The translations under genes were made by a program, and so were the position numbers. A stretch of 64,000 nucleotides of DNA, taken from IMG/VR virus record IMGVR_UViG_3300005347_000205, positions 1-64,000 of that record. One strand, 5' to 3'. The stretch comes from a virus. Below are positions 1 to 64,000 of the stretch, piece after piece; within the stretch, counting starts at the first letter, position 1, and each line of letters opens with the position of its first letter. The notes under the pieces were generated by a model. It did no database searches. It worked only from the letters and a program-made list of their open reading frames with translations, and was not told the DNA's origin.

Positions 1-76
1 AGACGCGGACGGTCCGCAACGGCAAAATATCTGTGCGGCGATCCGTATAACCGTCTGTTCGGCCCGGATCTGACGC

Positions 77-94
77 TGGTGGGCCCGGCAGGAC
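77..94 (-). other. Putative att core: isolated tRNA 3' end (GTCCTGCCGGGCCCACCA)
   Basis: Minus strand reads as a T-stem 3' half, acceptor strand and CCA, with no tRNA body upstream; sits at the edge of the phage genes. Confidence 0.75.
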
Positions 95-109
95 AGACAA
101 TGGGTTTAT

Positions 110-152
110 TATCAATTACTTGTTGATACGATACCGTGATTCGGTACCGTGA
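110..152. promoter_or_regulatory. att arm: IHF-consensus site and direct repeats
   Basis: TATCAATTACTTG (110-122) matches WATCAANNNNTTR; TACCGTGA at 132-139 and 145-152 resembles integrase arm-type sites. Confidence 0.6.
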
Positions 153-194
153 AATCGATGGGCTTCGTAGACACCGATAGGGACCGCTGGGGAA

Positions 195-413
195 TCACCT
201 AGCCGCCCGGTCGATCCGCGCCTTGTAATCCTCGGCCATGATCTGGCCGGCAATTTCGGTGAAACAGCGCCGCTGGAAATCCTCGTTGCTGGGAAACTCC
301 GCCTGGCACTTGTCCCTTAGTTCCTGCTGAGGCGACTTCGCATAGCCATCACCGTTCGGCCCGGAGCAGCCGGCCAGGAGGAGCAGTGCTGAGCTTATTC
401 CTGCGATCTTCAT
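195..413 (-). CDS. Small lipoprotein (possible superinfection exclusion)
   Basis: Signal peptide with lipobox LLAG-C; next to att. Confidence 0.7.
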   Translation of the reverse strand: MKIAGISSALLLLAGCSGPNGDGYAKSPQQELRDKCQAEFPSNEDFQRRCFTEIAGQIMAEDYKARIDRAAR

Positions 414-547
414 ACGCCACCCGAATCCATGAGCGTCATTATGGGTCGGCGTCTCTTATATCGCTATCCGTTCTGAAAACCAGACGAGCCCAGTCGACCG
501 ATCCGGACGCCATGTAATGGCAAGAAATGGCTAAAACCGACTTCGAA

Positions 548-2557
548 TTAGCTGTTAACGAAGCCTGATGCGGTTATACGCCCTCGGCGGACGCCGCCGA
601 TATAAAATTCCCACTCACTGGTTCCGCGGTTGAAAACCATGTAGTCATTGGAGTCATAGGCTTCGAGCGGGTTGTTCCCTGAAAAGGTCGAGTAACGCGT
701 TCCGTCGCGGGCCGTGCCACTCCGCCACGTCACACCTCCGGTTATGTCGCCACCTAGATTGTTCGCGAACCATGGCTCACAAGCCGAAACACCGGCCGGC
801 GCATTGATCCCGTAGCGGCCGTTGTTTCTTACGTCGGGCCCGACAATCTGCAGTACGGTAGGGAGGCCGCTATTCATTCGAATGCCGTCACGGTTGTTCT
901 TGTAGTAGGTGCCGCCTACGACCTGGACAGTCGCATATCCGAAATTCTGAACGAACAAGGCGTCCAAGGTGTTCGAGCAATTCCACGTGCCAACGAACGT
1001 ACACCAGCCGGTTCCGATCAGGCTGTCGTTGAGGAGAACACCGTAGCCGTAATTACCATCGATTGAACAACCCTTGCCAAACATAAACTCGCGGTTCTGT
1101 ACCCCGACCATGGCATTGTCGATTTTCACACCGCCGGATGTTCCCAGAAGCCCGCACGCAATGATATCTAGATCATCGATATAGACCCCGCCCAGGCCGC
1201 CGCCGAAATGCATTCCCCAGCCACCCATGCCGCCGATTTTGCCGTGGTGAAGAAATAGACCAGCTGCAGCCGCGCTGGTATTGTTACGAGCTGAGTTGGC
1301 TCTGATGCCGGTACCACGTCCGTGATAGTCCATGCCATGGATGTAAACATAGTCCATGCCGTCAAGCCATACGAGATCGAAAAGCTTCTCATTCCCGTCC
1401 TGGCCGCCCAATGTTACATCATTTAGGCGGCTACGACAGAAATTATATGCATGGATTCCACAGCCTCCTGACATGGTGGTGTTGGAATCAATTCTGAATC
1501 CTTCCAGAACCCAGTTGATCGAATTATAAGACTGGTTTCCAATTGTTATTACATCGCTGGTAGAACTCGCGCCATTATACATCAGCACCGACTGATAGTC
1601 GCGACCTTCAATAGCGATATTGCTTGCGGCTTTGCTCAGCGGGGTCGTGAAATTGTAAACCCGCGAGTCCAGGCGCCCGACGTAGCCTGACTGTAACGCT
1701 GCGAACCAGCGCGTGACAGCTTGATCATCAGTGGTGCTGTTCGACCCGGTATATCCGAACCGCTCTGGCGTCAGGCCAGACATCTTTACATAGTGCGTCA
1801 GCGGTAGCGTGACTTCGTTAGTCAAGCTGCTGCTGTGGCCAACCTGTGCTGCACCGCCTGCGCCAGCCAAGGCTCCAGAATTAAGCGGAGTGAACCCGAG
1901 GGCGGTAATAATTGCACTTTGTGTTATCGTTGCAGCACTCCCGTCCGCGCCCTTGATATCCGAGAGGGCGACCAGGTTGATCCAAGAGGAATCGCCAGCA
2001 TAGCGCCACTGGATATGCGTTGCGCTTTTCTGAATCTCGACCTGTTTGCCTGGGTCACCTTTGCCGAATGGCACACCGTCGGTCCATTCGCCGGCCGGCC
2101 CAAGGCGGAAGTACAGGGTGCCGCCATCTACATCGGTAGCGATATAAGCGAACGGGGGCTCTTCGGCATCGTAAAGATCCCGCTCGACGAGCGTACCGAC
2201 CTGGTCAACGGTGAATGATTGTCCATCAGCACCAGCCGAGCCGCGGATGTTGACCGCCTCGGCTAGGACGCTGGTCAGCCCGTCGGGCCCCACATAGGAG
2301 CCGATTGGAGGCTTGGTCGTACCAGGCGGACCGCCAACCCAGTCCGCGACTGTAAGAACGCTGCGCGCGCCGTCCGTATGGATGGCCAGGAGCGGCGACC
2401 AGCCGCGAAAGTTCTTGGCCAGTTTCGCTAGTGACGGGACGGGACCTGCATCAGTGCCCTGATCGAAATTGTCGGCACCGTTCACGATACCGTCGAGGCG
2501 GTCCATGTTGACCGCCGCTTTGGTGACTTTCGCTTGAAACTCGGTCGCAGTGGTCAC
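548..2557 (-). CDS. Tailspike / depolymerase-like receptor-binding protein
   Basis: N-terminal virion-attachment-like segment (VPSLAKL), collagen-like G-X-Y pieces, long G/N/I/V-rich beta-helix-like region. Confidence 0.75.
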   Translation of the reverse strand: MTTATEFQAKVTKAAVNMDRLDGIVNGADNFDQGTDAGPVPSLAKLAKNFRGWSPLLAIHTDGARSVLTVADWVGGPPGTTKPPIGSYVGPDGLTSVLAEAVNIRGSAGADGQSFTVDQVGTLVERDLYDAEEPPFAYIATDVDGGTLYFRLGPAGEWTDGVPFGKGDPGKQVEIQKSATHIQWRYAGDSSWINLVALSDIKGADGSAATITQSAIITALGFTPLNSGALAGAGGAAQVGHSSSLTNEVTLPLTHYVKMSGLTPERFGYTGSNSTTDDQAVTRWFAALQSGYVGRLDSRVYNFTTPLSKAASNIAIEGRDYQSVLMYNGASSTSDVITIGNQSYNSINWVLEGFRIDSNTTMSGGCGIHAYNFCRSRLNDVTLGGQDGNEKLFDLVWLDGMDYVYIHGMDYHGRGTGIRANSARNNTSAAAAGLFLHHGKIGGMGGWGMHFGGGLGGVYIDDLDIIACGLLGTSGGVKIDNAMVGVQNREFMFGKGCSIDGNYGYGVLLNDSLIGTGWCTFVGTWNCSNTLDALFVQNFGYATVQVVGGTYYKNNRDGIRMNSGLPTVLQIVGPDVRNNGRYGINAPAGVSACEPWFANNLGGDITGGVTWRSGTARDGTRYSTFSGNNPLEAYDSNDYMVFNRGTSEWEFYIGGVRRGRITASGFVNS

Positions 2558-2642
2558 GCGAATGTGTCTCCGGAAGCAGCGCCTCCGGAGATCAATATCA
2601 TTTCATCCGAAAATATTCAACCTTATGGTGAAATTCACCCCT

Positions 2643-3296
2643 TCACAGTCGATGAGCAAACGACTCGATCCGGTTCAAGCTCTCGACGGGTGCGGCGAGC
2701 TCGGTCGAGCCGCCGTGTAGTTTCCCGTGCTCACTGATGACCTCATCGGCAAGTTCGAAAATCTGGAAACTGAAGCCCTCCCGGACTACCCCAAGAACGA
2801 CAATATTCGTATGTTTGCTGGGTATAGAACCGTGGAAGAGGCCGTCGCTCACCGTGCCACTCACGATATGAAAGTCGTATTTTGCGCCGCGGATGATCGC
2901 ATGGAGATCAATAACTTCATCTGATTCCGGAAACGCCGGGTTGCCACCATCCATCTGGATCAGCCCTGCGACCACGTTAACGACGCCATCCGCGATCGCA
3001 TTCCGAACGCGACGTTCCTTCAGGTCCATTCCGGAATTATGTCCCATCAGAAGCCAAACGTCATCGACATCAAGAACCTTCGCGAGCTTCTCACCCCTCG
3101 CAGGAAGTGGTCGAGCTTCACCCTTCAGCCACTTCCGGATTGTCTCGTAGCTCACATCAACGCCCTGACTGTGGAGCTGCTTGCGCAACCATTGAAGCCT
3201 GCCGTAATTGAGCGCCGGGCAGTGGGGATGCACATCGCACGCATGTTCGAGCCGCGTTGCAAAAGCCGGATCGCGAACGATTGATGAAACGCCCAT
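2643..3296 (-). CDS. XRE-family HTH regulator (probable repressor)
   Basis: FATRL...VSYETIRKWLKGEARP...LAKVLDVDDVWLLMG HTH; start placed at the ATG after GAGGG. Confidence 0.8.
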   Translation of the reverse strand: MGVSSIVRDPAFATRLEHACDVHPHCPALNYGRLQWLRKQLHSQGVDVSYETIRKWLKGEARPLPARGEKLAKVLDVDDVWLLMGHNSGMDLKERRVRNAIADGVVNVVAGLIQMDGGNPAFPESDEVIDLHAIIRGAKYDFHIVSGTVSDGLFHGSIPSKHTNIVVLGVVREGFSFQIFELADEVISEHGKLHGGSTELAAPVESLNRIESFAHRL

Positions 3297-3376
3297 GGTA
3301 GTCCCTCTTAGGTATATCAACTCGTGATTGCAGCGATATGATAGCCTTTTGGGTGACTGTCAACCTACAGTTGAAT

Positions 3377-3763
3377 TTATTTACACAAACGGTTGAGAGA
3401 ATCCACTGCTTCGTGAGGTGAACGGGCGAGAATATAGATCCCGCCAGCTAGCGTCCATGCGCGCTCGTAGTTGGTCTGAACGGTGGACTGGCGACCGATG
3501 GCGGCCTTGATTTCGATGTCGACGGCGCGGCCGCGGAATGAGCCTTTGATGTCGCCCGACCCCGGCAACCCGAACCGGATTATACGGGCATCCGCCAATA
3601 TCATCATACCGGGGACAACCTTCACGTACTGCCCTACCGGCGGCGTGACATTCCTGCCCTGCCATGCCTGCCCCGTATTGTTGCGATAGAACAATGAACC
3701 TGTAAGCTTGGACACCGCGACGAGGGTGTCATTCAGAATTTTCTTCTCCGATGCTCCGGACAT
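3377..3763 (-). CDS. VRR-NUC (PD-(D/E)XK) nuclease
   Basis: SEKKI...GLPGSGDI...IEIKA..GRQS..Q motifs. Confidence 0.85.
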   Translation of the reverse strand: MSGASEKKILNDTLVAVSKLTGSLFYRNNTGQAWQGRNVTPPVGQYVKVVPGMMILADARIIRFGLPGSGDIKGSFRGRAVDIEIKAAIGRQSTVQTNYERAWTLAGGIYILARSPHEAVDSLNRLCK

Positions 3764-3765
3764 CT

Positions 3766-5262
3766 CTACCTCCAACGTGCTGCCGCTACCGAACGGCCGC
3801 GGCAACGCGCCGACGCCCACTTGCCCGGCTCCGGGTAGCCTCGCGCCTCACCAAGCCGCTTGAAATCAAGCCAGGATTTACACGCCTTCTCCTCGCGCTC
3901 GCGTTGAGCACGGATACGACGCTTCATCTCAGCCTGTTCGAGTTTTTTGAGCTTCCCATCGGTAACCTCGACCTTACGGATTTGAGCTGGAAATTCGGTT
4001 CCGCAAGCGCAGGTTTTCACGCCAGAGTATGATACCCTGAAACATACGAGACACTGTCTAACGGGTGTCGCATCATCGTTACACCCGGATGCTGCCCGAC
4101 GCGCCGCGCGGCCGAGCAGGCTCCACTCTCGATCCGAATCCGGGAGACCGAGATTTCGCGTGATCGCGTTACCTGCGTGGTCACAGATGACAGCCGGATC
4201 GGGCGGCCGAAGTCCGCGGCCACACCATTGCAGATGATTGACAAGCGATCGGGTACCAGCTGCGATACCGACATAGCGGATGTTCGGCACGTCATAGCCT
4301 TCGCCGAAAAGGCCAACATTGACGCCGAGCAGAAGGTCACCGGCACGAAACGCGTCGTCGAAATAGTCGCGCTGCTTGTCGTTCATTTCCCCATCGACGT
4401 GCATCGCAGGAATGCCGTGAGCATTGAACTCATCGGCGATGTGACGACTATGCCTGCGGTTCTGGGCAAAGACTATGCCTTGGAAGCCCTTGGCGAGCCG
4501 TAGATAATGCTCGACAACACTGCCCACGATCTTAGGCTTGTCCACTACCTGGGCCGCTGCCTCGCGCGCGAAGTCGCCAGCGACGCTCTTGACCCCTGTG
4601 AAATCTGGCGTGTCCGGCGCAAAATATTCGTACCGGGCGAGATATCCCTGTTCAATCAGCCAGGATACGGGAGGACCGGGGACCATCACGTCGAACTGGT
4701 CATCGAGGCCACGACCGTCGAGCCGTTCCGGGGTGGCCGTCAGTCCGAGAATATAGGCGTCGGGATCGGCCTCAAGTATCGCCGAATAGGTGTCGCTGGT
4801 TGCGTGGTGAGCCTCGTCGACGACGCGGAGGTTCGATGGGAATGCGTGCGACATGCGACGGATCAGCGTCTGGATGCCGACCAGGTGCAGCATGGCATCC
4901 GGGTCGTAATCGAACTTGGCGGCAATGAAGCTGTGATCGAGTCCAGAGCCTGTGAAGGATTTGCTCGTCTGCCTGATCAGTTCCTTGCGGTGGACCAGAA
5001 ACTGGCTGTGCATGTCGCGAGCAGTGGTGCTGAGCAGTGCGGCTTCGGCCATCTTGGTCTTACCAGAGCCGGTCGGCGACTGCAGCAGGACTCGCCTGTA
5101 ACCCTGGCGCATGTAAGCCGCGGCGGCGGTGAGCATGTCGCGCTGAAAGTCGCGCAACCATGGTGGCAGCAGCTCCTCGACGATCGGTACCGGAATATGC
5201 GCGATTGCTGGATTGAGAGTAGCGATCGAGAAGAGGAGCGCGTCGCGGGGGCTGAGGATCAT
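3766..5262 (-). CDS. SF2 DEAH-box helicase with C-terminal Zn finger
   Basis: SPTGSGKT, DEAHH, TATPER, QWCGRGLR, CxxC...CxC. Confidence 0.92.
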   Translation of the reverse strand: MILSPRDALLFSIATLNPAIAHIPVPIVEELLPPWLRDFQRDMLTAAAAYMRQGYRRVLLQSPTGSGKTKMAEAALLSTTARDMHSQFLVHRKELIRQTSKSFTGSGLDHSFIAAKFDYDPDAMLHLVGIQTLIRRMSHAFPSNLRVVDEAHHATSDTYSAILEADPDAYILGLTATPERLDGRGLDDQFDVMVPGPPVSWLIEQGYLARYEYFAPDTPDFTGVKSVAGDFAREAAAQVVDKPKIVGSVVEHYLRLAKGFQGIVFAQNRRHSRHIADEFNAHGIPAMHVDGEMNDKQRDYFDDAFRAGDLLLGVNVGLFGEGYDVPNIRYVGIAAGTRSLVNHLQWCGRGLRPPDPAVICDHAGNAITRNLGLPDSDREWSLLGRAARRAASGCNDDATPVRQCLVCFRVSYSGVKTCACGTEFPAQIRKVEVTDGKLKKLEQAEMKRRIRAQREREEKACKSWLDFKRLGEARGYPEPGKWASARCRGRSVAAARWR

Positions 5263-7175
5263 ACAGCGATCGCGAAATACGCCGGCGCTGACCACTTGAA
5301 GATCCTGACCGGCTTCACGAGCTCTGGGCGCTTGTCGAACCCTATGTCCATGAGGATCTCGCGTGCCTCGGCGACATAGCGATCATAATCTATGTCCGCA
5401 GGCAATTCGTCAGGTAGGTCCATTAGCGGCCGGCAGCCGTCCGTCTTCGAGACCTTCTTGTAATTTCCGGTCGTCTCGTGCGGCGTTTTATAGAGGATCT
5501 CTTCGCCGTCCTTGGCCCAGTAGTAGCGCACCACCTTGCCCAGATAGTCACCGCGCCAGGTGCCGCCGCCTTTCACGTTCACCACGGTGACGAAGTCCCG
5601 GATATCCGTCTGGGCGCGGATATAGTCCTCGATATCGGTGCCCTTGGTGATGAGCTCTACCACTGCGTCTGAGCACACGCCGGCGTTTGGGTTCTTCATC
5701 AACTGGGTTCTGGTGCCCTCTTTGTAGGGATTCGCCAGGGTGCCCTTGCGTTTGACCTTTCCGTCCTCGGTGATCGCGATATAGGTGTTAACGGACAGGC
5801 TGTAGAGGGACTGGTAGTATGTCGCCTCAAGGTTTATCCCGGTGTCTTTCTCCCACTGTCGCGATATCGCGTCGAGGATGTCGAGCTTATCGCGCGGGCA
5901 GTTGAAGACAACGCCGTCTGTGTTAGCAGATACAACCGGTATGCCTGCCAGTTCTGATCGCTCAATCAGCATGAGCAGGAGCAACTGCCCAGTCAGCGTG
6001 ACAGTTACCAGAAGATGCGGTGCGTACAGGACAGAATAGGGCGACCCGCTCTTCCCGAACAAGGCCCCGTTTAGCGCGATTTTAAGACCTTCATTCGTGA
6101 CAGTATCACCGCTGCGCTTGGCAATAACGCGGTCATCGAGCATCTTCTGAGCGACTGGTAGATAGCTCGGTCCACACGACTTCGGATATAAGCCAGAATT
6201 GATGATCATCGTCGGATAGAAGGAGGTCCCGTCCTGATCAACGAGCTGATTGTCGTCATCGGAGTGAACTGCTCGATTGGACTCAGTCGAGTGAAGTCCG
6301 CCGATACCCATGCGGTACGTGGAACCACCTAGCGTGATCTGTTTATCGGTCAGCCAGTACGGTAGATCGACCTTACCGTTTGGCTGGACGATGAAATCGG
6401 TCGTCCGCAGCCGCTCCAGCACGTCACGCAACTCGGCGGTCTCGAACCGCATGTTTGCGGGCACTTTGTATTTGAACATCGTACCCGCAGGTGTCTGGAC
6501 TTTCTCGACCCGTTCGCCTGTAGCCTTCTCGACGCGGCTCTTGACGATAGCCTCACCAAGCTGCGAATCGCTCTTGGACATAAAGTTCAGGCCGTACTCG
6601 GCGCCCAGGGCGGCACGAAGCTCAAGCGCCGGTTCAAGCGCGTAGAACAGCTCCATCGTGCCGGCGAGGTCGTTGCCCATGTACGCCAACGTCTTATCCA
6701 TCTCATCCGGCGTGAGACAGGCGTCGGGGCTGTACGGGAGATCCTGGAGCTTCTTGCTGTGCATCCGCCCCATCAGGGTCTTGAGACTGGCGAAGGCGTT
6801 TGGCTGCGGCTCGATGAGGTCGATGATCTGCCAGTTGCGCGGCACCTCGACGCCGAGAACTTCGCGGGCGTGCCAGTATTTCATTCCGCCGAGGATGATT
6901 CTGTCATTCGCCTGCTTAAGCGACGCATTCGAGGCGCCGCTGATCCACATCGCGATCATGGGTGCGTCGTAATTCTGAAAATTGTAACCGACGACAGTGT
7001 GGCAGCGCATGATGCTGGTGATGTGGGCGCGCTCTTGCTCTGTCAGCGGCTTCCGTTCGGAATGTTCATATACTACCGTCTTTCGGTCGCTCAGGCGAAT
7101 GAAGCCGATTGACGCGAAGTTAGGATGGCATTCGGTGTCGCAGACAACTGTCTTGGCTGGATCATAGAAGGTCAA
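5259..7175 (-). CDS. Family B-type phage DNA polymerase with 3'-5' exonuclease
   Basis: DTE (ExoI), YNFQNYD (ExoII), YMGND (ExoIII), DGTSFYP (A), KIALNGALFG (B), NTDG (C). Confidence 0.9.
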   Translation of the reverse strand: MTFYDPAKTVVCDTECHPNFASIGFIRLSDRKTVVYEHSERKPLTEQERAHITSIMRCHTVVGYNFQNYDAPMIAMWISGASNASLKQANDRIILGGMKYWHAREVLGVEVPRNWQIIDLIEPQPNAFASLKTLMGRMHSKKLQDLPYSPDACLTPDEMDKTLAYMGNDLAGTMELFYALEPALELRAALGAEYGLNFMSKSDSQLGEAIVKSRVEKATGERVEKVQTPAGTMFKYKVPANMRFETAELRDVLERLRTTDFIVQPNGKVDLPYWLTDKQITLGGSTYRMGIGGLHSTESNRAVHSDDDNQLVDQDGTSFYPTMIINSGLYPKSCGPSYLPVAQKMLDDRVIAKRSGDTVTNEGLKIALNGALFGKSGSPYSVLYAPHLLVTVTLTGQLLLLMLIERSELAGIPVVSANTDGVVFNCPRDKLDILDAISRQWEKDTGINLEATYYQSLYSLSVNTYIAITEDGKVKRKGTLANPYKEGTRTQLMKNPNAGVCSDAVVELITKGTDIEDYIRAQTDIRDFVTVVNVKGGGTWRGDYLGKVVRYYWAKDGEEILYKTPHETTGNYKKVSKTDGCRPLMDLPDELPADIDYDRYVAEAREILMDIGFDKRPELVKPVRIFKWSAPAYFAIAV

Positions 7176-7939
7176 GCCGGGTCTCCGAGAAGATTTTCGA
7201 ACGTAGCGGCAGGCACTTTGCGCCAGACATAGCCACGGTAAGTGGGCTTATGACCACTACAAACGCTGTATATGTTCTGCCATTTGAAGGTTGGATTGGC
7301 TGCGATAATATCTTCAACGCTGTCCCAACGGCGAACGAACTCCCCTGCTCTTGTGAACTGGAGAAAATCATTCTTGAGCTTCTTGGTTACCGAGACACTT
7401 CGCGCTACTGCACGGCGATTGGCAGGATCGGACCAATACTGCTTCGAGGCCGTACTTATCCGGGAACGCCACTCGTTACCGTAGCAGCCAAGCATGTGTC
7501 GGAACTTCGCGTTGGCGCGCATGGCGGCTTTCTGCGCGTCACTCCAATAGTTGCCGTAATTAGGATTGGCTGGACCGGTGACGCTTGCCGCCATAGTCGC
7601 GCGAGTCTCATCATGTACGATCATTCTGGTCGAACTGTCCCGGCGCAGATTGAAGCCGTGGGCTCGATCGCATGTCTTAAAATGATCAATCCAAAAAAGC
7701 TCGCGATCTGCGATGAATTGTTCATCAACCGACCGAAACGATTCTAGGATCTCAACCTTGAAGGCGACCCAACCGTACTTTTGAACAGCGTTCCAGAGAT
7801 GGCGGTTGCAATCTTTAGGTCGTGGGGACTTTCCGAGCGTGTGCCGGTGCGTCCATATCCGGCCTTCGACCTTCACCGACTTGCCGATGTACCGTTTGCC
7901 GCTGGTGATGTGTCGGATGCAGTAGATACCAATCGTCAT
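7172..7939 (-). CDS. Free-standing GIY-YIG homing endonuclease with NUMOD-like DNA-binding tail
   Basis: GIYCI...RYIGKS, ANPNYG, C-terminal TYRGYVWR. Confidence 0.9.
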   Translation of the reverse strand: MTIGIYCIRHITSGKRYIGKSVKVEGRIWTHRHTLGKSPRPKDCNRHLWNAVQKYGWVAFKVEILESFRSVDEQFIADRELFWIDHFKTCDRAHGFNLRRDSSTRMIVHDETRATMAASVTGPANPNYGNYWSDAQKAAMRANAKFRHMLGCYGNEWRSRISTASKQYWSDPANRRAVARSVSVTKKLKNDFLQFTRAGEFVRRWDSVEDIIAANPTFKWQNIYSVCSGHKPTYRGYVWRKVPAATFENLLGDPA

Positions 7940-8637
7940 CCCAGCAGTCCCCTCGCTACGTCGGTCCCCGCGAGCCCGCGATCAAAGGCGACCCGGTCGG
8001 CGGCAATCCGGCCCATGAAATATTCGGGTTCTAGGCTGCGGCTGCCGCGCGCGCGGCCGTCCTGGAGATCTAGCCCCGCGTCCTTCATCGCCTGGGCGAC
8101 CAGGGCGTCATGGACGACGATCAGTCCGTTCCCTGCCGGCTGTTCGGGCTTCAGCGCGCGAATGCGCTCAGCCAGGCGGTCCGCCATGCCGTCGAGGAAC
8201 GGGAGAACGGTCCGGCGCTGGCGTGATGTCAGGAACCCAAGCGCGTCACCGACCAGGCGACGCTGCTGCCGGCGCATGGCGCCCGTGCAGATCTCCAGCA
8301 TATAGCAGGCGACCTGAACCTCGTGGGCGAAGCCGAAGAAGCTGACCTCGGGAACCTCGCCTGGGCGGGCGCCCCAATAGCGCGCACCAGTGAGGTAGGA
8401 GACGGCCGCTGCGACTTTCCACAGCCGCGCACCAACGTGATCTTCATGACGTTCGCTGTGCCGCTCGAACGGCGAGCTACGCAGTTCAGCTTCGTCGAGG
8501 GTCATGTTATATTTTTCAAGCAGGCGCGCGAGCATCTCCGCAGCAGCGATCGCTTCTTCTTCGGTACAGCCGTTCCCCACCGTTTTCGCACGCAACGCAC
8601 GAATGCGGGCGGCGATTTTCTCGCGCTCTCCGTTCAT
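7936..8637 (-). CDS. DUF2786-like protein
   Basis: N-terminal IRALRAK....CTEEEAIAAAEMLARLLEKYN pattern. Confidence 0.75.
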   Translation of the reverse strand: MNGEREKIAARIRALRAKTVGNGCTEEEAIAAAEMLARLLEKYNMTLDEAELRSSPFERHSERHEDHVGARLWKVAAAVSYLTGARYWGARPGEVPEVSFFGFAHEVQVACYMLEICTGAMRRQQRRLVGDALGFLTSRQRRTVLPFLDGMADRLAERIRALKPEQPAGNGLIVVHDALVAQAMKDAGLDLQDGRARGSRSLEPEYFMGRIAADRVAFDRGLAGTDVARGLLG

Positions 8638-8730
8638 TCAGATACCTTCGCAGACGCTTCCGAACTTCATGCGTGTATTTCACCACATAGTTGTATTCCC
8701 CGGCAGCCGAAGCCACCGGGGTGTACGAAA

Positions 8731-9426
8731 TCAGCCCAAGGGATCGTCGTCGTCAGTGGTGGCCGGAGACGCAAATGCGTCGTCCTCGCCCTCTTCTTCG
8801 TCCATGGCCGAGTTGGCGTCGACACGCTTGGCGCCGAATGGTTCGCCGTGGCGCTTATGTTGAACGACTTCGAGCGAAGCGTTGATGCGATCCGGGTTTT
8901 TGTCCTTCGACCCATCATACGCATAGATGCGAATGATCGCGTTGACGTAGCAACCGCCGTAGAGCAGCGCGTCAGCCGGGGTCAGCTGGCGGAACTTCTT
9001 CTCCCCGGTGCGCTGGTCGACCTCCTTACGCGGGCCAATCAGCTGCAGCGGGTTCGGCGCATCAAGCGATTTCACCTTCTTCTTGGCGCTGATATACATC
9101 TGCCCTTTGTAGCCGTCATAGAGCGGCTCGCGGGTGCCGTCGATCTCGGGCTCACCGTCGCGCATGCAGCGGCGCTCAGCGGGAATCTTCTTGTTTTGGC
9201 CAGGCCATTTCGCTTCACGGGCCGCCACCATTGCTTCCGTGACCGCCTTAATTTGGTCTGCGTGCGTAACCTTGTCGAGAAGAAGCACACAGTTGTAGCT
9301 GATGTCCTTGACCTTCTGGCCCGTATTTGGGTCGACCTTATCACCCTCCTGAACCTGGGGTTCGAACAGATTGTCGAAGCTCAGTCGAACGTCCTTCAGT
9401 TTGATCTCAATATTGGTGTCAGCCAT
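8731..9426 (-). CDS. Phage ssDNA-binding protein (DUF2815 / gp2.5-like)
   Basis: VRLSFDNLFEP, LYGGCYVNA, acidic C-terminal tail; typical position. Confidence 0.85.
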   Translation of the reverse strand: MADTNIEIKLKDVRLSFDNLFEPQVQEGDKVDPNTGQKVKDISYNCVLLLDKVTHADQIKAVTEAMVAAREAKWPGQNKKIPAERRCMRDGEPEIDGTREPLYDGYKGQMYISAKKKVKSLDAPNPLQLIGPRKEVDQRTGEKKFRQLTPADALLYGGCYVNAIIRIYAYDGSKDKNPDRINASLEVVQHKRHGEPFGAKRVDANSAMDEEEGEDDAFASPATTDDDDPLG

Positions 9427-9437
9427 TCTTCAGTCCT

Positions 9438-10655
9438 TCATTCTTCATCCATCGTGATCTCGACCGGCTTTACTGCTAGGCGAGCATCTGTCTCCGGGAC
9501 CATTGAGTGTCCGTGCTGGCCGAACTTGATGTGTTCGGAGAGCTTCTCATAATCGTCGGATGAGATTTGCTTACGCGCTTGCGCGGGAGAAATCAACTTT
9601 TTGGTGAAACTTCTATCACCAAGAATCGGCACCAGCACCGCCTCGGCAGCAGCCTCATCTTCATATGTATCTCTACTGCCCTTCCGAGTGTCGACAACGC
9701 ATTTGCGACCGGGCGTCGGCCGGCCGGCGAGCGCGTCCCTGAGTTCCTCATTCGCGAGTTGATCCAACCAGTGTTCGAGCATGGAACGATGCTGCAGGAT
9801 GTAGCTGCGGCGCTCGGGCGTCATGGCGCCTGCCGGCACAATGGGATTGTCGATCATGATCTCAAGGTCCAGTTCGCTATAATCAGTGCCCAGCAAGGCG
9901 AGATTGAAGTCCTCGAACTCGCGGCATCCGCCTGCCGCGCGCTTACGTCGGCACCAGATGCAACCCTTCTCCGAGGCGACACGCGGCGGGTTCGGCTGCA
10001 GGGTCAGTTCGGCCCGCTCCCTGATCCAGTCTCCGAATGCCAGCAGATCGTCTAGCGTCGTGTGCCAGACGCCGCCGCCACCTGGGCACCGAGGCTGATC
10101 GATTTCGATGATGAACCGCACCGGATCGGTGCCGACAATCTGCTGGGCGATCGTCTGCCAGAAGCCGAGTAAGTAGAGCATCACTTGCTTGTTCTGGACC
10201 GGACTGATCGCTACTCCCCTGCCCCACTTCAGATCGGAAACGTAGACGATCCAGACGCCGTCGATTTTTACGATTACCGCGCGATCAAGCGTGCCGAACT
10301 GCCCAGGCAACACCCAGTGCGACACGTCGACCCGGTGTTCGCTGAAAAAGCGACCGCCCATGCCACGGACGCGGTCAATGCCAGGCTGCAGCAGCAGTGC
10401 ATCGTCGACCGTCCAGGTGAAGGTCCAATCGTGCAGGCGGGTGCGCTGTCCGACGAAATCGAGCGCGTCGAAGCCGTAGCGGAGGCAGTCGTCAGAGATC
10501 CCGTGCGCCACCGTTCCTTCGGCCGCAACTTCGGTCGGATCGTCCGGCAAACCTCGGTTGGCGTTGACATAGTCGAGACATGTCGACCAGCCTTCGGCGC
10601 CGGACGGGCCGTGTGAGGAGTGCGCCAGCTCGCTGTCGAGGCGATCGTCGATCAC
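9438..10655 (-). CDS. Cas4-like PD-(D/E)XK exonuclease (DUF2800)
   Basis: HSSHGPS...EGTVAH, GTLD, DLKWG, QVMLY, CIWC..C; start approximate. Confidence 0.85.
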   Translation of the reverse strand: MIDDRLDSELAHSSHGPSGAEGWSTCLDYVNANRGLPDDPTEVAAEGTVAHGISDDCLRYGFDALDFVGQRTRLHDWTFTWTVDDALLLQPGIDRVRGMGGRFFSEHRVDVSHWVLPGQFGTLDRAVIVKIDGVWIVYVSDLKWGRGVAISPVQNKQVMLYLLGFWQTIAQQIVGTDPVRFIIEIDQPRCPGGGGVWHTTLDDLLAFGDWIRERAELTLQPNPPRVASEKGCIWCRRKRAAGGCREFEDFNLALLGTDYSELDLEIMIDNPIVPAGAMTPERRSYILQHRSMLEHWLDQLANEELRDALAGRPTPGRKCVVDTRKGSRDTYEDEAAAEAVLVPILGDRSFTKKLISPAQARKQISSDDYEKLSEHIKFGQHGHSMVPETDARLAVKPVEITMDEE

Positions 10656-10659
10656 AGGA

Positions 10660-10995
10660 TCACAGGCTCCATCTGTAACCCCTTCCCCAGACCACCTCCA
10701 CTGGCCACGGAGCGCCAGCATCAGCGAGCGTCTTTCGGATTCTGCCGAAGATGACGGACATCGTGTTGCTTACGTTATTCGACTCGCTACCAACCCTATC
10801 AGCGAGCACGTCCCGCCTCACAGGGCGTCCGTAGGAGGCTGCCAGGGTGTACAACAACTGCACATGGTTCTTGGGCAGGGTGATCGCTTCGCCATGAAAC
10901 GACACTGCGCCGCGGGGATCGAGTATAAAACCATCGCGTTCGATCACCTGGTCTTGCTCAAGATTGAAGCCGCAATGAGGACAGTGAGCGGTCAT
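10660..10995 (-). CDS. Stand-alone OmpR-type winged-helix protein, CtrA-like C-terminus, N-terminal CPHC
   Basis: ITLPK..QLLYTL...VIFGRIRKTL...VEVVWGRGY; no receiver domain; ATGA-coupled. Confidence 0.8.
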   Translation of the reverse strand: MTAHCPHCGFNLEQDQVIERDGFILDPRGAVSFHGEAITLPKNHVQLLYTLAASYGRPVRRDVLADRVGSESNNVSNTMSVIFGRIRKTLADAGAPWPVEVVWGRGYRWSL

Positions 10996-11159
10996 GCGCA
11001 ATCATCCCGCTGTTCGGCCTGCATCACCGCGAAACGATGGCGCGCGTCGATCACCGTCCGTTCGAGTATGCCCATCGAAATCCGCAGCGTGCGCTCGTTT
11101 GCCGAGAGGTTGCGCATCTCGCTCACTCGGGAGAGCAAGGTTTCATGATCTATCGTCAT
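10992..11159 (-). CDS. Small hypothetical protein
   Basis: ATGA overlaps at both ends. Confidence 0.6.
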   Translation of the reverse strand: MTIDHETLLSRVSEMRNLSANERTLRISMGILERTVIDARHRFAVMQAEQRDDCA

Positions 11160-11632
11160 GACAACAGCTCCTTGAGAGCGTCGCGCCCGCGGGCGACGCG
11201 ACTCTTGATGGTGCCGACGGCACATCCGAGATCCTGTGCGGCCTCTTCATACGAAGCTCCTGCACCGACCAAGATCAGCGCCTCGCGCATGTCCTGCGGC
11301 AGCATGGCGAGCGCCTTAAGCGTGTCGGCAAGGTCGACCACTGCGCCCTGTGGCGCAGGAACCCATGGAAGCGCGCTTATCGCCAGATCCTCAGTGCTGC
11401 CGCCATCCCAACGCTTGCGCCGCATCTGGGTGATGAAGCGGTTGCGCAGGATAGTTTGTGTCCAGGCAGGGAGGTTGGTGCCGACCTGAAATTTATCCCG
11501 ATGCTGCCATGCTTTCCCCAACGTCCACGCCGCCAAGTCTTCGGCCGCGTCAAAATCGCCGCTGACGAGGTGCATGGCATATCGGATCAGCGGCTTGCGT
11601 TGTCCCGCAAGCGCGGCAGCGAAATCGCTCAC
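11156..11632 (-). CDS. ECF sigma factor, EcfG/SigT (ECF15)-like
   Basis: AEDL..TLGKAW..FQVGTNLPAW..ILRN (region 2); LP..REALILVGAG.SYEEAA..GCAVGTIKSRVARGR (region 4). Confidence 0.88.
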   Translation of the reverse strand: MSDFAAALAGQRKPLIRYAMHLVSGDFDAAEDLAAWTLGKAWQHRDKFQVGTNLPAWTQTILRNRFITQMRRKRWDGGSTEDLAISALPWVPAPQGAVVDLADTLKALAMLPQDMREALILVGAGASYEEAAQDLGCAVGTIKSRVARGRDALKELLS

Positions 11633-12426
11633 TCGACATGCTTCCGATAAGCGTCTCTGAAGACGTTAGTCAGGGCGATGTTCGAGCCTTGGCCAGTCCG
11701 CGCAATCCACTCGTTCATCTTCCGGACCCATTGCTGTTGGGTATTCATCGAAAGGCGGTCAACGAACGCTTCCAGCTTAAAATCAGGATCTCGACCGTCG
11801 GTCGCGAGAAAGACGAACAGGCTGCGGAGAATTTGCCCGGCATATCGCAGGATGTTGCCGTCGAATGCATCCGCCAAGGCACTCAGACCTTGATCTATCG
11901 TTAGTGGACCGTAGCGCCTATAGGCTGATGCGATGCCCGGAACGCAGTAAATCATCCTTGGCTGCCAAGCCGTGTAATTGGAGTGCGGTGCGAGAACCAA
12001 TCCTGATTTCTGGATCAGTGCCATGACTTCGGATGATTCGGCAGAACCTGCCGCTATAGATGCACGGAACACGTCAACTGAATTGAGTGATCTGCGTCTC
12101 TTGTTTAGCTTGACGAAGGTCTTCGCTTCGTCTTCAACGCTAGGTTGATCGAATATTACACAAGGTAGCCGGGGTATATCCGAGCGCATCTTCGCCGCTG
12201 TCAACCGGTGCTGCCCATCCATGACCGCGAGCGTGTCATCAGGCCGGCGGCCAACGGAAAGCGGCTGGCAGAGCCGCCAATCCCAGTCCTTCGCGATGTT
12301 GCGAATGAGTTCCTGGGATGAGCGGGCTTCGATTTTCCGCTGGTAGCTTTCGTCGACATACAGTTCGTCTAGCGCTACCCACTCCATTGCCGGCGGATCG
12401 CCTATGGCAGGATTGAAATCCGTCAC
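11629..12426 (-). CDS. ParB/Srx N-terminal-like domain protein
   Basis: VDESYQR, VMDGQHRLTAA, EAKTFVKLN motifs; GTG start inferred. Confidence 0.8.
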   Translation of the reverse strand: MTDFNPAIGDPPAMEWVALDELYVDESYQRKIEARSSQELIRNIAKDWDWRLCQPLSVGRRPDDTLAVMDGQHRLTAAKMRSDIPRLPCVIFDQPSVEDEAKTFVKLNKRRRSLNSVDVFRASIAAGSAESSEVMALIQKSGLVLAPHSNYTAWQPRMIYCVPGIASAYRRYGPLTIDQGLSALADAFDGNILRYAGQILRSLFVFLATDGRDPDFKLEAFVDRLSMNTQQQWVRKMNEWIARTGQGSNIALTNVFRDAYRKHVE

Positions 12427-12430
12427 GGCT

Positions 12431-12610
12431 TCAGCCCTCGATCTTAAGCAACACGTCGCCGCTGAACCACTCAGAGGATTCTGGCGCCATGTTTGGAAAC
12501 ATGATGAGGTACGAGGCATTGCCCTCCGCATACTCGGCTCTGCCGATGACGATCCCCGTTGCTCCGCTGGGGTGAAACCGCACGGTTTCCTTCAACTCGA
12601 ACTCGAACAT
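12431..12610 (-). CDS. Small hypothetical protein (SH3-like pattern)
   Basis: GGAG RBS; FELKETV...GIVIGRAEY...WF pattern. Confidence 0.6.
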   Translation of the reverse strand: MFEFELKETVRFHPSGATGIVIGRAEYAEGNASYLIMFPNMAPESSEWFSGDVLLKIEG

Positions 12611-12662
12611 TGGTCGATCTCCTTCGGGAAGGCGGCTCAATTGCGCGCCGCCTACCGGAAGA

Positions 12663-12682
12663 CCGGCCTCCGAAGAGGCCGG
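12663..12682 (-). terminator. GC hairpin with TTCG loop
   Basis: CCGGCCTC-TTCG-GAGGCCGG just after the 12692-13231 gene; short T tract. Confidence 0.55.
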
Positions 12683-12691
12683 GCAACCTGC

Positions 12692-13231
12692 TCAGCCCAG
12701 CGGATCATCCTCCTCGGCAGGGGCTGCGCCGGCCTGCGCCGGATCACCGTCAAGATCGTAATCGGCCGACAGATCGACCGTGCAGCCGGCCAATAGCCGC
12801 CTGAAGAAGAACTCGGCTTCCTTGCGCTGGTCATCATCGAGCGTCGCATCTGGGCCGACCAGTTTGGGCGTATTGTACCGCGCGAGCAGCGACGCCATGA
12901 ACTCAGCGCACTTTTTCTTCTGCGCGTCGGTTTCCGCGCGCTCGCGATATTGAAGTGCTACCTTCTTCACGTCGTCGTCGCTGACACTCCGCTCAACAAC
13001 AGCTGTGGCAGCGGCCTCCGCTGACCCCGTGCTGGCAGCTTCGGCGGCGTTTCCCGCGGGTTCCTCTTCCTTCGGCTTGCGCGTGCGCGTTGCCTTGGGC
13101 GTCTCGATCTTATCGATCGCGGCCTGCTGCCCCGCGATCAATCGCTCATGGTTGGCGGCAAGGACGGTAAGTTGTGCCGTGTTGGCGGCGAGCGCCTCGA
13201 TCAGCGCATCCAATTTGGCTTCGATGCTCAT
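12692..13231 (-). CDS. Hypothetical protein, first gene of the leftward replication operon
   Basis: Coiled N-terminus (MSIEAKLDALIEALAANT), Ala-rich linker, acidic tail EEDDPLG. Confidence 0.8.
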   Translation of the reverse strand: MSIEAKLDALIEALAANTAQLTVLAANHERLIAGQQAAIDKIETPKATRTRKPKEEEPAGNAAEAASTGSAEAAATAVVERSVSDDDVKKVALQYRERAETDAQKKKCAEFMASLLARYNTPKLVGPDATLDDDQRKEAEFFFRRLLAGCTVDLSADYDLDGDPAQAGAAPAEEDDPLG

Positions 13232-13400
13232 GGTGATCCCTTCGATCTCTGTACGTGCCCGCTGGGTCAGCGAGTCGGGCCACCTTAAAACACAGAGTTA
13301 TTCCAATTTCAACCTTATGGTGAAATATTCCCACACCGAGGTTGATTTTACCCGTGCTGGAAGGTAGAACCGCCCCAGACAGCATCGGAGATTCTTATTC

Positions 13401-13715
13401 ATGAACCAGCCCGCCAGTGTGAACCGTACCTGGAGCAGCGGTCCACTTTACAAGCATCTGGTTGCCGTGCTCCCGGCCTTTGTTGACAACCCCTTCTCCG
13501 ACGATCCGGTGCTAAACGTGCAGAAACTGCGCGAGGCGACGGGGCGCAGCCATGAAGGCGTCTATAAGTGGCTCCGGGCTAGTCGGCTGACGGCCGCCGG
13601 CGCGAAGAAACTCGTTACCGTCGCCAACTCGGCCGAAAATCGCCGCGCGCTGACCGCCCTCAACCGGGAAATCCCGACGATCGATAGCTTCGCGAGATTC
13701 GTCTTCGCCGACTGA
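13401..13715 (+). CDS. Cro-like HTH protein
   Basis: VQKLREATGRSHEGVYKWLR; divergent from the replication operon. Confidence 0.7.
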   Translation: MNQPASVNRTWSSGPLYKHLVAVLPAFVDNPFSDDPVLNVQKLREATGRSHEGVYKWLRASRLTAAGAKKLVTVANSAENRRALTALNREIPTIDSFARFVFAD

Positions 13716-13743
13716 GCTGTTGATCGACGGGAGTACCGTTTTT

Positions 13744-16236
13744 ATGAATTCGGTCGTCTCGATCGACGCCATTCGTCCGCTGGTCGAAGCCGGTTTCGCG
13801 GTGCATTGGCTGCATCCGCGCACCAAGCGGCCGATCGGCGATGAGTGGCAGCACGCCCAGGTGGCATCGCTCGCGTGGCTCCGGGCAAAACATCGCCATG
13901 ACAACAATGTCGGCGTGCGCCTTGGCCAACATTCGTTGCTGACATCAGGTGGCTATCTTCACGCATTCGACATCGACATCCGGGTAGCTGACCTGGCCGA
14001 CGAAGCATGGGAATCCTTCGATCGCCTGCTGCCCGGCGTCCGCGATACGCTTCCGTCGGTTGCGTCTGGGTCCGGTAGCACGTCCGAGCACCTCTATTTC
14101 GTTACCGACGCTCCATTCTTCGGCAAGAAGCTTGCCGTGTCCGAGGGGAAGCACCGCGGCGCCGACGGTAAGTGGCATTACGACTGGGAGATCGAGCTTT
14201 TCGGCACCGGTAAGCAGATCGTCCTCCCGCCATCGATCCACCCCGACACCGGGCTGCCGTATCGCTGGAAGCGCGAGTTCGACTTCGAGGGGATGGATTT
14301 CGGCCTGCAGCCGCACATCCCTGTCGATCAGATAGAGGCGCTGGGTGTCGCAGAAACCGCGGAATATGAGTTCGAAAAGCGCGAGCCGCTGGAATTCAAA
14401 CCCGGCCAGCTGGAAGCCGAACTCGATCTTGTGCCGATCGATCGCCTCGACGACTATCATGACTGGATCACACTCGGCCAGGCGCTGCATCATCAGTTCG
14501 GCGGATCGACCGGCGGGTACGACCTCTGGATCGCTCATTCTAAACGCTCCGCGAAGTTCGAGGGCACCAATCAGCGCGAACTGCTCCGCAAGTGGCGCGG
14601 CTTCGGCCGCAACCGCCGGAAGCCGGTTACCATGGCGTCGGTCCGACTGTGGGTACAGGAAGCAAGGTCCGCCGCTCTGCTGGCGCAGTTCGACGAGGTC
14701 GAGGACGAAGAAGACGACGCATTTGGTAATTCGGGTGATGCGCTCGCGGATGATTTCGAGACACTTCTTGGCGGAAATGAGCCAGAAAAGACCGATTCTC
14801 AACGTGACCCTTTCGATGACGATGTTGCGGCGGCGCTAGCGACCAGTCCTCTCGACTGGGTTTCACTGCTTGACCTAAACGAAGAAGGCGCGATCAAGCC
14901 CACTTTGCATAATCTCCGCTTGATCGTGGAGAATGACGTCTGGACGAAAGGTGTTGTGGCGTTCAACCAATTCACCCAGGAAATCGTCCAGCGTGGTCAG
15001 CCCGGAACGAAAAATCCCCGCCGCGCAAATTCCGCGAAGAAGCCGCTCCAACTCGACGGCGAATCATGGGTTCTGCGCGATCGGGTCAACGGAGATTTTT
15101 GGACAGAGGACAAGGACAACGCGATCCGCGCTCTGATCGAAGCACCAAAGAGCCAAGGTGGATATGGTATCAAGGTTCCAGACCGAGATCTGCGCGCAGC
15201 AATAGACATCGCCGGCCGGAAGAACGGCTTCCATCCTGTCTGCGAATATCTTGAGGGTCTCACCTGGGACGGGGTGCCGAGGGTGCGCACGCTTTTTCAG
15301 ACCTACATGGGAGCGCCCGACGACGCCTATCACCGACAGGTCTCAGAAATCATGTTGGTGGCCGCGGTCGCGCGCGTCCACGAGCCCGGTGCGAAATTCG
15401 ATACCGCAGTCATCCTCGAAGGCGTGCAGGGTAAGCGAAAATCGACCTTCATCTCCATTCTCGCGAAAAACTGGTTCGTCGAGCTCGACTGTGACGTGAC
15501 CGACACACAGGCCGTTGTCGAGCTCCTGCAGGGCGCCTGGTTGGTCGAGCTGAATGAATTAGGCGGCTTCACCAAGGCCGACGTGCGTCACGTCAAGGCG
15601 TTCATCAGCCGGCGGTCTGACAAGGTGCGCCTCGCCTATGCCAAACGTGCACAGGAATATCACCGGCAGTCGATCCTCGTCGGCAGCACCAACGACGATG
15701 TGTATCTGCGCGACTCGACCGGTGGGCGCCGCTTCCTCCCCGTCCGCTGTTCAATCGAGGGTGAGATCGACACAGATCGCCTGCTTGCCGAGGTTGATCA
15801 GTTGTGGGCCGAGGCTCTGTTGATCTATCGAAAAATGCGCGAGAATCAGCCGCGCGGCACGTTGCCACTGTATCTGTCCGACGCCGAAGCCCGCGACATT
15901 GCCGAGAGGCTGCAGGAATCGCGGCAGGTCGAAAGCAGTGAGGATGCAATCGCTGGCCAGATTGCCGAGTGGCTTGAGCGACCGGTATACACCGGTTCCA
16001 TCGACGATCCAATGGACGGCAAAGTCCGTAACGAGACCTGCCTGCTTGAGATCTGGTGCGACTGCCTCGACCGCGATGCCGCCCAGTATACCGGCATGTG
16101 GCCAGCGGCGCTTGGTCGCGCGATGCGGATGGTGCCGGGCTGGAGGGAAAGCGCTCGGAGGCCCCGCTTCGGTAAGTATGGGCAACAGCGCGCATTTGAG
16201 CGCGTTGGTTGGGTGAGAGACCACCTGCGACTGTGA
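13744..16236 (+). CDS. Primase-helicase (Prim-Pol, PriCT, VapE-like ATPase)
   Basis: DIDI, HLYF, QIVLPPSIHP; YHDWITLGQALH; GVQGKRKST, ELNEL, LRDSTGGRRF. Confidence 0.92.
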   Translation: MNSVVSIDAIRPLVEAGFAVHWLHPRTKRPIGDEWQHAQVASLAWLRAKHRHDNNVGVRLGQHSLLTSGGYLHAFDIDIRVADLADEAWESFDRLLPGVRDTLPSVASGSGSTSEHLYFVTDAPFFGKKLAVSEGKHRGADGKWHYDWEIELFGTGKQIVLPPSIHPDTGLPYRWKREFDFEGMDFGLQPHIPVDQIEALGVAETAEYEFEKREPLEFKPGQLEAELDLVPIDRLDDYHDWITLGQALHHQFGGSTGGYDLWIAHSKRSAKFEGTNQRELLRKWRGFGRNRRKPVTMASVRLWVQEARSAALLAQFDEVEDEEDDAFGNSGDALADDFETLLGGNEPEKTDSQRDPFDDDVAAALATSPLDWVSLLDLNEEGAIKPTLHNLRLIVENDVWTKGVVAFNQFTQEIVQRGQPGTKNPRRANSAKKPLQLDGESWVLRDRVNGDFWTEDKDNAIRALIEAPKSQGGYGIKVPDRDLRAAIDIAGRKNGFHPVCEYLEGLTWDGVPRVRTLFQTYMGAPDDAYHRQVSEIMLVAAVARVHEPGAKFDTAVILEGVQGKRKSTFISILAKNWFVELDCDVTDTQAVVELLQGAWLVELNELGGFTKADVRHVKAFISRRSDKVRLAYAKRAQEYHRQSILVGSTNDDVYLRDSTGGRRFLPVRCSIEGEIDTDRLLAEVDQLWAEALLIYRKMRENQPRGTLPLYLSDAEARDIAERLQESRQVESSEDAIAGQIAEWLERPVYTGSIDDPMDGKVRNETCLLEIWCDCLDRDAAQYTGMWPAALGRAMRMVPGWRESARRPRFGKYGQQRAFERVGWVRDHLRL

Positions 16237-16778
16237 AACGCATTCGCTACGTCGAAGGGCGACCCTGCAGTTCATGCGGGCGGACGAAACGCCTCGCTTC
16301 AAATCGCCGGTGCGTCTTCTGCCTGTTTTGGGATGCCTGTCGCGTAGTCGAAGGTGAAATCATCCTGTCACGCCGCGAAACCGCGCGCGCCTGGAACACC
16401 TATATGGAACTCGGTCGGGATTATCGACATCGAGAAACTGCGCGACGGGGAGCTAACATTCGAAGGGGCCGTATGGCTCAAGCCGCAGGCTCATTTACGA
16501 GCGCTCAGGCGGCCGCGATATTGAAGCTCCAGAACGGCAGGTGCGCCTATTGTGATGCCACGGTGAATTTGCATCTAGACCACGCAATTCCACTTGCCCG
16601 AGGCGGTTCTAACTGGCCTTGGAATTTACAATGGCTGTGCGCGCACCACAATATCTCGAAAGGTGCTCGCACTGACGCGGAGTACCGCGATATCATCGGA
16701 CTGCCTGCGGACGAGCCGGTCAGCCTGCAAATTTGGCGAGAATTTTTCAGGGTTTCCCTGGTGCCGATTCTGGGCTGA
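16233..16778 (+). CDS. HNH endonuclease
   Basis: CAYC..LHLDHAIPLARGGSN..NLQWLC..N..KG; GTGA overlap with the primase stop. Confidence 0.88.
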   Translation: MKRIRYVEGRPCSSCGRTKRLASNRRCVFCLFWDACRVVEGEIILSRRETARAWNTYMELGRDYRHRETARRGANIRRGRMAQAAGSFTSAQAAAILKLQNGRCAYCDATVNLHLDHAIPLARGGSNWPWNLQWLCAHHNISKGARTDAEYRDIIGLPADEPVSLQIWREFFRVSLVPILG

Positions 16779-16860
16779 ATCAGCCGAAAAAAAAACCTCC
16801 GAAAAACTTCGGGAAATTTTACCCGGAATCGGCGAAAACGGGCTGAATCGACCAATTTAG

Positions 16861-17172
16861 TGTGACAGCCCATAAAATTCGGCGATCCTGTCACAGGGCT
16901 GTCACAGCACCGTCAACCTCAATTTCTCCAGGTTTTCCGCGGTTTTGCGGAACCTTGTGACAGGTGTGACGGAAATACCGGTCTCCCTATAAGTTCTCCT
17001 CGTGCAGACCCCTCCATGGGTAGCCGTCAGGCCCCTTGAATCGTCGGTTTTGGGGCTCTTGCTCAACGACAACTTATAGAAATGCTGTCACTCCTGTCAC
17101 AGTTGTCACATCATTTATAAAATCAATGACTTAGCAGGTGTGACAGCCCTGTGACAGCTTTTACCCTGTCAC
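16861..17172. repeat. TGTCAC/GTGACA repeat cluster with IHF-consensus site (origin or cosB-like)
   Basis: About ten hexamers in both orientations; CTGTCACAGGGCTGTCACA and its inverse; AATCAATGACTTA at 17121-17133. Confidence 0.75.
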
Positions 17173-17253
17173 AAAATTTGGAAAAAGTTTCAGAGGTCGC
17201 CGCGATCGAAGGCTTTGCACCCTGGTGTGGTTTGAGATGTCTGGAAAAAAGGG

Positions 17254-17265
17254 GCTCAGCGCCCC
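17254..17265 (-). other. Putative cos site GGGGCGCTGAGC
   Basis: 10/12 match to the phage Chi 12-nt cohesive end as I recall it (GGTGCGCAGAGC); non-coding position beyond the primase. Confidence 0.6.
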
Positions 17266-17513
17266 GCGCCCGAGCCACAGACACTAACTGGGACCCGTGG
17301 GGACCGCTGGGGAAAACCAGCGCACCCGCAACGCCAGCGCACCCGCAGCTCACCAGACACCAATAGGGACCGCTGGGGAAAAGCAGCTAGCCAGGCTCAG
17401 GGTTTCCCTATCGGTCCCTAGCCGTCTCTAGCGGTTGATTATGTTTCACTATTTAGTTGAATATGCGCGCCAGTTATGGTGTGATGATGAGAACACTAAG
17501 GAGTGATTCGATC

Positions 17514-17693
17514 ATGCGTAACTGGGCAACCCGCGAAGCCTATGGCACCCCGTCACCTGGCGCCTTCGAACTACCGGATGATGGGTTCGCCTATGGTCCG
17601 GTTTCGATCGCCTACATATTCGGCAGGCGCCCCCAGGAAAGCGTGCGGGAATATCATCTCGACCGTGCAGCTCGGAAAAACGAGCGCCCATAG
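17514..17693 (+). CDS. Small hypothetical protein
   Basis: AAGGAG RBS; first gene of the rightward early operon. Confidence 0.6.
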   Translation: MRNWATREAYGTPSPGAFELPDDGFAYGPVSIAYIFGRRPQESVREYHLDRAARKNERP

Positions 17694-17720
17694 TTTCAAC
17701 TTACCATAGGATATTCAACC

Positions 17721-17946
17721 GTGGCGAAACGCAAAAAGATTATCCGTATGATAGTGGAGGTGTCCGCACCGCAGTGGTTAACGGCCGCCCAGGCGCGCCG
17801 CGAAGTCCGTGCGCTGATCAATGATCAATGATCAGTGTTTCTATGGGCACTGCGGCGCCGCCTGGGCGACGGAGGAAATAGGCGACGATAATTTCCGCGC
17901 TCGATCGGTTCGGGCGGTTCCTGAAGCCGCGGCGCGCGCGCAATGA
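17721..17946 (+). pseudogene. 72-aa ORF broken by a 7-bp repeat expansion
   Basis: TGATCAA x2 + TGATCAG at 17815-17835; removing one unit gives an ORF whose stop overlaps the next ATG. Confidence 0.65.
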
Positions 17947-18068
17947 GCATCGCCCCATGGCGCCGCGCCGCCATCCCCTACGTCGCATGGATATCGCGCG
18001 TCCTGACATGGGCGGCCGTGTCGCTCTGTCTGGCTGCTTTCGTGATTATCCCGATCATAAGATCATAA
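17943..18068 (+). CDS. 41-aa membrane peptide
   Basis: ATGA-coupled; one hydrophobic segment. Confidence 0.5.
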   Translation: MSIAPWRRAAIPYVAWISRVLTWAAVSLCLAAFVIIPIIRS

Positions 18069-18080
18069 GGAGCCTGTGAA

Positions 18081-18911
18081 ATGTCGAACCTGGACGATTA
18101 TGCCGGCCACGGCGCGGCACAGATTTACCGCTACCATAGGCAACGGTGCACCCCGGCGGCCGCGCTGCAGGCGACGCGCGTCAACCTGATCGCGGGCACG
18201 TCGCGCTATCCCAAATGCTCGAATAAAGCGGGCGCCCCGTTCGGATCTAGCCGGCTGCGGTGGATCGAACGCCCCGAGGATGCGGGATTCCGGTTCGTCG
18301 GTTTCGCCGATGAGATCGCGGGCCGAGCGATCGACCATACCGGATGGTATACGCATCCCGACGGCGATTTTGGCGGAACGCTGCGCGGCGCGATCTACCA
18401 ATTGCCAGCCAGGCGCGGCCGCGCTCGCTATGTCGCGGGATATCAGGAAATTGGTTTCGGCAGTGAAGGCGCCGCGCTCGCATTGGGAGAGATATTTACA
18501 GGCGAACCGGGCGGCATGGGTGAAACCCCATATCGTGGCCGTTACGCCAGCACCTACGGCGACACATTTGGCGCCCACCGTGACGCCGCATTCCGCGCCG
18601 ATCGGATAGCCGAGATCTACGCGGAAAGAGAGCGCGAATATCAAGAGGCATGCCAACAGGCGGCGCGATGGGAAGAAGCTGCCGAGGACATGAAGCGCGA
18701 GCGCGCGGCCGCCCGTCAGCTCGTCCACGATATGCGCCAGGCGATCAAAGCCGGTTTAGCCGCGGCGCCAAGTATCTGCAACGCGCTACGGTCCGAATTG
18801 CGGCGCCGGCTCGATCGGTGGGAAGAATTGCGCGAGGAGCGCCGCGATCTGGCCGATAATTTCCATTATGAGCGCCAGGATATCGCGGAATTCGCCGCAG
18901 GTAATTTGTAG
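18081..18911 (+). CDS. Hypothetical early protein
   Basis: AAGGAG RBS; coiled-coil C-terminus. Confidence 0.8.
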   Translation: MSNLDDYAGHGAAQIYRYHRQRCTPAAALQATRVNLIAGTSRYPKCSNKAGAPFGSSRLRWIERPEDAGFRFVGFADEIAGRAIDHTGWYTHPDGDFGGTLRGAIYQLPARRGRARYVAGYQEIGFGSEGAALALGEIFTGEPGGMGETPYRGRYASTYGDTFGAHRDAAFRADRIAEIYAEREREYQEACQQAARWEEAAEDMKRERAAARQLVHDMRQAIKAGLAAAPSICNALRSELRRRLDRWEELREERRDLADNFHYERQDIAEFAAGNL

Positions 18912-18943
18912 TAACGGTTTCACGTTTTACGGGAGTTATCAAT

Positions 18944-19594
18944 ATGCCTCGCATATATGTCGCTTGCCTCGCGAGTTATAACAACGGCCGGTTGCATGGC
19001 GCCTGGATCGACTGCGACGGCAAAGACGCGGACGATATACAGCGCGAAGTAAATCAGATGCTGCGCACCTCACCCTATCCGAACGTAATGCGGCGCCAGT
19101 GCATCGATTGCGAATATATTCAGGATGACCGGGGCGCCGATGATACCTGCGATGAATGCCGCGGCGAACTGTCGCCCGCGTTCCCCTCCGCTGAAGAATA
19201 CGCGATTCACGACCATGAGGGCTTTAGCAATCTGATCGGCGAGTCCACGTCCTTCGAAGACGTTGCTCTGATCGCAGCGGCCCTAGATGGCGATAACGCA
19301 ATGGCGTTCAAATGGTTAATTTCAGACATTGGCATGTCCGCAGCGGATGCGGCTGATAAAGCTGACGAAGTCTGTATTTGGGAAGATGATCGCGGTCAGT
19401 GGGACGAAACAATGCTGGCGGAGTATGCGGAAAAATTCGCGAACGACTGTTATGATTTGCGCGAAATTCCCGAGACATTCCGTAATTATATCGATTGGGA
19501 AGCAATGGGCCGCGATATGCGAGCAGGCGGCGATATTACCCTGGCCGAAATTGACGGAAGGCGGTTCATTGTCACGAACCCGTCCGAATTCTGA
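18944..19594 (+). CDS. ardA: ArdA-like antirestriction DNA mimic with a Zn-ribbon insert
   Basis: RIYVACLASYNNGRLHGAWID, EEYAIHDHEGF, YIDWEAMGRD; very acidic. Confidence 0.88.
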   Translation: MPRIYVACLASYNNGRLHGAWIDCDGKDADDIQREVNQMLRTSPYPNVMRRQCIDCEYIQDDRGADDTCDECRGELSPAFPSAEEYAIHDHEGFSNLIGESTSFEDVALIAAALDGDNAMAFKWLISDIGMSAADAADKADEVCIWEDDRGQWDETMLAEYAEKFANDCYDLREIPETFRNYIDWEAMGRDMRAGGDITLAEIDGRRFIVTNPSEF

Positions 19595-19625
19595 TTATAG
19601 TTTCACTATATTGTAGGAATTAAAC

Positions 19626-20156
19626 ATGTATATTTGGAAAACCCCGGATAGTTACGCCGGTTATAATCCAGACGGCCATATTCTTGTCGTTTCAACGTGG
19701 CGCGACGCGGACGCACTGACGCGGACGAATTGGGACGCTGCAATTACGCGGTTGCTGAAAGCCGCGAACCTGGAAGCCGTTGGAAGCCTCGAAAGCGAGC
19801 GCGGCGGATGGTGGAACGCACCTGATCCTGCAAGCGCGCCAATGATTTACCAATGGTCGGCCTCACATTGGGCAGGCGGATGGATTCAATATCTCATGGT
19901 CCGGCCGGACGCGCCGCAAGCTGTGCTCGATGAATGCCAGGCAATTGCGGACGATTTGGCAGCCTATCCCGCGCTCGATGAAGACGCATGGTGCGAGCTC
20001 GAATATGAAGAAAATTCGAACCATTGGCGTGATTCAAGCGTCCGCGATCGAGCCGATATCATCAAGCATAGCGGTTCCGACGCTTCGATATTTGCCGCGC
20101 GCCGCGACTACCTGCCGTCCGACAATGGCGCTGTGGAGCAATATTTGAACGGATAG
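19626..20156 (+). CDS. Acidic hypothetical early protein
   Basis: AGGA RBS; YPALDEDAW motif. Confidence 0.75.
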   Translation: MYIWKTPDSYAGYNPDGHILVVSTWRDADALTRTNWDAAITRLLKAANLEAVGSLESERGGWWNAPDPASAPMIYQWSASHWAGGWIQYLMVRPDAPQAVLDECQAIADDLAAYPALDEDAWCELEYEENSNHWRDSSVRDRADIIKHSGSDASIFAARRDYLPSDNGAVEQYLNG

Positions 20157-20207
20157 GCCGCCGATGATGCTTGCTTATTGTTTCAACCGTAACGTGGAGA
20201 TTCAACC

Positions 20208-20576
20208 ATGAAACGCCTGCCGATTATTTTTCGCGCCGATAAATCCGAGGTCACTGCGATTTTCCCGACATTGCCGCACGATTATCACGGCCGATTCATG
20301 ACCTGTTACGCCCACGTCGGACAGCATGGTTCCTGCTCGCTCGATTGGTATCGTGGCACGCGGCCCGCCAAGCCGGCGGAATATGCGGACCTATTAGCCG
20401 AGCTGCGCAGGATCTATTCGCGGCCCGGCGATCCGGACGCGGTGGAATTAGTTATCTACAGCCGCATAATGCCGCAGCATCGGGCCGCCCTGCGCCAGGC
20501 TGTCGCCGGATATCAGACCGCGGTGGCCGGCGAGTCCGCATGGGTGCAAGGGCGCATCGGCGAGTCCGTCGCATGA
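20208..20576 (+). CDS. Hypothetical early protein
   Basis: GGAG RBS; AIFP..TCYAHVGQHG..EYADLLAEL. Confidence 0.75.
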   Translation: MKRLPIIFRADKSEVTAIFPTLPHDYHGRFMTCYAHVGQHGSCSLDWYRGTRPAKPAEYADLLAELRRIYSRPGDPDAVELVIYSRIMPQHRAALRQAVAGYQTAVAGESAWVQGRIGESVA

Positions 20577-20773
20577 TATTCCAGCCAATCGGGCGCCAGG
20601 CACCCTGGTCGCCCATAGCCGCGCTGCGGACCGCTATCCGGGCATATCAGCGGCGCGAAATAACGTTATCCGAGCTCAAGGAAATTACGCTCGAATGCCG
20701 CGATTTGTATGATTGGCAAAGCGAAGCCATGAAGGCATATTGTCGCGACGATAACGCGACAGGTGGCGAGTAA
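20573..20773 (+). CDS. Small hypothetical protein
   Basis: ATGA overlap with the previous gene. Confidence 0.55.
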   Translation: MIFQPIGRQAPWSPIAALRTAIRAYQRREITLSELKEITLECRDLYDWQSEAMKAYCRDDNATGGE

Positions 20774-20974
20774 TGCCGGCGCCCGGATTTATCATTGTTG
20801 CGTTGCTTATCATCTGCGTCGCGAGCTCCACGCGCCAGGCACGCAGTGAAGCCCGGCAACGGCTGAAGCGCTGGAACCCGATTTTCTGGAGCGCCGCGCT
20901 CATCTTATGGGCGATTATCCTGATACCGGAGTTATTCCGCCACCGCTGACGCTCCGCCACAGCAACGTCATCTA

Positions 20975-21006
20975 AACCCGCCGGGCAACCCCCTGGCGGG
21001 TTTTTT
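20975..21006 (+). terminator. Rho-independent terminator
   Basis: AAACCCGCCGGG...CCTGGCGGG followed by T6. Confidence 0.85.
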
Positions 21007-21267
21007 GTGCGCCCCAGGTTGACCGACCCGTTCGCCGCGGCGGGCCGCTTTCCGCGATTGATCACGGTCAGTGGGGCGCCCGGTTCCCACATCTCTTCTG
21101 GCACGCCAGCTAGGGCGTGAACCGTACTGTGCCGCTGTGATTGCGGCGCGTGGGGAGGCTCTTCCCACCTCGACCGTGAAAACCGAAGACCGAGGCAGTG
21201 TGCGTCCATGGAGAGGCCGCCCCGGTTCGATTGGTCCCGATATATCCGAAACCACGCGTCCCTGCAA

Positions 21268-21369
21268 CCGGACTCCGGGACTCGAACCTCCTCGATTTAT
21301 TCCGGACTCCGGGACTCGAACCTCCTCGATCTATTCCAGACTCCGGGACTCGAACCTCCTCGATTTAGT
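21268..21369. repeat. 3 x 34-bp tandem repeat
   Basis: CCRGACTCCGGGACTCGAACCTCCTCGATYTAKT at 21268, 21302 and 21336. Confidence 0.95.
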
Positions 21370-21464
21370 TTCAACTTTTTGTTGACTTTCATGCTACGAC
21401 TCGATAGCAGCAGGTATGATGAACCGTTCGGAGCGCGGCTGCGGGCTACAAGAGGTGGTGAGAG

Positions 21465-21737
21465 ATGAGTGACGACACCCCCATGACCGAAGCCGAGCGC
21501 GGTTATTCGAAGGGCTACGCTGCCGGGCAGAGACGGATCGCAGCCAACATGACGAGGGAAGAACGACAGGCCGCCCGCGACGAATTCCGACGCGCCGTCT
21601 TTCTCGCGGTCATCCCGCACATTGGCGACGAATGGAAGCAGGGCGAAAAGCATATCAGTCTCGATGTCGCTGGCAAGGTCGAAATCGCATGGGACTTCGC
21701 TGACGAAGCCATGAAGAAAGCGAGGCTCCCATCATGA
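21465..21737 (+). CDS. Hypothetical protein
   Basis: GAGGTG RBS; ATGA-coupled to the next gene. Confidence 0.7.
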   Translation: MSDDTPMTEAERGYSKGYAAGQRRIAANMTREERQAARDEFRRAVFLAVIPHIGDEWKQGEKHISLDVAGKVEIAWDFADEAMKKARLPS

Positions 21738-22561
21738 CCGACCATGGCGACGAGTGCCCCTGTGATGAGCATGGGGAGACGGCTTACGGCATCGAGAAAT
21801 GCACGTGCGGCGACAAAGCCTGTAACACCTATTGGCTGACCGGCATCGGTAGTTTTTGTCAGGGATCGGGCTTCAAGAAAGATGAGGCGGAACAAATTGT
21901 CGCCGCCCTCCGCCAAGGTGAAGTCGACCGGGCGCGGGTTGTGGAGTTGGAGGCTCTGTGCCTGGCCCTCGAATGTGAGGTGAGCAATAGTGCTGCTGAC
22001 AAGGCCGCAGCCGAGGCCCAACTAGCCGAGGTGACGAAGGAGCTTGAGGAGGCGCGGGCCAAGATGCGGATGATCGTCTCGCACGCATCCGGTGGATGGA
22101 CACAGGACATCGAACAATCGACCAACGACATCTGTGTGCAAATCAGCGCCAACCGCAACACGGTCTACGAAGCTGGTATCGAAAAGGGACGCAAGGAAGC
22201 CGAATCCCGCCTCAGCGAGGCGGTTAAGGCGTTGGAGGATATCGCCAGCGGTCGAGCGTTCCGTCAGCAGCGGTTCGCCGAGGACGATGACGCAGACTAT
22301 TTTTTGCGAGCGCAGCGCTCCGTGCAGAAACTCGCAGCCGAGGTCGTGAAGTCGACCACGCTCTCTCAGCCCGAGGGTGGGGAGGAAGCATCTTATACCG
22401 GGTCCGACTGGCGGCTGCACGCGCAGCAGCATCAGGCAGGGTCGGAGACTGGAAGTGAGCAGCAGAGCGGCCATGGTAACGCTTCTGCCAGCATGGACAG
22501 TTTGGAGGGTTCGAATCCCTCTCCCGGTGCCCATCCCGGCGATGCAGGGAGCGAGGGGTGA
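21734..22561 (+). CDS. Cys-rich N-terminus / coiled-coil hypothetical protein
   Basis: CTCGDKAC motif, coiled coil; low-complexity tail overlapping a tRNA-like fold. Confidence 0.7.
   Translation: MTDHGDECPCDEHGETAYGIEKCTCGDKACNTYWLTGIGSFCQGSGFKKDEAEQIVAALRQGEVDRARVVELEALCLALECEVSNSAADKAAAEAQLAEVTKELEEARAKMRMIVSHASGGWTQDIEQSTNDICVQISANRNTVYEAGIEKGRKEAESRLSEAVKALEDIASGRAFRQQRFAEDDDADYFLRAQRSVQKLAAEVVKSTTLSQPEGGEEASYTGSDWRLHAQQHQAGSETGSEQQSGHGNASASMDSLEGSNPSPGAHPGDAGSEG
22396..22533 (+). ncRNA. Putative tRNA-like structured RNA (not a canonical tRNA)
   Basis: TACCGGG/CCCGGTG closing stem + C-CCA; GGAGGG-TTCGAAT-CCCTCT T-arm; two long internal arms. Confidence 0.5.
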
Positions 22562-22749
22562 TGATCTGTTATCGTGACATGACGTTCTGTGCCGCTCAAT
22601 GCGCCACGAAAGAATGCCCCCGCCAGTTGAACGAACGGCAACGCGAAGGTGCGCGCAAATGGTGGTCACACGATCCCAATAATGCACCGATCGCGGTTGC
22701 GGATTTCCACCATAACTGCCCCGATTACGCACCGGAGAGCCGGATATGA
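22558..22749 (+). CDS. Small Cys-rich hypothetical protein
   Basis: CYRDMTFC..C...CPR; overlapping start and stop codons. Confidence 0.7.
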   Translation: MMICYRDMTFCAAQCATKECPRQLNERQREGARKWWSHDPNNAPIAVADFHHNCPDYAPESRI

Positions 22750-23435
22750 CCAACACCCCTGATCTCACTGTGACGCAGGAGGCGAGAGAGCAGATCATGC
22801 GTATCATCGGAAGTGTCTGTTATTCCGAGCGCTCGATCCCGCAGGCTACTGATGACGTTATAGCCACCATCCCCTCCCGCCCAGAAGCGCAAGCCAGGGA
22901 ATTGGTCGAGCGGTTGCGGACACAGGCTGACAGCGCAGATGAAGCCTTCATGTCGCGAATGGGCATCACCTCAGTCGAGGCAGCAACAATGCGTCAGGCC
23001 GCCGACCTGATCGAAAGCTTGAACCGCAGCAAGGCGCAGGTTTTGGAGCGCCACAGCCTCGCACCGCGCGACGGCGGGGAGGATCAGGACACGCGCGACA
23101 GCATAATCGCCGGCATGTGCATGACCTGGGATCACAGCTTCGGCCTGATGTCCGGCGACAAACAGAATGCGCTTTGGTCGAGCATGAGCCAGCTATACGA
23201 GCATGATGTAAAGCCTGCGATCGACAGGGCCCTAGCCACCCTCGACCGGGGGAAGGCGCAGGTTCGGGATGGGGCGCTGGAGGAATGTGCCTTGGCCTGG
23301 GAGGCGTTCAAAGGGCCATATCTCAAGCGCTTCGGCGGTTGGGGTGATGGCGCCGCGATCGACGCCATGCAGACGCTCAACCGCGTTTTGATGCCGATCT
23401 CGACCGAAATCTGCGCACGCCGCGAGGGGAAATAG
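22746..23435 (+). CDS. Hypothetical protein (mosaic early-gene type)
   Basis: ATGA-coupled ORF. Confidence 0.7.
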   Translation: MTNTPDLTVTQEAREQIMRIIGSVCYSERSIPQATDDVIATIPSRPEAQARELVERLRTQADSADEAFMSRMGITSVEAATMRQAADLIESLNRSKAQVLERHSLAPRDGGEDQDTRDSIIAGMCMTWDHSFGLMSGDKQNALWSSMSQLYEHDVKPAIDRALATLDRGKAQVRDGALEECALAWEAFKGPYLKRFGGWGDGAAIDAMQTLNRVLMPISTEICARREGK

Positions 23436-23436
23436 G

Positions 23437-23643
23437 ATGAAGGTCACAAGGCTCAAGCGCGGCTACCGCATCAACCTGTCCGACGCTGAGTTCGAAGCGC
23501 TTGAACATCTCGTCATGCTTGGCAAAAGCGACATGGAAGGCGCGGATGAACAGCTTGATTTTCTCAGCCATCGAGCCCGCCATGCCATGGAAAAGTATTT
23601 CCTGTCAGGCGACTGTCTGGCAATTGATGAGGATCGGCGATGA
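23437..23643 (+). CDS. Hypothetical protein
   Basis: GAGG RBS; in operon. Confidence 0.65.
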   Translation: MKVTRLKRGYRINLSDAEFEALEHLVMLGKSDMEGADEQLDFLSHRARHAMEKYFLSGDCLAIDEDRR

Positions 23644-23725
23644 CCCCGCCCGATCTAGCCGCCTTGGTGCGGGGGCTCAAAGCCGACGAGATCAACTTTC
23701 TCAACCGCGTTGCCCAGGAACCGTC

Positions 23726-24151
23726 ATGAGACTCGCAGTCACAGGCTCCCGCCAACACGGTCACGAGCGCCGGGTATTTGAAGCGCTCGATATCATTCAC
23801 GCTGCAGAACCTGTCGACGTACTGATCAGCGGACACTGCCCAAGCACTCGCTATAAGCCACGATCGTTCGACATGATATGCGAAGATTGGGCGCACGCCC
23901 GCGGCATCCCAGTCGATGAGTATCCAGCCGACTGGGACAATATCGATGCGATGCCGTGCCGAATCGAGATCAACGCGCGCGGAAGGCCGTACAACAAGCT
24001 CGCCGGCATGAACCGAAACCACAGGATGCTGATGCTCGGAGTCCCACACCTACTGGCAGTCGGTCCGATCAGGGGCCCAGGCACCGAGCATTGCCGATCC
24101 CTCGCACTGAGCCGAACCTTCGAGATCCCGATCATCGACATCGACCTGTGA
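23726..24151 (+). CDS. SLOG/YspA (DUF2493)-like protein
   Basis: LAVTGSR, LISG, WA..RGIPV..YPADWD, AG..RN..ML, GT. Confidence 0.8.
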   Translation: MRLAVTGSRQHGHERRVFEALDIIHAAEPVDVLISGHCPSTRYKPRSFDMICEDWAHARGIPVDEYPADWDNIDAMPCRIEINARGRPYNKLAGMNRNHRMLMLGVPHLLAVGPIRGPGTEHCRSLALSRTFEIPIIDIDL

Positions 24152-24186
24152 TTGAATTTTCACCAATTTGGTGATATACACGCCAC

Positions 24187-25707
24187 ATGTCGATACAGAC
24201 GCTCAACAACTCAGAATCCAAGCTATCGTTCAGAACCAAGCTGAACGCCATGTTCACCGAGGTGTATGGCGGCTCCTTCCTGAGCGCAGGTAGCCTCGGC
24301 GCGCTATCGTTCGCTTTTAGCGTAGATGTCGATACCGGACTCTATCGCCCTGCCTCAAACTCGATCGGCCTGGTCGCAGGCGGAACAGAAATTGCCCGCT
24401 TGACTCTAGCCGGCTTTGGGATTGGGGCGGCACCATCCTACCCGCTTGACGTTGTCGGCGAAGTGCTCGGACCCGTGGTCGCGAGGGTGAACAACCTCAG
24501 TGCCGATGCGAGCGCGATCAGCAAATTCCGCGGCCAAACCGGATCACCGAACAGTTTCTTCGATCTACTCATCCAGGACGGTGGCGGCTCGGCAACCGTC
24601 TATCTTCTGACAGGTTCGGCCGTAGGAGCAATCCGCAGCCAGGCTGCCGCCCATGTCTGGCAGGATCAGATAGGTACCACAGAATTCGGGCGCCTGACGG
24701 CAAACGGTCTATCCATTGGAGTGACGCCACCCCCGTGGAACAGCGCGGTCAACGCCCTTACGCTCACCAGCTATCTGGCCTTCACTGGGACGACCGGTAA
24801 CATTACCTCGAACGCCTATCTCGCGACTGGTAATGTGTTCAAGTATATAGGCTCCGGCGCCGCAACCATGCTGCAGGTTGGCAGCGGCAAGATTGATATG
24901 TACGTCGCGCCCTCGGTCGGCAGCGGACCCAACCAGAGCTTGACATGGACCAGAGTATTCGTAGTCGATGACAAGGGTAATGCGGGATTCGGCGCCAACA
25001 CTAGCGCGACCCGCACACTCTCTGTCTCGAAGAACATCACGGGCGGATCAACGATCCATGGAATTGCCTCAGAAGGCGAGATCCAGACGGATGTCACGAA
25101 CAGCGCTTATCTGTTTTCAACTACCGCAAAAACGGCACCTTCAACGGCTATAGCCGGTAGTTTGGCCCATTATATGGCCACGCAGGGTACGTTTGGATCT
25201 GGTTCGACGGTTCTCGCGCAATATGGTTTTTACGCTGCATCTTCGCTAACCGGCGCGAGCTACAATTACGGATTTCGCAGCGACATCGCAGCAGGTAGCC
25301 AGAAATATAATTTCTACGCCAACGGCACTGCAATGAACGTCTTCAGGGGCAACACGCGGATCGGCGGTGGTGCCGACCCCGCGAATACCCTCGATATCAC
25401 CGGGTCGCTCGGACGCGGCACCCCTGTTGCAAAGACTGCTGACTTCACCGTCGCGGCAACCGACAGCTGGCTAATCAACAACAAGTCGGGTTCGAGCTGC
25501 ACCGTCACTCTGCCGACCGCTTCGAGCTTCACCGGCCGCGAGATCATGATCCAGAACTATCAGGCCCAGACGGTCGTCAGCGCCTCGGCCAACGTGGTCC
25601 CCATCGCCGGGGGCGCAGCCGGCACAGCCATCCTGGCGGCTGCGGCGGGTAAGTGGGCCGTCCTGGTCAGCGACGGTACCAACTGGCTCATCACACAGGC
25701 TGGTTGA
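24187..25707 (+). CDS. Tail-fibre-like protein outside the tail module
   Basis: FRTKLNAMFTEVY N-terminus, DTGLYRP...G.E..R repeats, C-terminal TVTLPTA...LVSDGTNW; rich in G/S/T/A. Confidence 0.75.
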   Translation: MSIQTLNNSESKLSFRTKLNAMFTEVYGGSFLSAGSLGALSFAFSVDVDTGLYRPASNSIGLVAGGTEIARLTLAGFGIGAAPSYPLDVVGEVLGPVVARVNNLSADASAISKFRGQTGSPNSFFDLLIQDGGGSATVYLLTGSAVGAIRSQAAAHVWQDQIGTTEFGRLTANGLSIGVTPPPWNSAVNALTLTSYLAFTGTTGNITSNAYLATGNVFKYIGSGAATMLQVGSGKIDMYVAPSVGSGPNQSLTWTRVFVVDDKGNAGFGANTSATRTLSVSKNITGGSTIHGIASEGEIQTDVTNSAYLFSTTAKTAPSTAIAGSLAHYMATQGTFGSGSTVLAQYGFYAASSLTGASYNYGFRSDIAAGSQKYNFYANGTAMNVFRGNTRIGGGADPANTLDITGSLGRGTPVAKTADFTVAATDSWLINNKSGSSCTVTLPTASSFTGREIMIQNYQAQTVVSASANVVPIAGGAAGTAILAAAAGKWAVLVSDGTNWLITQAG

Positions 25708-25795
25708 TTATTTTCACCATTATGTTGATTCCATATTGACCGGCAACGGGCGATTCGCTAATTCAACCATAAGTTGAAATTAAGGGGACGCCACA

Positions 25796-26428
25796 ATGGA
25801 TGATGGTCAGAAATTCGTTACCGATCATGCCGGGTTTGGGCCGCTGACTGTGCCAATTCCCCTGACGCTGATGGCATGCGAGATCCACCAGGATAACATC
25901 GAAGCCGGGTGGTGGAAGCAGGAATGGGTCAATGGTTATGGCGATGAGCCGGGCCGCTACCACACCCTGCCGCGGAATATCGGCGAACTGCTCTGCCTGG
26001 TCCATAGCGAGATCAGCGAAGCCTATGATGGTTGGATCGCCGGTAAGCAGGACGACAAGCTGCCGCACCGTCCTGCCCTGGAAGTCGAACTCGCCGACAC
26101 CGTCATCCGGGTGCTCGATATCCTTGGATTTTATGACGTTAATGTCGACGCGCTGATCGCGATCCACCGGCAGGAACCACCTCGCGGCGGGGCATTCTGG
26201 TTCACGTTGATGCACAGCACCGTATCGAATGCGATGGAAGGGTTTCGGAAAGGGAAGCAGGAGGTCGGCTGTCTCAAGCTGGTATTGCTGCTGGCGACCA
26301 TCATCGACTGCTCGATAGCGTTCGACCTCGACCTGTGGACCGCGGTAGCCGAGAAGCGGGCCTACAACGCCACGCGTGCCGACCACAAGCCGGAGAACCG
26401 CGCCAAAGCTGGCGGCAAGCAGTTTTAA
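25796..26428 (+). CDS. MazG-like all-alpha NTP pyrophosphohydrolase
   Basis: LVHSEISEA...EVELADTVIRVLD, degenerate second copy, EKRAYN..R. Confidence 0.8.
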   Translation: MDDGQKFVTDHAGFGPLTVPIPLTLMACEIHQDNIEAGWWKQEWVNGYGDEPGRYHTLPRNIGELLCLVHSEISEAYDGWIAGKQDDKLPHRPALEVELADTVIRVLDILGFYDVNVDALIAIHRQEPPRGGAFWFTLMHSTVSNAMEGFRKGKQEVGCLKLVLLLATIIDCSIAFDLDLWTAVAEKRAYNATRADHKPENRAKAGGKQF

Positions 26429-26464
26429 GCCACGTTTCACCATATTGATGAAAGTACTGATACT

Positions 26465-26683
26465 ATGAGCAGTTTCGCACGAACGCTGCAGCGCCGGTTC
26501 GCCAGGTCCGCGGAGGATTATGAACCTAAAGTGCAGCCCGTCCGCATGCTGAAGGACGGAGGCTACGAGACGCTGCGGCCAACAAGCGGGTGGTACAGGA
26601 TATCGGGGCGCCGATTACTCGCCCAGCGAAAGCTCGCCGTGCTCCGTCAGATAATTGACCTGAAGATGGGCAGGATCGGCTGA
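26465..26683 (+). CDS. Small basic hypothetical protein
   Basis: Follows a 17-bp element. Confidence 0.6.
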   Translation: MSSFARTLQRRFARSAEDYEPKVQPVRMLKDGGYETLRPTSGWYRISGRRLLAQRKLAVLRQIIDLKMGRIG

Positions 26684-26840
26684 TGCCAGTCAGGGTCAGC
26701 ACGATGAGCCAGTGGCTATTAGCGGCTATCACTGGTGGATTGCTTAGCGGCATCGTGACCGACTGGGAATCGAGCTCGATAGGCTTCTTCATCGGAATCG
26801 TGTGGACATCGGCCATAGCCTATCTTGGGAGCAAGATCCC

Positions 26841-27047
26841 GTGATCCCCAAGATCTTAATGGTCCTGTTGCTCGTCGGCCACGCGGTCGGGACACTGCAG
26901 CTCGCGATCCGCTCACGCCAACGTTACCGGGGAATGGAGAAGCTCATGACGCCGGCCCAGGTTTTCTACCTGCGTTACGGCTACATCTGGGCCCTGCTGC
27001 CGGTGACCGAGGGGATCATCCTGTTCATCGGAGGCTATTTCTCATGA
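26841..27047 (+). CDS. Small two-TM membrane protein
   Basis: GGGAG RBS; two hydrophobic segments. Confidence 0.6.
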   Translation: MIPKILMVLLLVGHAVGTLQLAIRSRQRYRGMEKLMTPAQVFYLRYGYIWALLPVTEGIILFIGGYFS

Positions 27048-27325
27048 AGGCGTCGACCGTTGCCGCGCTGCTGAGCGCCGATTTTGACGGGATCATCCAT
27101 CCACCGCTGCCTCAGTTTCCGACGCCAGATGGCAACGGTGACGCCGAAGCTCCTCGCCTATGGCGCTCGGCCGACCTCAACCGGTTGCACGAACTCGAAC
27201 TCGCCGTGCCTTACCGGCGCCGTGAGGATCATCTGTGGCTCTACCGCCTGACCGAGAAGGGTTGGGAGATGGCCGTCAAAACGGCCGCTGTGATTGCCAC
27301 TGTAGAGAAGGAATTGGCCGCATGA
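27044..27325 (+). CDS. Hypothetical protein (winged-helix-like end)
   Basis: ATGA-coupled; YRLTEKG. Confidence 0.6.
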   Translation: MKASTVAALLSADFDGIIHPPLPQFPTPDGNGDAEAPRLWRSADLNRLHELELAVPYRRREDHLWLYRLTEKGWEMAVKTAAVIATVEKELAA

Positions 27326-27786
27326 ACACCGTCTATCTGGCCGGGCCGATATCCGGGCTTTCGTATGCCGGCGCCACGGACTGGCGAGACACTGCGATCA
27401 ACAGCCTCGCTGCTTCCGGCATAAAGGGCCTCTCGCCGATGCGGGCCAAGGAATATCTCCGTCACGTTGAGAGCGATGTCGGATTTTCTTCGACGTGCGA
27501 GGAATATGGTCACCTCTCGCCGCTGTCCGGGCCGCGCGGGATCATGACGCGCGACCGGTTCGACGCGACGCGCTGTGACGTGCTGCTGGTGAATCTCCTC
27601 GGCGCGGCGCGGCCGTCGATAGGTACTATTATGGAAATTGCCTGGGCAGACCTCTCCCGGACTCCGATTGTCGTCGCGATGGAACCAGGCAACCCGCACG
27701 AGCATGCCATGGTCAACGAGGCGATCGGTTTCCGTTGCGGATCGCTCGATGAGGCGCTGGACGTCGTCAAGGCGATTTTGGGGTGA
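27322..27786 (+). CDS. Nucleoside 2-deoxyribosyltransferase-like protein
   Basis: VYLAGPI, RD...CDVLLV, SIGTIMEIAWA. Confidence 0.85.
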   Translation: MNTVYLAGPISGLSYAGATDWRDTAINSLAASGIKGLSPMRAKEYLRHVESDVGFSSTCEEYGHLSPLSGPRGIMTRDRFDATRCDVLLVNLLGAARPSIGTIMEIAWADLSRTPIVVAMEPGNPHEHAMVNEAIGFRCGSLDEALDVVKAILG

Positions 27787-28391
27787 GCCCGGCGCCGCGT
27801 CCTGCCGAAGATGCCGTTTGCTCGATTTGCGACGGTGGCCCCGGCAACGAATGCGCCTGCTCCTGCGGCCAGCGGATGTGGGACAGGGTTGAGTGCTGCC
27901 ACCAAACGGTGCTGTCGCGCTGCCCAGGCTGCCCTCATGCTGAGTCAGCAGCGCGTCCCAAGACGATAATGTTCGAGCAAGGCGCAAGCGCTCGGATTGC
28001 CGGAAAGCAGAAATCCGAAAACCCATATACCACCTACTATAACCGGCGAGATTGGGACGATGGCTGGGATTCAGTCACGCCGTCCAACGGGTCTGGCGAC
28101 TTCGCGTTCGGCAGCGCTGTCTGGCCCGGCATCTCAAAGGTTGTCGAGGAATGCGCTGAGGTCATCCAGGTCGCTGGCAAGCTCATGCAGCGTGGCGGCC
28201 GAACCGATCATTGGTCGGGCGATCTGCTCAAGATGATGATCGAGGAGCTGGGTGACTGTCAGGCTGCGATCGACATGCTGATAGAGCTCAACGACCGGGT
28301 TGATGCTGCAGCCGTGGAAGAGCGCCGCCGCGACAAGCGGCGCACGTTCCGCCGCTGGCACCAGGAAAACATGGGGAACCCCGCATCATGA
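27783..28391 (+). CDS. Cys-rich / RMF-like / MazG-like fusion protein
   Basis: FEQG..A...G....NPY....W..GW followed by KVVEECAEVIQ...EELGD. Confidence 0.7.
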   Translation: MSPAPRPAEDAVCSICDGGPGNECACSCGQRMWDRVECCHQTVLSRCPGCPHAESAARPKTIMFEQGASARIAGKQKSENPYTTYYNRRDWDDGWDSVTPSNGSGDFAFGSAVWPGISKVVEECAEVIQVAGKLMQRGGRTDHWSGDLLKMMIEELGDCQAAIDMLIELNDRVDAAAVEERRRDKRRTFRRWHQENMGNPAS

Positions 28392-28783
28392 CCGTGCACG
28401 TAGTCGGCCTCCTCTTTGACGATAACATCACCAAGATCGCTCTCCGCCAGGTCGACGGGAAGCTCGACGGCGTGCGCGGCGTTGTGCGGCCCGGCGAAAC
28501 ATCAATGGAGGCGATCGACCGGGCCTGCGACGAGGCGATTGAACTCACCTTCAACCAATGGACTCAGATCGCCGTCCTCCGGTTACCGGATGCGATCATC
28601 CACTACTTCGCGGTGTTCGCGGTAGAGATCACTTTAGCCGAGAATGTGGAGTTCTATGACATGCCGGGGGCCGCGCAGCGGAGCGACCTCGGCGATCGGC
28701 TGCCGCTGATGATTTCGATCGCTACCGACCCGGCGATCCAGAAACCCGTCATGTTCAACCAAGGGGGAAGCGATGACGAGTAG
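28388..28783 (+). CDS. Degenerate NUDIX-fold protein
   Basis: VVGLLF...GVVRPGETSMEAIDRACDEA; Nudix box incomplete. Confidence 0.6.
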   Translation: MTVHVVGLLFDDNITKIALRQVDGKLDGVRGVVRPGETSMEAIDRACDEAIELTFNQWTQIAVLRLPDAIIHYFAVFAVEITLAENVEFYDMPGAAQRSDLGDRLPLMISIATDPAIQKPVMFNQGGSDDE

Positions 28784-28973
28784 GGCGCTCATCGCTGCGG
28801 CGGTGCTGCTGCTCAGCGCGTGCGATCCGGGACCCACGATCGAGCTTTCGGTGAATGCGTGGCGCTGCACGGCACAGCGCACGGAGAAGTATCTGCGACC
28901 CCAGCCAACTGGGAAGACGGTGATCATGATCCCGGATGTGCGAACCGTCTGCAGCCAATGGAGCAAGATGTGA
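28773..28973 (+). CDS. Small lipoprotein
   Basis: Lipobox LLSA-C. Confidence 0.65.
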   Translation: MTSRALIAAAVLLLSACDPGPTIELSVNAWRCTAQRTEKYLRPQPTGKTVIMIPDVRTVCSQWSKM

Positions 28974-29662
28974 GCGACAGTAAAATCGAGGTTCTCGACC
29001 ACGGCTTCGTGCGCCTGGTCGACTCCATGGGTTCCGATCTATCGGTCGTCCGCGCGGCCCGCATCTCCTATGATGCGGCGTGGCGGGCAGGAGAAGACAC
29101 GGGCTCCGATCGCCGGCTGATCAACTACCTCTGGAAGAACCACCACACGACCCCGTTCGAGGCGGTGACGTTCACCTTCGAGGTCAAGGCGCCGATCTTC
29201 GTGTTCCGCCAATGGCATCGCCACCGCACCTGGAGTTTTAACGAACTGAGCGCCCGGTATCGCGAGCTGCCCGAGGAATTCTATGTGCCGGTGCCAGAGA
29301 TGATCGGGGTGCAGTCGGCGGCGTCGAAGCAGGCTCGCGTCGCGGTGGAGATGGACGATCGGGAGTACCGCGATCGAGCCTATCAGGTCGAACTGTTCAG
29401 GGCTCATTGTACGGGCGCGTTCGAGCGATACCGAGGTCTCCTTCATGCAGGCTGGCCCCGCGAGCTCGCGCGATCGGTGCTGCCGGTCAGCACCTACAGC
29501 CACATGTTCGCGACGGTTGATCTGCTGAACCTGCTCAAGTTCCTGACGCTGCGCTGTCACGAGCACGCCCAGCACGAGATCCGAGTTTACGCGGAGGCTA
29601 TGCTGGATCTCGTCCGCGAAGTTGTTCCTGAATGTGTTGCTGCCTGGGAGTCGGGGCGATGA
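28970..29662 (+). CDS. thyX: FAD-dependent thymidylate synthase
   Basis: RHRTWSFNELSARY signature; HTTPFE, ELARSVLP, HAQHEIR. Confidence 0.96.
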   Translation: MSDSKIEVLDHGFVRLVDSMGSDLSVVRAARISYDAAWRAGEDTGSDRRLINYLWKNHHTTPFEAVTFTFEVKAPIFVFRQWHRHRTWSFNELSARYRELPEEFYVPVPEMIGVQSAASKQARVAVEMDDREYRDRAYQVELFRAHCTGAFERYRGLLHAGWPRELARSVLPVSTYSHMFATVDLLNLLKFLTLRCHEHAQHEIRVYAEAMLDLVREVVPECVAAWESGR

Positions 29663-29865
29663 CCAAGGAACAGGAACGCTTCGAAGCACTGGCGGATAAG
29701 CTCCTCAGTTTCGCTCGGAGTTCGGCATCCAAAGGCATCTCATCAGGGGTCAACCAAGTCGCTGCTGGACTGGCTTACCTTCATGCTCGCGGGGACATCA
29801 TTCTACCGCCACCGGCAGCCCCGCCGCTCTTCCACTGGCTCGGCGCTGACGCCCCGACAGCATGA
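29659..29865 (+). CDS. Hypothetical protein
   Basis: ATGA-coupled at both ends. Confidence 0.6.
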   Translation: MTKEQERFEALADKLLSFARSSASKGISSGVNQVAAGLAYLHARGDIILPPPAAPPLFHWLGADAPTA

Positions 29866-30203
29866 GAACGAGGCTCCTGCCAGAGATGTTATGGAAAATA
29901 GATCCCAAGGTCGAAGCCGCCCGCAAGCTGCCTGGTTGGGGTCCCTTCCACTATGCCTGTCAGCAGGAGCGCTTCTACTTCGATCACTGCGAAAAGCAGG
30001 GGCGCGAGTACAAGGTGCTCTGTTACTCAGTCGACGCACATTGGCACATCGTCCCGCTCGTCGAGGGTCGCGGGTCGGCTGTCCTCGACGCCTATCGCGA
30101 CGCCCATGAGCGGTGCGGGCGGGCAACCACGGAAACTACGGCCGCGCTCGATACTCTGATCGCCGGGCCGCCGGCCGATGATTTCATGGAGATGCTGGGA
30201 TGA
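29862..30203 (+). CDS. Hypothetical protein
   Basis: ATGA-coupled; ends DDFMEMLG. Confidence 0.7.
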   Translation: MRTRLLPEMLWKIDPKVEAARKLPGWGPFHYACQQERFYFDHCEKQGREYKVLCYSVDAHWHIVPLVEGRGSAVLDAYRDAHERCGRATTETTAALDTLIAGPPADDFMEMLG

Positions 30204-30781
30204 ACGTGCTCACAGGCTGTTCTGTCGATGGGTGCCACAAACCGCTGAAAGCACTAGGGTTATGCCGTTCCCATTATTTGCGGAACTGGCGCCACGGGGC
30301 ACCGGAAGCAGGTGGACAAAGTAGAGGTTTCGCGACCGAGTTCATCCGCAGCCACATCAACTATAAGGGTGATGATTGCATCCTTTGGCCGTTTGCTCGG
30401 ACGCCGACCGGATACGGAGTGGTTAGATATCCTGGATTACATGGCAACAACGCACATCGCGTGATGTGCATTCTCGCCCGCGGTGAGCCACCTTCGCCGG
30501 AGCTTGAGGCAGCCCATGAATGCGGGAACGGGCATCTCGGGTGCGTAAACCCAAAGCATCTGAAATGGAAAGAAAGGATCGATAATATCCGGGACAAAGC
30601 AGTACACGGAACACAACTTTGGGGTGATCTTATCCATTTTTCTAAGTTGACCCTAGAGCAAGCGCAGCGAGTAAAGTTCGGATCTGATCGTGGTACTGAT
30701 CTTGCTAAAGAATTGTCAGTAACACCTGCAACAATTTACCGCATTAGGTCGGGGCATACTTGGAAAGGACTTATGCTATGA
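30200..30781 (+). CDS. HNH homing endonuclease
   Basis: CILWP..GYG..AHRVMC..AAHECG..CVNPKHL..N; lower GC than neighbours. Confidence 0.9.
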   Translation: MNVLTGCSVDGCHKPLKALGLCRSHYLRNWRHGAPEAGGQSRGFATEFIRSHINYKGDDCILWPFARTPTGYGVVRYPGLHGNNAHRVMCILARGEPPSPELEAAHECGNGHLGCVNPKHLKWKERIDNIRDKAVHGTQLWGDLIHFSKLTLEQAQRVKFGSDRGTDLAKELSVTPATIYRIRSGHTWKGLML

Positions 30782-31611
30782 CGGCGATCATGGTCGATCT
30801 GGAAACGTGGGGTAAAATCCCCGGCTCCGATATTCGCAGTATCGGCGCGGTCGTGTTCGACCCGGTCTCCGGGACTCTGAGCGACGAATTCTACGTGGCG
30901 GTGGATAATCCGGTTCGATCCGACGCGCGGCCTATATTCTCCGATCCCGGCGATCCAAACGCTGATCGGCGATACCTGCTGTTCCGCGACCCGGACACCG
31001 TTGCATGGTGGGCCGACCAGAGTCCCGAGGCGCAAGGGGCGTTCGATAACCCCGTCGATCTAAGGAAAGGTCTGCAGCTTTTCGCGAACTGGTGGACGAA
31101 ACAGCACGACGGTGAGGGTTACTCGCGCTTCTGGGCGAAAGGCCCCCATTTCGACGAAGCGATATTGGCAGCCTGCTATCGGGCTGTCGATTTACCAGCT
31201 CCCTGGTCGTACCGCGCCCCACGGGACTGCCGCACGATCTATGAGGCGGCCGGTGGCGTCGAAATTCCTTTCGAGGGCACCCAACACAACGCTCTCGATG
31301 ATGCCAAGCATCAGGCGCGGTGCGTGATCGAGGCATATCGGAAACTGCGTAAGCATGTAACCATGACGATCGACTGCAACACGGCGCCATATCGGGAATT
31401 GATCGCCGAACTCGTCGCTGCGCGGAGATACACCGATCAGCGCGTAACAGGACTGCTCGAAGCCAATAACCGCGAAGTCGAGCGACGGCGGACCGCCACT
31501 GGCCTGCTCCGGAAGGCTGGCGATTATATAGCTGACATCACGGGCGCCAGAGATCGCCCAGGTTCAGACAGCGCCGAAATTTGCGACGCCATCGACGAGT
31601 TCCTGGGATGA
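30778..31611 (+). CDS. DEDDh 3'-5' exonuclease
   Basis: MVDLET, FD..IL, RDCRT, HNALDDA. Confidence 0.9.
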   Translation: MTAIMVDLETWGKIPGSDIRSIGAVVFDPVSGTLSDEFYVAVDNPVRSDARPIFSDPGDPNADRRYLLFRDPDTVAWWADQSPEAQGAFDNPVDLRKGLQLFANWWTKQHDGEGYSRFWAKGPHFDEAILAACYRAVDLPAPWSYRAPRDCRTIYEAAGGVEIPFEGTQHNALDDAKHQARCVIEAYRKLRKHVTMTIDCNTAPYRELIAELVAARRYTDQRVTGLLEANNREVERRRTATGLLRKAGDYIADITGARDRPGSDSAEICDAIDEFLG

Positions 31612-31688
31612 GCGATTATCGCGAATTGATGGCCCTGTACCACACCCGATGACTGCAGCCTCAACCACTAGCAACGGATGCGAAACAT

Positions 31689-32327
31689 ATGACAATTGCC
31701 ATAGGAATTAGCGGTTTCGCCAAAGCGGGCAAGACCACCGTCGCCGAGTATATCGAGCGCCGCTACGGGGTGAAACGCCTCCATGTTGCCGAGCCGCTGC
31801 GCGATATGTTGCGCGTGCTGCTGCGCGCCAACGGTGTCGCCGAAGACATGATCGAGCGCTACCTTACCGGCGACCTTAAGGACGGCGTCGTTATCCCTGA
31901 GATCGGTCGCACGTCGCGCGAGCTGCAGATCACCCTCGGCACCGAATGGGGTAGAGAATGTGTGCATCCCAATCTCTGGGCGAAAACATGGTCGCGCTGT
32001 GCCTCACCGTTCTTCGCGGTAATGAATGACAGCGTTCGCTTCCCCAATGAGGAAGATGTTATCCGCGGCGAGCTCGGTGGCCTGACCATACTCGTCGAGC
32101 GCTTCGATACCCACCCCGTCTCCTATAAATGGGGCGCGGTTGGCCGCTGGCTCTACAACGTCTTCGGTTGCATGTGGGGTGTCCACGACAGCGAACGGAC
32201 CGACCGGCTGAATCCGGACTTCATTTTGCGCAACAACGGTTCGCTTGAGGAGCTGTTCGAGCGCGTCGATGAAATCATCCAGGTCGAATTCGATATCGAC
32301 CCCGTCGAGGTCGTTGCCGCGGCCTAA
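31689..32327 (+). CDS. Deoxynucleoside monophosphate kinase
   Basis: GFAKAGKTT, RELQITLGTEWGR, DSVRFPNE, HDSE. Confidence 0.9.
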   Translation: MTIAIGISGFAKAGKTTVAEYIERRYGVKRLHVAEPLRDMLRVLLRANGVAEDMIERYLTGDLKDGVVIPEIGRTSRELQITLGTEWGRECVHPNLWAKTWSRCASPFFAVMNDSVRFPNEEDVIRGELGGLTILVERFDTHPVSYKWGAVGRWLYNVFGCMWGVHDSERTDRLNPDFILRNNGSLEELFERVDEIIQVEFDIDPVEVVAAA

Positions 32328-32379
32328 CTTTCACCATATAGGTGAATTTCCATCCCATAAACCGGGAGACACCCGAGTC

Positions 32380-34329
32380 ATGCCTTCTGCTACCCTGCCG
32401 ACTGATTACCAGAGTTTCATTGCTTCCAGCCGCTATGCGCGGTTCTTGGAGTCGGAGGGGCGGCGCGAGCATTGGGACGAGACAATTGCCCGCTACTTCG
32501 ATTATTTCGAAGACGACCTCAACCGGCGCCACAGCTACAAGGTGCCCGCGACGCTGCGCTCGGAGCTTCAGGATGCGGTGCTGAACCTTCACGTCATGCC
32601 GTCGATGCGCGCGCTGATGACCGCCGGCGAGGCGCTGCGGCGTGAGAATATAGCGGGTTACAATTGCAGCTATCTGCCGATCGACCGGCCGCGCGCCTTC
32701 GCCGAGATACTGTATATCCTGATGTGCGGCACCGGTGTCGGCTTCTCAGTCGAGCGCCAGGAGATCGCCAAGCTGCCGGCCGTGCCCGATTCATTCAGCC
32801 CGTCGGCATTGGAGATCGTCGTTGGTGACAGCAAGATGGGCTGGGCCATCGCATTCGATAGCTTGCTTGAATGCCTCTACGGCGGCACCATCCCGGACAT
32901 CAATTATGACGCGATCCGCCCGGCCGGCGAGCGACTGATGACCTTCGGCGGCCGGGCGTCTGGGCCGGAGCCGCTGCGCGAACTGTTCGAGTTTGTGATC
33001 CGCTCCTTCCGTAATGCTGCGGGTCGCAAGCTAAACAGCCTCGAATGCCACGAGATTGCGACGAAAACCGGCGAGATCGTCGTCGTCGGCGGCGTGCGCC
33101 GCTCGGCCGAAATCAGCCTGTCCAACCTCTCGGACCTACGGATGCGCGACGCCAAGTCGGGTAATTGGTTCCTGGATAAGCCCCACTTGGCGCTCAGCAA
33201 CAACAGCGTCGCCTATACTGAGAAGCCGGACGTTGGCGCGTTCATGGACGAATGGTCAGCGCTCTATCGCAGCCGATCGGGCGAACGGGGGATCTTCAAC
33301 CGCCACGGTAGCGTTCAGAAGATGCTGCGCCTGGGTCGCCGGGACCATCGTTACGACTTCGGAACGAATCCATGCGGTGAGATTCTCTTACGTCCCCGCG
33401 GCCTCTGCAACCTCTCCGAAGCGGTCGCTCGGCTCGGCGACGGAGCGTCCGAGCTCAAGGAAAAGGTCCGGCTCGCGGCGATCCTCGGCACCTGGCAATC
33501 GACGCAGACCAGCTTCAATTTCGTCGAGCCAAGCTGGAAGGTGAACGCTGATGAGGAACGGCTGCTGGGTGTCTCGCTGACTGGCATCTACGATAATCGC
33601 TGGCTGCGCGGCGAGATGGGTATGGACACGCTGGAATCGCTGCTGCGGACGTTGAAATCCAAGGTTATCACCAGCAATCGGCTCGAAGCGCATGCGATCG
33701 GTATCAACCCGTCTGTCGCGACGACAACGGTGAAGCCGTCTGGCACCGTTTCGCAGCTCGTGAACAGCAGTTCAGGCATTCACCAAGGGCACGCCGAATA
33801 TTACATCCGGCGCGTCCGCGGCGACAATAAGGACCCGATCACCCAGTTCATGAAGGATGCCGGTATCCCAGGCGAGCCTGATGTCAGCAAGCCCGACGCG
33901 ATGACGGTGTTCAGTTTCCCGATGTGCGCGCGCGGTACCGTCACCCGAGACCAAGTCACTGCGGTCGACCATCTCGAACTGGTCCGGACTTACAACACCC
34001 ATTGGTCCGAGCATGCGGTCTCCTGCACGATCAGCGTGCGCGAGCATGAGTGGCCTGCAGTCGGTGGCTGGGTTTATGACCATTTCGACGACCTGGCCGG
34101 TCTGTCGTTCCTGCCTCATTTTGCCGACGACAGCAGCTACGCCCAGATGCCGTTCGAAGCGATCACCAAGGAGCGCTATGGCGAGCTCTGCGCCGCCATG
34201 CCCATCTCGATCGACTGGGCGGATCTGGCACACTACGAGCGCGGCATCGACTCTGTTACCGCCACCAGGGAATTCGCGTGCGTGGGCAACAGCTGCGAAA
34301 TCGTGGACGCACAGTCTCCGCTTGCGTGA
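32380..34329 (+). CDS. nrdJ: Class II (B12-dependent) ribonucleotide reductase
   Basis: YNCSY, VVGGVRRSA, TNPCGEI, KPSGT, C-terminal CVGNSCE; no small subunit nearby. Confidence 0.93.
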   Translation: MPSATLPTDYQSFIASSRYARFLESEGRREHWDETIARYFDYFEDDLNRRHSYKVPATLRSELQDAVLNLHVMPSMRALMTAGEALRRENIAGYNCSYLPIDRPRAFAEILYILMCGTGVGFSVERQEIAKLPAVPDSFSPSALEIVVGDSKMGWAIAFDSLLECLYGGTIPDINYDAIRPAGERLMTFGGRASGPEPLRELFEFVIRSFRNAAGRKLNSLECHEIATKTGEIVVVGGVRRSAEISLSNLSDLRMRDAKSGNWFLDKPHLALSNNSVAYTEKPDVGAFMDEWSALYRSRSGERGIFNRHGSVQKMLRLGRRDHRYDFGTNPCGEILLRPRGLCNLSEAVARLGDGASELKEKVRLAAILGTWQSTQTSFNFVEPSWKVNADEERLLGVSLTGIYDNRWLRGEMGMDTLESLLRTLKSKVITSNRLEAHAIGINPSVATTTVKPSGTVSQLVNSSSGIHQGHAEYYIRRVRGDNKDPITQFMKDAGIPGEPDVSKPDAMTVFSFPMCARGTVTRDQVTAVDHLELVRTYNTHWSEHAVSCTISVREHEWPAVGGWVYDHFDDLAGLSFLPHFADDSSYAQMPFEAITKERYGELCAAMPISIDWADLAHYERGIDSVTATREFACVGNSCEIVDAQSPLA

Positions 34330-34377
34330 CCACTCTTTCAACTTTATGGTGATATTCAATAAACGGAGCGAGTCGAT

Positions 34378-34659
34378 ATGAGCGGCATTGGTCATAATTC
34401 TGGCGAAGATCCCCTGGACGACAAGGGCAGCATCGCATCGCAGGAGCTTCGGCTGTTTGTCGAGCGCGTCGAGCGGCTTGAGGAGGAAAAGAAAGGGATC
34501 GTCGATGACATCAAAGAGGTGATGTCAGAGATGAAGGGACGTGGCTACGACACGAAGATGGTCCGAAAACTTATCGCCATACGGAAGAAGAAGAAGGGTG
34601 AATATGAGGAAGAGCAGATGGTGCTCGATACCTACTTAGCCGCGCTCGGGATGATCTGA
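34378..34659 (+). CDS. gapR: GapR (DUF2312) nucleoid-associated protein
   Basis: LRLFVERVERLEEEKK.I.DDIKEV..E.KGRGYD.K...YLAALG. Confidence 0.92.
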   Translation: MSGIGHNSGEDPLDDKGSIASQELRLFVERVERLEEEKKGIVDDIKEVMSEMKGRGYDTKMVRKLIAIRKKKKGEYEEEQMVLDTYLAALGMI

Positions 34660-34660
34660 T

Positions 34661-34972
34661 TTGTCTGACGCCGCCCTCTCCCATCTGCTGCGCGACGCCG
34701 CACCCGACAATCTGCGCATCCATATCTGGACCCGCGCCGGCGGCGGCTACCAGATCAATGTCAGCGAGCGCGGCAGCGGCTCCTGGACGGTAGTTCACGA
34801 TGATGATCCGGCTCTGGGTCTTGCGGTCGCGCTGCGACAGCGGGGGAGCGGATCACCGGGCCGCAGGATTGCCCACAGCAGCGAGCCGACGTTCGATGCC
34901 CCGGATGTGCAGATTGACATTGAGGAGGCGATCGCGACCGCGGTGGACCCGTTCGAGGATATGCTTGGATGA
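34661..34972 (+). CDS. Hypothetical protein
   Basis: Fills the gap in the operon; ends DPFEDMLG. Confidence 0.65.
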   Translation: MSDAALSHLLRDAAPDNLRIHIWTRAGGGYQINVSERGSGSWTVVHDDDPALGLAVALRQRGSGSPGRRIAHSSEPTFDAPDVQIDIEEAIATAVDPFEDMLG

Positions 34973-35583
34973 GCAGCCCGTTCGCCGATTTGCCGGCCAA
35001 CCACTTCGGCATGATAGAGGCCGATCCGGCCTGGGCCTGGACGAGTTACGCGGGGAAGGCTTCGGCGCCACACCGCACGGCTGACGCTCCCTACCCCGTG
35101 ATGTCGCTCGACGAGATGAAGGCCCTCCCCGTGGCCGACCTCGCAGCTAAAGATTGTCTGCTGAATATGTGGGTGATCGGCAGTCACCTCGACCAGGCGA
35201 TTGAGCTCGGCCGGCACTGGGGATTCCTATTCAAGAGCGATGGCTTCATCTGGGTTAAAACTGGCAAGCACGATGCGACCCTGCGACCGATCGGCATGGG
35301 CAAGTGGGTGCGAAAGCAGGTCGAGTATAGCTTGATCTTCAGCCGCGGGAAGCCGAGCCGGACTGATGCCGGGGTTCGCCAGCTTATCGAGACGGGCGAA
35401 AATGTGATCTATGCGCCGAAGCGCGAGCACAGCCGCAAACCCGAAGAGCGCTACGAGAGAATCGAGCGCCTAGTGTCCGGGCCCTACGTCGAATTATTCG
35501 CTAGGGAAACCAGGCGCGGATGGTCCTGCTGGGGAAACGAGACATCGAAATTCGACGATCCCTTCGAGCGCATGCTGGGATGA
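34969..35583 (+). CDS. MT-A70-family adenine methyltransferase
   Basis: ADPAW (DPPW-like), YPVM, WVK, EHSRKP, ELFAR, WGNE. Confidence 0.9.
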   Translation: MSSPFADLPANHFGMIEADPAWAWTSYAGKASAPHRTADAPYPVMSLDEMKALPVADLAAKDCLLNMWVIGSHLDQAIELGRHWGFLFKSDGFIWVKTGKHDATLRPIGMGKWVRKQVEYSLIFSRGKPSRTDAGVRQLIETGENVIYAPKREHSRKPEERYERIERLVSGPYVELFARETRRGWSCWGNETSKFDDPFERMLG

Positions 35584-35858
35584 TAGGTTTTTTCCTATTA
35601 CGGGTTGCATTGTAGGAACAGATAGGGAACTTTAGACGGCGAAATGTTCGATTCGCGTAAACCAGAAGAGCGCAGGCGCGATAAATCGTCTCCGCAACAA
35701 TCCCTAGAGGGAGGGCATCGGCCTCTACGAAACCGGCCGAAAAATAAGACGAAAGTCGAACAGTGCGGCGCAGCATTTCAACTCACCTTAGTATTTTCAA
35801 CTTGAGTGAGTCCACTTTTCTGCCTATTCAACCGGAACCTATTCACGGGGAGAGTGTT

Positions 35859-36161
35859 ATGAACGATTCACTTACCGCCAATCCGCCATCGAATCCGCAA
35901 GTAGCGGATCTGAGCTTCGTTACGTTCCGGAACGGCAAATGTGACATGTGGACACCTGAGCGCCCCGCCGATCGCGCCCAAGCGATTGAGATGGGTAAGG
36001 ATTATGCCAGGGAAATGCTGGTGATGATCAGGGAGACCGACAATCCGCTCATTTTTGGAGCGGTCATCCGCACGATGACGAGCAACGGATTATGGGGCCC
36101 AGTCGAGATGGGGTTCTGCTCGGTCCTCGGCATCGAGTTGCTGGGCGCCTTCAGCTTGTGA
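35859..36161 (+). CDS. Hypothetical protein (moron-like)
   Basis: GGGGAG RBS; own upstream gap; hairpin at 36174-36191. Confidence 0.65.
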   Translation: MNDSLTANPPSNPQVADLSFVTFRNGKCDMWTPERPADRAQAIEMGKDYAREMLVMIRETDNPLIFGAVIRTMTSNGLWGPVEMGFCSVLGIELLGAFSL

Positions 36162-36195
36162 AGCCACGTTGAAGGGCGGCTCAGGCCGCCCGGTT

Positions 36196-37371
36196 TCACG
36201 AGATCATTGCGATGTCACATCGTGTTCGCTGGATTTCACCATAATCGCGGTGATAGGTGATTACATTCATGTCACGGCCAGAGCGATACCCTTGCCCAGC
36301 GTGCCAGGCATCTTTCGCAGCCAGAGTGCGAAAGGTCTCGACGATGACGCCGGGATGCTCTTTCGCCGACCAATGGTGGATGTGACCGCATAGCCAATAG
36401 CGGTGAACAGTTTCACCCCAATCAACCGCTCGATCCGTGGCCATGAGCAAAGGGAGCTCGCCAGATTTGCAAGCGTGCCCATGGTGGCTCCCGATCAGGA
36501 CTCGGCCAAAGCGCATATATTTGTAGAGCGACGGTGACATATCCACGATCACGCGAGGCTGGTCGTTAAACCACGCATTGAGCGCTATGGCGAGAAGCTG
36601 GGAGATGTGGGGATCATGGTTGCCAGGCATCATCCACGCGTGGACCCGATCGTGCTTTTCCAGTAGCCGCCGCACACAGTAGACGATCGCCCGAAGCCCG
36701 ACCTGGGCAATCTTACCAAAGCGACTGTCAACATCGAGTTTGTTGCCGTGACCTGGTGTTTCGTTGCGCGAGTCGTCGGCATGGAAGAAATCGCCAAGGT
36801 TGAGCAGCAACGCGGTCTTTGCGGCCGGCGCGGCCGATACGAGGCGATCAATAGCCGTACAGGTTATCCGCTCGGCTTCCTTGAGATCGAAATCATCACC
36901 GGTTTCGGCCGCCCAGCTATGCAGCCCGAAATGCGGATCTCCCATCGGGTACACCGCTAGGAGGTCTTCGTCAGTGGTCGCTGGGGGAGGCGTAAGCGGT
37001 GCCAGTCCTCGGACACCCTCTGTCGTCAGCCAGTCGACGAACTCGGCGATGATCTGCTGCTGCCAGTCATTGTCGCGTACCGACTTGACCCACTGCCCGC
37101 GGGCAACCCCGTCGCTATCGTAATAGGTGCTGACTCCCTTGACTGTGAAGCCGTCGGGGACGGTCTTCTTCATGTCATGTTCGGGACTGTGACCCTGCAG
37201 AGCAGCCTTCTTCCTGACGGCCGCGATGGATCGACCAACAGCACTCGGATGGACACCAAACCGCGCGGCCACGGCCTTGGCGCTACCTAGCTCAATGAGC
37301 GCATCGATATATTCAGCCTGACGTGGCGCCGCCCAGCGTTTGAGCTCGGCGTCGATTTTCAGTGCGACCAT
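36196..37371 (-). CDS. HTH + calcineurin-like metallophosphoesterase
   Basis: DPHFG, GDFFH, GNHD, HHGH, GHIHH. Confidence 0.9.
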   Translation of the reverse strand: MVALKIDAELKRWAAPRQAEYIDALIELGSAKAVAARFGVHPSAVGRSIAAVRKKAALQGHSPEHDMKKTVPDGFTVKGVSTYYDSDGVARGQWVKSVRDNDWQQQIIAEFVDWLTTEGVRGLAPLTPPPATTDEDLLAVYPMGDPHFGLHSWAAETGDDFDLKEAERITCTAIDRLVSAAPAAKTALLLNLGDFFHADDSRNETPGHGNKLDVDSRFGKIAQVGLRAIVYCVRRLLEKHDRVHAWMMPGNHDPHISQLLAIALNAWFNDQPRVIVDMSPSLYKYMRFGRVLIGSHHGHACKSGELPLLMATDRAVDWGETVHRYWLCGHIHHWSAKEHPGVIVETFRTLAAKDAWHAGQGYRSGRDMNVITYHRDYGEIQRTRCDIAMIS

Positions 37372-37383
37372 GGTGACGGTCTC

Positions 37384-37620
37384 CTATTTGGAGAGATCGT
37401 CGTCCTGATGCTGGCGGGATGTGATCCTGCGATAGAGGACGATCGAGGAATCAATGATCCGGATGATCATCCAGATCACGGTTAGAATGGTCGCAAGCTG
37501 CGGTAGCACGTCCAGAAACACGGCGAGCAGCGTACCTACCGCGGCGAAATCGGTGGACAGCTTGAGCGTTTCGGCATGTTCCTGGACATATTGTATCACC
37601 ACGCTGGCGCCATCCTTCAC
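37384..37620 (-). CDS. Putative holin / antiholin
   Basis: Small TM protein with charged tail in the lysis cassette. Confidence 0.6.
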   Translation of the reverse strand: MKDGASVVIQYVQEHAETLKLSTDFAAVGTLLAVFLDVLPQLATILTVIWMIIRIIDSSIVLYRRITSRQHQDDDLSK

Positions 37621-37934
37621 TTTTCAGCGCGCGGGCAGCCCGCGACGACGGTTTCAAGGTCATTGAGCCGCGTAACGCGTAGGGGTCGCCCGGCTGCGAA
37701 AAGCTGGTAGCGTTCAGCGGCACTTGGCGCGCTGCGCAGAGCCTCGTCGCTATCTGGATAGATCGGAGCCGGTCCCAGGTAGGCCGGTACGCACGGGCTG
37801 GAAACCGGAACCGGGCGATCGACCGTAACAATGCGTTCGGGCGGCCTAGCCTGATCATGAGCGCACCCGGTGAGAAAAAGCGCGAACCCGCAGGCAAAGA
37901 CCGGCATCCAGATCATCGATAGGCGACGGATCAT
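37617..37934 (-). CDS. o-spanin (Rz1-like lipoprotein)
   Basis: LTG-C lipobox; Pro-rich. Confidence 0.8.
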   Translation of the reverse strand: MIRRLSMIWMPVFACGFALFLTGCAHDQARPPERIVTVDRPVPVSSPCVPAYLGPAPIYPDSDEALRSAPSAAERYQLFAAGRPLRVTRLNDLETVVAGCPRAEK

Positions 37935-38374
37935 TTCAGGCTCTCCAGAACACGGGCGTCGATATCGCGGATCTGCGCTTCGAGCGTGTCACCCGTTGGC
38001 TTCGTCGCGAGGATAGACCCGGATGAACGGCGTGCCCGCTCACGATCGCGCTCGGCCGCTGCAAGCCGGTTGCTGGTTTCTGCCAGGCGCGCGGCATCGG
38101 TAGCTGCCTTGGCATCGAGTTCGGCTCGTGTGCGGGCGAGCGCGATCCGAAGCGTGGCGACATTGGTGTCTGACTGGGCGAGCTGGACCACCAGGCCGGT
38201 GTCGCGGTTGTTGATGCGATCGTCGAGGGCGCGGTTCTGCCGCTTGACCTGACCGAGATCGATCCGGGTCGTGATCAGGAGGAAGCCCAAAATTAGGGTT
38301 CCGGCCACTCCCGCGACGCCGGCGATCTTGAAGCCGAGACTTCCGAGCAGACGGGCTACAGCTGTAGTGATCAT
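37931..38374 (-). CDS. i-spanin (Rz-like)
   Basis: N-terminal TM plus coiled coil. Confidence 0.75.
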   Translation of the reverse strand: MITTAVARLLGSLGFKIAGVAGVAGTLILGFLLITTRIDLGQVKRQNRALDDRINNRDTGLVVQLAQSDTNVATLRIALARTRAELDAKAATDAARLAETSNRLAAAERDRERARRSSGSILATKPTGDTLEAQIRDIDARVLESLK

Positions 38375-38679
38375 AGTGGAAACTCCGGTAGATCGACCGT
38401 CTGGCCCGCGAGCGCATGCGTGCTGTCGCCGCAAAACTCGATCCGTCCGCCCCGCACGAAGCTGTGGCACCGCTTCGTCAGGCCGGGCCAAGTGACAAGG
38501 ATCGACGGCGAAAAGGTCGGGGCGGCTGCGTTGCCGTCATATTCCCATCGTGGCCCTCTGGCTGGGTCGGCAACGCCGACGCCGTGGGGCTTGTCACAAC
38601 CTGGGCAGTGGAACCACATTTCCCCCTCATGCTCGCGCAGGAGTGGTGACGGTTTCGCCATATCAGCGAACGCCGTCAT
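38371..38679 (-). CDS. DUF6527-like Cys/His protein
   Basis: CPGC..H...W..DG....PTFSPSIL...CHSFV..G.I.FC.DSTH. Confidence 0.75.
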   Translation of the reverse strand: MTAFADMAKPSPLLREHEGEMWFHCPGCDKPHGVGVADPARGPRWEYDGNAAAPTFSPSILVTWPGLTKRCHSFVRGGRIEFCGDSTHALAGQTVDLPEFPL

Positions 38680-39299
38680 GCCTCGTTCTCCGATATCGCG
38701 CCGCTGCGCTTCAGTCGAAACGGGCGCACGGACGCCGGTGGTGTATGATATTCGGGGCGGCGGATGGCGACGCAGCGCCTCTTGGCGATCCAGGTGAAGC
38801 TGACGGCATCACCCTGGTTGAAGCCGAGGACACGGTAATAGTCGCTGTCCTCGCCGATATAGAAGCCGACATGACCAGAGCGGGTAGTCGCGCCAGGTTG
38901 AGTTCGATCGAAGACCAGCACGTCACCGAGGGAAGCCAATAAGGCGTTCGCAAATATTAGCGGCAGATCGACCATTAAGCCTTGTCGCAGCGCGACAGGC
39001 GTGCCGAACTTCGCCCAGTTGAGGGCATAGAGCGGGCCTTCGGGAATCCGCTTTCCCGCACGGAGGCAGCTGATGGAAACGCCGAGGCCACACCACGGAA
39101 TCGAGTCAGCGGTGTATTTCCAACCAATTCGCTGCTCGCCGAGTTCGGCGGCCCATTCCATGATGACCGGGTTGTTATCCGACCCGACCTTTTCCTTGAC
39201 GCCATATAGCTTGAGGGCCTCGTCGATGACGCGCGGCAACGGGGTCTGATGAAGCACCCAGGCGTCAGCGAGCGGTACGGCCGCATAGCCAGTCGTCAT
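38676..39299 (-). CDS. Endolysin, TIGR02594/NlpC-P60-like amidase
   Basis: PWCG..., GDVLVF.R...GHVGFY..., LGFNQGD. Confidence 0.85.
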   Translation of the reverse strand: MTTGYAAVPLADAWVLHQTPLPRVIDEALKLYGVKEKVGSDNNPVIMEWAAELGEQRIGWKYTADSIPWCGLGVSISCLRAGKRIPEGPLYALNWAKFGTPVALRQGLMVDLPLIFANALLASLGDVLVFDRTQPGATTRSGHVGFYIGEDSDYYRVLGFNQGDAVSFTWIAKRRCVAIRRPEYHTPPASVRPFRLKRSGAISENEA

Positions 39300-39604
39300 T
39301 CCGACGCTCCAGTTTTGCTGTCGGCATCGATTTCAAGGCCCGTGCCGGCCGGGCCGCTGGCCTTGACCCTCACCGCGGCGAGGGTAACGATGATCACCGC
39401 GATCAGAGACAGAACGATCAGCAGAGACCAACCGATATAGTCTAGCCGCCGGGCGGCGAGTTCGATCGGCCAGTCGCCCTGCCATACGATCATGACGAGG
39501 GCGACCGCGGCCGCTGTGAGGACAGGTCCGCCACCGATCAGCGCCCACAGCCGCAGAGGCGCGAGCCTAGTCAGAGGGTTCAGATGGCGGACCAGCCACT
39601 CCAT
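39296..39604 (-). CDS. Putative holin (2 TM)
   Basis: Two TM segments directly upstream of the endolysin. Confidence 0.65.
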   Translation of the reverse strand: MEWLVRHLNPLTRLAPLRLWALIGGGPVLTAAAVALVMIVWQGDWPIELAARRLDYIGWSLLIVLSLIAVIIVTLAAVRVKASGPAGTGLEIDADSKTGASE

Positions 39605-39610
39605 TCCGGA

Positions 39611-39958
39611 TTACTTCGCCACCCGGACGCGCAGGGTGCCGGAGGCGAGATCTAGGGTGCCACCGCTCTCGTTCTGGAAGCGCACCGCTACGGTATTGGC
39701 GGCCGACACATAGGCGCTGAGCGTAATCCCCTGAAGGTCCAGGCTGAACGAAACACCGGTGACGAAATCACCCAGCGCCGCGCCGGTTACGGTTACCGTG
39801 GTGGTCGTGCCCGCCCCGTCGGCAAGACTGGGGGGATCATAAGTGGCGCTGCCGGCGATACCGTCGAGGATCGCCATCGCCGCTTTGTACGACCGCTTGA
39901 ACTGGGTATCGCCGAGCGTATCGAGCGGGAGGCTGCGGACCGGAGTCTTCTTTGCCAT
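39611..39958 (-). CDS. Small virion / fibre-associated beta protein
   Basis: TVTVTGAALGDFV...AYVSAANTVAVR motif. Confidence 0.65.
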   Translation of the reverse strand: MAKKTPVRSLPLDTLGDTQFKRSYKAAMAILDGIAGSATYDPPSLADGAGTTTTVTVTGAALGDFVTGVSFSLDLQGITLSAYVSAANTVAVRFQNESGGTLDLASGTLRVRVAK

Positions 39959-40029
39959 CGTTGACTGTTCCTTCGTTGCGGCTAAGACTTGGGTTGAATA
40001 TCACTATTATAGTGAAATTACAATCAGCC

Positions 40030-40698
40030 CTATTGGACGGCCTTCAAGGTGATCCGCAGCCTGGCAATTGTGCCGTCGGTCGTTCCCGGAGCTATCAGGC
40101 TCAATAGATCGCCGGCGGCAAAGGAGAGCGATCCACCAGTGGTGGTGAATGTCGCGACGCCACCAGTCGAAATGCTGATGCTACCGACGCTCGACCCATT
40201 CTTGCGGACATCGATCAGGAATGTCGACGCGGGATTGGTTCCTACAGAGGCTCGTGAGCCGGCTAAGTCGTCGGCAAAGACGGTGCTCTCGACGAACATC
40301 TGGTCGAGCAGGATCTGGGACGATGTCGGAGCGGGTACCGAGAAGCAGGAAAAACTCACGGAACGCGGAGGCGTTACCCAAGCGCTGCCATTCCATACGA
40401 CCAGCAGATCCTCATCCTGCAGCCACGCGCGCAGCCCCTCGAATGCGGTGATATAGACCCATCCCCCGTTATCACGCGCCGCCACCTCGTTCGGATGGCT
40501 TCCGGCGCCCGATGGCACGATATAAAGATCACCGTTCGTCGGGCTTCCGGGTAGCGCGGTGACCCGCGACTTGACCGTCAGCTGGGGTAGAAGCGAAAGC
40601 CTCAACAGGTTGGCGTTCATGGATGCTGTCCATCCGTCCTCACCGCCCGAATAATCTCCAGTCAGCCCCATAGGCCCGGCCAAATTGCGCGCTGTCAT
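40030..40698 (-). CDS. DUF2793-like tail protein
   Basis: PGSPTNGDLYIVP...A....GWV....EG.RAW..DE. Confidence 0.75.
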   Translation of the reverse strand: MTARNLAGPMGLTGDYSGGEDGWTASMNANLLRLSLLPQLTVKSRVTALPGSPTNGDLYIVPSGAGSHPNEVAARDNGGWVYITAFEGLRAWLQDEDLLVVWNGSAWVTPPRSVSFSCFSVPAPTSSQILLDQMFVESTVFADDLAGSRASVGTNPASTFLIDVRKNGSSVGSISISTGGVATFTTTGGSLSFAAGDLLSLIAPGTTDGTIARLRITLKAVQ

Positions 40699-40709
40699 TG
40701 CCGCCTCCG

Positions 40710-43115
40710 TTAGTAGATGAAGAAAAAGCCCCACGGGAAAGGCGGGAACTGATAGCCGGGGGCCGGCTGATATTCCGCTCCCGGTGGCGACGGATCGGGA
40801 TCTCCTGGCGGCGGATCGTCGTTTGTGCCGCCCCAGTTGTCACCCCAGTTGTCGCCCCAACCATTCGGTCGAACCTTGACGCGGACCGTGTGCCCCTGAA
40901 GCGATTCGAGTCCGTCCCGCTTGGACGTGACACGGACATCGGCAACCGCCCTGTCCCCGAAGGATGCGATCGGGACGCTGAAGCTGGTACCCGTCAGTCC
41001 GTCATGGGTAGCAAGGGTGGTACCGTTGATATCGATCACGCGCACGGTCGTCGTCTGCCCAGGTTCCGGCGTCATCGAACCGTCGGTCCAGCCGAGTACC
41101 TGACTGTCCTCCATGGTTCGGTTCCTGATCGCCCAGGCGACTGGAACGAGCGTCGGATTGCTGGCCGAGATGTCGATCGTGCCGAAGGATGCGCCGGCGA
41201 CAGCAACATTTGCTGGCCTGTTCGGCAGATAAGGGCGACCTGTGAGAACGACGCCGGAAAGTGGCGCCTCGTCGATCGACAGCGTCCCCTTCGAGGTGGT
41301 CGGGAGCATCTTGTAGACGACACTTTCCCCCGCGGAGTGGATGTTGTTGGTGTCGATGAAATTGGTGTTGACGGATAGGAACCAGCAGGGCGTCCCGGTG
41401 GGCCAGTCGCGTGGAACGGTATCGAGCACTCCGCGCTTAAGATTGAAGCCGTTGTCGTCGATCGACTGGATCAGCGCGATCTCTTGCCCACCTTCCGGTT
41501 GATTGCCGATGAAGATGAACGCCGCGCTCCGTGGGCCCAGACCGCCAGTTACCACGCCGAAGCTGAGGACCGTGCTCAGCGCGGCAGCCGGGAGCGGTTC
41601 GATAAGCTGCGCGTAGCCGAGCAGCGGTTTGACACCGGCGAGGTCACCGACAACTTCGCCGTTGGGCTGGGTCACCTGGCCTATCAACTGGTAGTCGACC
41701 GTGTCATCGATGTTCGAGCTGGCCAGCATTGCAGCGAAGACTTCGGGATAGTCGAGCGTGTCGGCTTCTGCCTGCGCGAGCGCGGCGGACATGAAAAATC
41801 CCGGCGCGGTGATCAACCGCACGAAGTCGAGCGGGCTCGGAGGCGTGGCCGGGTTGACCCATGCCGATGTCTCAGGGTCTTCGAACGCGGACGCGGGCAG
41901 CGAGAAGAGATCCTCGGTCGCGGATATCTTGATTACCGCGTCGCCTGGCTTTCCATAGTCAATCTGGGCAATGCGGAGGATCAGACCATCGATCCCATAT
42001 TCTGGGTAAACCAGCTTGACGCAGCCGCCGGGTACAAAATTCCAGGCCGACCGGTTCACCTCTATCTCGAAGGCTGCAAGCGGCGACGAAGATAGTGCGA
42101 GGTCGCGTTGGGCGAGCCTGAGTGCCAGGTCGCGATTGCGTACCCCATAATAATTGCGCGAGTCCGAGATCGTCGCGCCCTGTATGACGATATTCGCCAG
42201 ATTCTGCGCTGTGACCGTTTCCTCTTGCTCATTTTCAGGATTGGTCCATGTGACGACGATTTCGTTGACAGTCTCCCCCCAGGCTTTTCGATCGAAGCTG
42301 CTTACAGTGCAGTTATCTGGATCAAGCACCGGCAGGGCGTCGGCATCATAGTCGTTACGTATCAGCTTGAGCGTCATCAGCCCGTCACGCGGATTGATGA
42401 ACAGCGTTGCCTGAATATGGTCGAGAACTTCGCTGACAAAGGTCTCGATCTCGCTTTGACGCGTCCACTGAAGCGACATGCCGAAACCTTCGGCTGCCAG
42501 CTGCTGCGCCGCCGATACGAATGCGCTGGTGTTGATCAGGCTCGGACTCATGCCCGCACCCCAGGCAGTGTTGACCAGGCATTCGTAGATGATTGCAGCG
42601 GGGTTGGCATCATCCCCAATCATGCGGAGCGAGGTACTCAGCACCTTCGGGCTTCGCTTCACCTTCATCCAAATGTCACGAAGATAGGGGTTGTTAGTAC
42701 CCCACATGAAACCCTGGAACGTCGCGGGAAAATACAGACCCCACAGGATCGGCTCGCCCGTGCCCTGGATGCCGCTCGCGCCTCCGGAGAACCATACGGA
42801 CGCGAGGCCGCGATAACCCGGTGCCGTATCCGGCGTGAGACCTACTTTGGACGCGAGATAAGCCGGAAGCTTCTGATTGCTGTCCCCAGGCAGATAATGA
42901 GCATAGCCTACGAGCCCGCCTTCCTTCTTCTGTCCGCCAAACAGATCTGGACGATTGATCGCAATGGCGCTCTCTGTCGACACCGAGCCTGACCAGGCTT
43001 CCTTTTCGCCGACATAGATGCCTTCTATCGAGTCCACCGGCCCATGGCAGATGCCGTAATGGATCGACATCCGGTAATCGGTGATCTCTATCTTGGCACT
43101 GCCGGACTTACCCAC
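40710..43115 (-). CDS. Tail tip / central tail protein
   Basis: CHGPVDSI..I.VG, PGYRGLA, NPA.IIYE.L, C-terminal WGDNWGDNWG. Confidence 0.85.
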   Translation of the reverse strand: MGKSGSAKIEITDYRMSIHYGICHGPVDSIEGIYVGEKEAWSGSVSTESAIAINRPDLFGGQKKEGGLVGYAHYLPGDSNQKLPAYLASKVGLTPDTAPGYRGLASVWFSGGASGIQGTGEPILWGLYFPATFQGFMWGTNNPYLRDIWMKVKRSPKVLSTSLRMIGDDANPAAIIYECLVNTAWGAGMSPSLINTSAFVSAAQQLAAEGFGMSLQWTRQSEIETFVSEVLDHIQATLFINPRDGLMTLKLIRNDYDADALPVLDPDNCTVSSFDRKAWGETVNEIVVTWTNPENEQEETVTAQNLANIVIQGATISDSRNYYGVRNRDLALRLAQRDLALSSSPLAAFEIEVNRSAWNFVPGGCVKLVYPEYGIDGLILRIAQIDYGKPGDAVIKISATEDLFSLPASAFEDPETSAWVNPATPPSPLDFVRLITAPGFFMSAALAQAEADTLDYPEVFAAMLASSNIDDTVDYQLIGQVTQPNGEVVGDLAGVKPLLGYAQLIEPLPAAALSTVLSFGVVTGGLGPRSAAFIFIGNQPEGGQEIALIQSIDDNGFNLKRGVLDTVPRDWPTGTPCWFLSVNTNFIDTNNIHSAGESVVYKMLPTTSKGTLSIDEAPLSGVVLTGRPYLPNRPANVAVAGASFGTIDISASNPTLVPVAWAIRNRTMEDSQVLGWTDGSMTPEPGQTTTVRVIDINGTTLATHDGLTGTSFSVPIASFGDRAVADVRVTSKRDGLESLQGHTVRVKVRPNGWGDNWGDNWGGTNDDPPPGDPDPSPPGAEYQPAPGYQFPPFPWGFFFIY

Positions 43116-43299
43116 CGCGACGCTCCTCGGCCAGCTTCACAACCCGCTCGGCCAGTGCATCTCCGGTGGCGACGAGTTGATCAGCCTCGATGCCGTTTTC
43201 TAGGAAGTCCCGGAAATCGAGCCCGTGGGTAGCGAACCAGCCTCTGACTCCGCGGACGCAATGTCCGGCGCGCCGCATGTCGTCGATGCGGATGATCAT
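43108..43299 (-). CDS. Small tail assembly protein
   Basis: C.RG.R.WF..HGLDFRDFL..GI. Confidence 0.75.
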   Translation of the reverse strand: MIIRIDDMRRAGHCVRGVRGWFATHGLDFRDFLENGIEADQLVATGDALAERVVKLAEERRGG

Positions 43300-43523
43300 G
43301 CCTTGATCTTGTAAGTCGACATCGACTTGTCACCGTACCATAGACAGTTCGGACTCTTGATCAGCATGCGACCGAACGGCACCGGTATTTCGCGCCCGGC
43401 CTCCGCTGTTGGCCCGTCCATCTCCTTTGCTGCCTCGGGCTTCGGAGCTTTCGGGCGCGGCATCAGCACATAGCTGACCACCAGGAGAGCAATCGCGATC
43501 AGGAAAGGTATCAGAAATGCCAT
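43296..43523 (-). CDS. Small tail assembly protein
   Basis: Hydrophobic N-terminus, PTAEAGREIPVPFG...PN.LWYGD. Confidence 0.75.
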   Translation of the reverse strand: MAFLIPFLIAIALLVVSYVLMPRPKAPKPEAAKEMDGPTAEAGREIPVPFGRMLIKSPNCLWYGDKSMSTYKIKA

Positions 43524-43588
43524 CGGCGTTGAATATCACTTTTTTGTTGAAATCGGAAGTCGGTGTCGCTCGGATACGACGATAATAT

Positions 43589-44434
43589 TCAATAGAACCG
43601 GTTTACGAAACCGATGGGATTCTCCAACGGTATCCACGGATCGCCACCGAAATTGTTGATGTTGTTGAATACAACCGAGCAGTCTCCCCCATTTATCCCT
43701 TTGTGATTGCAACCTAACGACACCTTCACATAATCACCAGCTTGCAGCTCGTGTGGGAGCCCGTCGAGCAGAATGTTTTGGCTTAGATGATATGCGCGCA
43801 AGATCGTCCGCAGTTCACTCCGGCCAGAGCGCGTGAATTCGAACAGCCCGCCGATGAACTTGATCGCTGACTGGCCGGAGCCATTCTCCCAGCCCGGCTC
43901 CATGGTGAGCTGCGCACCCGATATAGCGATAACCTGCCGCGTCCAGGTGAACTGATTGCGATCAGCACGGCACTGCGGTCCGTAAAGTGCATGGGGGCAA
44001 CCATATTGATAACGCTGGCGGAGACCGGGGCGCCGCATCGATGTATTGATCGGCTCGCAAGCCAGCGATGCCTCGGACCCTTCGCGCGGCGCACTGACGA
44101 CACGACCACTATATATGGCAAGAAACTCAGAGTCCGGGTCGCCATAGTGACCCTGGAAAATCGTCACCCCGACCACCTCCGACGGTGGAAAAACACGGAA
44201 GAGTTCCGCCACTTCACAATCGTGAGGTACGTTGATCTTGATCTGCGACTTGTCGAGCGATCCCGATGTAGATACCGAATCTCGGTCGATAGCCAGCGGC
44301 ATGTACGAGATGCCATTGAAGGTGATGGGTTCCTCGGCGTCTGTGTAGGCGTAGACATCGGTGAACACCGTGAAACGGTACAACGTGTCCGGGGAGCCGA
44401 GCGAGCGGCTGTTCTCACGGCTGCCGAAGCTCAT
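43589..44434 (-). CDS. DUF2163/BR0599-family tail protein
   Basis: C.HALYG..C ... GC....C...FNN..NFGG.PWIP..NP. Confidence 0.85.
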   Translation of the reverse strand: MSFGSRENSRSLGSPDTLYRFTVFTDVYAYTDAEEPITFNGISYMPLAIDRDSVSTSGSLDKSQIKINVPHDCEVAELFRVFPPSEVVGVTIFQGHYGDPDSEFLAIYSGRVVSAPREGSEASLACEPINTSMRRPGLRQRYQYGCPHALYGPQCRADRNQFTWTRQVIAISGAQLTMEPGWENGSGQSAIKFIGGLFEFTRSGRSELRTILRAYHLSQNILLDGLPHELQAGDYVKVSLGCNHKGINGGDCSVVFNNINNFGGDPWIPLENPIGFVNRFY

Positions 44435-47394
44435 CCAACAATCTCCGGATAAATGACGTTCACGATCTGGTCGAGCGGGTCATAAAGATTGACTACCTCG
44501 ATCCCGCCCGACTCAAGCACCCAGAGAGCAGCCCCGTCGTAGATCGACTGATCAAGATCCGGCTCATCGTCGGGCAACGTTTTCATCGACATCTGGATCT
44601 GGGTCACGCTGTCGGTGAGCCACTCGGTCGTCAGCAGATCGGATGCCATGCGCGTCACGGTCATCCAGGATATCCGCTTTACCTCGGACGGGGATATGTC
44701 GGACTGCCACGTCTGAGACAACTGGAGAACGGATTCCCCATCATCTCCCGTCATGCCCGTCACGGTGCGCAGAATCTGGGCACCTCCAAAAAGCGTGAGC
44801 GAAATCGAACGGTGGACGGGATCGTTCAGAAAATTGTCTGCAACATCGGTACCGCGGATTCGCAGGGTGTTGTTACCGGCAATGGCCGGGGCGGCCATCA
44901 AAAGATCCTCCTGGCCGCTCGGCAGATAAAATTCGCCCTGGCGGCCACGCATCCGCTCGAAGAAGCGGCGGACACCATCTGTCTCATCGCGCCCGATCCC
45001 GACGAATGTGGCTCGCCTCGTTTCCGATCCGAACGCTACAGGGCGATAGGTATTGACAACTCCATAGCCGTAGTCGACCTCCTCCACGGGCCAGTCGAAA
45101 TTGTTGTCTACCCCCCTTGCCCAATTGGGGTTAAACGGGAATACCTCCCGCCCATTGTGGACGAGCAACCCCGGATCACCCCCATCATATGGTTCAGAGC
45201 CGGGTTCAACCCTGAACCCGATCGTCACGGCAGCGACATTGTCGGTGAGGTTCTTGGCCGAGATGCTGTCATCCAGTCGCCCAGTGAGACCTGGTCGCAC
45301 TCGCGCACCCTTGGGCCAGGACTGCGTGCTGCCGCTGACGAGCGAAATCTGCGAACCATTGATCCCCTTGATCGTCGCCGCTTCCATTCGGTCGGCAGCG
45401 TCTATGACAATGGTGGCCCCGATCGTCATCCAAGCAGGAGGTGCGCTGTTCAACGTCAGGCTTTCCGCGCCCGGTGCTGTTGTTGAGGCTATGGTCACCG
45501 AACGGGTCGGATCGCCCAGGGTCATGTCGCGATTCTGCGCGGTCTTCAGCAGTCGCGTAAAGGAGCGAAATCGTTCACGATCGACCGTCACGGAGAATTC
45601 AAACCGCTTACGTCCGCTTCGCCGAAGCGCGCGGCGCTGCTCACGCCCGGATCTGGTGGTGATGATGTCGGTACGGAACTCCAGATCCACATCGACCGAC
45701 TTGCTCCAGTTTGGAGCGAAATCGAACAGGACTGCGCGCTTGCCAGTCACTGTGAGATATGATGGTAATAAACTGCTACCGAAGTTGAATTGAAAGCGGC
45801 CGTTGATATTATACGGTCCGTCCGAGCCAACATTCACGGTGAAGCCGAGTGTCCCGAGGGCACGGATATCCAGACCGTTGTTGAGCCCGGAGATCGTTAC
45901 TCCACTCTCGCCGAGCGATTGCGTCTCCGTCAGGACGACTGGGTTCGGCCACGCGTTCCATAGCGTCGCCGTTCGAGTGGCTGCGTTGGGAATCGCGCCG
46001 ATGTCCAGCATGTTGGGAAGGAGGTGGATTCTGTAATACCAGTCGCTCCTGAAGCTCCGCTGACGACCACCCGGAACGAGGATCTCTGGTGCCAGAGCAG
46101 GTGATGAGCCGGTAATAGTGCCACCCCGCATCACGACGGTAGGTAACACGGCACGTGGGATCGAAGGCCGCTGGCGGACAAAACCCGATGTCGACCAGCT
46201 TTGGTCATCGTCCCAGCTTTCGCTATCGTTCCATAATTCTGTCGTCTCCTGGTCACCCTGACAATTCAAAGTGAGTCCGATAAGCCCGACGGCCGCCAGG
46301 GGGGCCGGTCGCTGACCGAAGCGATCGCCTGTGATCGCTGCCAAATAATCCTGCTGCTCAGATCCATCGAAGCTGGCCGCGAGATTGGTTACTGCAAAGG
46401 CCCCAAGATCCTCGGCGCCCTCGCTACCGCTGAAGCTCGCGACAGCTGCCGGTATAGCAGCCGCACTCAGATCATCACTGTCCTCGACGGCCGCCATCAA
46501 GGCCGGGCGATAATGAACGGCGGTAGCAGATGCCACCAAGCCATCGCTACCCTCGGCTGCCGTGAAACCTGCCGCCGCGACTGGGCCTATGACTGTGGTG
46601 AGAGTTTCGCGCCCTTCATTGGCATGGAGGACGGGTTCGGCAACATCGACGGTCGTGACGACGATGACGATTTGTCCATGGGAGCCAAAGCCAGACCCTG
46701 CCGAACCGGTGTTTTCACCGAAGCCGCCACCTCCCGCGCCCCAGCCGCGGTTGGTAACCGACAGGTCACCGCCGCCATGGCCACCGGTGAAACCAAGTTT
46801 GGCCCCGCCGCCGCCCGAGCCCGGACCGCCCGTGCGCCCATCGGACGAGCGCACGAACATCGCCATAAGGGCGCCAGAACCGCCATCGCCGGAGTTACTG
46901 CCGATGCCGCCCGCTGGTCCACCTGGGAGCGATCCACCGTTCGTACCGCTACTACTGGTGGGGGAGGTTGAGGAGCCGCCAGGGCCCGTCAGCGTCGCGG
47001 CAGCACCGCCACCCGATCCTCCGCCGCCGGGCCCGACGCTTCCCGAATTACCGCCGCTATTGGCTCCGCTCAGGCCGGTAGCGGTACCACCTTGCCCTCC
47101 GACAAGCGCCTCCGGCCCCCACTGCCCAGAATTGGCTCGGAGAATATCACCCGTGTTAGTGGCGTTGCGCAGAAAAGTCTGCCCGCCTTCGCTGACGAAA
47201 CTCGCGACACCGCAATTATAGACAGTACCCGCCGAGGTCGTAACGCCAAGCGCCCATCCGAGACCGCCGCCTCCGCCGCCGCGTTTCCCGCCGAATCCGC
47301 CCGCACCCCAACCATAGGCGTCGAACGACACCGCGCCCGTGGGCATGGTGATCAAGGTCGTCCCAGGCGGATAGTAGAATGTGAGCTTGGCCAC
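44431..47394 (-). CDS. Minor tail protein with Gly-rich and repeat N-terminal extension
   Basis: Gly-rich first ~250 aa, five acidic repeats, then WYYRIH...PNW...G.EQRRALR tail domain. Confidence 0.8.
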   Translation of the reverse strand: MAKLTFYYPPGTTLITMPTGAVSFDAYGWGAGGFGGKRGGGGGGLGWALGVTTSAGTVYNCGVASFVSEGGQTFLRNATNTGDILRANSGQWGPEALVGGQGGTATGLSGANSGGNSGSVGPGGGGSGGGAAATLTGPGGSSTSPTSSSGTNGGSLPGGPAGGIGSNSGDGGSGALMAMFVRSSDGRTGGPGSGGGGAKLGFTGGHGGGDLSVTNRGWGAGGGGFGENTGSAGSGFGSHGQIVIVVTTVDVAEPVLHANEGRETLTTVIGPVAAAGFTAAEGSDGLVASATAVHYRPALMAAVEDSDDLSAAAIPAAVASFSGSEGAEDLGAFAVTNLAASFDGSEQQDYLAAITGDRFGQRPAPLAAVGLIGLTLNCQGDQETTELWNDSESWDDDQSWSTSGFVRQRPSIPRAVLPTVVMRGGTITGSSPALAPEILVPGGRQRSFRSDWYYRIHLLPNMLDIGAIPNAATRTATLWNAWPNPVVLTETQSLGESGVTISGLNNGLDIRALGTLGFTVNVGSDGPYNINGRFQFNFGSSLLPSYLTVTGKRAVLFDFAPNWSKSVDVDLEFRTDIITTRSGREQRRALRRSGRKRFEFSVTVDRERFRSFTRLLKTAQNRDMTLGDPTRSVTIASTTAPGAESLTLNSAPPAWMTIGATIVIDAADRMEAATIKGINGSQISLVSGSTQSWPKGARVRPGLTGRLDDSISAKNLTDNVAAVTIGFRVEPGSEPYDGGDPGLLVHNGREVFPFNPNWARGVDNNFDWPVEEVDYGYGVVNTYRPVAFGSETRRATFVGIGRDETDGVRRFFERMRGRQGEFYLPSGQEDLLMAAPAIAGNNTLRIRGTDVADNFLNDPVHRSISLTLFGGAQILRTVTGMTGDDGESVLQLSQTWQSDISPSEVKRISWMTVTRMASDLLTTEWLTDSVTQIQMSMKTLPDDEPDLDQSIYDGAALWVLESGGIEVVNLYDPLDQIVNVIYPEIVG

Positions 47395-47409
47395 CGCGTG
47401 GCTCCAGTT

Positions 47410-47967
47410 TTAGTTGGCGGCGGTGAAATCGAAGGCGGAGACCGTCACCTGCTGGGTGGTGGCGATATTGGTGTTGGTCATAGTCATGCTCTCCGGGCCG
47501 GCGTAGGCCCACACGACCGTGCCATCGGTGATACCGGTGCCGGTACCGCTCGGGCCGCCCGACGATGCCGACGTGCCTGGTGTCGTGCAGCGAAACACGA
47601 GGCCGTTGATGTGACATTGCTGACCAGAGGCCCAAGCCGTGTTCGGCACCCATGGCTGCGATACTAGCCCCTGAAAGTGGCAAGTTGTCCCTGAACTGTC
47701 CATCAACTCCCACTGGGTCGCATAACCGCTGGCGTCGGCGGAAGGATCTTCCCAGGTGCCCGTTTTTACCTTGGTCCGCGAGCTCGCATTGCCCAGCCAG
47801 TCGGAAGGGAGGTTTATCGTGGCGAGAATCGTGCCGCTGCGCGCTGCAGCGCAGTTGGCCGGCATCGTACCGTTACGAAGACGCAGGATCGGCGATGTGC
47901 CGACCGTGGTTTCATACGCATTGAGCTTCGCATTGGCGACCGCATCAGAGGTCTGGAACGTACCCAT
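47410..47967 (-). CDS. Virion structural protein with a carbohydrate-binding-like insert
   Basis: W.PNTAW..GQ.....G.VFRC...GTS...P...DGTVVWAY. Confidence 0.65.
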   Translation of the reverse strand: MGTFQTSDAVANAKLNAYETTVGTSPILRLRNGTMPANCAAARSGTILATINLPSDWLGNASSRTKVKTGTWEDPSADASGYATQWELMDSSGTTCHFQGLVSQPWVPNTAWASGQQCHINGLVFRCTTPGTSASSGGPSGTGTGITDGTVVWAYAGPESMTMTNTNIATTQQVTVSAFDFTAAN

Positions 47968-47979
47968 CGAGTTCTCCTA

Positions 47980-48939
47980 TTAGCCGAGGTAGGCGTAGCC
48001 GATGACATGGCTGGTTTCCTCAGCCGCCCAGCCGCCCAGGCTTTTGCCAACAGTGGTTGCCTCCTTCTTCGAGAAGGCTGGAAACAGATACCAAGTGTCG
48101 CTTCCGATGGTGAGCTGCGCGCCAGGATCGATCCCACTCAGATTGACCATGCGGACTCCGGCCGGGTTTCCAAGCGGAGCAAAGTTCGCCGTCGCTCCGC
48201 CAGCGGTAGGGGCGTAAAGCTGGATCGGCACGAGCATGTTGATACCAGCGAACGTGCCGATGCCGCGGGCCACATAAGCGTCGTTAATCTCGTCCGAGAA
48301 TCCCCCAAAGGCTTCACTACCGGTCATGGTGTCGACCGGGTTGCCGGTTATCGGGCAAGCAAAGGTGCGCCATTTCACACCATTATTGGCGTGATCAACG
48401 AGGACGCCGCCGGCCTCGGATGGCGTGCGGAGGGCCTGGAAGCCGGAGAACAGATATTGGTGTGCAGGATCTCGGTAGTTGCGAGGATAATCGGCACCAT
48501 CAGCAGACGCAGCAAAGTCGCAACCTGATATCACCTGACCGCCGATATAGCCGCCAATCTTATCCATCCCGCCCAGGTATAGGTGACGGTAGCTGTTGAA
48601 GCCGTACTCGACGATGATAGCCAGATAGGGGGCCGGGCTGAGACCGGCGATAAAATGAACCTTGGTCGGTGCAGAGACCGTGGGCGTAGCCGTCGTTCCA
48701 TTGAGCTTCGGACTGCGCGTGCGTGCCGCCGACGTGATCGACGGCGCAGACTGGGCATCCCAGCGGAGTTCCTGGTCGAAACCGTCAGTCGTGGCACTGA
48801 GTAAGAAATGGATTCCGTCGATCGCGAGCGTCGGTGCGGCCGAACTTCCGCCCACAGTCAGCCCGGCGGTCGGCGCGAAGCTATACATGAGGGCAGGAAT
48901 TTGGGCGAGCGCGCTGATACCGTTCTGCTGATATGCCAT
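47980..48939 (-). CDS. Virion structural protein
   Basis: Tail module position; YRHLYLG, WYLFP. Confidence 0.75.
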   Translation of the reverse strand: MAYQQNGISALAQIPALMYSFAPTAGLTVGGSSAAPTLAIDGIHFLLSATTDGFDQELRWDAQSAPSITSAARTRSPKLNGTTATPTVSAPTKVHFIAGLSPAPYLAIIVEYGFNSYRHLYLGGMDKIGGYIGGQVISGCDFAASADGADYPRNYRDPAHQYLFSGFQALRTPSEAGGVLVDHANNGVKWRTFACPITGNPVDTMTGSEAFGGFSDEINDAYVARGIGTFAGINMLVPIQLYAPTAGGATANFAPLGNPAGVRMVNLSGIDPGAQLTIGSDTWYLFPAFSKKEATTVGKSLGGWAAEETSHVIGYAYLG

Positions 48940-48985
48940 CAGCCGTGAATATCACTATTTTGTTGCAAACGGAAGCGGCGAGCGG

Positions 48986-49930
48986 TCAGTCAAGCCCGAC
49001 TGCGATATATTCGCCGGCGGCGGTTCTAAACACGTTCTGGACGACCATGTGCGTAACACCGTCGGCAGCAACCATATTTTCGGATGCGAGCCCGATACCG
49101 GCCACCCGATAGACCCCGTCAAGCACACCAAAGGTCTCGTCGGCCGGAATCTTCTGTACGAGGCTGACATCGGTGAGCGGATAGGTACCGTCGAATGTCG
49201 CGGTGGTGCGCTTACGGATCGCGTCGTATCTGGTCGGATCGACGCCCAAGCCGTCGAACATCTGCTCAGGTGCCATGCCGATCTTAGGGTCACCTGGATC
49301 ATCGCCATGGTTCCAGCAGCGCAACCACTGGCCCGAAGGATCAAGCATCCATGCACTACTGTCCCGCGCGGGCGAGGACTTGAAGTTTGGGCTGGTGAAG
49401 AGAGTATGATCGTCTGCTACCGATCGCCAACTAAGCGGCGGTGCCGGATTGTCACCGCGCGTACCTCCCACGAACATCGGGTAAGGATAGCTCAGTGGAG
49501 TGGAATAAGGGAGGAAAAGCCCGCCATAAGCGACTTGGTAGACCGTCGAGATACGTAAAACGACGATGAAACGTCGGCCATTGGCGATGAACCAATAGGT
49601 GAATGGGTTGGCGTCGAGGTACAACCCGACCTTCTTCGAGACATTGATATGTCCCCCAACGTCCGTGGCGCCGGTCAATACCCCGGACATGCCGCGCAGT
49701 TCGAGCCAGTAGCTGTCGAGCGCGACATCTGCATTCAGGCGCAGACCGATAAAGACTTCGTCACTCTCTGATAGCCCCGGCCCTTTGAGAACGCGCTGGT
49801 TGCCGTTCGACCACGCGACAGTCCAATCTTCATTGGCGGCGACGAGATCGACATTGGTCGTGAGGAAGTTGAGCAGCTTCGACCAGAGGTCGGTGTGACT
49901 GCTGGCGGTACCGGTTGCATAGGCTGTCAT
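48986..49930 (-). CDS. Virion structural protein (first after the tape measure)
   Basis: MTAYATGTA, YWF.ANGRR, YPYPMFVGG. Confidence 0.75.
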   Translation of the reverse strand: MTAYATGTASSHTDLWSKLLNFLTTNVDLVAANEDWTVAWSNGNQRVLKGPGLSESDEVFIGLRLNADVALDSYWLELRGMSGVLTGATDVGGHINVSKKVGLYLDANPFTYWFIANGRRFIVVLRISTVYQVAYGGLFLPYSTPLSYPYPMFVGGTRGDNPAPPLSWRSVADDHTLFTSPNFKSSPARDSSAWMLDPSGQWLRCWNHGDDPGDPKIGMAPEQMFDGLGVDPTRYDAIRKRTTATFDGTYPLTDVSLVQKIPADETFGVLDGVYRVAGIGLASENMVAADGVTHMVVQNVFRTAAGEYIAVGLD

Positions 49931-50026
49931 GGTCGCGATTTAACACGACTTCGGTGCACATACAATTTTATGTTGATCTTGTGTAAGTCGAGTCGTTCAT
50001 GCCTGAATATCACGCGCCGGTGGTTC

Positions 50027-53000
50027 TCATCCCAATGCCGCCTTCACAGCGCGCGAATTCGAGCGCATGAAGTTCAGGATCGCCTTCTCCCCGACCTTGG
50101 AGCCGAGACCCTGCGACACGAAGTCGCCTGCGTCGATCGTGTTGACGATCTTAATGTTCGGCGCGGCTCCGCTACCGCCATTATTGCGATGGCGTGGATC
50201 GTCCGCTGTCAGCACTTCCTCCCCCTTCTGCAGGATGGCTGGCACCTCGTCGGGGCGGAGGCCGGCCATACCGCCGGTGTGGTAGCGCGTCGCCGATGCG
50301 AATATCCCAGGTGACACGATGCTGTGTCGCGCCAGGCCCCCGCCGCCGATGACGCCACCGCTGTGCACCATCACCGGGGCGACACCGAGGCCACCGCCAC
50401 CGGCCGCCGCTGTTGCACCACCGGTGAAGCCCGACAGGAAGCCGGCCACTGCATTGAAGATGAGCTGCTGGATGATCATGCGCGCAATCTGGCGCAGGAA
50501 CTCAGCGGCGGTTTCGAGAATGGCTGCCCTCAGCGATTTGAAAACGTTCGCGCCACCGGCGACCGCCTGGGCAAAACGATCAATGGCGTTGACCGCGGCG
50601 CCAGAGAAAGTCTCGGCCAGCTGCTGCCCAGTCAGGCGCGCCGATCCGAGCCGCAACTGGAATTCGATGACCTTCTGCTTGGCGGCCTCAAATCCTTGGA
50701 TGATCGCCTGGATTTGTAGCTGGAACTCATCACCGAACAGAGACCTCGCATCCTGCTCGGAGAGGCTCTGGAGAAACTTTTCGGCATTGGAAGTGGCTTC
50801 CAAGAGCTGCTTGTTGATCGTATCGAGCAACGGCTGCAATTGCGCGGCGGTACCACTCTGTCCGGTTTCAAGCAGGCCGGTGATACGCTCCTGCAAGGCA
50901 TCGCGGTTGTTCTTAAGAATGTCGACCCGATCGTTGATGGCACCCCAGCGCTCACGAACGACATCCTGGGCATGCGCTTGATCGAAGAGAGCCGCCGTGG
51001 TCTCCTTGATCTGCTTCACCTGCTCATCGGTAACGTTGACGCCGGCGTCCCTCGCCTTCAGTTCGGCGCGCTGGACCGCTTCGGCTATGGCCTGCTCGCG
51101 CTGCTTTGCGATCAACGCCTCTCCACTCAGGCCGATTTGCTCACGAAGCAGTTGGGCGCTCAGCCGGCGCTTATCATTCTCGGCGTCCAGATCTTCGTTG
51201 AATTCCTTCTGGCGCTTCGCGGTCGCCTCGGATTCCTTGAACTTGCTTTGGGCAATATCACCCTGCGACGGGGCACGACGAACGCCAACCACGTCGTTAC
51301 GACTGAACGACTGGGTGTTCACCCCGTCCTTCTGGTTGCCACCGAGCACCTTTACGCGACCCTGCGCATCGAAGCCCTGGAAGAAGCCGACATGCCCATC
51401 GGACGGATTGCCGCCGCGGTTGAGGATGACGATGTCCCCGACCTTGGGCTCCCCCTTCACTTCCTGACCGAAGCCAAGGAAGGACTTGGCGCTGAGCGAG
51501 CCGGTGCCAGCGATACCGTTGGTGGCGAGCACGGCGTTCACAAAGGCCGCGCACCAGGCGGTCATCTTCGGATCGACATTGATCCCGTTCGACTTGAAGA
51601 AATCCTGCAATGATCCGCGGTTGGCGGTCTCGTTCATGCCGCTGAACCGCCTCGCAGTGGCGACCAGGGCATCGTTGCTGCTGTTTCCGAGATCCTGCGA
51701 CCATTCGCGGACCTGTTTGTCCCTGGCGCTCTGCTGCTGTTTCCGCGCTGCTGTGATCTCTTTCTCGACCGCAAGTTCGCGCTTCTTGTTGGCGATCAAC
51801 TCGGAGCCGGAAGACAGGATTTCATCGTTGTACGCGAGCTGTCCAGCCAGGAAGGCTCGGCGCTTCTCCTCGCTAGCGCTCAGTCCCTTATCCGACTTGT
51901 CGCGCAGCTTCTGGAGCTCATTTTCAAGATCGAGCTCAGCCGCCTTCTGTCGGTTAACTTTCTGCTGGGCTGCCGATTCCTGGATGCCGGTGCGCGCTGA
52001 CTCGGCGTCGGCCTTGGCGGCTTTTTCCGCCATTGCGGCGGCTTCTTTGCGGAGTTCGCCGAGCTTGGTCTGAAGACGCTCTATATTGAACGGGTTGGCG
52101 AGACCAAGCTGGGCGCCCTGACCCGATTGCGCGAGCGCCAGTTCCTTCTGCGTGTTCGCGATATCGGTGGCAATGTCCTTCAATGTCCGGTTGCCGGACA
52201 GTCGATTTAGGACACTGGTTATCGACCTCGCCAGATTGTCGAAGCTCGTTATTATCCCGTTGATCGCCGCAGTATCGGCGATCGCCTTGATCATCCCATC
52301 CCAGGCATTGCCGAGCGCCTTGGCTGCATCGGCCCATGGTCCCCGCTCCGCAGCTGCGATCTCCGCCATCTTGGCGGCATAGCGCTCAAAAGCTTCGTTG
52401 CGCGCGCGAGCTGCTTGACCGCTTTCGAACATGGCACGAATTTGCTCGCGCTCGGCGGTCGACAGGAAATTCAGGGTGTCGTCGAGCTTCGCGATAGCAT
52501 CGAAGCCACCAGTGAACGCGTCCGCCATTTCCTTGGCGGCAGCCGGCAACTCCTTGCCCGTGGCAATCGCTGCATCCTGCGCGGCACGTCCGAATGCCTC
52601 GAACCGCGATGGATCGAGCCCATCCCTGTAGAAGAGCTTGACGACAGCAGTGGCGTCTTTGGTTGACGCGCCATAGCGGTCGATCGCCTCAGCTGCCTTG
52701 TTGAGATCCTCAGCGGTCGTCGCGATTCCCGATCCGGTCCCGGCGATCAGGCCATTGAAACCCTTAATCCGGGCCGCCTGATCACTAGCCTCTTTAAGAG
52801 ACAGCGCTATGACCCCGACGGTCGCCGCGAACGTCAAAATGGCCGGGTTACTGAAGGCGGCGACTATCGCGCTGCCGACACGCGGGAATATCTGGAGGAG
52901 CTGACCGCCCTGCTGGGCCAGCGTCTGGCTGAGCGACGTGCCAGAGGCGAGCTGGGTGAAAATGTCGTTGATCTGGAACGACAGGTTCTGCAGCTCATAG

Positions 53001-54154
53001 GGTTTGAGGCCAAACAGCGTCGGCTTGCCACCGAGGCCATTGCGCCCGATCCCCTTGGCTGCATCGTCGGCGCGCTGTTTTACCAGCGCCAGTCCATCCG
53101 CATATTCCTTGCTGCTGATGCGACCGGCCTTGAACAGGACCGATAGCTGATGTGTCTCCTCGGCTAAGCGCTCCTGAATCGAAGCGAGCGGGTTCAGTTT
53201 GTCGCGCAGCGATGCAGCGGCGTTGTCGAGCGCCTTGGCATCAGCCGCCGCAGCCTTCATCTGGGCGTCGAATTTCCGGAGCGCCTCGGCATCGGCTTCC
53301 TGGAAGACTGCCGCCGAATCCCGTGCAGACTTGCCGGACAGGCTACCGGCACCGAGATTGGCCGCGCGTGCCTGGGCGGCCTGCGTTTCTCCCAGTTCCC
53401 GCGTGGCGCGCTCCTGTTCGCGCAGTTTCAGGATTTCGCGATCGCGAGCTTCGGCGAGTCTCAGCACCCCGGCGATCTGGTTTCGATCGCTGTCGGTCAG
53501 TGTGCTCTGTGCGCGATCAACGCCGGTCGCCCGGTTGATGCGCGCCTGAATAGCAGTCGTCTTATCAAGTTCGCCATTCTGGCGTTTCAGTTCGGCAGTA
53601 ACTTGGGCTACCGCGCTGCCGACCTCGGCAAAACCCTCGCGATAAACACGCTGTGCGGCGCGAAGTTCGCCCAGTTGCTGGCGCTCCTTCTCGAAGCGAG
53701 CGACCAGGCCGCCATCGCCGCTGCGACCATTAAGCTGGGTTGCGGCGCGGCCGAGCTCGCGCTTGATCGCTGATATCTGCGCGGCGACCGCCTTGGGATC
53801 GCCGAATTGGCTCGGTCCAACGAAATCCTTGCCGCTCTCCGCCTGCAGCAATTTGAGCGCGCGCCCCAGCTCCTCGATACGGGCCTTGCGCTCGCTGATC
53901 GCGCGGTTGGTCGCCAACAGCCGTTCGGCCTGGGCGCCGGCCGCAGCAGTGGTCGCGTCGAGTGATTTACCGATATTGCGTTCGCTGCGTTCGAGCGCAG
54001 CCAGTTCGCGGGCTAGGGACTTGGCGCTATCAGCGGCGCCCGACTGAGCGGCGTCGAGGGTGCTGAGAGACTTGGCAGCAGCGTTGACGCCAGCGGAGGC
54101 TTCGTTCTTGGCTCGGATGACGAGATTGACATCGCGGTTGCCGCTGCTGCTCAT
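50027..54154 (-). CDS. Tape measure protein with an internal TIGR02594-like peptidoglycan hydrolase
   Basis: QINDIFTQLASG..QQGGQ; AWCAAFV...GHVGFF..LGGNQ; HTGG..DEVPAILQKGEEVL. Confidence 0.93.
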   Translation of the reverse strand: MSSSGNRDVNLVIRAKNEASAGVNAAAKSLSTLDAAQSGAADSAKSLARELAALERSERNIGKSLDATTAAAGAQAERLLATNRAISERKARIEELGRALKLLQAESGKDFVGPSQFGDPKAVAAQISAIKRELGRAATQLNGRSGDGGLVARFEKERQQLGELRAAQRVYREGFAEVGSAVAQVTAELKRQNGELDKTTAIQARINRATGVDRAQSTLTDSDRNQIAGVLRLAEARDREILKLREQERATRELGETQAAQARAANLGAGSLSGKSARDSAAVFQEADAEALRKFDAQMKAAAADAKALDNAAASLRDKLNPLASIQERLAEETHQLSVLFKAGRISSKEYADGLALVKQRADDAAKGIGRNGLGGKPTLFGLKPYELQNLSFQINDIFTQLASGTSLSQTLAQQGGQLLQIFPRVGSAIVAAFSNPAILTFAATVGVIALSLKEASDQAARIKGFNGLIAGTGSGIATTAEDLNKAAEAIDRYGASTKDATAVVKLFYRDGLDPSRFEAFGRAAQDAAIATGKELPAAAKEMADAFTGGFDAIAKLDDTLNFLSTAEREQIRAMFESGQAARARNEAFERYAAKMAEIAAAERGPWADAAKALGNAWDGMIKAIADTAAINGIITSFDNLARSITSVLNRLSGNRTLKDIATDIANTQKELALAQSGQGAQLGLANPFNIERLQTKLGELRKEAAAMAEKAAKADAESARTGIQESAAQQKVNRQKAAELDLENELQKLRDKSDKGLSASEEKRRAFLAGQLAYNDEILSSGSELIANKKRELAVEKEITAARKQQQSARDKQVREWSQDLGNSSNDALVATARRFSGMNETANRGSLQDFFKSNGINVDPKMTAWCAAFVNAVLATNGIAGTGSLSAKSFLGFGQEVKGEPKVGDIVILNRGGNPSDGHVGFFQGFDAQGRVKVLGGNQKDGVNTQSFSRNDVVGVRRAPSQGDIAQSKFKESEATAKRQKEFNEDLDAENDKRRLSAQLLREQIGLSGEALIAKQREQAIAEAVQRAELKARDAGVNVTDEQVKQIKETTAALFDQAHAQDVVRERWGAINDRVDILKNNRDALQERITGLLETGQSGTAAQLQPLLDTINKQLLEATSNAEKFLQSLSEQDARSLFGDEFQLQIQAIIQGFEAAKQKVIEFQLRLGSARLTGQQLAETFSGAAVNAIDRFAQAVAGGANVFKSLRAAILETAAEFLRQIARMIIQQLIFNAVAGFLSGFTGGATAAAGGGGLGVAPVMVHSGGVIGGGGLARHSIVSPGIFASATRYHTGGMAGLRPDEVPAILQKGEEVLTADDPRHRNNGGSGAAPNIKIVNTIDAGDFVSQGLGSKVGEKAILNFMRSNSRAVKAALG

Positions 54155-54155
54155 T

Positions 54156-54892
54156 CTACCATATCTCCGAGAGCCGCTTGATCAGCTTGTTGAAAAAAGG
54201 TCCCCCTTTGGTGGTGGTTATCGCTGCACCGGCTGAGTGGATCACCGTGCCAACGCTAGCGAGCATCCCGTTCTGCCGTTCGATCACAAGGGCCGCTTCG
54301 TCGCCCAGAAACCCGAGCGGGTAACCGCCAGCGTCCGGATGGCCATTGCCGAGGAGAAGTCCCACTTGGCGCCGTAACCCCCACAGCCAGCGTTCGAGCG
54401 TCAGGGTACCTCCCGGCTCGGCGCCGCGCTGATCCCGCCGGCCTGAAGCGTCTTCTGGATCAGCGCGAGCATTTTTCCCGGCGGCATGTCCGAGGTGAAA
54501 GTCTGCAGCGCGATCTTCTCCAGGGCATCCATCTGAGCCCCGACGGGGAGACCGCGCGCGATCACCACGTCCCCGACCCAGGTGAGCAGAATCGGATCAT
54601 CCGAATCTTCGAGACCGCTCGGTGCGATCGAGCCACTGGCTAAGGCGATTGCCTCAGCAACAAGTTGTGGCGCTGCATCGATCGCCTGCACGAGGAAGGT
54701 CGCCACATCGGCCTCTGATAGCTGGGCGCCACCGCGTATCTTCTCCGCGATCGCGTTGAACTGAGCAACCATGGCGAGGCCGTGACGCTGAAACAGCGTC
54801 AGCAAGTGGTCGAAGCCCAGACCACGAACGGCGAAATTGCCGCCCGCGGTCTGGACCTCGTAAGTCGGGAAGGTGAGGTTGCGCAGTCCCAT
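54156..54892 (-). CDS. Tail assembly chaperone G/GT pair joined by a -1 frameshift (short form 54401-54892)
   Basis: Slippery G GGA AAA at 54479-54473; the -1 frame stays open into the 54156-54365 ORF. Confidence 0.85.
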
Positions 54893-54908
54893 CGCAATCT
54901 ACTCCGGA

Positions 54909-55685
54909 TCAGTAAGGTTGGCCGTCGATGTAGATCGCCGCCTTGTTGTAGGTCGTATCGGCGAGGATCTCGACCGTGCAGGGAAGCTGCTGCCATTCGT
55001 CCGATTTCAGTTCGAAGTCGCCGTTCGGCCCGAGCCGGACATAGGGCATCAGGAAGTCGTTATTCTGACCGCTGGGGTTATCGGCCAGGAACCGCAGTGC
55101 CCCTTCGACCTGGGTGGTGCCGGAGATGACCTGTTTGCGGTTCACGGCCGCACGGTCGTAGGTGACGTTGATCGTCGCACCATCGGCTATCGTGCCGCTC
55201 TCGACGATGAAGATGATGCCACGCGCTGCGTCGACCGTGTAATCGGTGCCGAGCGTCTTCGGGCTGCCGGAAACCTGAACCGTGACGTTGCTGATCGAGC
55301 GAACGCCGGTTTGATTGTTGGTCGTGACGCCGAGCTGATAGGCGAACCCTTTGGTCACGCTCGCGAAAGCTTCCGCCTGCGAGGTCGCCGAGGTCTGGGC
55401 AACAGTGGACTGGGTACCGAAGAAGAACAGCGCCAGGTTGGCATTGTTGATATCGTCCATGGTGACGTTGCCGGAATAGTCGGTCTGCAGAATGACCGTC
55501 TTGTCCTTCACCCGCACGCCGGACTCGGAGGAGAAGTGATCGAGCTTTTCCTGCGAGATGGTGAGGTTGAAGCTGGGCGTGTTTCCGATGTAGCGGAATC
55601 CCGAGGGCGTGTGCGTGCCCGAGTTGAACAGCGAGAAATACACCTTCCCGCGGCCGAGGGTCTGATTGCCAAGTTCAAGCGCCAT
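54909..55685 (-). CDS. Major tail tube protein
   Basis: LGRGKVYF...RYIGN.P.F; upstream of the chaperones. Confidence 0.88.
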   Translation of the reverse strand: MALELGNQTLGRGKVYFSLFNSGTHTPSGFRYIGNTPSFNLTISQEKLDHFSSESGVRVKDKTVILQTDYSGNVTMDDINNANLALFFFGTQSTVAQTSATSQAEAFASVTKGFAYQLGVTTNNQTGVRSISNVTVQVSGSPKTLGTDYTVDAARGIIFIVESGTIADGATINVTYDRAAVNRKQVISGTTQVEGALRFLADNPSGQNNDFLMPYVRLGPNGDFELKSDEWQQLPCTVEILADTTYNKAAIYIDGQPY

Positions 55686-55740
55686 TTTATTTCAACCTCC
55701 AGATTGAATTTCACTCCTATAGTGAAATTATGGGTAAATG

Positions 55741-56283
55741 TCACGCGTCGGGTGCAAGCGGATCATCGTAAATGGTCGGGACCACACTCAACCAGAAATA
55801 AGCTCGCGCCGATATGTCATCTGCCGGCCGCACCGAACCAGTGCCGATCCGCAACGCGGTGACCCGGCAGCCGCCGCGGCCGAGACCCAGAATGTCGCTG
55901 TCATGCTCGGCCGTCTTGCGTTTGACCTCGATCGCAAGACGGCGCTTTACGTCGCGCAGCAGGAAATATGCCGGATCAGTCGGGTGCTGGGGATCGTCCT
56001 TCACAAAACCTTGCACTATCAACGGCCACTCATATTCCGATCTTGGGGTTTGCTGCGGTGGCTCGGACAGTTCGTCACCGGGAGCCGTACCTTCGAGCAC
56101 ACTCGTCATCGGCAGGGGACTTTCCTCTCCGAACCACAGGCGACCGCGGTAAACGCGGGCGGTCATGACGCCGTCGCCGGGGACGAAGTCGCTCAGGTCG
56201 CTCACATAGCCGTTCGCCGGAGTGATGCTTTTCAGTGCATCAGTGATTGCGGACAGGACGCGCAGTTTGAACGGGTCACTCAC
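55741..56283 (-). CDS. Tail terminator-like protein
   Basis: L..ITPANGY..DL, VYRGR; gene order. Confidence 0.75.
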   Translation of the reverse strand: MSDPFKLRVLSAITDALKSITPANGYVSDLSDFVPGDGVMTARVYRGRLWFGEESPLPMTSVLEGTAPGDELSEPPQQTPRSEYEWPLIVQGFVKDDPQHPTDPAYFLLRDVKRRLAIEVKRKTAEHDSDILGLGRGGCRVTALRIGTGSVRPADDISARAYFWLSVVPTIYDDPLAPDA

Positions 56284-56906
56284 AGGTCGAGCTCCAACAG
56301 TCTGGAAAATTCACGAGAGAGGTAGTCGCCGGTGTCGCCGCTGATGTCCCCCGCAACGCCGGCGAAAACCTGGTCGATCGACGGACCGAACAAAAGATAT
56401 GGCCCTCCCCTGCCCATCTGGACCATGCGCAGCTTGTTCGCGATGCGCTCACCAGCCTTCAGGCGGATAGCGAGACCGAGGTTCGATTTGGTCTCGACAT
56501 TGCCGCTGCCGGCAGGCAACCGGATCAAGAAGGCGCGGCGCATGAATTTTGCGAAACCCGGCGCGACCTCGACTCTGACGCCGTTACGGCCACCGACGCT
56601 GCCACTGGTCGCGAAGCGTGCCAGCATGGTCGGACGCTGGCGACCGGTGATTACACCTTCGAGGTCCCCGCCCCGCGCCTTCTTGGTGATGCCGAGCCGC
56701 TGGCGGCCGGAGGAATCCTTGCCGGTGAGATAGGAAGCCGGGAAGGCAACCTGGTCGCGGACCAACCGGCGCGACCGGGCGGTTGCCCAGTCGAGCGTTC
56801 CATTGACGGCGCGCAAGGCAGCACGTTCGACCGAGCGCGGTATTTCATCCAGGCCGCGGAGATCCGACAAACCCTCGACCGCCACTATGTAGGGATCGTT
56901 ATTCAT
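56280..56906 (-). CDS. Tail completion / neck protein (lambda Z-like)
   Basis: Basic protein, LFGPSIDQVF; gene order. Confidence 0.7.
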   Translation of the reverse strand: MNNDPYIVAVEGLSDLRGLDEIPRSVERAALRAVNGTLDWATARSRRLVRDQVAFPASYLTGKDSSGRQRLGITKKARGGDLEGVITGRQRPTMLARFATSGSVGGRNGVRVEVAPGFAKFMRRAFLIRLPAGSGNVETKSNLGLAIRLKAGERIANKLRMVQMGRGGPYLLFGPSIDQVFAGVAGDISGDTGDYLSREFSRLLELDL

Positions 56907-57282
56907 CGGCGACCGGCAGGCCGTCGGCCTCGGTTGCCGTCAAGGGTATGACGCGCGCGCTCTGAAACTCGTCGTCAGCCGGATAAACGTGATCAATGCG
57001 GTACGCCTCGCCCGCGGCCACTGATACGATCGCGTTGCGGCGCAGATCGGCGGCAAAGTCTGGACGGTAAAAGCGAATGCGGTCCTCGGGCTCAACGCTT
57101 TCGGCGGAGCCCTGATAGCTGGCAAGTTGTCCGCCCATGACAGGCTGCCCCTTGTGCCATATCCGCACGGTGCATGGCACCGGAGTCACAGCGAGCGCTG
57201 GGATATAAAGCGCCGGGACGCACATCTCGCGATGTAGGTCCCGGCGCGCACGCCGCTTCTGTTCCCGGAAGCGGTTCATCAA
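56899..57282 (-). CDS. Head-tail joining protein
   Basis: Gene order and size. Confidence 0.7.
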   Translation of the reverse strand: MMNRFREQKRRARRDLHREMCVPALYIPALAVTPVPCTVRIWHKGQPVMGGQLASYQGSAESVEPEDRIRFYRPDFAADLRRNAIVSVAAGEAYRIDHVYPADDEFQSARVIPLTATEADGLPVADE

Positions 57283-57585
57283 TCAGTTGAGCGGATCATC
57301 GCTGGGGGTTGGTCCCGGCTCATCGTCATCGTCATCGGGGTCGATGCCCAGCTTGAACAGGCGTGCCTCGGTCTTCGACAGTTCGACCGCCGCGCCGCAG
57401 TCGACAAGGAAGCGACGCTCATCTTCGGTAATCGGCGTGAAAACCGAGTCCGGAGGCGCGGTCTGGTCGTTGCCATAAACGATCATGTGCACTGCCTTGA
57501 GCGGCTTGACGCCGGCCTGCTGTTCCACCTCAATCCGGGGCTCGTCCTTCTTGAAGACGGGCTCTTCCTTAACCTTGCGAGTCAT
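57283..57585 (-). CDS. Hypothetical protein after the capsid gene
   Basis: AAGGTG RBS; acidic tail ending DDPLN. Confidence 0.7.
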   Translation of the reverse strand: MTRKVKEEPVFKKDEPRIEVEQQAGVKPLKAVHMIVYGNDQTAPPDSVFTPITEDERRFLVDCGAAVELSKTEARLFKLGIDPDDDDDEPGPTPSDDPLN

Positions 57586-57642
57586 ATATTCACCTTATTG
57601 TTGAAACCACGGGCACGGTCCGCCCGTGTTTCCGGGTTCGGT

Positions 57643-58758
57643 TTAGGCGACCGTTGCCTTGAGCGTTGCGTTCGGGTTGATCGGGACGAACAGCGGTGCA
57701 GATTCGATCGAGATATTCTCGACCTTCGTGCGGGTGCCCGTCTCGAAATTCTTGGGGAACATCGGGATCGCCTCGTAACCGGCATCCTTGTCGACGATCA
57801 TGCCGAAGCAGGAGTAACCCTGGATCGCATCGACGGTCGACGTGAAGATCACGTCGCTGGTGCCAATATAACGCGTCTTGGTCAGAGCGCCCGTGGTCGT
57901 GTTCTTCACGTCATAGGTCTCGTCGTTCTGCCAGAGCTCGATCGAGGCGCCGGAAGCTCCGCCGATCTGCATTTCGCCGAACTTGAAACGCTTGCCGTTG
58001 CCGCGGGCCCCCGGTCCCGTGACCGGTCCACGATCGACGGTGATCACGGCGCCACGGATGTTGACATCCATGTGCTCCAAGATCTCGGCATCCTTGCGCA
58101 GGATCTTCGCCGCATTACCGCCCATCTCCGCACGCACCGGCATGCCGCCGAAGTCAGCGTTGGTCATGGTGTCGATCACGAGCTGGAAGAAGTCGAAGAT
58201 CGAGACGCCCGAGTCACCCCAGCGGTTGCCCGAAGTCAGGGTGATCGTATTGCCGGCGTCGCGCTGGAAGTCGACCGTGACCGACTGGCCATCGACATAG
58301 TTGAGCGTCACTGCACCGTCGGAGATGGCGCGACACCGCATCCACTCCCAACGGCGACGCATGGCGTCCTGAAACTCGGCGACCATTGCGGCCTTAATCA
58401 GCTGAAGGCGCTGCATCGGGCTGAGCTTGTTCATCTCGGGATGAAGCATGGACGCGTCCATGCCGGGCTGCATCGTCAGCGGACGGAGAGGATCGACCGC
58501 ATCCTCGACCACTGAGTTGGCCGGCTTGAAGCGGTAACCTTTCACCTTGTCGGTGAAAACGCCATGACCGCGGCCACCGGGCTTCACCAGCGGCGCGAGC
58601 TGACGGCTGCGGACAGGCAGCTTCTCGAAGTCGATCCACTCATCAGTGGAGAGGAAGACGTTCGGGAAATAGTCAGCGAACGCCCAGTCTTCGGGGCGGG
58701 TGTCGCGGAAGACACCGAGGAGCTTGCGGGTCGTCCACAGCTCATAGGGATTTGCCAT
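57643..58758 (-). CDS. Major capsid protein (lambda E family)
   Basis: LAPLVKP..G, RR.EWM, VDFQRDA, ESAPL.VP..PNA. Confidence 0.92.
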   Translation of the reverse strand: MANPYELWTTRKLLGVFRDTRPEDWAFADYFPNVFLSTDEWIDFEKLPVRSRQLAPLVKPGGRGHGVFTDKVKGYRFKPANSVVEDAVDPLRPLTMQPGMDASMLHPEMNKLSPMQRLQLIKAAMVAEFQDAMRRRWEWMRCRAISDGAVTLNYVDGQSVTVDFQRDAGNTITLTSGNRWGDSGVSIFDFFQLVIDTMTNADFGGMPVRAEMGGNAAKILRKDAEILEHMDVNIRGAVITVDRGPVTGPGARGNGKRFKFGEMQIGGASGASIELWQNDETYDVKNTTTGALTKTRYIGTSDVIFTSTVDAIQGYSCFGMIVDKDAGYEAIPMFPKNFETGTRTKVENISIESAPLFVPINPNATLKATVA

Positions 58759-58791
58759 TTCAGAAGTTCCTTATGTCGGAGCGGTGGAAGG

Positions 58792-59265
58792 TCAGCCGGC
58801 AACCAGGCGACGGCGGAAGAGCAGATCAGGATTGCCCTGGTAGACAGGCAGTCCGGCCCAGGTGGTCTTCTTCGCAATGGTGTCGAAGGAGGTATCCCAG
58901 ACCAGCGGGCTGTCGGTACCGGCGTCGTCGGAGCCAACGTTGAAGTTGCCTGCCATCCAGACTTCGCCGAAGACGGTGGTGTTGGATGTGCTCGACGTAG
59001 CAGCGTGGACGAGGACGCCCACTGGGATGACACCGCTCGACACGGTCGCATTGTAGACCGCCTTCACCAACTTCTTGTTGGCGTCCAGGCCGACGACGGT
59101 AAACGCCGCCAGTGTCTGAGAGTCCGCCAGCAGCAGGCGGATCGAGCGACCGATCGCCGGCTCGGCGCCGGCAACGAGGTTCGCGTCGATGAACGTGTCC
59201 ATCACCTCGAAGGCAGCAACGCCGCGGACCGACGCATTTTGATAGGAAACGGGAATATTCGCCAT
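58792..59265 (-). CDS. Head decoration protein (lambda D-like)
   Basis: Between protease and capsid; G.FN...LVW. Confidence 0.8.
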   Translation of the reverse strand: MANIPVSYQNASVRGVAAFEVMDTFIDANLVAGAEPAIGRSIRLLLADSQTLAAFTVVGLDANKKLVKAVYNATVSSGVIPVGVLVHAATSSTSNTTVFGEVWMAGNFNVGSDDAGTDSPLVWDTSFDTIAKKTTWAGLPVYQGNPDLLFRRRLVAG

Positions 59266-59277
59266 GGGACTGTCTCC

Positions 59278-60651
59278 TTACTTGGCAGTCAGGGCGGCGA
59301 AGCCCTTGATGCCTACCCGAGCAGCGAGAGCAACAACTTCACTGCCGTCGTCCTCGTCATCGCCATCACCCTCGCCGGTCGTGGTGGCACCGACGTTCGG
59401 CTGCGCGCCGTTGTCCATTGCCTCGGCGAAACTGGTTGGCTGCTGCTTGCCCTGCGGCTTTTCGGACGCCGGGGCTTGTGCGGCAGGCGCGGCGGCGAGA
59501 GCTGCAATCGCATCCTCGGCGCTCTGACCGGTCTTGAAAGCGAAGTGCTGCGCAAGCGAATCGCGACCCTTGGCCTCCTCGGAACCGAGGATCGCACCGA
59601 TGCGCGTCCGTTCGGCGGTGGCACCTTCGGTCAGACCCTCGGTCCGGCCGGCGGTGTGACCCGCGACGCGACCTTCTTCGCGCGCGGCATCGACGGCGGC
59701 CTGATCGACCGCCGACGTATTGGCAGGCTCTGCCATATTCTCGTCTCCATTGTTGTCGGACTGGTCGTCCAGGAAGCCCGCGAACGCGGACATGGCGTCT
59801 TCCAGGCTGCCGATCGTGTCGGCGAGCCCATTGGACACGGCTTGGGTGGCGGTGTAGCAATATGCCTTCAAGTCGCTTCGGATTACCTCTTCCGAGAGAC
59901 TGCGGCTCTGCGACACGGCGGCCACGAAAATAGAATAGAGTTCATCGACGCGCGCCTGGATGCGCGCCTTCGCTTCAGGCGACAGGGCCTCGTAAGGGTT
60001 GCCCTCGACCTTGGAGGCGTCGCTGGCGATGAAGGTGATCTGGAGCCCAAGCCGGTCCATCATGCCAGCGGCGTTCATGTGGCTCGTCACCACGCCGATC
60101 GAGCCGACGCCGCCGGTGCGGCTAACGTGAACCTGCCCCGGATCGGCAACGGTTATGATCGCGTACCCGGCAGAATAGGCGGACTCATGCGCGAAGCCCG
60201 CAACGGGAACGCCAGTTTCCTCCTTGAGCGCTACCATCTTGTCGCGCGCGTCGAAGCAGCCTGCGACCATGCCGCCTGGCGTGTCGCAGATTAAGGCGAT
60301 CCCCCTGATCTGGCCGATAGCAAAATCGGCGCAACCGCGCTTAAATGCCTGCCAGATATATTCGTATCCGGTCGCCCAGTCGAACAGGGCGTAGGGGAAG
60401 TTGTGCAGCAGTACACCCTTGACCGGGATATGGAGAATTCCGTCCTTGACCACATACGGTCGCAACTGATGCGCCCAGCTCCCCGAATCCTCGGTCGGCC
60501 AGAATTGATCGCTGCTGCCAGCGGCTGCCTGCGCCTCCGCGAGCATGGGATGCGCCGCGGCCTGGGCAAGACACATCTCGAACCGCTCGCGCAGCGTCGG
60601 TTCGACCAGGGCTGGTCCGCCTGCAAACTGTGCGATCAGCGGATTGCTCAC
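59278..60651 (-). CDS. S49 prohead protease / scaffold
   Basis: DTPGG.V.G, AYSAGY, VGSIGV; scaffold tail AERTRIGAIL. Confidence 0.92.
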   Translation of the reverse strand: MSNPLIAQFAGGPALVEPTLRERFEMCLAQAAAHPMLAEAQAAAGSSDQFWPTEDSGSWAHQLRPYVVKDGILHIPVKGVLLHNFPYALFDWATGYEYIWQAFKRGCADFAIGQIRGIALICDTPGGMVAGCFDARDKMVALKEETGVPVAGFAHESAYSAGYAIITVADPGQVHVSRTGGVGSIGVVTSHMNAAGMMDRLGLQITFIASDASKVEGNPYEALSPEAKARIQARVDELYSIFVAAVSQSRSLSEEVIRSDLKAYCYTATQAVSNGLADTIGSLEDAMSAFAGFLDDQSDNNGDENMAEPANTSAVDQAAVDAAREEGRVAGHTAGRTEGLTEGATAERTRIGAILGSEEAKGRDSLAQHFAFKTGQSAEDAIAALAAAPAAQAPASEKPQGKQQPTSFAEAMDNGAQPNVGATTTGEGDGDDEDDGSEVVALAARVGIKGFAALTAK

Positions 60652-62354
60652 TTGTCACCTCCGTCCGGCGTGGTCGCATCGGCGATAGCCTTGAGCGCGC
60701 TGGGATCTGTCGCCGAGAAGGTCAGGCCGAGTTCCTCGCGCTTCTTTTTCTCGCGGGCGAGCTGACGATAGACTTTGCGCCAGTCCTTACCGAGACGTGC
60801 GAGTTCATCTTCGGCGGTAGACAGGCCACTTTCGATGCGCAGGACGGCCGCCTGGGTTTCTTTGAGTTCGTCGATCTGGCCGCGCGAGGCGCCGATCCAC
60901 TCGCAGCGCGACAGCGCATCGAACGCGAGGCTGAGGCGACCGCCGAAATAGATAAGACCGGCAGCCTTGCGCGCGGGGAGCGATGTGATCTCGTTCTTGT
61001 TGATCGCCTCTTCGAGCCACAGCCTGAAACAGATCGTGGCGAAGCGATCGGCGATCAGCTTCTTGCGCGCCTGCATGAACTTCCAGGTCTCGGTCATCGC
61101 GGCGCGCGCGGAGCTGTAATTGGTGTGGGTATAGTCCCTGCTGAGCTGCTCGTAGCTGACGCCCATCGTCGCCGCGATGTAGCGAAGTAGGGATTGCTCG
61201 AATTCGGTGCCTAGCGGACCGGTGTTCGCGGCAGACTGTAATTCCAGCTTCTCGCCGGGGAACAGGCGCGGTATACGCACGCCATCAATCGCGATACCCT
61301 TGTTGCCGACATATTTTCCGACCGAGCTCAGATACCCCTCGGCATAATTGGTGATCGCCGCAGCGGCAGCCTCTGCCGAATCACCGGCGCCCATGCGGGT
61401 CATGATGTCGGCCATGGGGAGGTCTGAGGTGATCGCGGCAGCATAAATCGCCTGCGAAACAGCGTGCTGGACGGTGATGTCGCGCCACGTATGCGTGATC
61501 TTCATCGCCTTGAGCGCGGCGGCCATCTGGGTGATGCCGCGCGACTGGTCGGGACGGGTCTGCTCGAACAGGTGAATGACCTGGAGCCGCCCCCATGGCT
61601 TGCGCTTGGGGATCGGCTTCCAGGTCGGAAGGTCGAAACTCAACGGGCCGATATCGTTCGGATGTGCCGATCGGATGAAATAAGTTTGCGGGGCACCGCG
61701 GAAATTATACTGAATACCGGCACGCTGGTTCGGAAGCTGTTGAAACGGCAGGATGCGATCCTCGGGATCGGACAGTCGGTCGAGATCAACCATCTGGACC
61801 GAGGTGCTGAATGGTGCTCCGTCGTCCTTTATCCACTCGACCGCGGCGAGCACCTCTCCCGCCATGAGATCGATGCCGACGGCCATGCGGACCAGCGAGG
61901 TTAGATTGTTGGTGCGCGACGCGTCGATCCAGTTGTCGGCAGAGTCAGCGTATAGTTCCCACTTCTCCTCGACCTCCTCCTGGAACTCCTCCTCCCAGGC
62001 ATCATCCTGCTTGCCACGCACGATACGGCTAGAAGGCCGGCAATTGAGCAGGAAGTGTGAGCCGACGATGTTGTCCTTGTGCAGGTTTGACCCGCCCTGG
62101 ACGAACGCATCATTGCGGAGCATCCCGCGCGAGCGCGCATCGATGATCGGCTTTTCGGGCAGAATGTCGGCGTCGACCGACTGGAGCGGCTCGGACCAGA
62201 GAGCGATGCTGCTGTTCAGCTTGTCCGCCCCCTCGAAGGGACCCATGGCGCGTTCGCCCCCGGCACCGGCGGGGACCGTCACCGTCGCCGGGGGCTCTGC
62301 AGGCGTGGACAGGGGATGACCCACGCCCAGCATTTCCTCGAATGTCGCGCTCAC
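60648..62354 (-). CDS. Portal protein, lambda family
   Basis: R.MLRND, RPDQSRG, GVSYEQLSRDY..NYSSAR, IDELKE. Confidence 0.95.
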   Translation of the reverse strand: MSATFEEMLGVGHPLSTPAEPPATVTVPAGAGGERAMGPFEGADKLNSSIALWSEPLQSVDADILPEKPIIDARSRGMLRNDAFVQGGSNLHKDNIVGSHFLLNCRPSSRIVRGKQDDAWEEEFQEEVEEKWELYADSADNWIDASRTNNLTSLVRMAVGIDLMAGEVLAAVEWIKDDGAPFSTSVQMVDLDRLSDPEDRILPFQQLPNQRAGIQYNFRGAPQTYFIRSAHPNDIGPLSFDLPTWKPIPKRKPWGRLQVIHLFEQTRPDQSRGITQMAAALKAMKITHTWRDITVQHAVSQAIYAAAITSDLPMADIMTRMGAGDSAEAAAAAITNYAEGYLSSVGKYVGNKGIAIDGVRIPRLFPGEKLELQSAANTGPLGTEFEQSLLRYIAATMGVSYEQLSRDYTHTNYSSARAAMTETWKFMQARKKLIADRFATICFRLWLEEAINKNEITSLPARKAAGLIYFGGRLSLAFDALSRCEWIGASRGQIDELKETQAAVLRIESGLSTAEDELARLGKDWRKVYRQLAREKKKREELGLTFSATDPSALKAIADATTPDGGDK

Positions 62355-62563
62355 AGGAAGAACGGCCTCATCGGGCCGGAGCAGATCGGAGCCTCGGCAA
62401 TCCGGAGTTCGAGATCCGCGATATAGGACGCCAGCGCCTGACGGTTGGCGCTGCTGTAGCGAACACGCTCACCATTACCGTCGACAAGCTCGACCACGGC
62501 TTTCCCGATAACCAGATCGTGATAAGCCGACTTAGCTTCGTCGAGCTGCTGCTGAAGGGTCAT
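62351..62563 (-). CDS. gpW-like head-tail joining protein
   Basis: L.EA..AYHDL..G......NGERVRY..AN...L..YI.DLE. Confidence 0.9.
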   Translation of the reverse strand: MTLQQQLDEAKSAYHDLVIGKAVVELVDGNGERVRYSSANRQALASYIADLELRIAEAPICSGPMRPFFL

Positions 62564-62702
62564 GCAGCCCGTATCGCACGTTTATAGTGAAATTACAACT
62601 TGTCGTTGAATGTTGACAAGTTTCCATTTATTCGTTGCACGACGACTCGACTATGTCTCGTGACAGAGGCGTCGTGCCGGGGCCTGCGGGGTGGCGGGAG
62701 GG

Positions 62703-63842
62703 TTAGGGGGCCGCAACAACCTTTACCGGCCTTTCTGCGCCAAGCATCCGCATCCGCAGCCAGTCCCGTGCCCTCTTTTCGATCAGATCGAACGAAGCAT
62801 ATCCGAACAGGCACATGGCGATCAGATAGGCGATGAAGAAACCGTTCGTCAGCACGATATCAACCGACCAAAGCCCCGCCGCAGCGCCGGCCAGGAACAG
62901 CATCTGCAATGGGCTATGCCATAGATAAGTTGAATAAGTCAGATCGCCCACGGCGCGGAAACGCTTATAGGCCAGTCCAATCCGCTCAGACAGCGCGAGC
63001 GCGAGCAACACCGGCGCGAACAATCCGAGCAGGGTGAAGGTCAGCGGCAGCTTGGCGAGCATCCCCATGGCGAACGCCCCCGCCCAGGCCACAAGGCTGA
63101 TCAGGCTCGCAATCAGCGCCCATCGGTAGCGTGGCGCCGGGATCATCGAGAACGCCGCGTAGAGGGTTGCCCCAGCGAAGAAGTAGGCGCCGCAAAGGAT
63201 AACGCTGATTCGGAAGACCATAAACAGCGCGAGGAACGCCAGCGCCAGCAATCCCGAGCTAAGCAGGCTCGAAAAACCGGCCCGGATGTAGAGCCAGAAC
63301 AGGACATAGATCAGGATTTCCGCCGACACCGACCAGATCGGCCCGTTGAAGCTGTTTCCTTCCGACAGGCCCCATTCCGACGCCATGAAAAGGTTCAGGA
63401 CGAAGTGCCAGGCATCGTTGATCTGATAGATCAGATAGTGCCCGAACGCGCCCATGCTGGCCCATTGGATCGCCGCGACGAGCAGCAGCGTCAGGAAGTG
63501 TAGCGGATAGAGACGGGCGAAGCGGATGGCGAAAAACTCCCATCCGGTGACGGACTTTCCGGCATAGACGTGCATGAACACAAAACCGCTGATCATCCAG
63601 AACATCATGACCGCAAGCGCGCCGTGCGTGCGGATGTAGCCGAGCGACCAGTAGAGAGACACCTCGCTCAACCGCTCCGGTGGCAGGCTGATAGTGCCGT
63701 TGCCCATCGTGAAATGGCCGTAGTGGAAGACGAGGATCGCGATGGCTGACAGGCCGCGCAGCATGTCGATCGAGTGGAAGATTCCGCCCGTGCCGACGAT
63801 TGGGTGTGTCAGCGCCGTGCTGATATTGGACAATATCCCCAT
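62703..63842 (-). CDS. Acyltransferase-3 (OafA-like O-acetyltransferase)
   Basis: DMLRG..A..VFH, FWMISGF, RFARLYP, WSVSAE..YV, YSTYLWH, IEK; multi-TM. Confidence 0.92.
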   Translation of the reverse strand: MGILSNISTALTHPIVGTGGIFHSIDMLRGLSAIAILVFHYGHFTMGNGTISLPPERLSEVSLYWSLGYIRTHGALAVMMFWMISGFVFMHVYAGKSVTGWEFFAIRFARLYPLHFLTLLLVAAIQWASMGAFGHYLIYQINDAWHFVLNLFMASEWGLSEGNSFNGPIWSVSAEILIYVLFWLYIRAGFSSLLSSGLLALAFLALFMVFRISVILCGAYFFAGATLYAAFSMIPAPRYRWALIASLISLVAWAGAFAMGMLAKLPLTFTLLGLFAPVLLALALSERIGLAYKRFRAVGDLTYSTYLWHSPLQMLFLAGAAAGLWSVDIVLTNGFFIAYLIAMCLFGYASFDLIEKRARDWLRMRMLGAERPVKVVAAP

Positions 63843-63897
63843 GAGTCGCGCATAACCGGAGCTTCCCGTTTTCGCCAGATGGGTATATCGTCTCGGC

Positions 63898-64000
63898 ATG
63901 GAGCAGAATATCCTAATCCTGGCTGGCGCCTTCATCCTGATTTTTACGGCAAGGAGCTGGATCGCCGTCAGCAAGATACCGCATGGGACATGCAACCGCT
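63898..64000 (+). CDS. Possible membrane protein, truncated by the window edge
   Basis: ATG then MEQNILILAGAFILIF..., open to the end of the window. Confidence 0.35.
   Translation, partial: MEQNILILAGAFILIFTARSWIAVSKIPHGTCNR

What the first reader, a model, noticed from the sequence alone, without database searches (positions are those of the whole stretch)
22396..22533. 138-nt tRNA-like RNA hidden in the tail of a CDS
Seen: acceptor-like stem TACCGGG (22396-402) / CCCGGTG (22523-29) followed by C-CCA. T-arm GGAGGG-TTCGAAT-CCCTCT (22504-22). Arm 1 is TCCGAC/GTCGGA enclosing GCTGC-ACGC-GCAGC. Arm 2 is GACTG/CAGTT enclosing GCAGAGCG/CGCTTCTGC. It is too long for a tRNA and has no normal D or anticodon arm. 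The overlapping protein tail (…LEGSNPSPGA…) looks like read-through. Inference: a processed tRNA-mimic ncRNA, such as a decoy for anticodon nucleases or an RNase P/Z processing signal in the early transcript. It could also be a decayed tRNA.
Basis: partly seen in the sequence, partly recalled or inferred. Interest (0 to 1): 0.7.

Follow-up and report, generated by a model that had tools for sequence, protein, structure and literature searches.

The report
tRNA top-half mimic in phage operon
A 145-base insert in an early operon of a soil phage has ends that fold like the upper half of a tRNA, but it is not a tRNA gene, has no known relatives, and may be either a processed RNA signal or an accident of recombination.

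Summary
Positions 22396-22533 carry a 7-bp acceptor-like stem, a canonical T arm (GAGGG-TTCGAAT-CCCTC) and an unpaired C-CCA. Shuffles of the window give this combination about 0.0014 times per window.

It is not a tRNA or tmRNA. ARAGORN and Rfam find nothing beyond the 17-nt T arm. The 100-nt interior resembles real tRNA bottom halves no more than shuffled sequence does.

New here: the element almost exactly fills a discrete 145-nt cassette (22389-22533). It sits between two flanks that related phages conserve. In that slot one relative carries a 219-nt gene for a small membrane protein, and another carries 90 nt coding a zinc-finger-like peptide.

The cassette removed the upstream gene's stop codon. 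The 275-aa CDS therefore reads through it into the last 8 codons of the lost gene. The cassette shows no codon periodicity, and its peptide has no homologue among 1.84 billion representative proteins.

No second copy, relative, covariation or RNA data exist. My best reading, at moderate-low confidence, is a non-coding tRNA-derived module that would be an RNase P / CCA-end substrate. Chance and a functionless tRNA-fragment relic remain serious rivals.

The parts
22396..22533 (+). 138-nt tRNA-like element: four-way junction made of an acceptor-like stem, two long inner arms and a T arm, with a C-CCA tail
   Evidence: Sequence; MFE structure; pair probabilities in context
22396..22402 (+). 5' strand of the acceptor-like stem (TACCGGG)
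   Evidence: pairs with 22523-22529, probabilities 0.74-1.0
22403..22503 (+). Interior of about 100 nt (two long CAG-rich arms), unrelated to tRNA D or anticodon arms
   Evidence: Best local alignment score against 141 tRNA bottom halves is 21, versus a null of 21.1 +- 2.5. A 20-mer from it has 0 hits in IMG/VR
22505..22521 (+). Canonical T arm GAGGG-TTCGAAT-CCCTC, with an extra G.T pair at 22504/22522
   Evidence: the only part that Rfam models match. From the T arm to 22527 it is identical over 23 nt to the ends of real tRNAs
22523..22533 (+). 3' strand of the acceptor-like stem (CCCGGTG) followed by unpaired C-CCA
22389..22533 (+). 145-nt cassette: the stretch that is not homologous to relatives. 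It replaces a 219-nt gene in L003 and a 90-nt coding stretch in L126
   Evidence: Alignment A3; sequences of L003 and L126; contig joint 22388->22538 in run X8
22361..22388 (+). Left conserved flank, ending in the Shine-Dalgarno-like GAGGGTGGGGAGGAAG. In relatives it serves as the ribosome-binding site of whichever gene occupies the slot
   Evidence: Identical in L003 and L002; 14 nt shared with L126
22534..22561 (+). Right conserved flank: the last 8 codons (PGDAGSEG) and stop of the gene lost from the slot. It also holds the ribosome-binding region of the next gene
21734..22561 (+). 275-aa CDS of unknown function. Residues about 220-267 are the cassette read through
22561..22749 (+). Downstream 62-aa Cys-rich protein gene. 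Its ATG overlaps the upstream TGA. It is conserved in relatives

Best explanation
The 138 nt are, together with 7 leading bases, a discrete 145-nt cassette (22389-22533). It was dropped into a hypervariable slot of a tightly packed early operon of a chi-like soil siphovirus. Its two ends form the top half of a tRNA: a 7-bp acceptor stem stacked on a canonical T arm, followed by an unpaired N-CCA. Its 100-nt middle has nothing to do with tRNA.

I read it as a non-coding module of tRNA descent, not a tRNA gene and not a genuine protein domain. The swap that brought it in removed the upstream gene's stop codon and the small gene that relatives carry there. The upstream ORF therefore now runs through the cassette to the old stop.

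Inferred mechanism. The element has no promoter or terminator of its own, so it is transcribed within the operon mRNA starting near 21400.
- Its acceptor/T-arm stack has a U at -1 and an RCC tail. These are the recognition set of bacterial RNase P, 3' exonuclease trimming, the CCA-adding enzyme and the T-loop modification enzymes.
- The transcript would then be cut at 22396/22397 and trimmed to the CCA.
- This would release a stable RNA of about 138 nt and split the operon message. The upstream cistron would be left without a stop codon.

Shown: the sequence features, the cassette boundaries, the read-through, and the absence of coding signal. Inferred: transcription, folding in vivo, cleavage, and any benefit to the phage.
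For: 1. All top-half features are present. The combination is expected about 0.0014 times per window.
2. The stems stay strongly predicted in every context folded: 0.89-1.0 for the inner six acceptor pairs, 1.0 for the T stem.
3. The left flank is identical to L003 up to 22388, 7 nt before the stem. The right flank resumes at 22534, the base after CCA. A contig of a relative in run X8 joins 22388 to 22538.
4. Three different cassettes occupy the same slot: 145, 219 and 90 nt.
5. The cassette shows no codon periodicity. GC at codon positions 1/2/3 is 0.63/0.59/0.63, against 0.65/0.44/0.71 for the conserved part of the CDS. Only 8.6% of 374 genuine-gene windows show so small a GC3-GC2 difference.
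6. Its 47-aa translation matches nothing but itself among 1.84 billion representative proteins.
7. Homologues of the CDS stop at EGGEE(GR) or close by.
8. The T arm plus acceptor is a real tRNA top half. It is 23/23 identical to more than 100 tRNA genes. A phage tRNA-Met (L145) has the same T arm and the ACCGGG/CCCGG acceptor.
9. Non-tRNA RNase P substrates embedded in operon mRNAs and phage regulatory RNAs are established (PMC4919922, passages and reference list read).
Against: - It is a singleton. 0 of 18 loci with the downstream gene's homologue, plus L002 and L003, carry a tRNA. My T-arm scan covered only the 18 loci and found nothing upstream of the gene.
- The covariance model of the element finds only itself and the L145 tRNA-Met.
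- No covariation test is possible.
- The folding energy is ordinary (z = -0.89).
- In the standard tRNA register the tail is G-CCC-A and pair 7:66 is a T.T mismatch.
- The frame through the cassette is open and joins the old C-terminus in frame, as a real coding fusion would. A second + frame and a minus-strand frame are open too.
- Translation through the element would compete with folding.
- Across a scan of about 250,000 windows, a few hundred chance motifs of this kind are expected.
Confidence: 0.35

Rival explanations
1. Chance resemblance. The cassette is just another variable linker or filler in a recombination-prone slot. It is GC-rich and CAG-rich, and it happens to contain a T-arm-like hairpin and complementary ends. 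It has no RNA-level role.
For: - T-arm-like hairpins occur 0.5 times per shuffled window. An adjoining 7-bp stem follows in about 1 in 10 of those.
- The scan that produced the finding covered very many windows.
- The folding energy is not unusual.
- The CCA is exact in only one of two registers.
- The interior shows no tRNA likeness.
- There is no second copy or relative.
Against: - The full combination was seen in 3 of 2200 shuffles.
- The motif's two ends fall within 7 nt and 0 nt of the two independently mapped cassette boundaries. Chance does not predict this.
- The T loop and the G53-C61-type closing pair are fully canonical.
Confidence: 0.3
2. Functionless relic of a tRNA gene's 3' end. 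About 30 nt (T arm, acceptor 3' strand, CCA), of the kind that integrating elements duplicate at their attachment sites, was captured with about 110 nt of neighbouring foreign DNA by illegitimate recombination. The matching 5' strand is coincidence.
For: - tRNA 3' fragments left by integrating elements are pervasive (PMC9897764, passages read).
- The record carries a tyrosine-integrase-like gene at 71295-72509.
- The cassette ends exactly after CCA, where attachment-core identity typically ends.
- A near-repeat, TCCCGGTG / TCCCGGCG, sits at the right junction. That is the kind of microhomology seen at illegitimate joints.
- The interior is unrelated to tRNA.
Against: - No genome among 185,579 species has the 24-mer or 26-mer with this discriminator.
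- The integrase is 49 kb away along the record.
- There is no second copy in the record, even allowing 3 mismatches.
- The 5' strand would have to pair 7/7 by chance (about 1 in 10) and also sit at the left edge of the cassette.
Confidence: 0.2
3. A genuine coding extension. The 48 codons are a selected, disordered Ser/Gly/Gln-rich C-terminal tail of the 275-aa protein, and the RNA shape is irrelevant.
For: - The frame is open and enters the old C-terminus (PGDAGSEG, stop) in frame.
- The stop overlaps the next gene's ATG.
- L126 also has an in-frame coding cassette in the slot.
- The only other cluster member keeps the tail identical, with 274/275 residues identical overall.
Against: - GC by codon position is flat.
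- The peptide has no homologue in 1.84 billion representatives.
- Homologues end before it.
- Other frames through the cassette are open as well.
Confidence: 0.1

Closest known systems
C4 antisense RNA of phages P1/P7, and other non-tRNA RNase P substrates inside operon mRNAs
   Same: A small structured RNA is embedded in a phage operon transcript without its own promoter. Its tRNA-like acceptor end makes it an RNase P substrate (Hartmann et al. 1995, as cited in PMC4919922; passages and reference list read). Details of the C4 structure are recalled.
   Different: - No Rfam family matched at E <= 10 apart from the T arm.
- No antisense target longer than 12 nt exists in the record.
- The element here lies inside an open reading frame.
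tmRNA (tRNA-like domain)
   Same: The top half of a tRNA (acceptor plus T arm plus CCA) is kept, while the bottom half is replaced by other RNA.
   Different: - ARAGORN's tmRNA search finds nothing, even at 70% thresholds.
- Rfam gives only 9.6 bits, on the T arm.
- Pair 3:70 is C-G, not the G.U used for alanine charging (the charging rule is recalled).
- The element is far shorter and has no tag reading frame of its own.
Bacterial Y RNA YrlA (tRNA-mimicking, some phage-encoded)
   Same: It is a non-coding RNA with a T arm and an acceptor-like stem. The Mycobacterium smegmatis form is cut by RNase P and receives CCA (PMC4201824, passages read).
   Different: - In YrlA the acceptor-like stem is an internal hairpin between the T and D arms, and a D arm and a Ro-binding motif are present.
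- Here the acceptor is formed by the two ends and there is no D arm.
- There is no TROVE/Ro60 gene in the record.
- There is no Rfam match.
Phage-encoded tRNAs that counter tRNA-targeting defences
   Same: A tRNA-type RNA carried as a small cassette among phage genes (PMC10264068; search listing and start of abstract only).
   Different: Those are complete, decodable tRNAs. This element has no anticodon arm and cannot decode.
tRNA gene fragments at attachment sites of integrating elements
   Same: A stand-alone 3' part of a tRNA gene ending at CCA (PMC9897764, passages read).
   Different: - It is not at an element's end and not next to the integrase.
- There is no full-length partner and no second copy.
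- A matching 5' acceptor strand is present.

Membership tests
tRNA | Cloverleaf of 70-95 nt with D arm and anticodon arm, recognised by tRNA finders | tested here: not met
   ARAGORN finds 0 genes in the window and the whole record. Only at 60% thresholds with a forced 49-nt 'intron' does it draw one, alongside junk calls on the other strand. No Rfam tRNA match at E <= 10. The interior is not tRNA-like.
tRNA | Canonical T arm (5-bp stem closed by G-C, loop TTCRANY) directly followed by the acceptor 3' strand, discriminator and CCA | tested here: met
   It is 23/23 identical to real tRNA ends. Caveat: in the standard register the tail reads G-CCC-A.
tmRNA | Detected by the ARAGORN tmRNA search or Rfam tmRNA models; G3.U70 pair; tag reading frame | tested here: not met
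   (9.6 bits against a gathering score of 84). Pair 3:70 is C-G.
YrlA / Y RNA | Rfam model match; neighbouring Ro60 (TROVE) gene; internal acceptor-like hairpin between T and D arms | tested here: not met
   No match. TROVE absent from the record. Topology differs.
C4-type phage antisense RNA | Loops complementary to a target in the same operon; family model match | tested here: not met
   Longest antisense match in the record is 12 nt: four such against about 1 expected (my own estimate, no shuffle control), in CAG-rich sequence. No Rfam match. That Rfam holds a C4 family is recalled, not checked.
Attachment-site tRNA fragment | Identity to the 3' end of a host tRNA gene; position at an element's end or beside its integrase; second copy as a direct repeat | tested here: inconclusive
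   24-mer and 26-mer: 0 of 185,579 species genomes. The host is unknown and its genome may not be held. The integrase-like gene is 49 kb away. There is a single copy in the record.
RNase P substrate (functional class, not a sequence family) | Acceptor/T-stem coaxial stack of about 12 bp, T loop, 3' RCC(A), cleavage in vitro or in vivo | not testable with these tools
   The structural determinants are present in the sequence. Cleavage cannot be tested here, and no RNA run is listed.
Miniature mobile element (MITE-like) | Several copies; terminal inverted repeats; target-site duplication | tested here: not met
   There is one copy in the record, and none in the other collections searched: the phage records by blastn, IMG/VR only by exact 20- to 26-nt words. 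The 7-nt complementary ends could pass as inverted repeats, but no duplication flanks the cassette.

The most novel reading that the evidence does not exclude
A phage carries a 'half-tRNA': a self-contained module with only the acceptor/T-arm top half of a tRNA on a novel 100-nt body, embedded in frame in an early operon. RNase P and CCA-end maturation cut it out. This splits the message and leaves the upstream cistron without a stop codon. The released RNA has an uncharged CCA end and serves as a sponge for host defences or enzymes that act on tRNA acceptor ends, not on anticodons. This would be a new class of phage tRNA mimic, distinct from whole phage tRNAs, tmRNA, YrlA and C4.
Probability: 0.12. 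Interest if true: 0.75.

Novelty: new variant of a known kind. Interest (0 to 1): 0.4.

Why it matters
Phage tRNAs are now seen as counter-measures to tRNA-targeting defences, and tRNA-like ends are known handles for RNase P. If this element is real, it would show that the top half alone can be carried as a module inside a reading frame. It could then serve to cut an operon message or to decoy enzymes that act on the CCA end.

The mapped slot has three unrelated cassettes between the same two ribosome-binding-site flanks. It is a clean example of how such modules are swapped in this phage group. If the resemblance is chance or a relic, the case is a useful warning: a T arm plus complementary ends in GC-rich phage DNA is not enough to call an RNA gene.

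Tried and rejected
**Close relatives of the 275-aa protein**
- IMG/VR, GTDB genomes and JGI metagenomes gave none by word patterns.
- The neighbouring 229-aa protein gave none.

**DNA similarity**
- blastn of 21400-23500 against 50,697 phage records gave no match.
- The element against plasmids matched only the T arm, 22-27 nt.

**RNA evidence**
- No RNA holder is listed among 9 runs, all of them rhizosphere metagenome DNA.
- Laying contigs of the four low-share runs showed no sequence variants. It showed only fragments of the same phage and one relative's contig with joints.

**Population variation**
- The only other member of the protein cluster differs at one residue, outside the tail.

**Decayed tRNA**
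- Rejected, because the interior scores at the shuffle mean against 141 tRNA bottom halves.

**Antisense regulator**
- Rejected for lack of any match above 12 nt.

**Own promoter or terminator**
- None found near the element.

**Covariance model**
- A single-sequence model found no further copy in 23 sources or 4 related virus records.
- L002's record is not held as a whole and was not searched that way.

**Calls that were not available**
- Kin genomes of a virus record and earlier findings of the scan were not available.

**Supplementary tables not seen**
- Those of PMC4201824 (phage YrlA list) and PMC9897764 (fragment lists) could bear on the comparison.

Full report
**What the window is**

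The window is the first 64 kb of a 72,509-bp IMG/VR virus record, classed there as a provirus, with 59% G+C. The portal protein is 51-55% identical to those of chi-like siphoviruses of Achromobacter, Rhizobium/Sinorhizobium, Ruegeria and Synechococcus.

Nine runs hold the DNA, all rhizosphere metagenomes, and none is on record as RNA.

The element lies in a run of short, overlapping + strand genes: 21465-21737, 21734-22561, 22561-22749, 22746-23435, 23437-23643 and onward. ArdA (18944-19594) lies upstream and a YspA/SLOG-family gene (within ORF 23501-24151) lies downstream. No promoter-like or terminator-like site lies next to the element.

**The observation**

- A 7-pair acceptor-like stem joins 22396-22402 to 22523-22529.
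- An unpaired C-CCA follows at 22530-22533.
- The T arm has a fully canonical loop, TTCGAAT, and a G-C closing pair (22505-22521).
- Two long inner arms complete the structure.

RNAfold gives this four-way junction as the minimum-energy structure. The acceptor and T stems keep pair probabilities of 0.97-1.0 in contexts up to 22000-22950, and 0.89-0.97 for the acceptor in the 22389-22540 context.

The energy itself is ordinary: z = -0.89, and 36 of 200 shuffles fold at least as well.

I counted the motif directly.
- The window has one T-arm-type hairpin, this one.
- Shuffles give 0.50-0.56 per window.
- They give 0.05 with an adjoining 7-bp stem.
- They give 3 of 2200 with N-CCA as well.
- Of 123 real tRNA ends, 91 pass the stem rule.

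This is unusual for one window. It is not beyond what a scan of about 250,000 windows produces by chance.

There are two registers.
- In the standard tRNA register the acceptor has six pairs plus a T.T mismatch, the discriminator is G, and the tail is CCC-A.
- The exact CCA requires a 6-bp T stem.

**Not a tRNA, tmRNA or known RNA family**

- ARAGORN finds no tRNA or tmRNA in the window or in the whole record.
- Only at 60% thresholds with a forced intron does ARAGORN draw a 'tRNA'. It draws equally poor ones on the other strand.
- At gathering thresholds, Rfam finds only a skipping-rope RNA 1.2 kb upstream on the other strand.
- At E <= 10 over 22200-22750, the only matches touching the element's stems are two hits to the bare 17-nt T arm. 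A 12.9-bit Xoo5 hit (E 6.6, gathering 50) on the other strand overlaps 22456-22577; the fourth, a fluoride-riboswitch hit, lies outside it.
- The interior (22403-22503) has a best local score of 21 against the bottom halves of 141 real tRNAs. Shuffles give 21.1 +- 2.5, and 52% of them score at least as high.

So 'decayed tRNA' in the sense of eroded D and anticodon arms is not supported.

The top half, by contrast, is a real tRNA top half.
- The 18-mer TTCGAATCCCTCTCCCGG is the 3' end of tRNA genes in at least 120 genomes.
- One Actinomycetota tRNA-Leu matches 24 nt.
- An IMG/VR contig carries a tRNA-Met with the same T arm and an ACCGGG/CCCGG acceptor.
- No genome has the 24-mer or 26-mer with the window's discriminator.

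**The new result: the element is a cassette**

The 275-aa CDS has few relatives: 6 besides itself among 5.8 billion clustered proteins. Three of them run out at or just after the motif ...QPEGGEE, while P0006 runs on past it with an unrelated tail.

I recovered DNA for three relatives.

*L003, a 2,064-nt contig.*
- The homologue ends ...LSQPEGGEEGR.
- An 80-aa membrane-protein gene follows, ending ...SNPGDAASEG.
- Then comes a near-identical copy of the window's 62-aa Cys-rich gene.
- Its DNA is identical to the window up to 22388 (...GAGGGTGGGGAGGAAG) and again from 22534 (TCCCGGCGATGC...).
- Between these points, 145 nt of the window face 219 unrelated nt of L003.

*L126, a 39.9-kb IMG/VR record.*
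- The same flanks enclose 90 nt that code two CxxCxGxG motifs in frame.

*L002.*
- The left motif occurs twice, 102 nt apart, around yet another insert.
- It then acts as the ribosome-binding site of a different gene.

A contig of a relative in run X8 also joins 22388 to 22538. It has 26 letters on the shorter side, and the content between the two points is not known.

The slot is thus bounded by two ribosome-binding-site regions and holds different cassettes in different phages. The window's cassette (22389-22533) is the tRNA-like element plus 7 leading bases, and it ends on the A of CCA. This coincidence of boundaries played no part in how the finding was picked. It is the main reason I do not dismiss the motif as chance.

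**The read-through**

In L003 and L002 the upstream gene's stop lies just inside the slot. In the window that stop is gone. The frame stays open for 48 codons and enters the last 8 codons and the stop of the lost gene, and that stop overlaps the next ATG.
- The cassette has flat GC by codon position (0.63/0.59/0.63), against 0.65/0.44/0.71 in the conserved part.
- Its GC3-GC2 difference is 0.04. Genuine-gene windows give 0.24 +- 0.13 and out-of-frame windows -0.12 +- 0.13. Only 8.6% of 374 gene windows are as low.
- A second + frame and a minus frame are also open.
- The 47-aa translation matches only its own protein among 1.84 billion representatives.

**No relatives of the element**

- There is one copy in the record, even allowing 3 mismatches.
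- There are no exact 26-mer, 24-mer or interior 20-mer hits.
- There are no blastn hits in phage or plasmid records beyond the T arm.
- ARAGORN finds no tRNA in 18 loci with homologues of the downstream gene, or in L002 and L003. My T-arm scan, run on the 18 loci only, found nothing upstream of the gene. One loose T-arm-like hairpin lies 2.3 kb away in L134.
- A single-sequence covariance model finds only itself and the L145 tRNA-Met at 22 bits.
- The only other member of the protein cluster has an identical tail.

Covariation cannot be assessed. The searches of the large collections were exact-word scans, so diverged copies would be missed.

**How it most likely works**

*Shown.*
- A discrete, non-coding-looking cassette has ends that make a tRNA top half.
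- It lies inside an operon without its own transcription signals.
- It is read through by the upstream ORF.

*Inferred from established knowledge of RNase P substrates.*
- The recognition set is a coaxial acceptor/T stack, a T loop, a 3' RCC(A) and a U at -1. Non-tRNA substrates include operon mRNAs and phage regulatory RNAs (PMC4919922, passages). M. smegmatis YrlA is cleaved by RNase P and receives CCA (PMC4201824, passages).
- On that basis the transcript would be cut at 22396/22397 and trimmed to CCA. This would free an RNA of about 138 nt and leave the upstream cistron without a stop codon.
- What the free RNA would do is open. There is no antisense target, no Ro60 partner, and no charging identity that I can recognise.

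My probabilities are:

| Reading | Probability |
|---|---|
| Functional or processable tRNA-derived module | about 0.35 |
| Chance | about 0.3 |
| Functionless relic of a tRNA 3' end captured by illegitimate recombination | about 0.2 |
| Selected coding tail | about 0.1 |

The relic reading rests on the near-repeat TCCCGGTG / TCCCGGCG at the right joint, and on an integrase-like gene that lies 49 kb away.

**Comparison with known systems**

It works most like the RNase P-processed C4 RNA of P1/P7 and like the tRNA-like domain of tmRNA. It is a member of neither, nor of YrlA. Model matches, the G3.U70 pair, the neighbouring Ro60 gene and an antisense target were all tested and not met.

It differs from phage tRNAs that counter anticodon nucleases (PMC10264068, listing and start of abstract only) in having no anticodon arm.

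It differs from attachment-site fragments (PMC9897764, passages) in its position, in being a single copy, and in having a paired 5' strand.

**Verdict**

The feature is real and the cassette is discrete. It is not a tRNA gene, and its function is untested. It is interesting mainly as a candidate 'half-tRNA' module and as a clean cassette slot. Without a second copy or RNA data, it remains a moderate-interest lead.

Noticed in passing
window 21063-21178 (- strand): Skipping-rope RNA (Rfam RF02924) at 49.5 bits against a gathering score of 36.7, E = 9.3e-09. It is the only Rfam family above threshold in the window, and lies just upstream of, and divergent from, the operon that holds the element.
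   Followed up: no
window 21268-21369: Three tandem 34-nt repeats (94-100% alike), each containing GGGACTCGAACC. They lie between the skipping-rope RNA and the start of the + strand operon. They may be binding sites for a regulator.
   Followed up: partly
window 2616, 9592, 13302, 25762, 34337, 39994, 43529, 48945, 55704, 62569 (and nearby): A 19-27-nt motif of the type TTCAACCTTATGGTGAAAT / TTGAATATCACTATTATAGTGAAATTA recurs at about ten mostly intergenic sites on the + strand. A related TTCAACTTTTTGTTGA lies at 21371, ahead of the operon. It is probably a phage promoter or operator motif.
   Followed up: no
window 169-194 and 17355-17380 (weaker copies at 17279-17314): A 26-nt direct repeat, AGACACC(G/A)ATAGGGACCGCTGGGGAA, 96% identical, 17.2 kb apart. 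It brackets the replication-gene block.
   Followed up: no
window 22361-22388 and 22534-22561; L003 1641-1668 and 1888-1915; L126 2709-2696 and 2605-2578; L002 3492-3506 and 3594-3608: A cassette slot bounded by two ribosome-binding-site regions holds unrelated inserts in related phages: 145, 219 and 90 nt. In L002 the left motif is duplicated around a further insert. This looks like module exchange by recombination at conserved translation-initiation sequences.
   Followed up: partly
window 21429-21455; L126 about 2735-2709 (- strand): The leader just before the first gene of the window's operon (CGGAGCGCGGCTGCGGGCTACAAGAGG) recurs in L126 directly in front of the slot motif. L126 therefore seems to lack the 90-aa and 275-aa genes and joins the leader to the cassette.
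   Followed up: partly
record G000 71295-72509 (- strand), outside the window: A tyrosine-integrase-like ORF (PF00589, 26.8 bits; 27.4 with its neighbours in the frame, against a cut-off of 27.1) runs off the right end of the record. The phage is otherwise chi-like, and that group is usually thought of as lytic (the lytic habit is recalled).
   Followed up: no
L126 2796-2578 (- strand): A 72-aa ORF has two CxxCxGxG motifs (DnaJ-type zinc-finger-like). It is fused between the leader-derived sequence and the conserved PGDAGSEG end.
   Followed up: no
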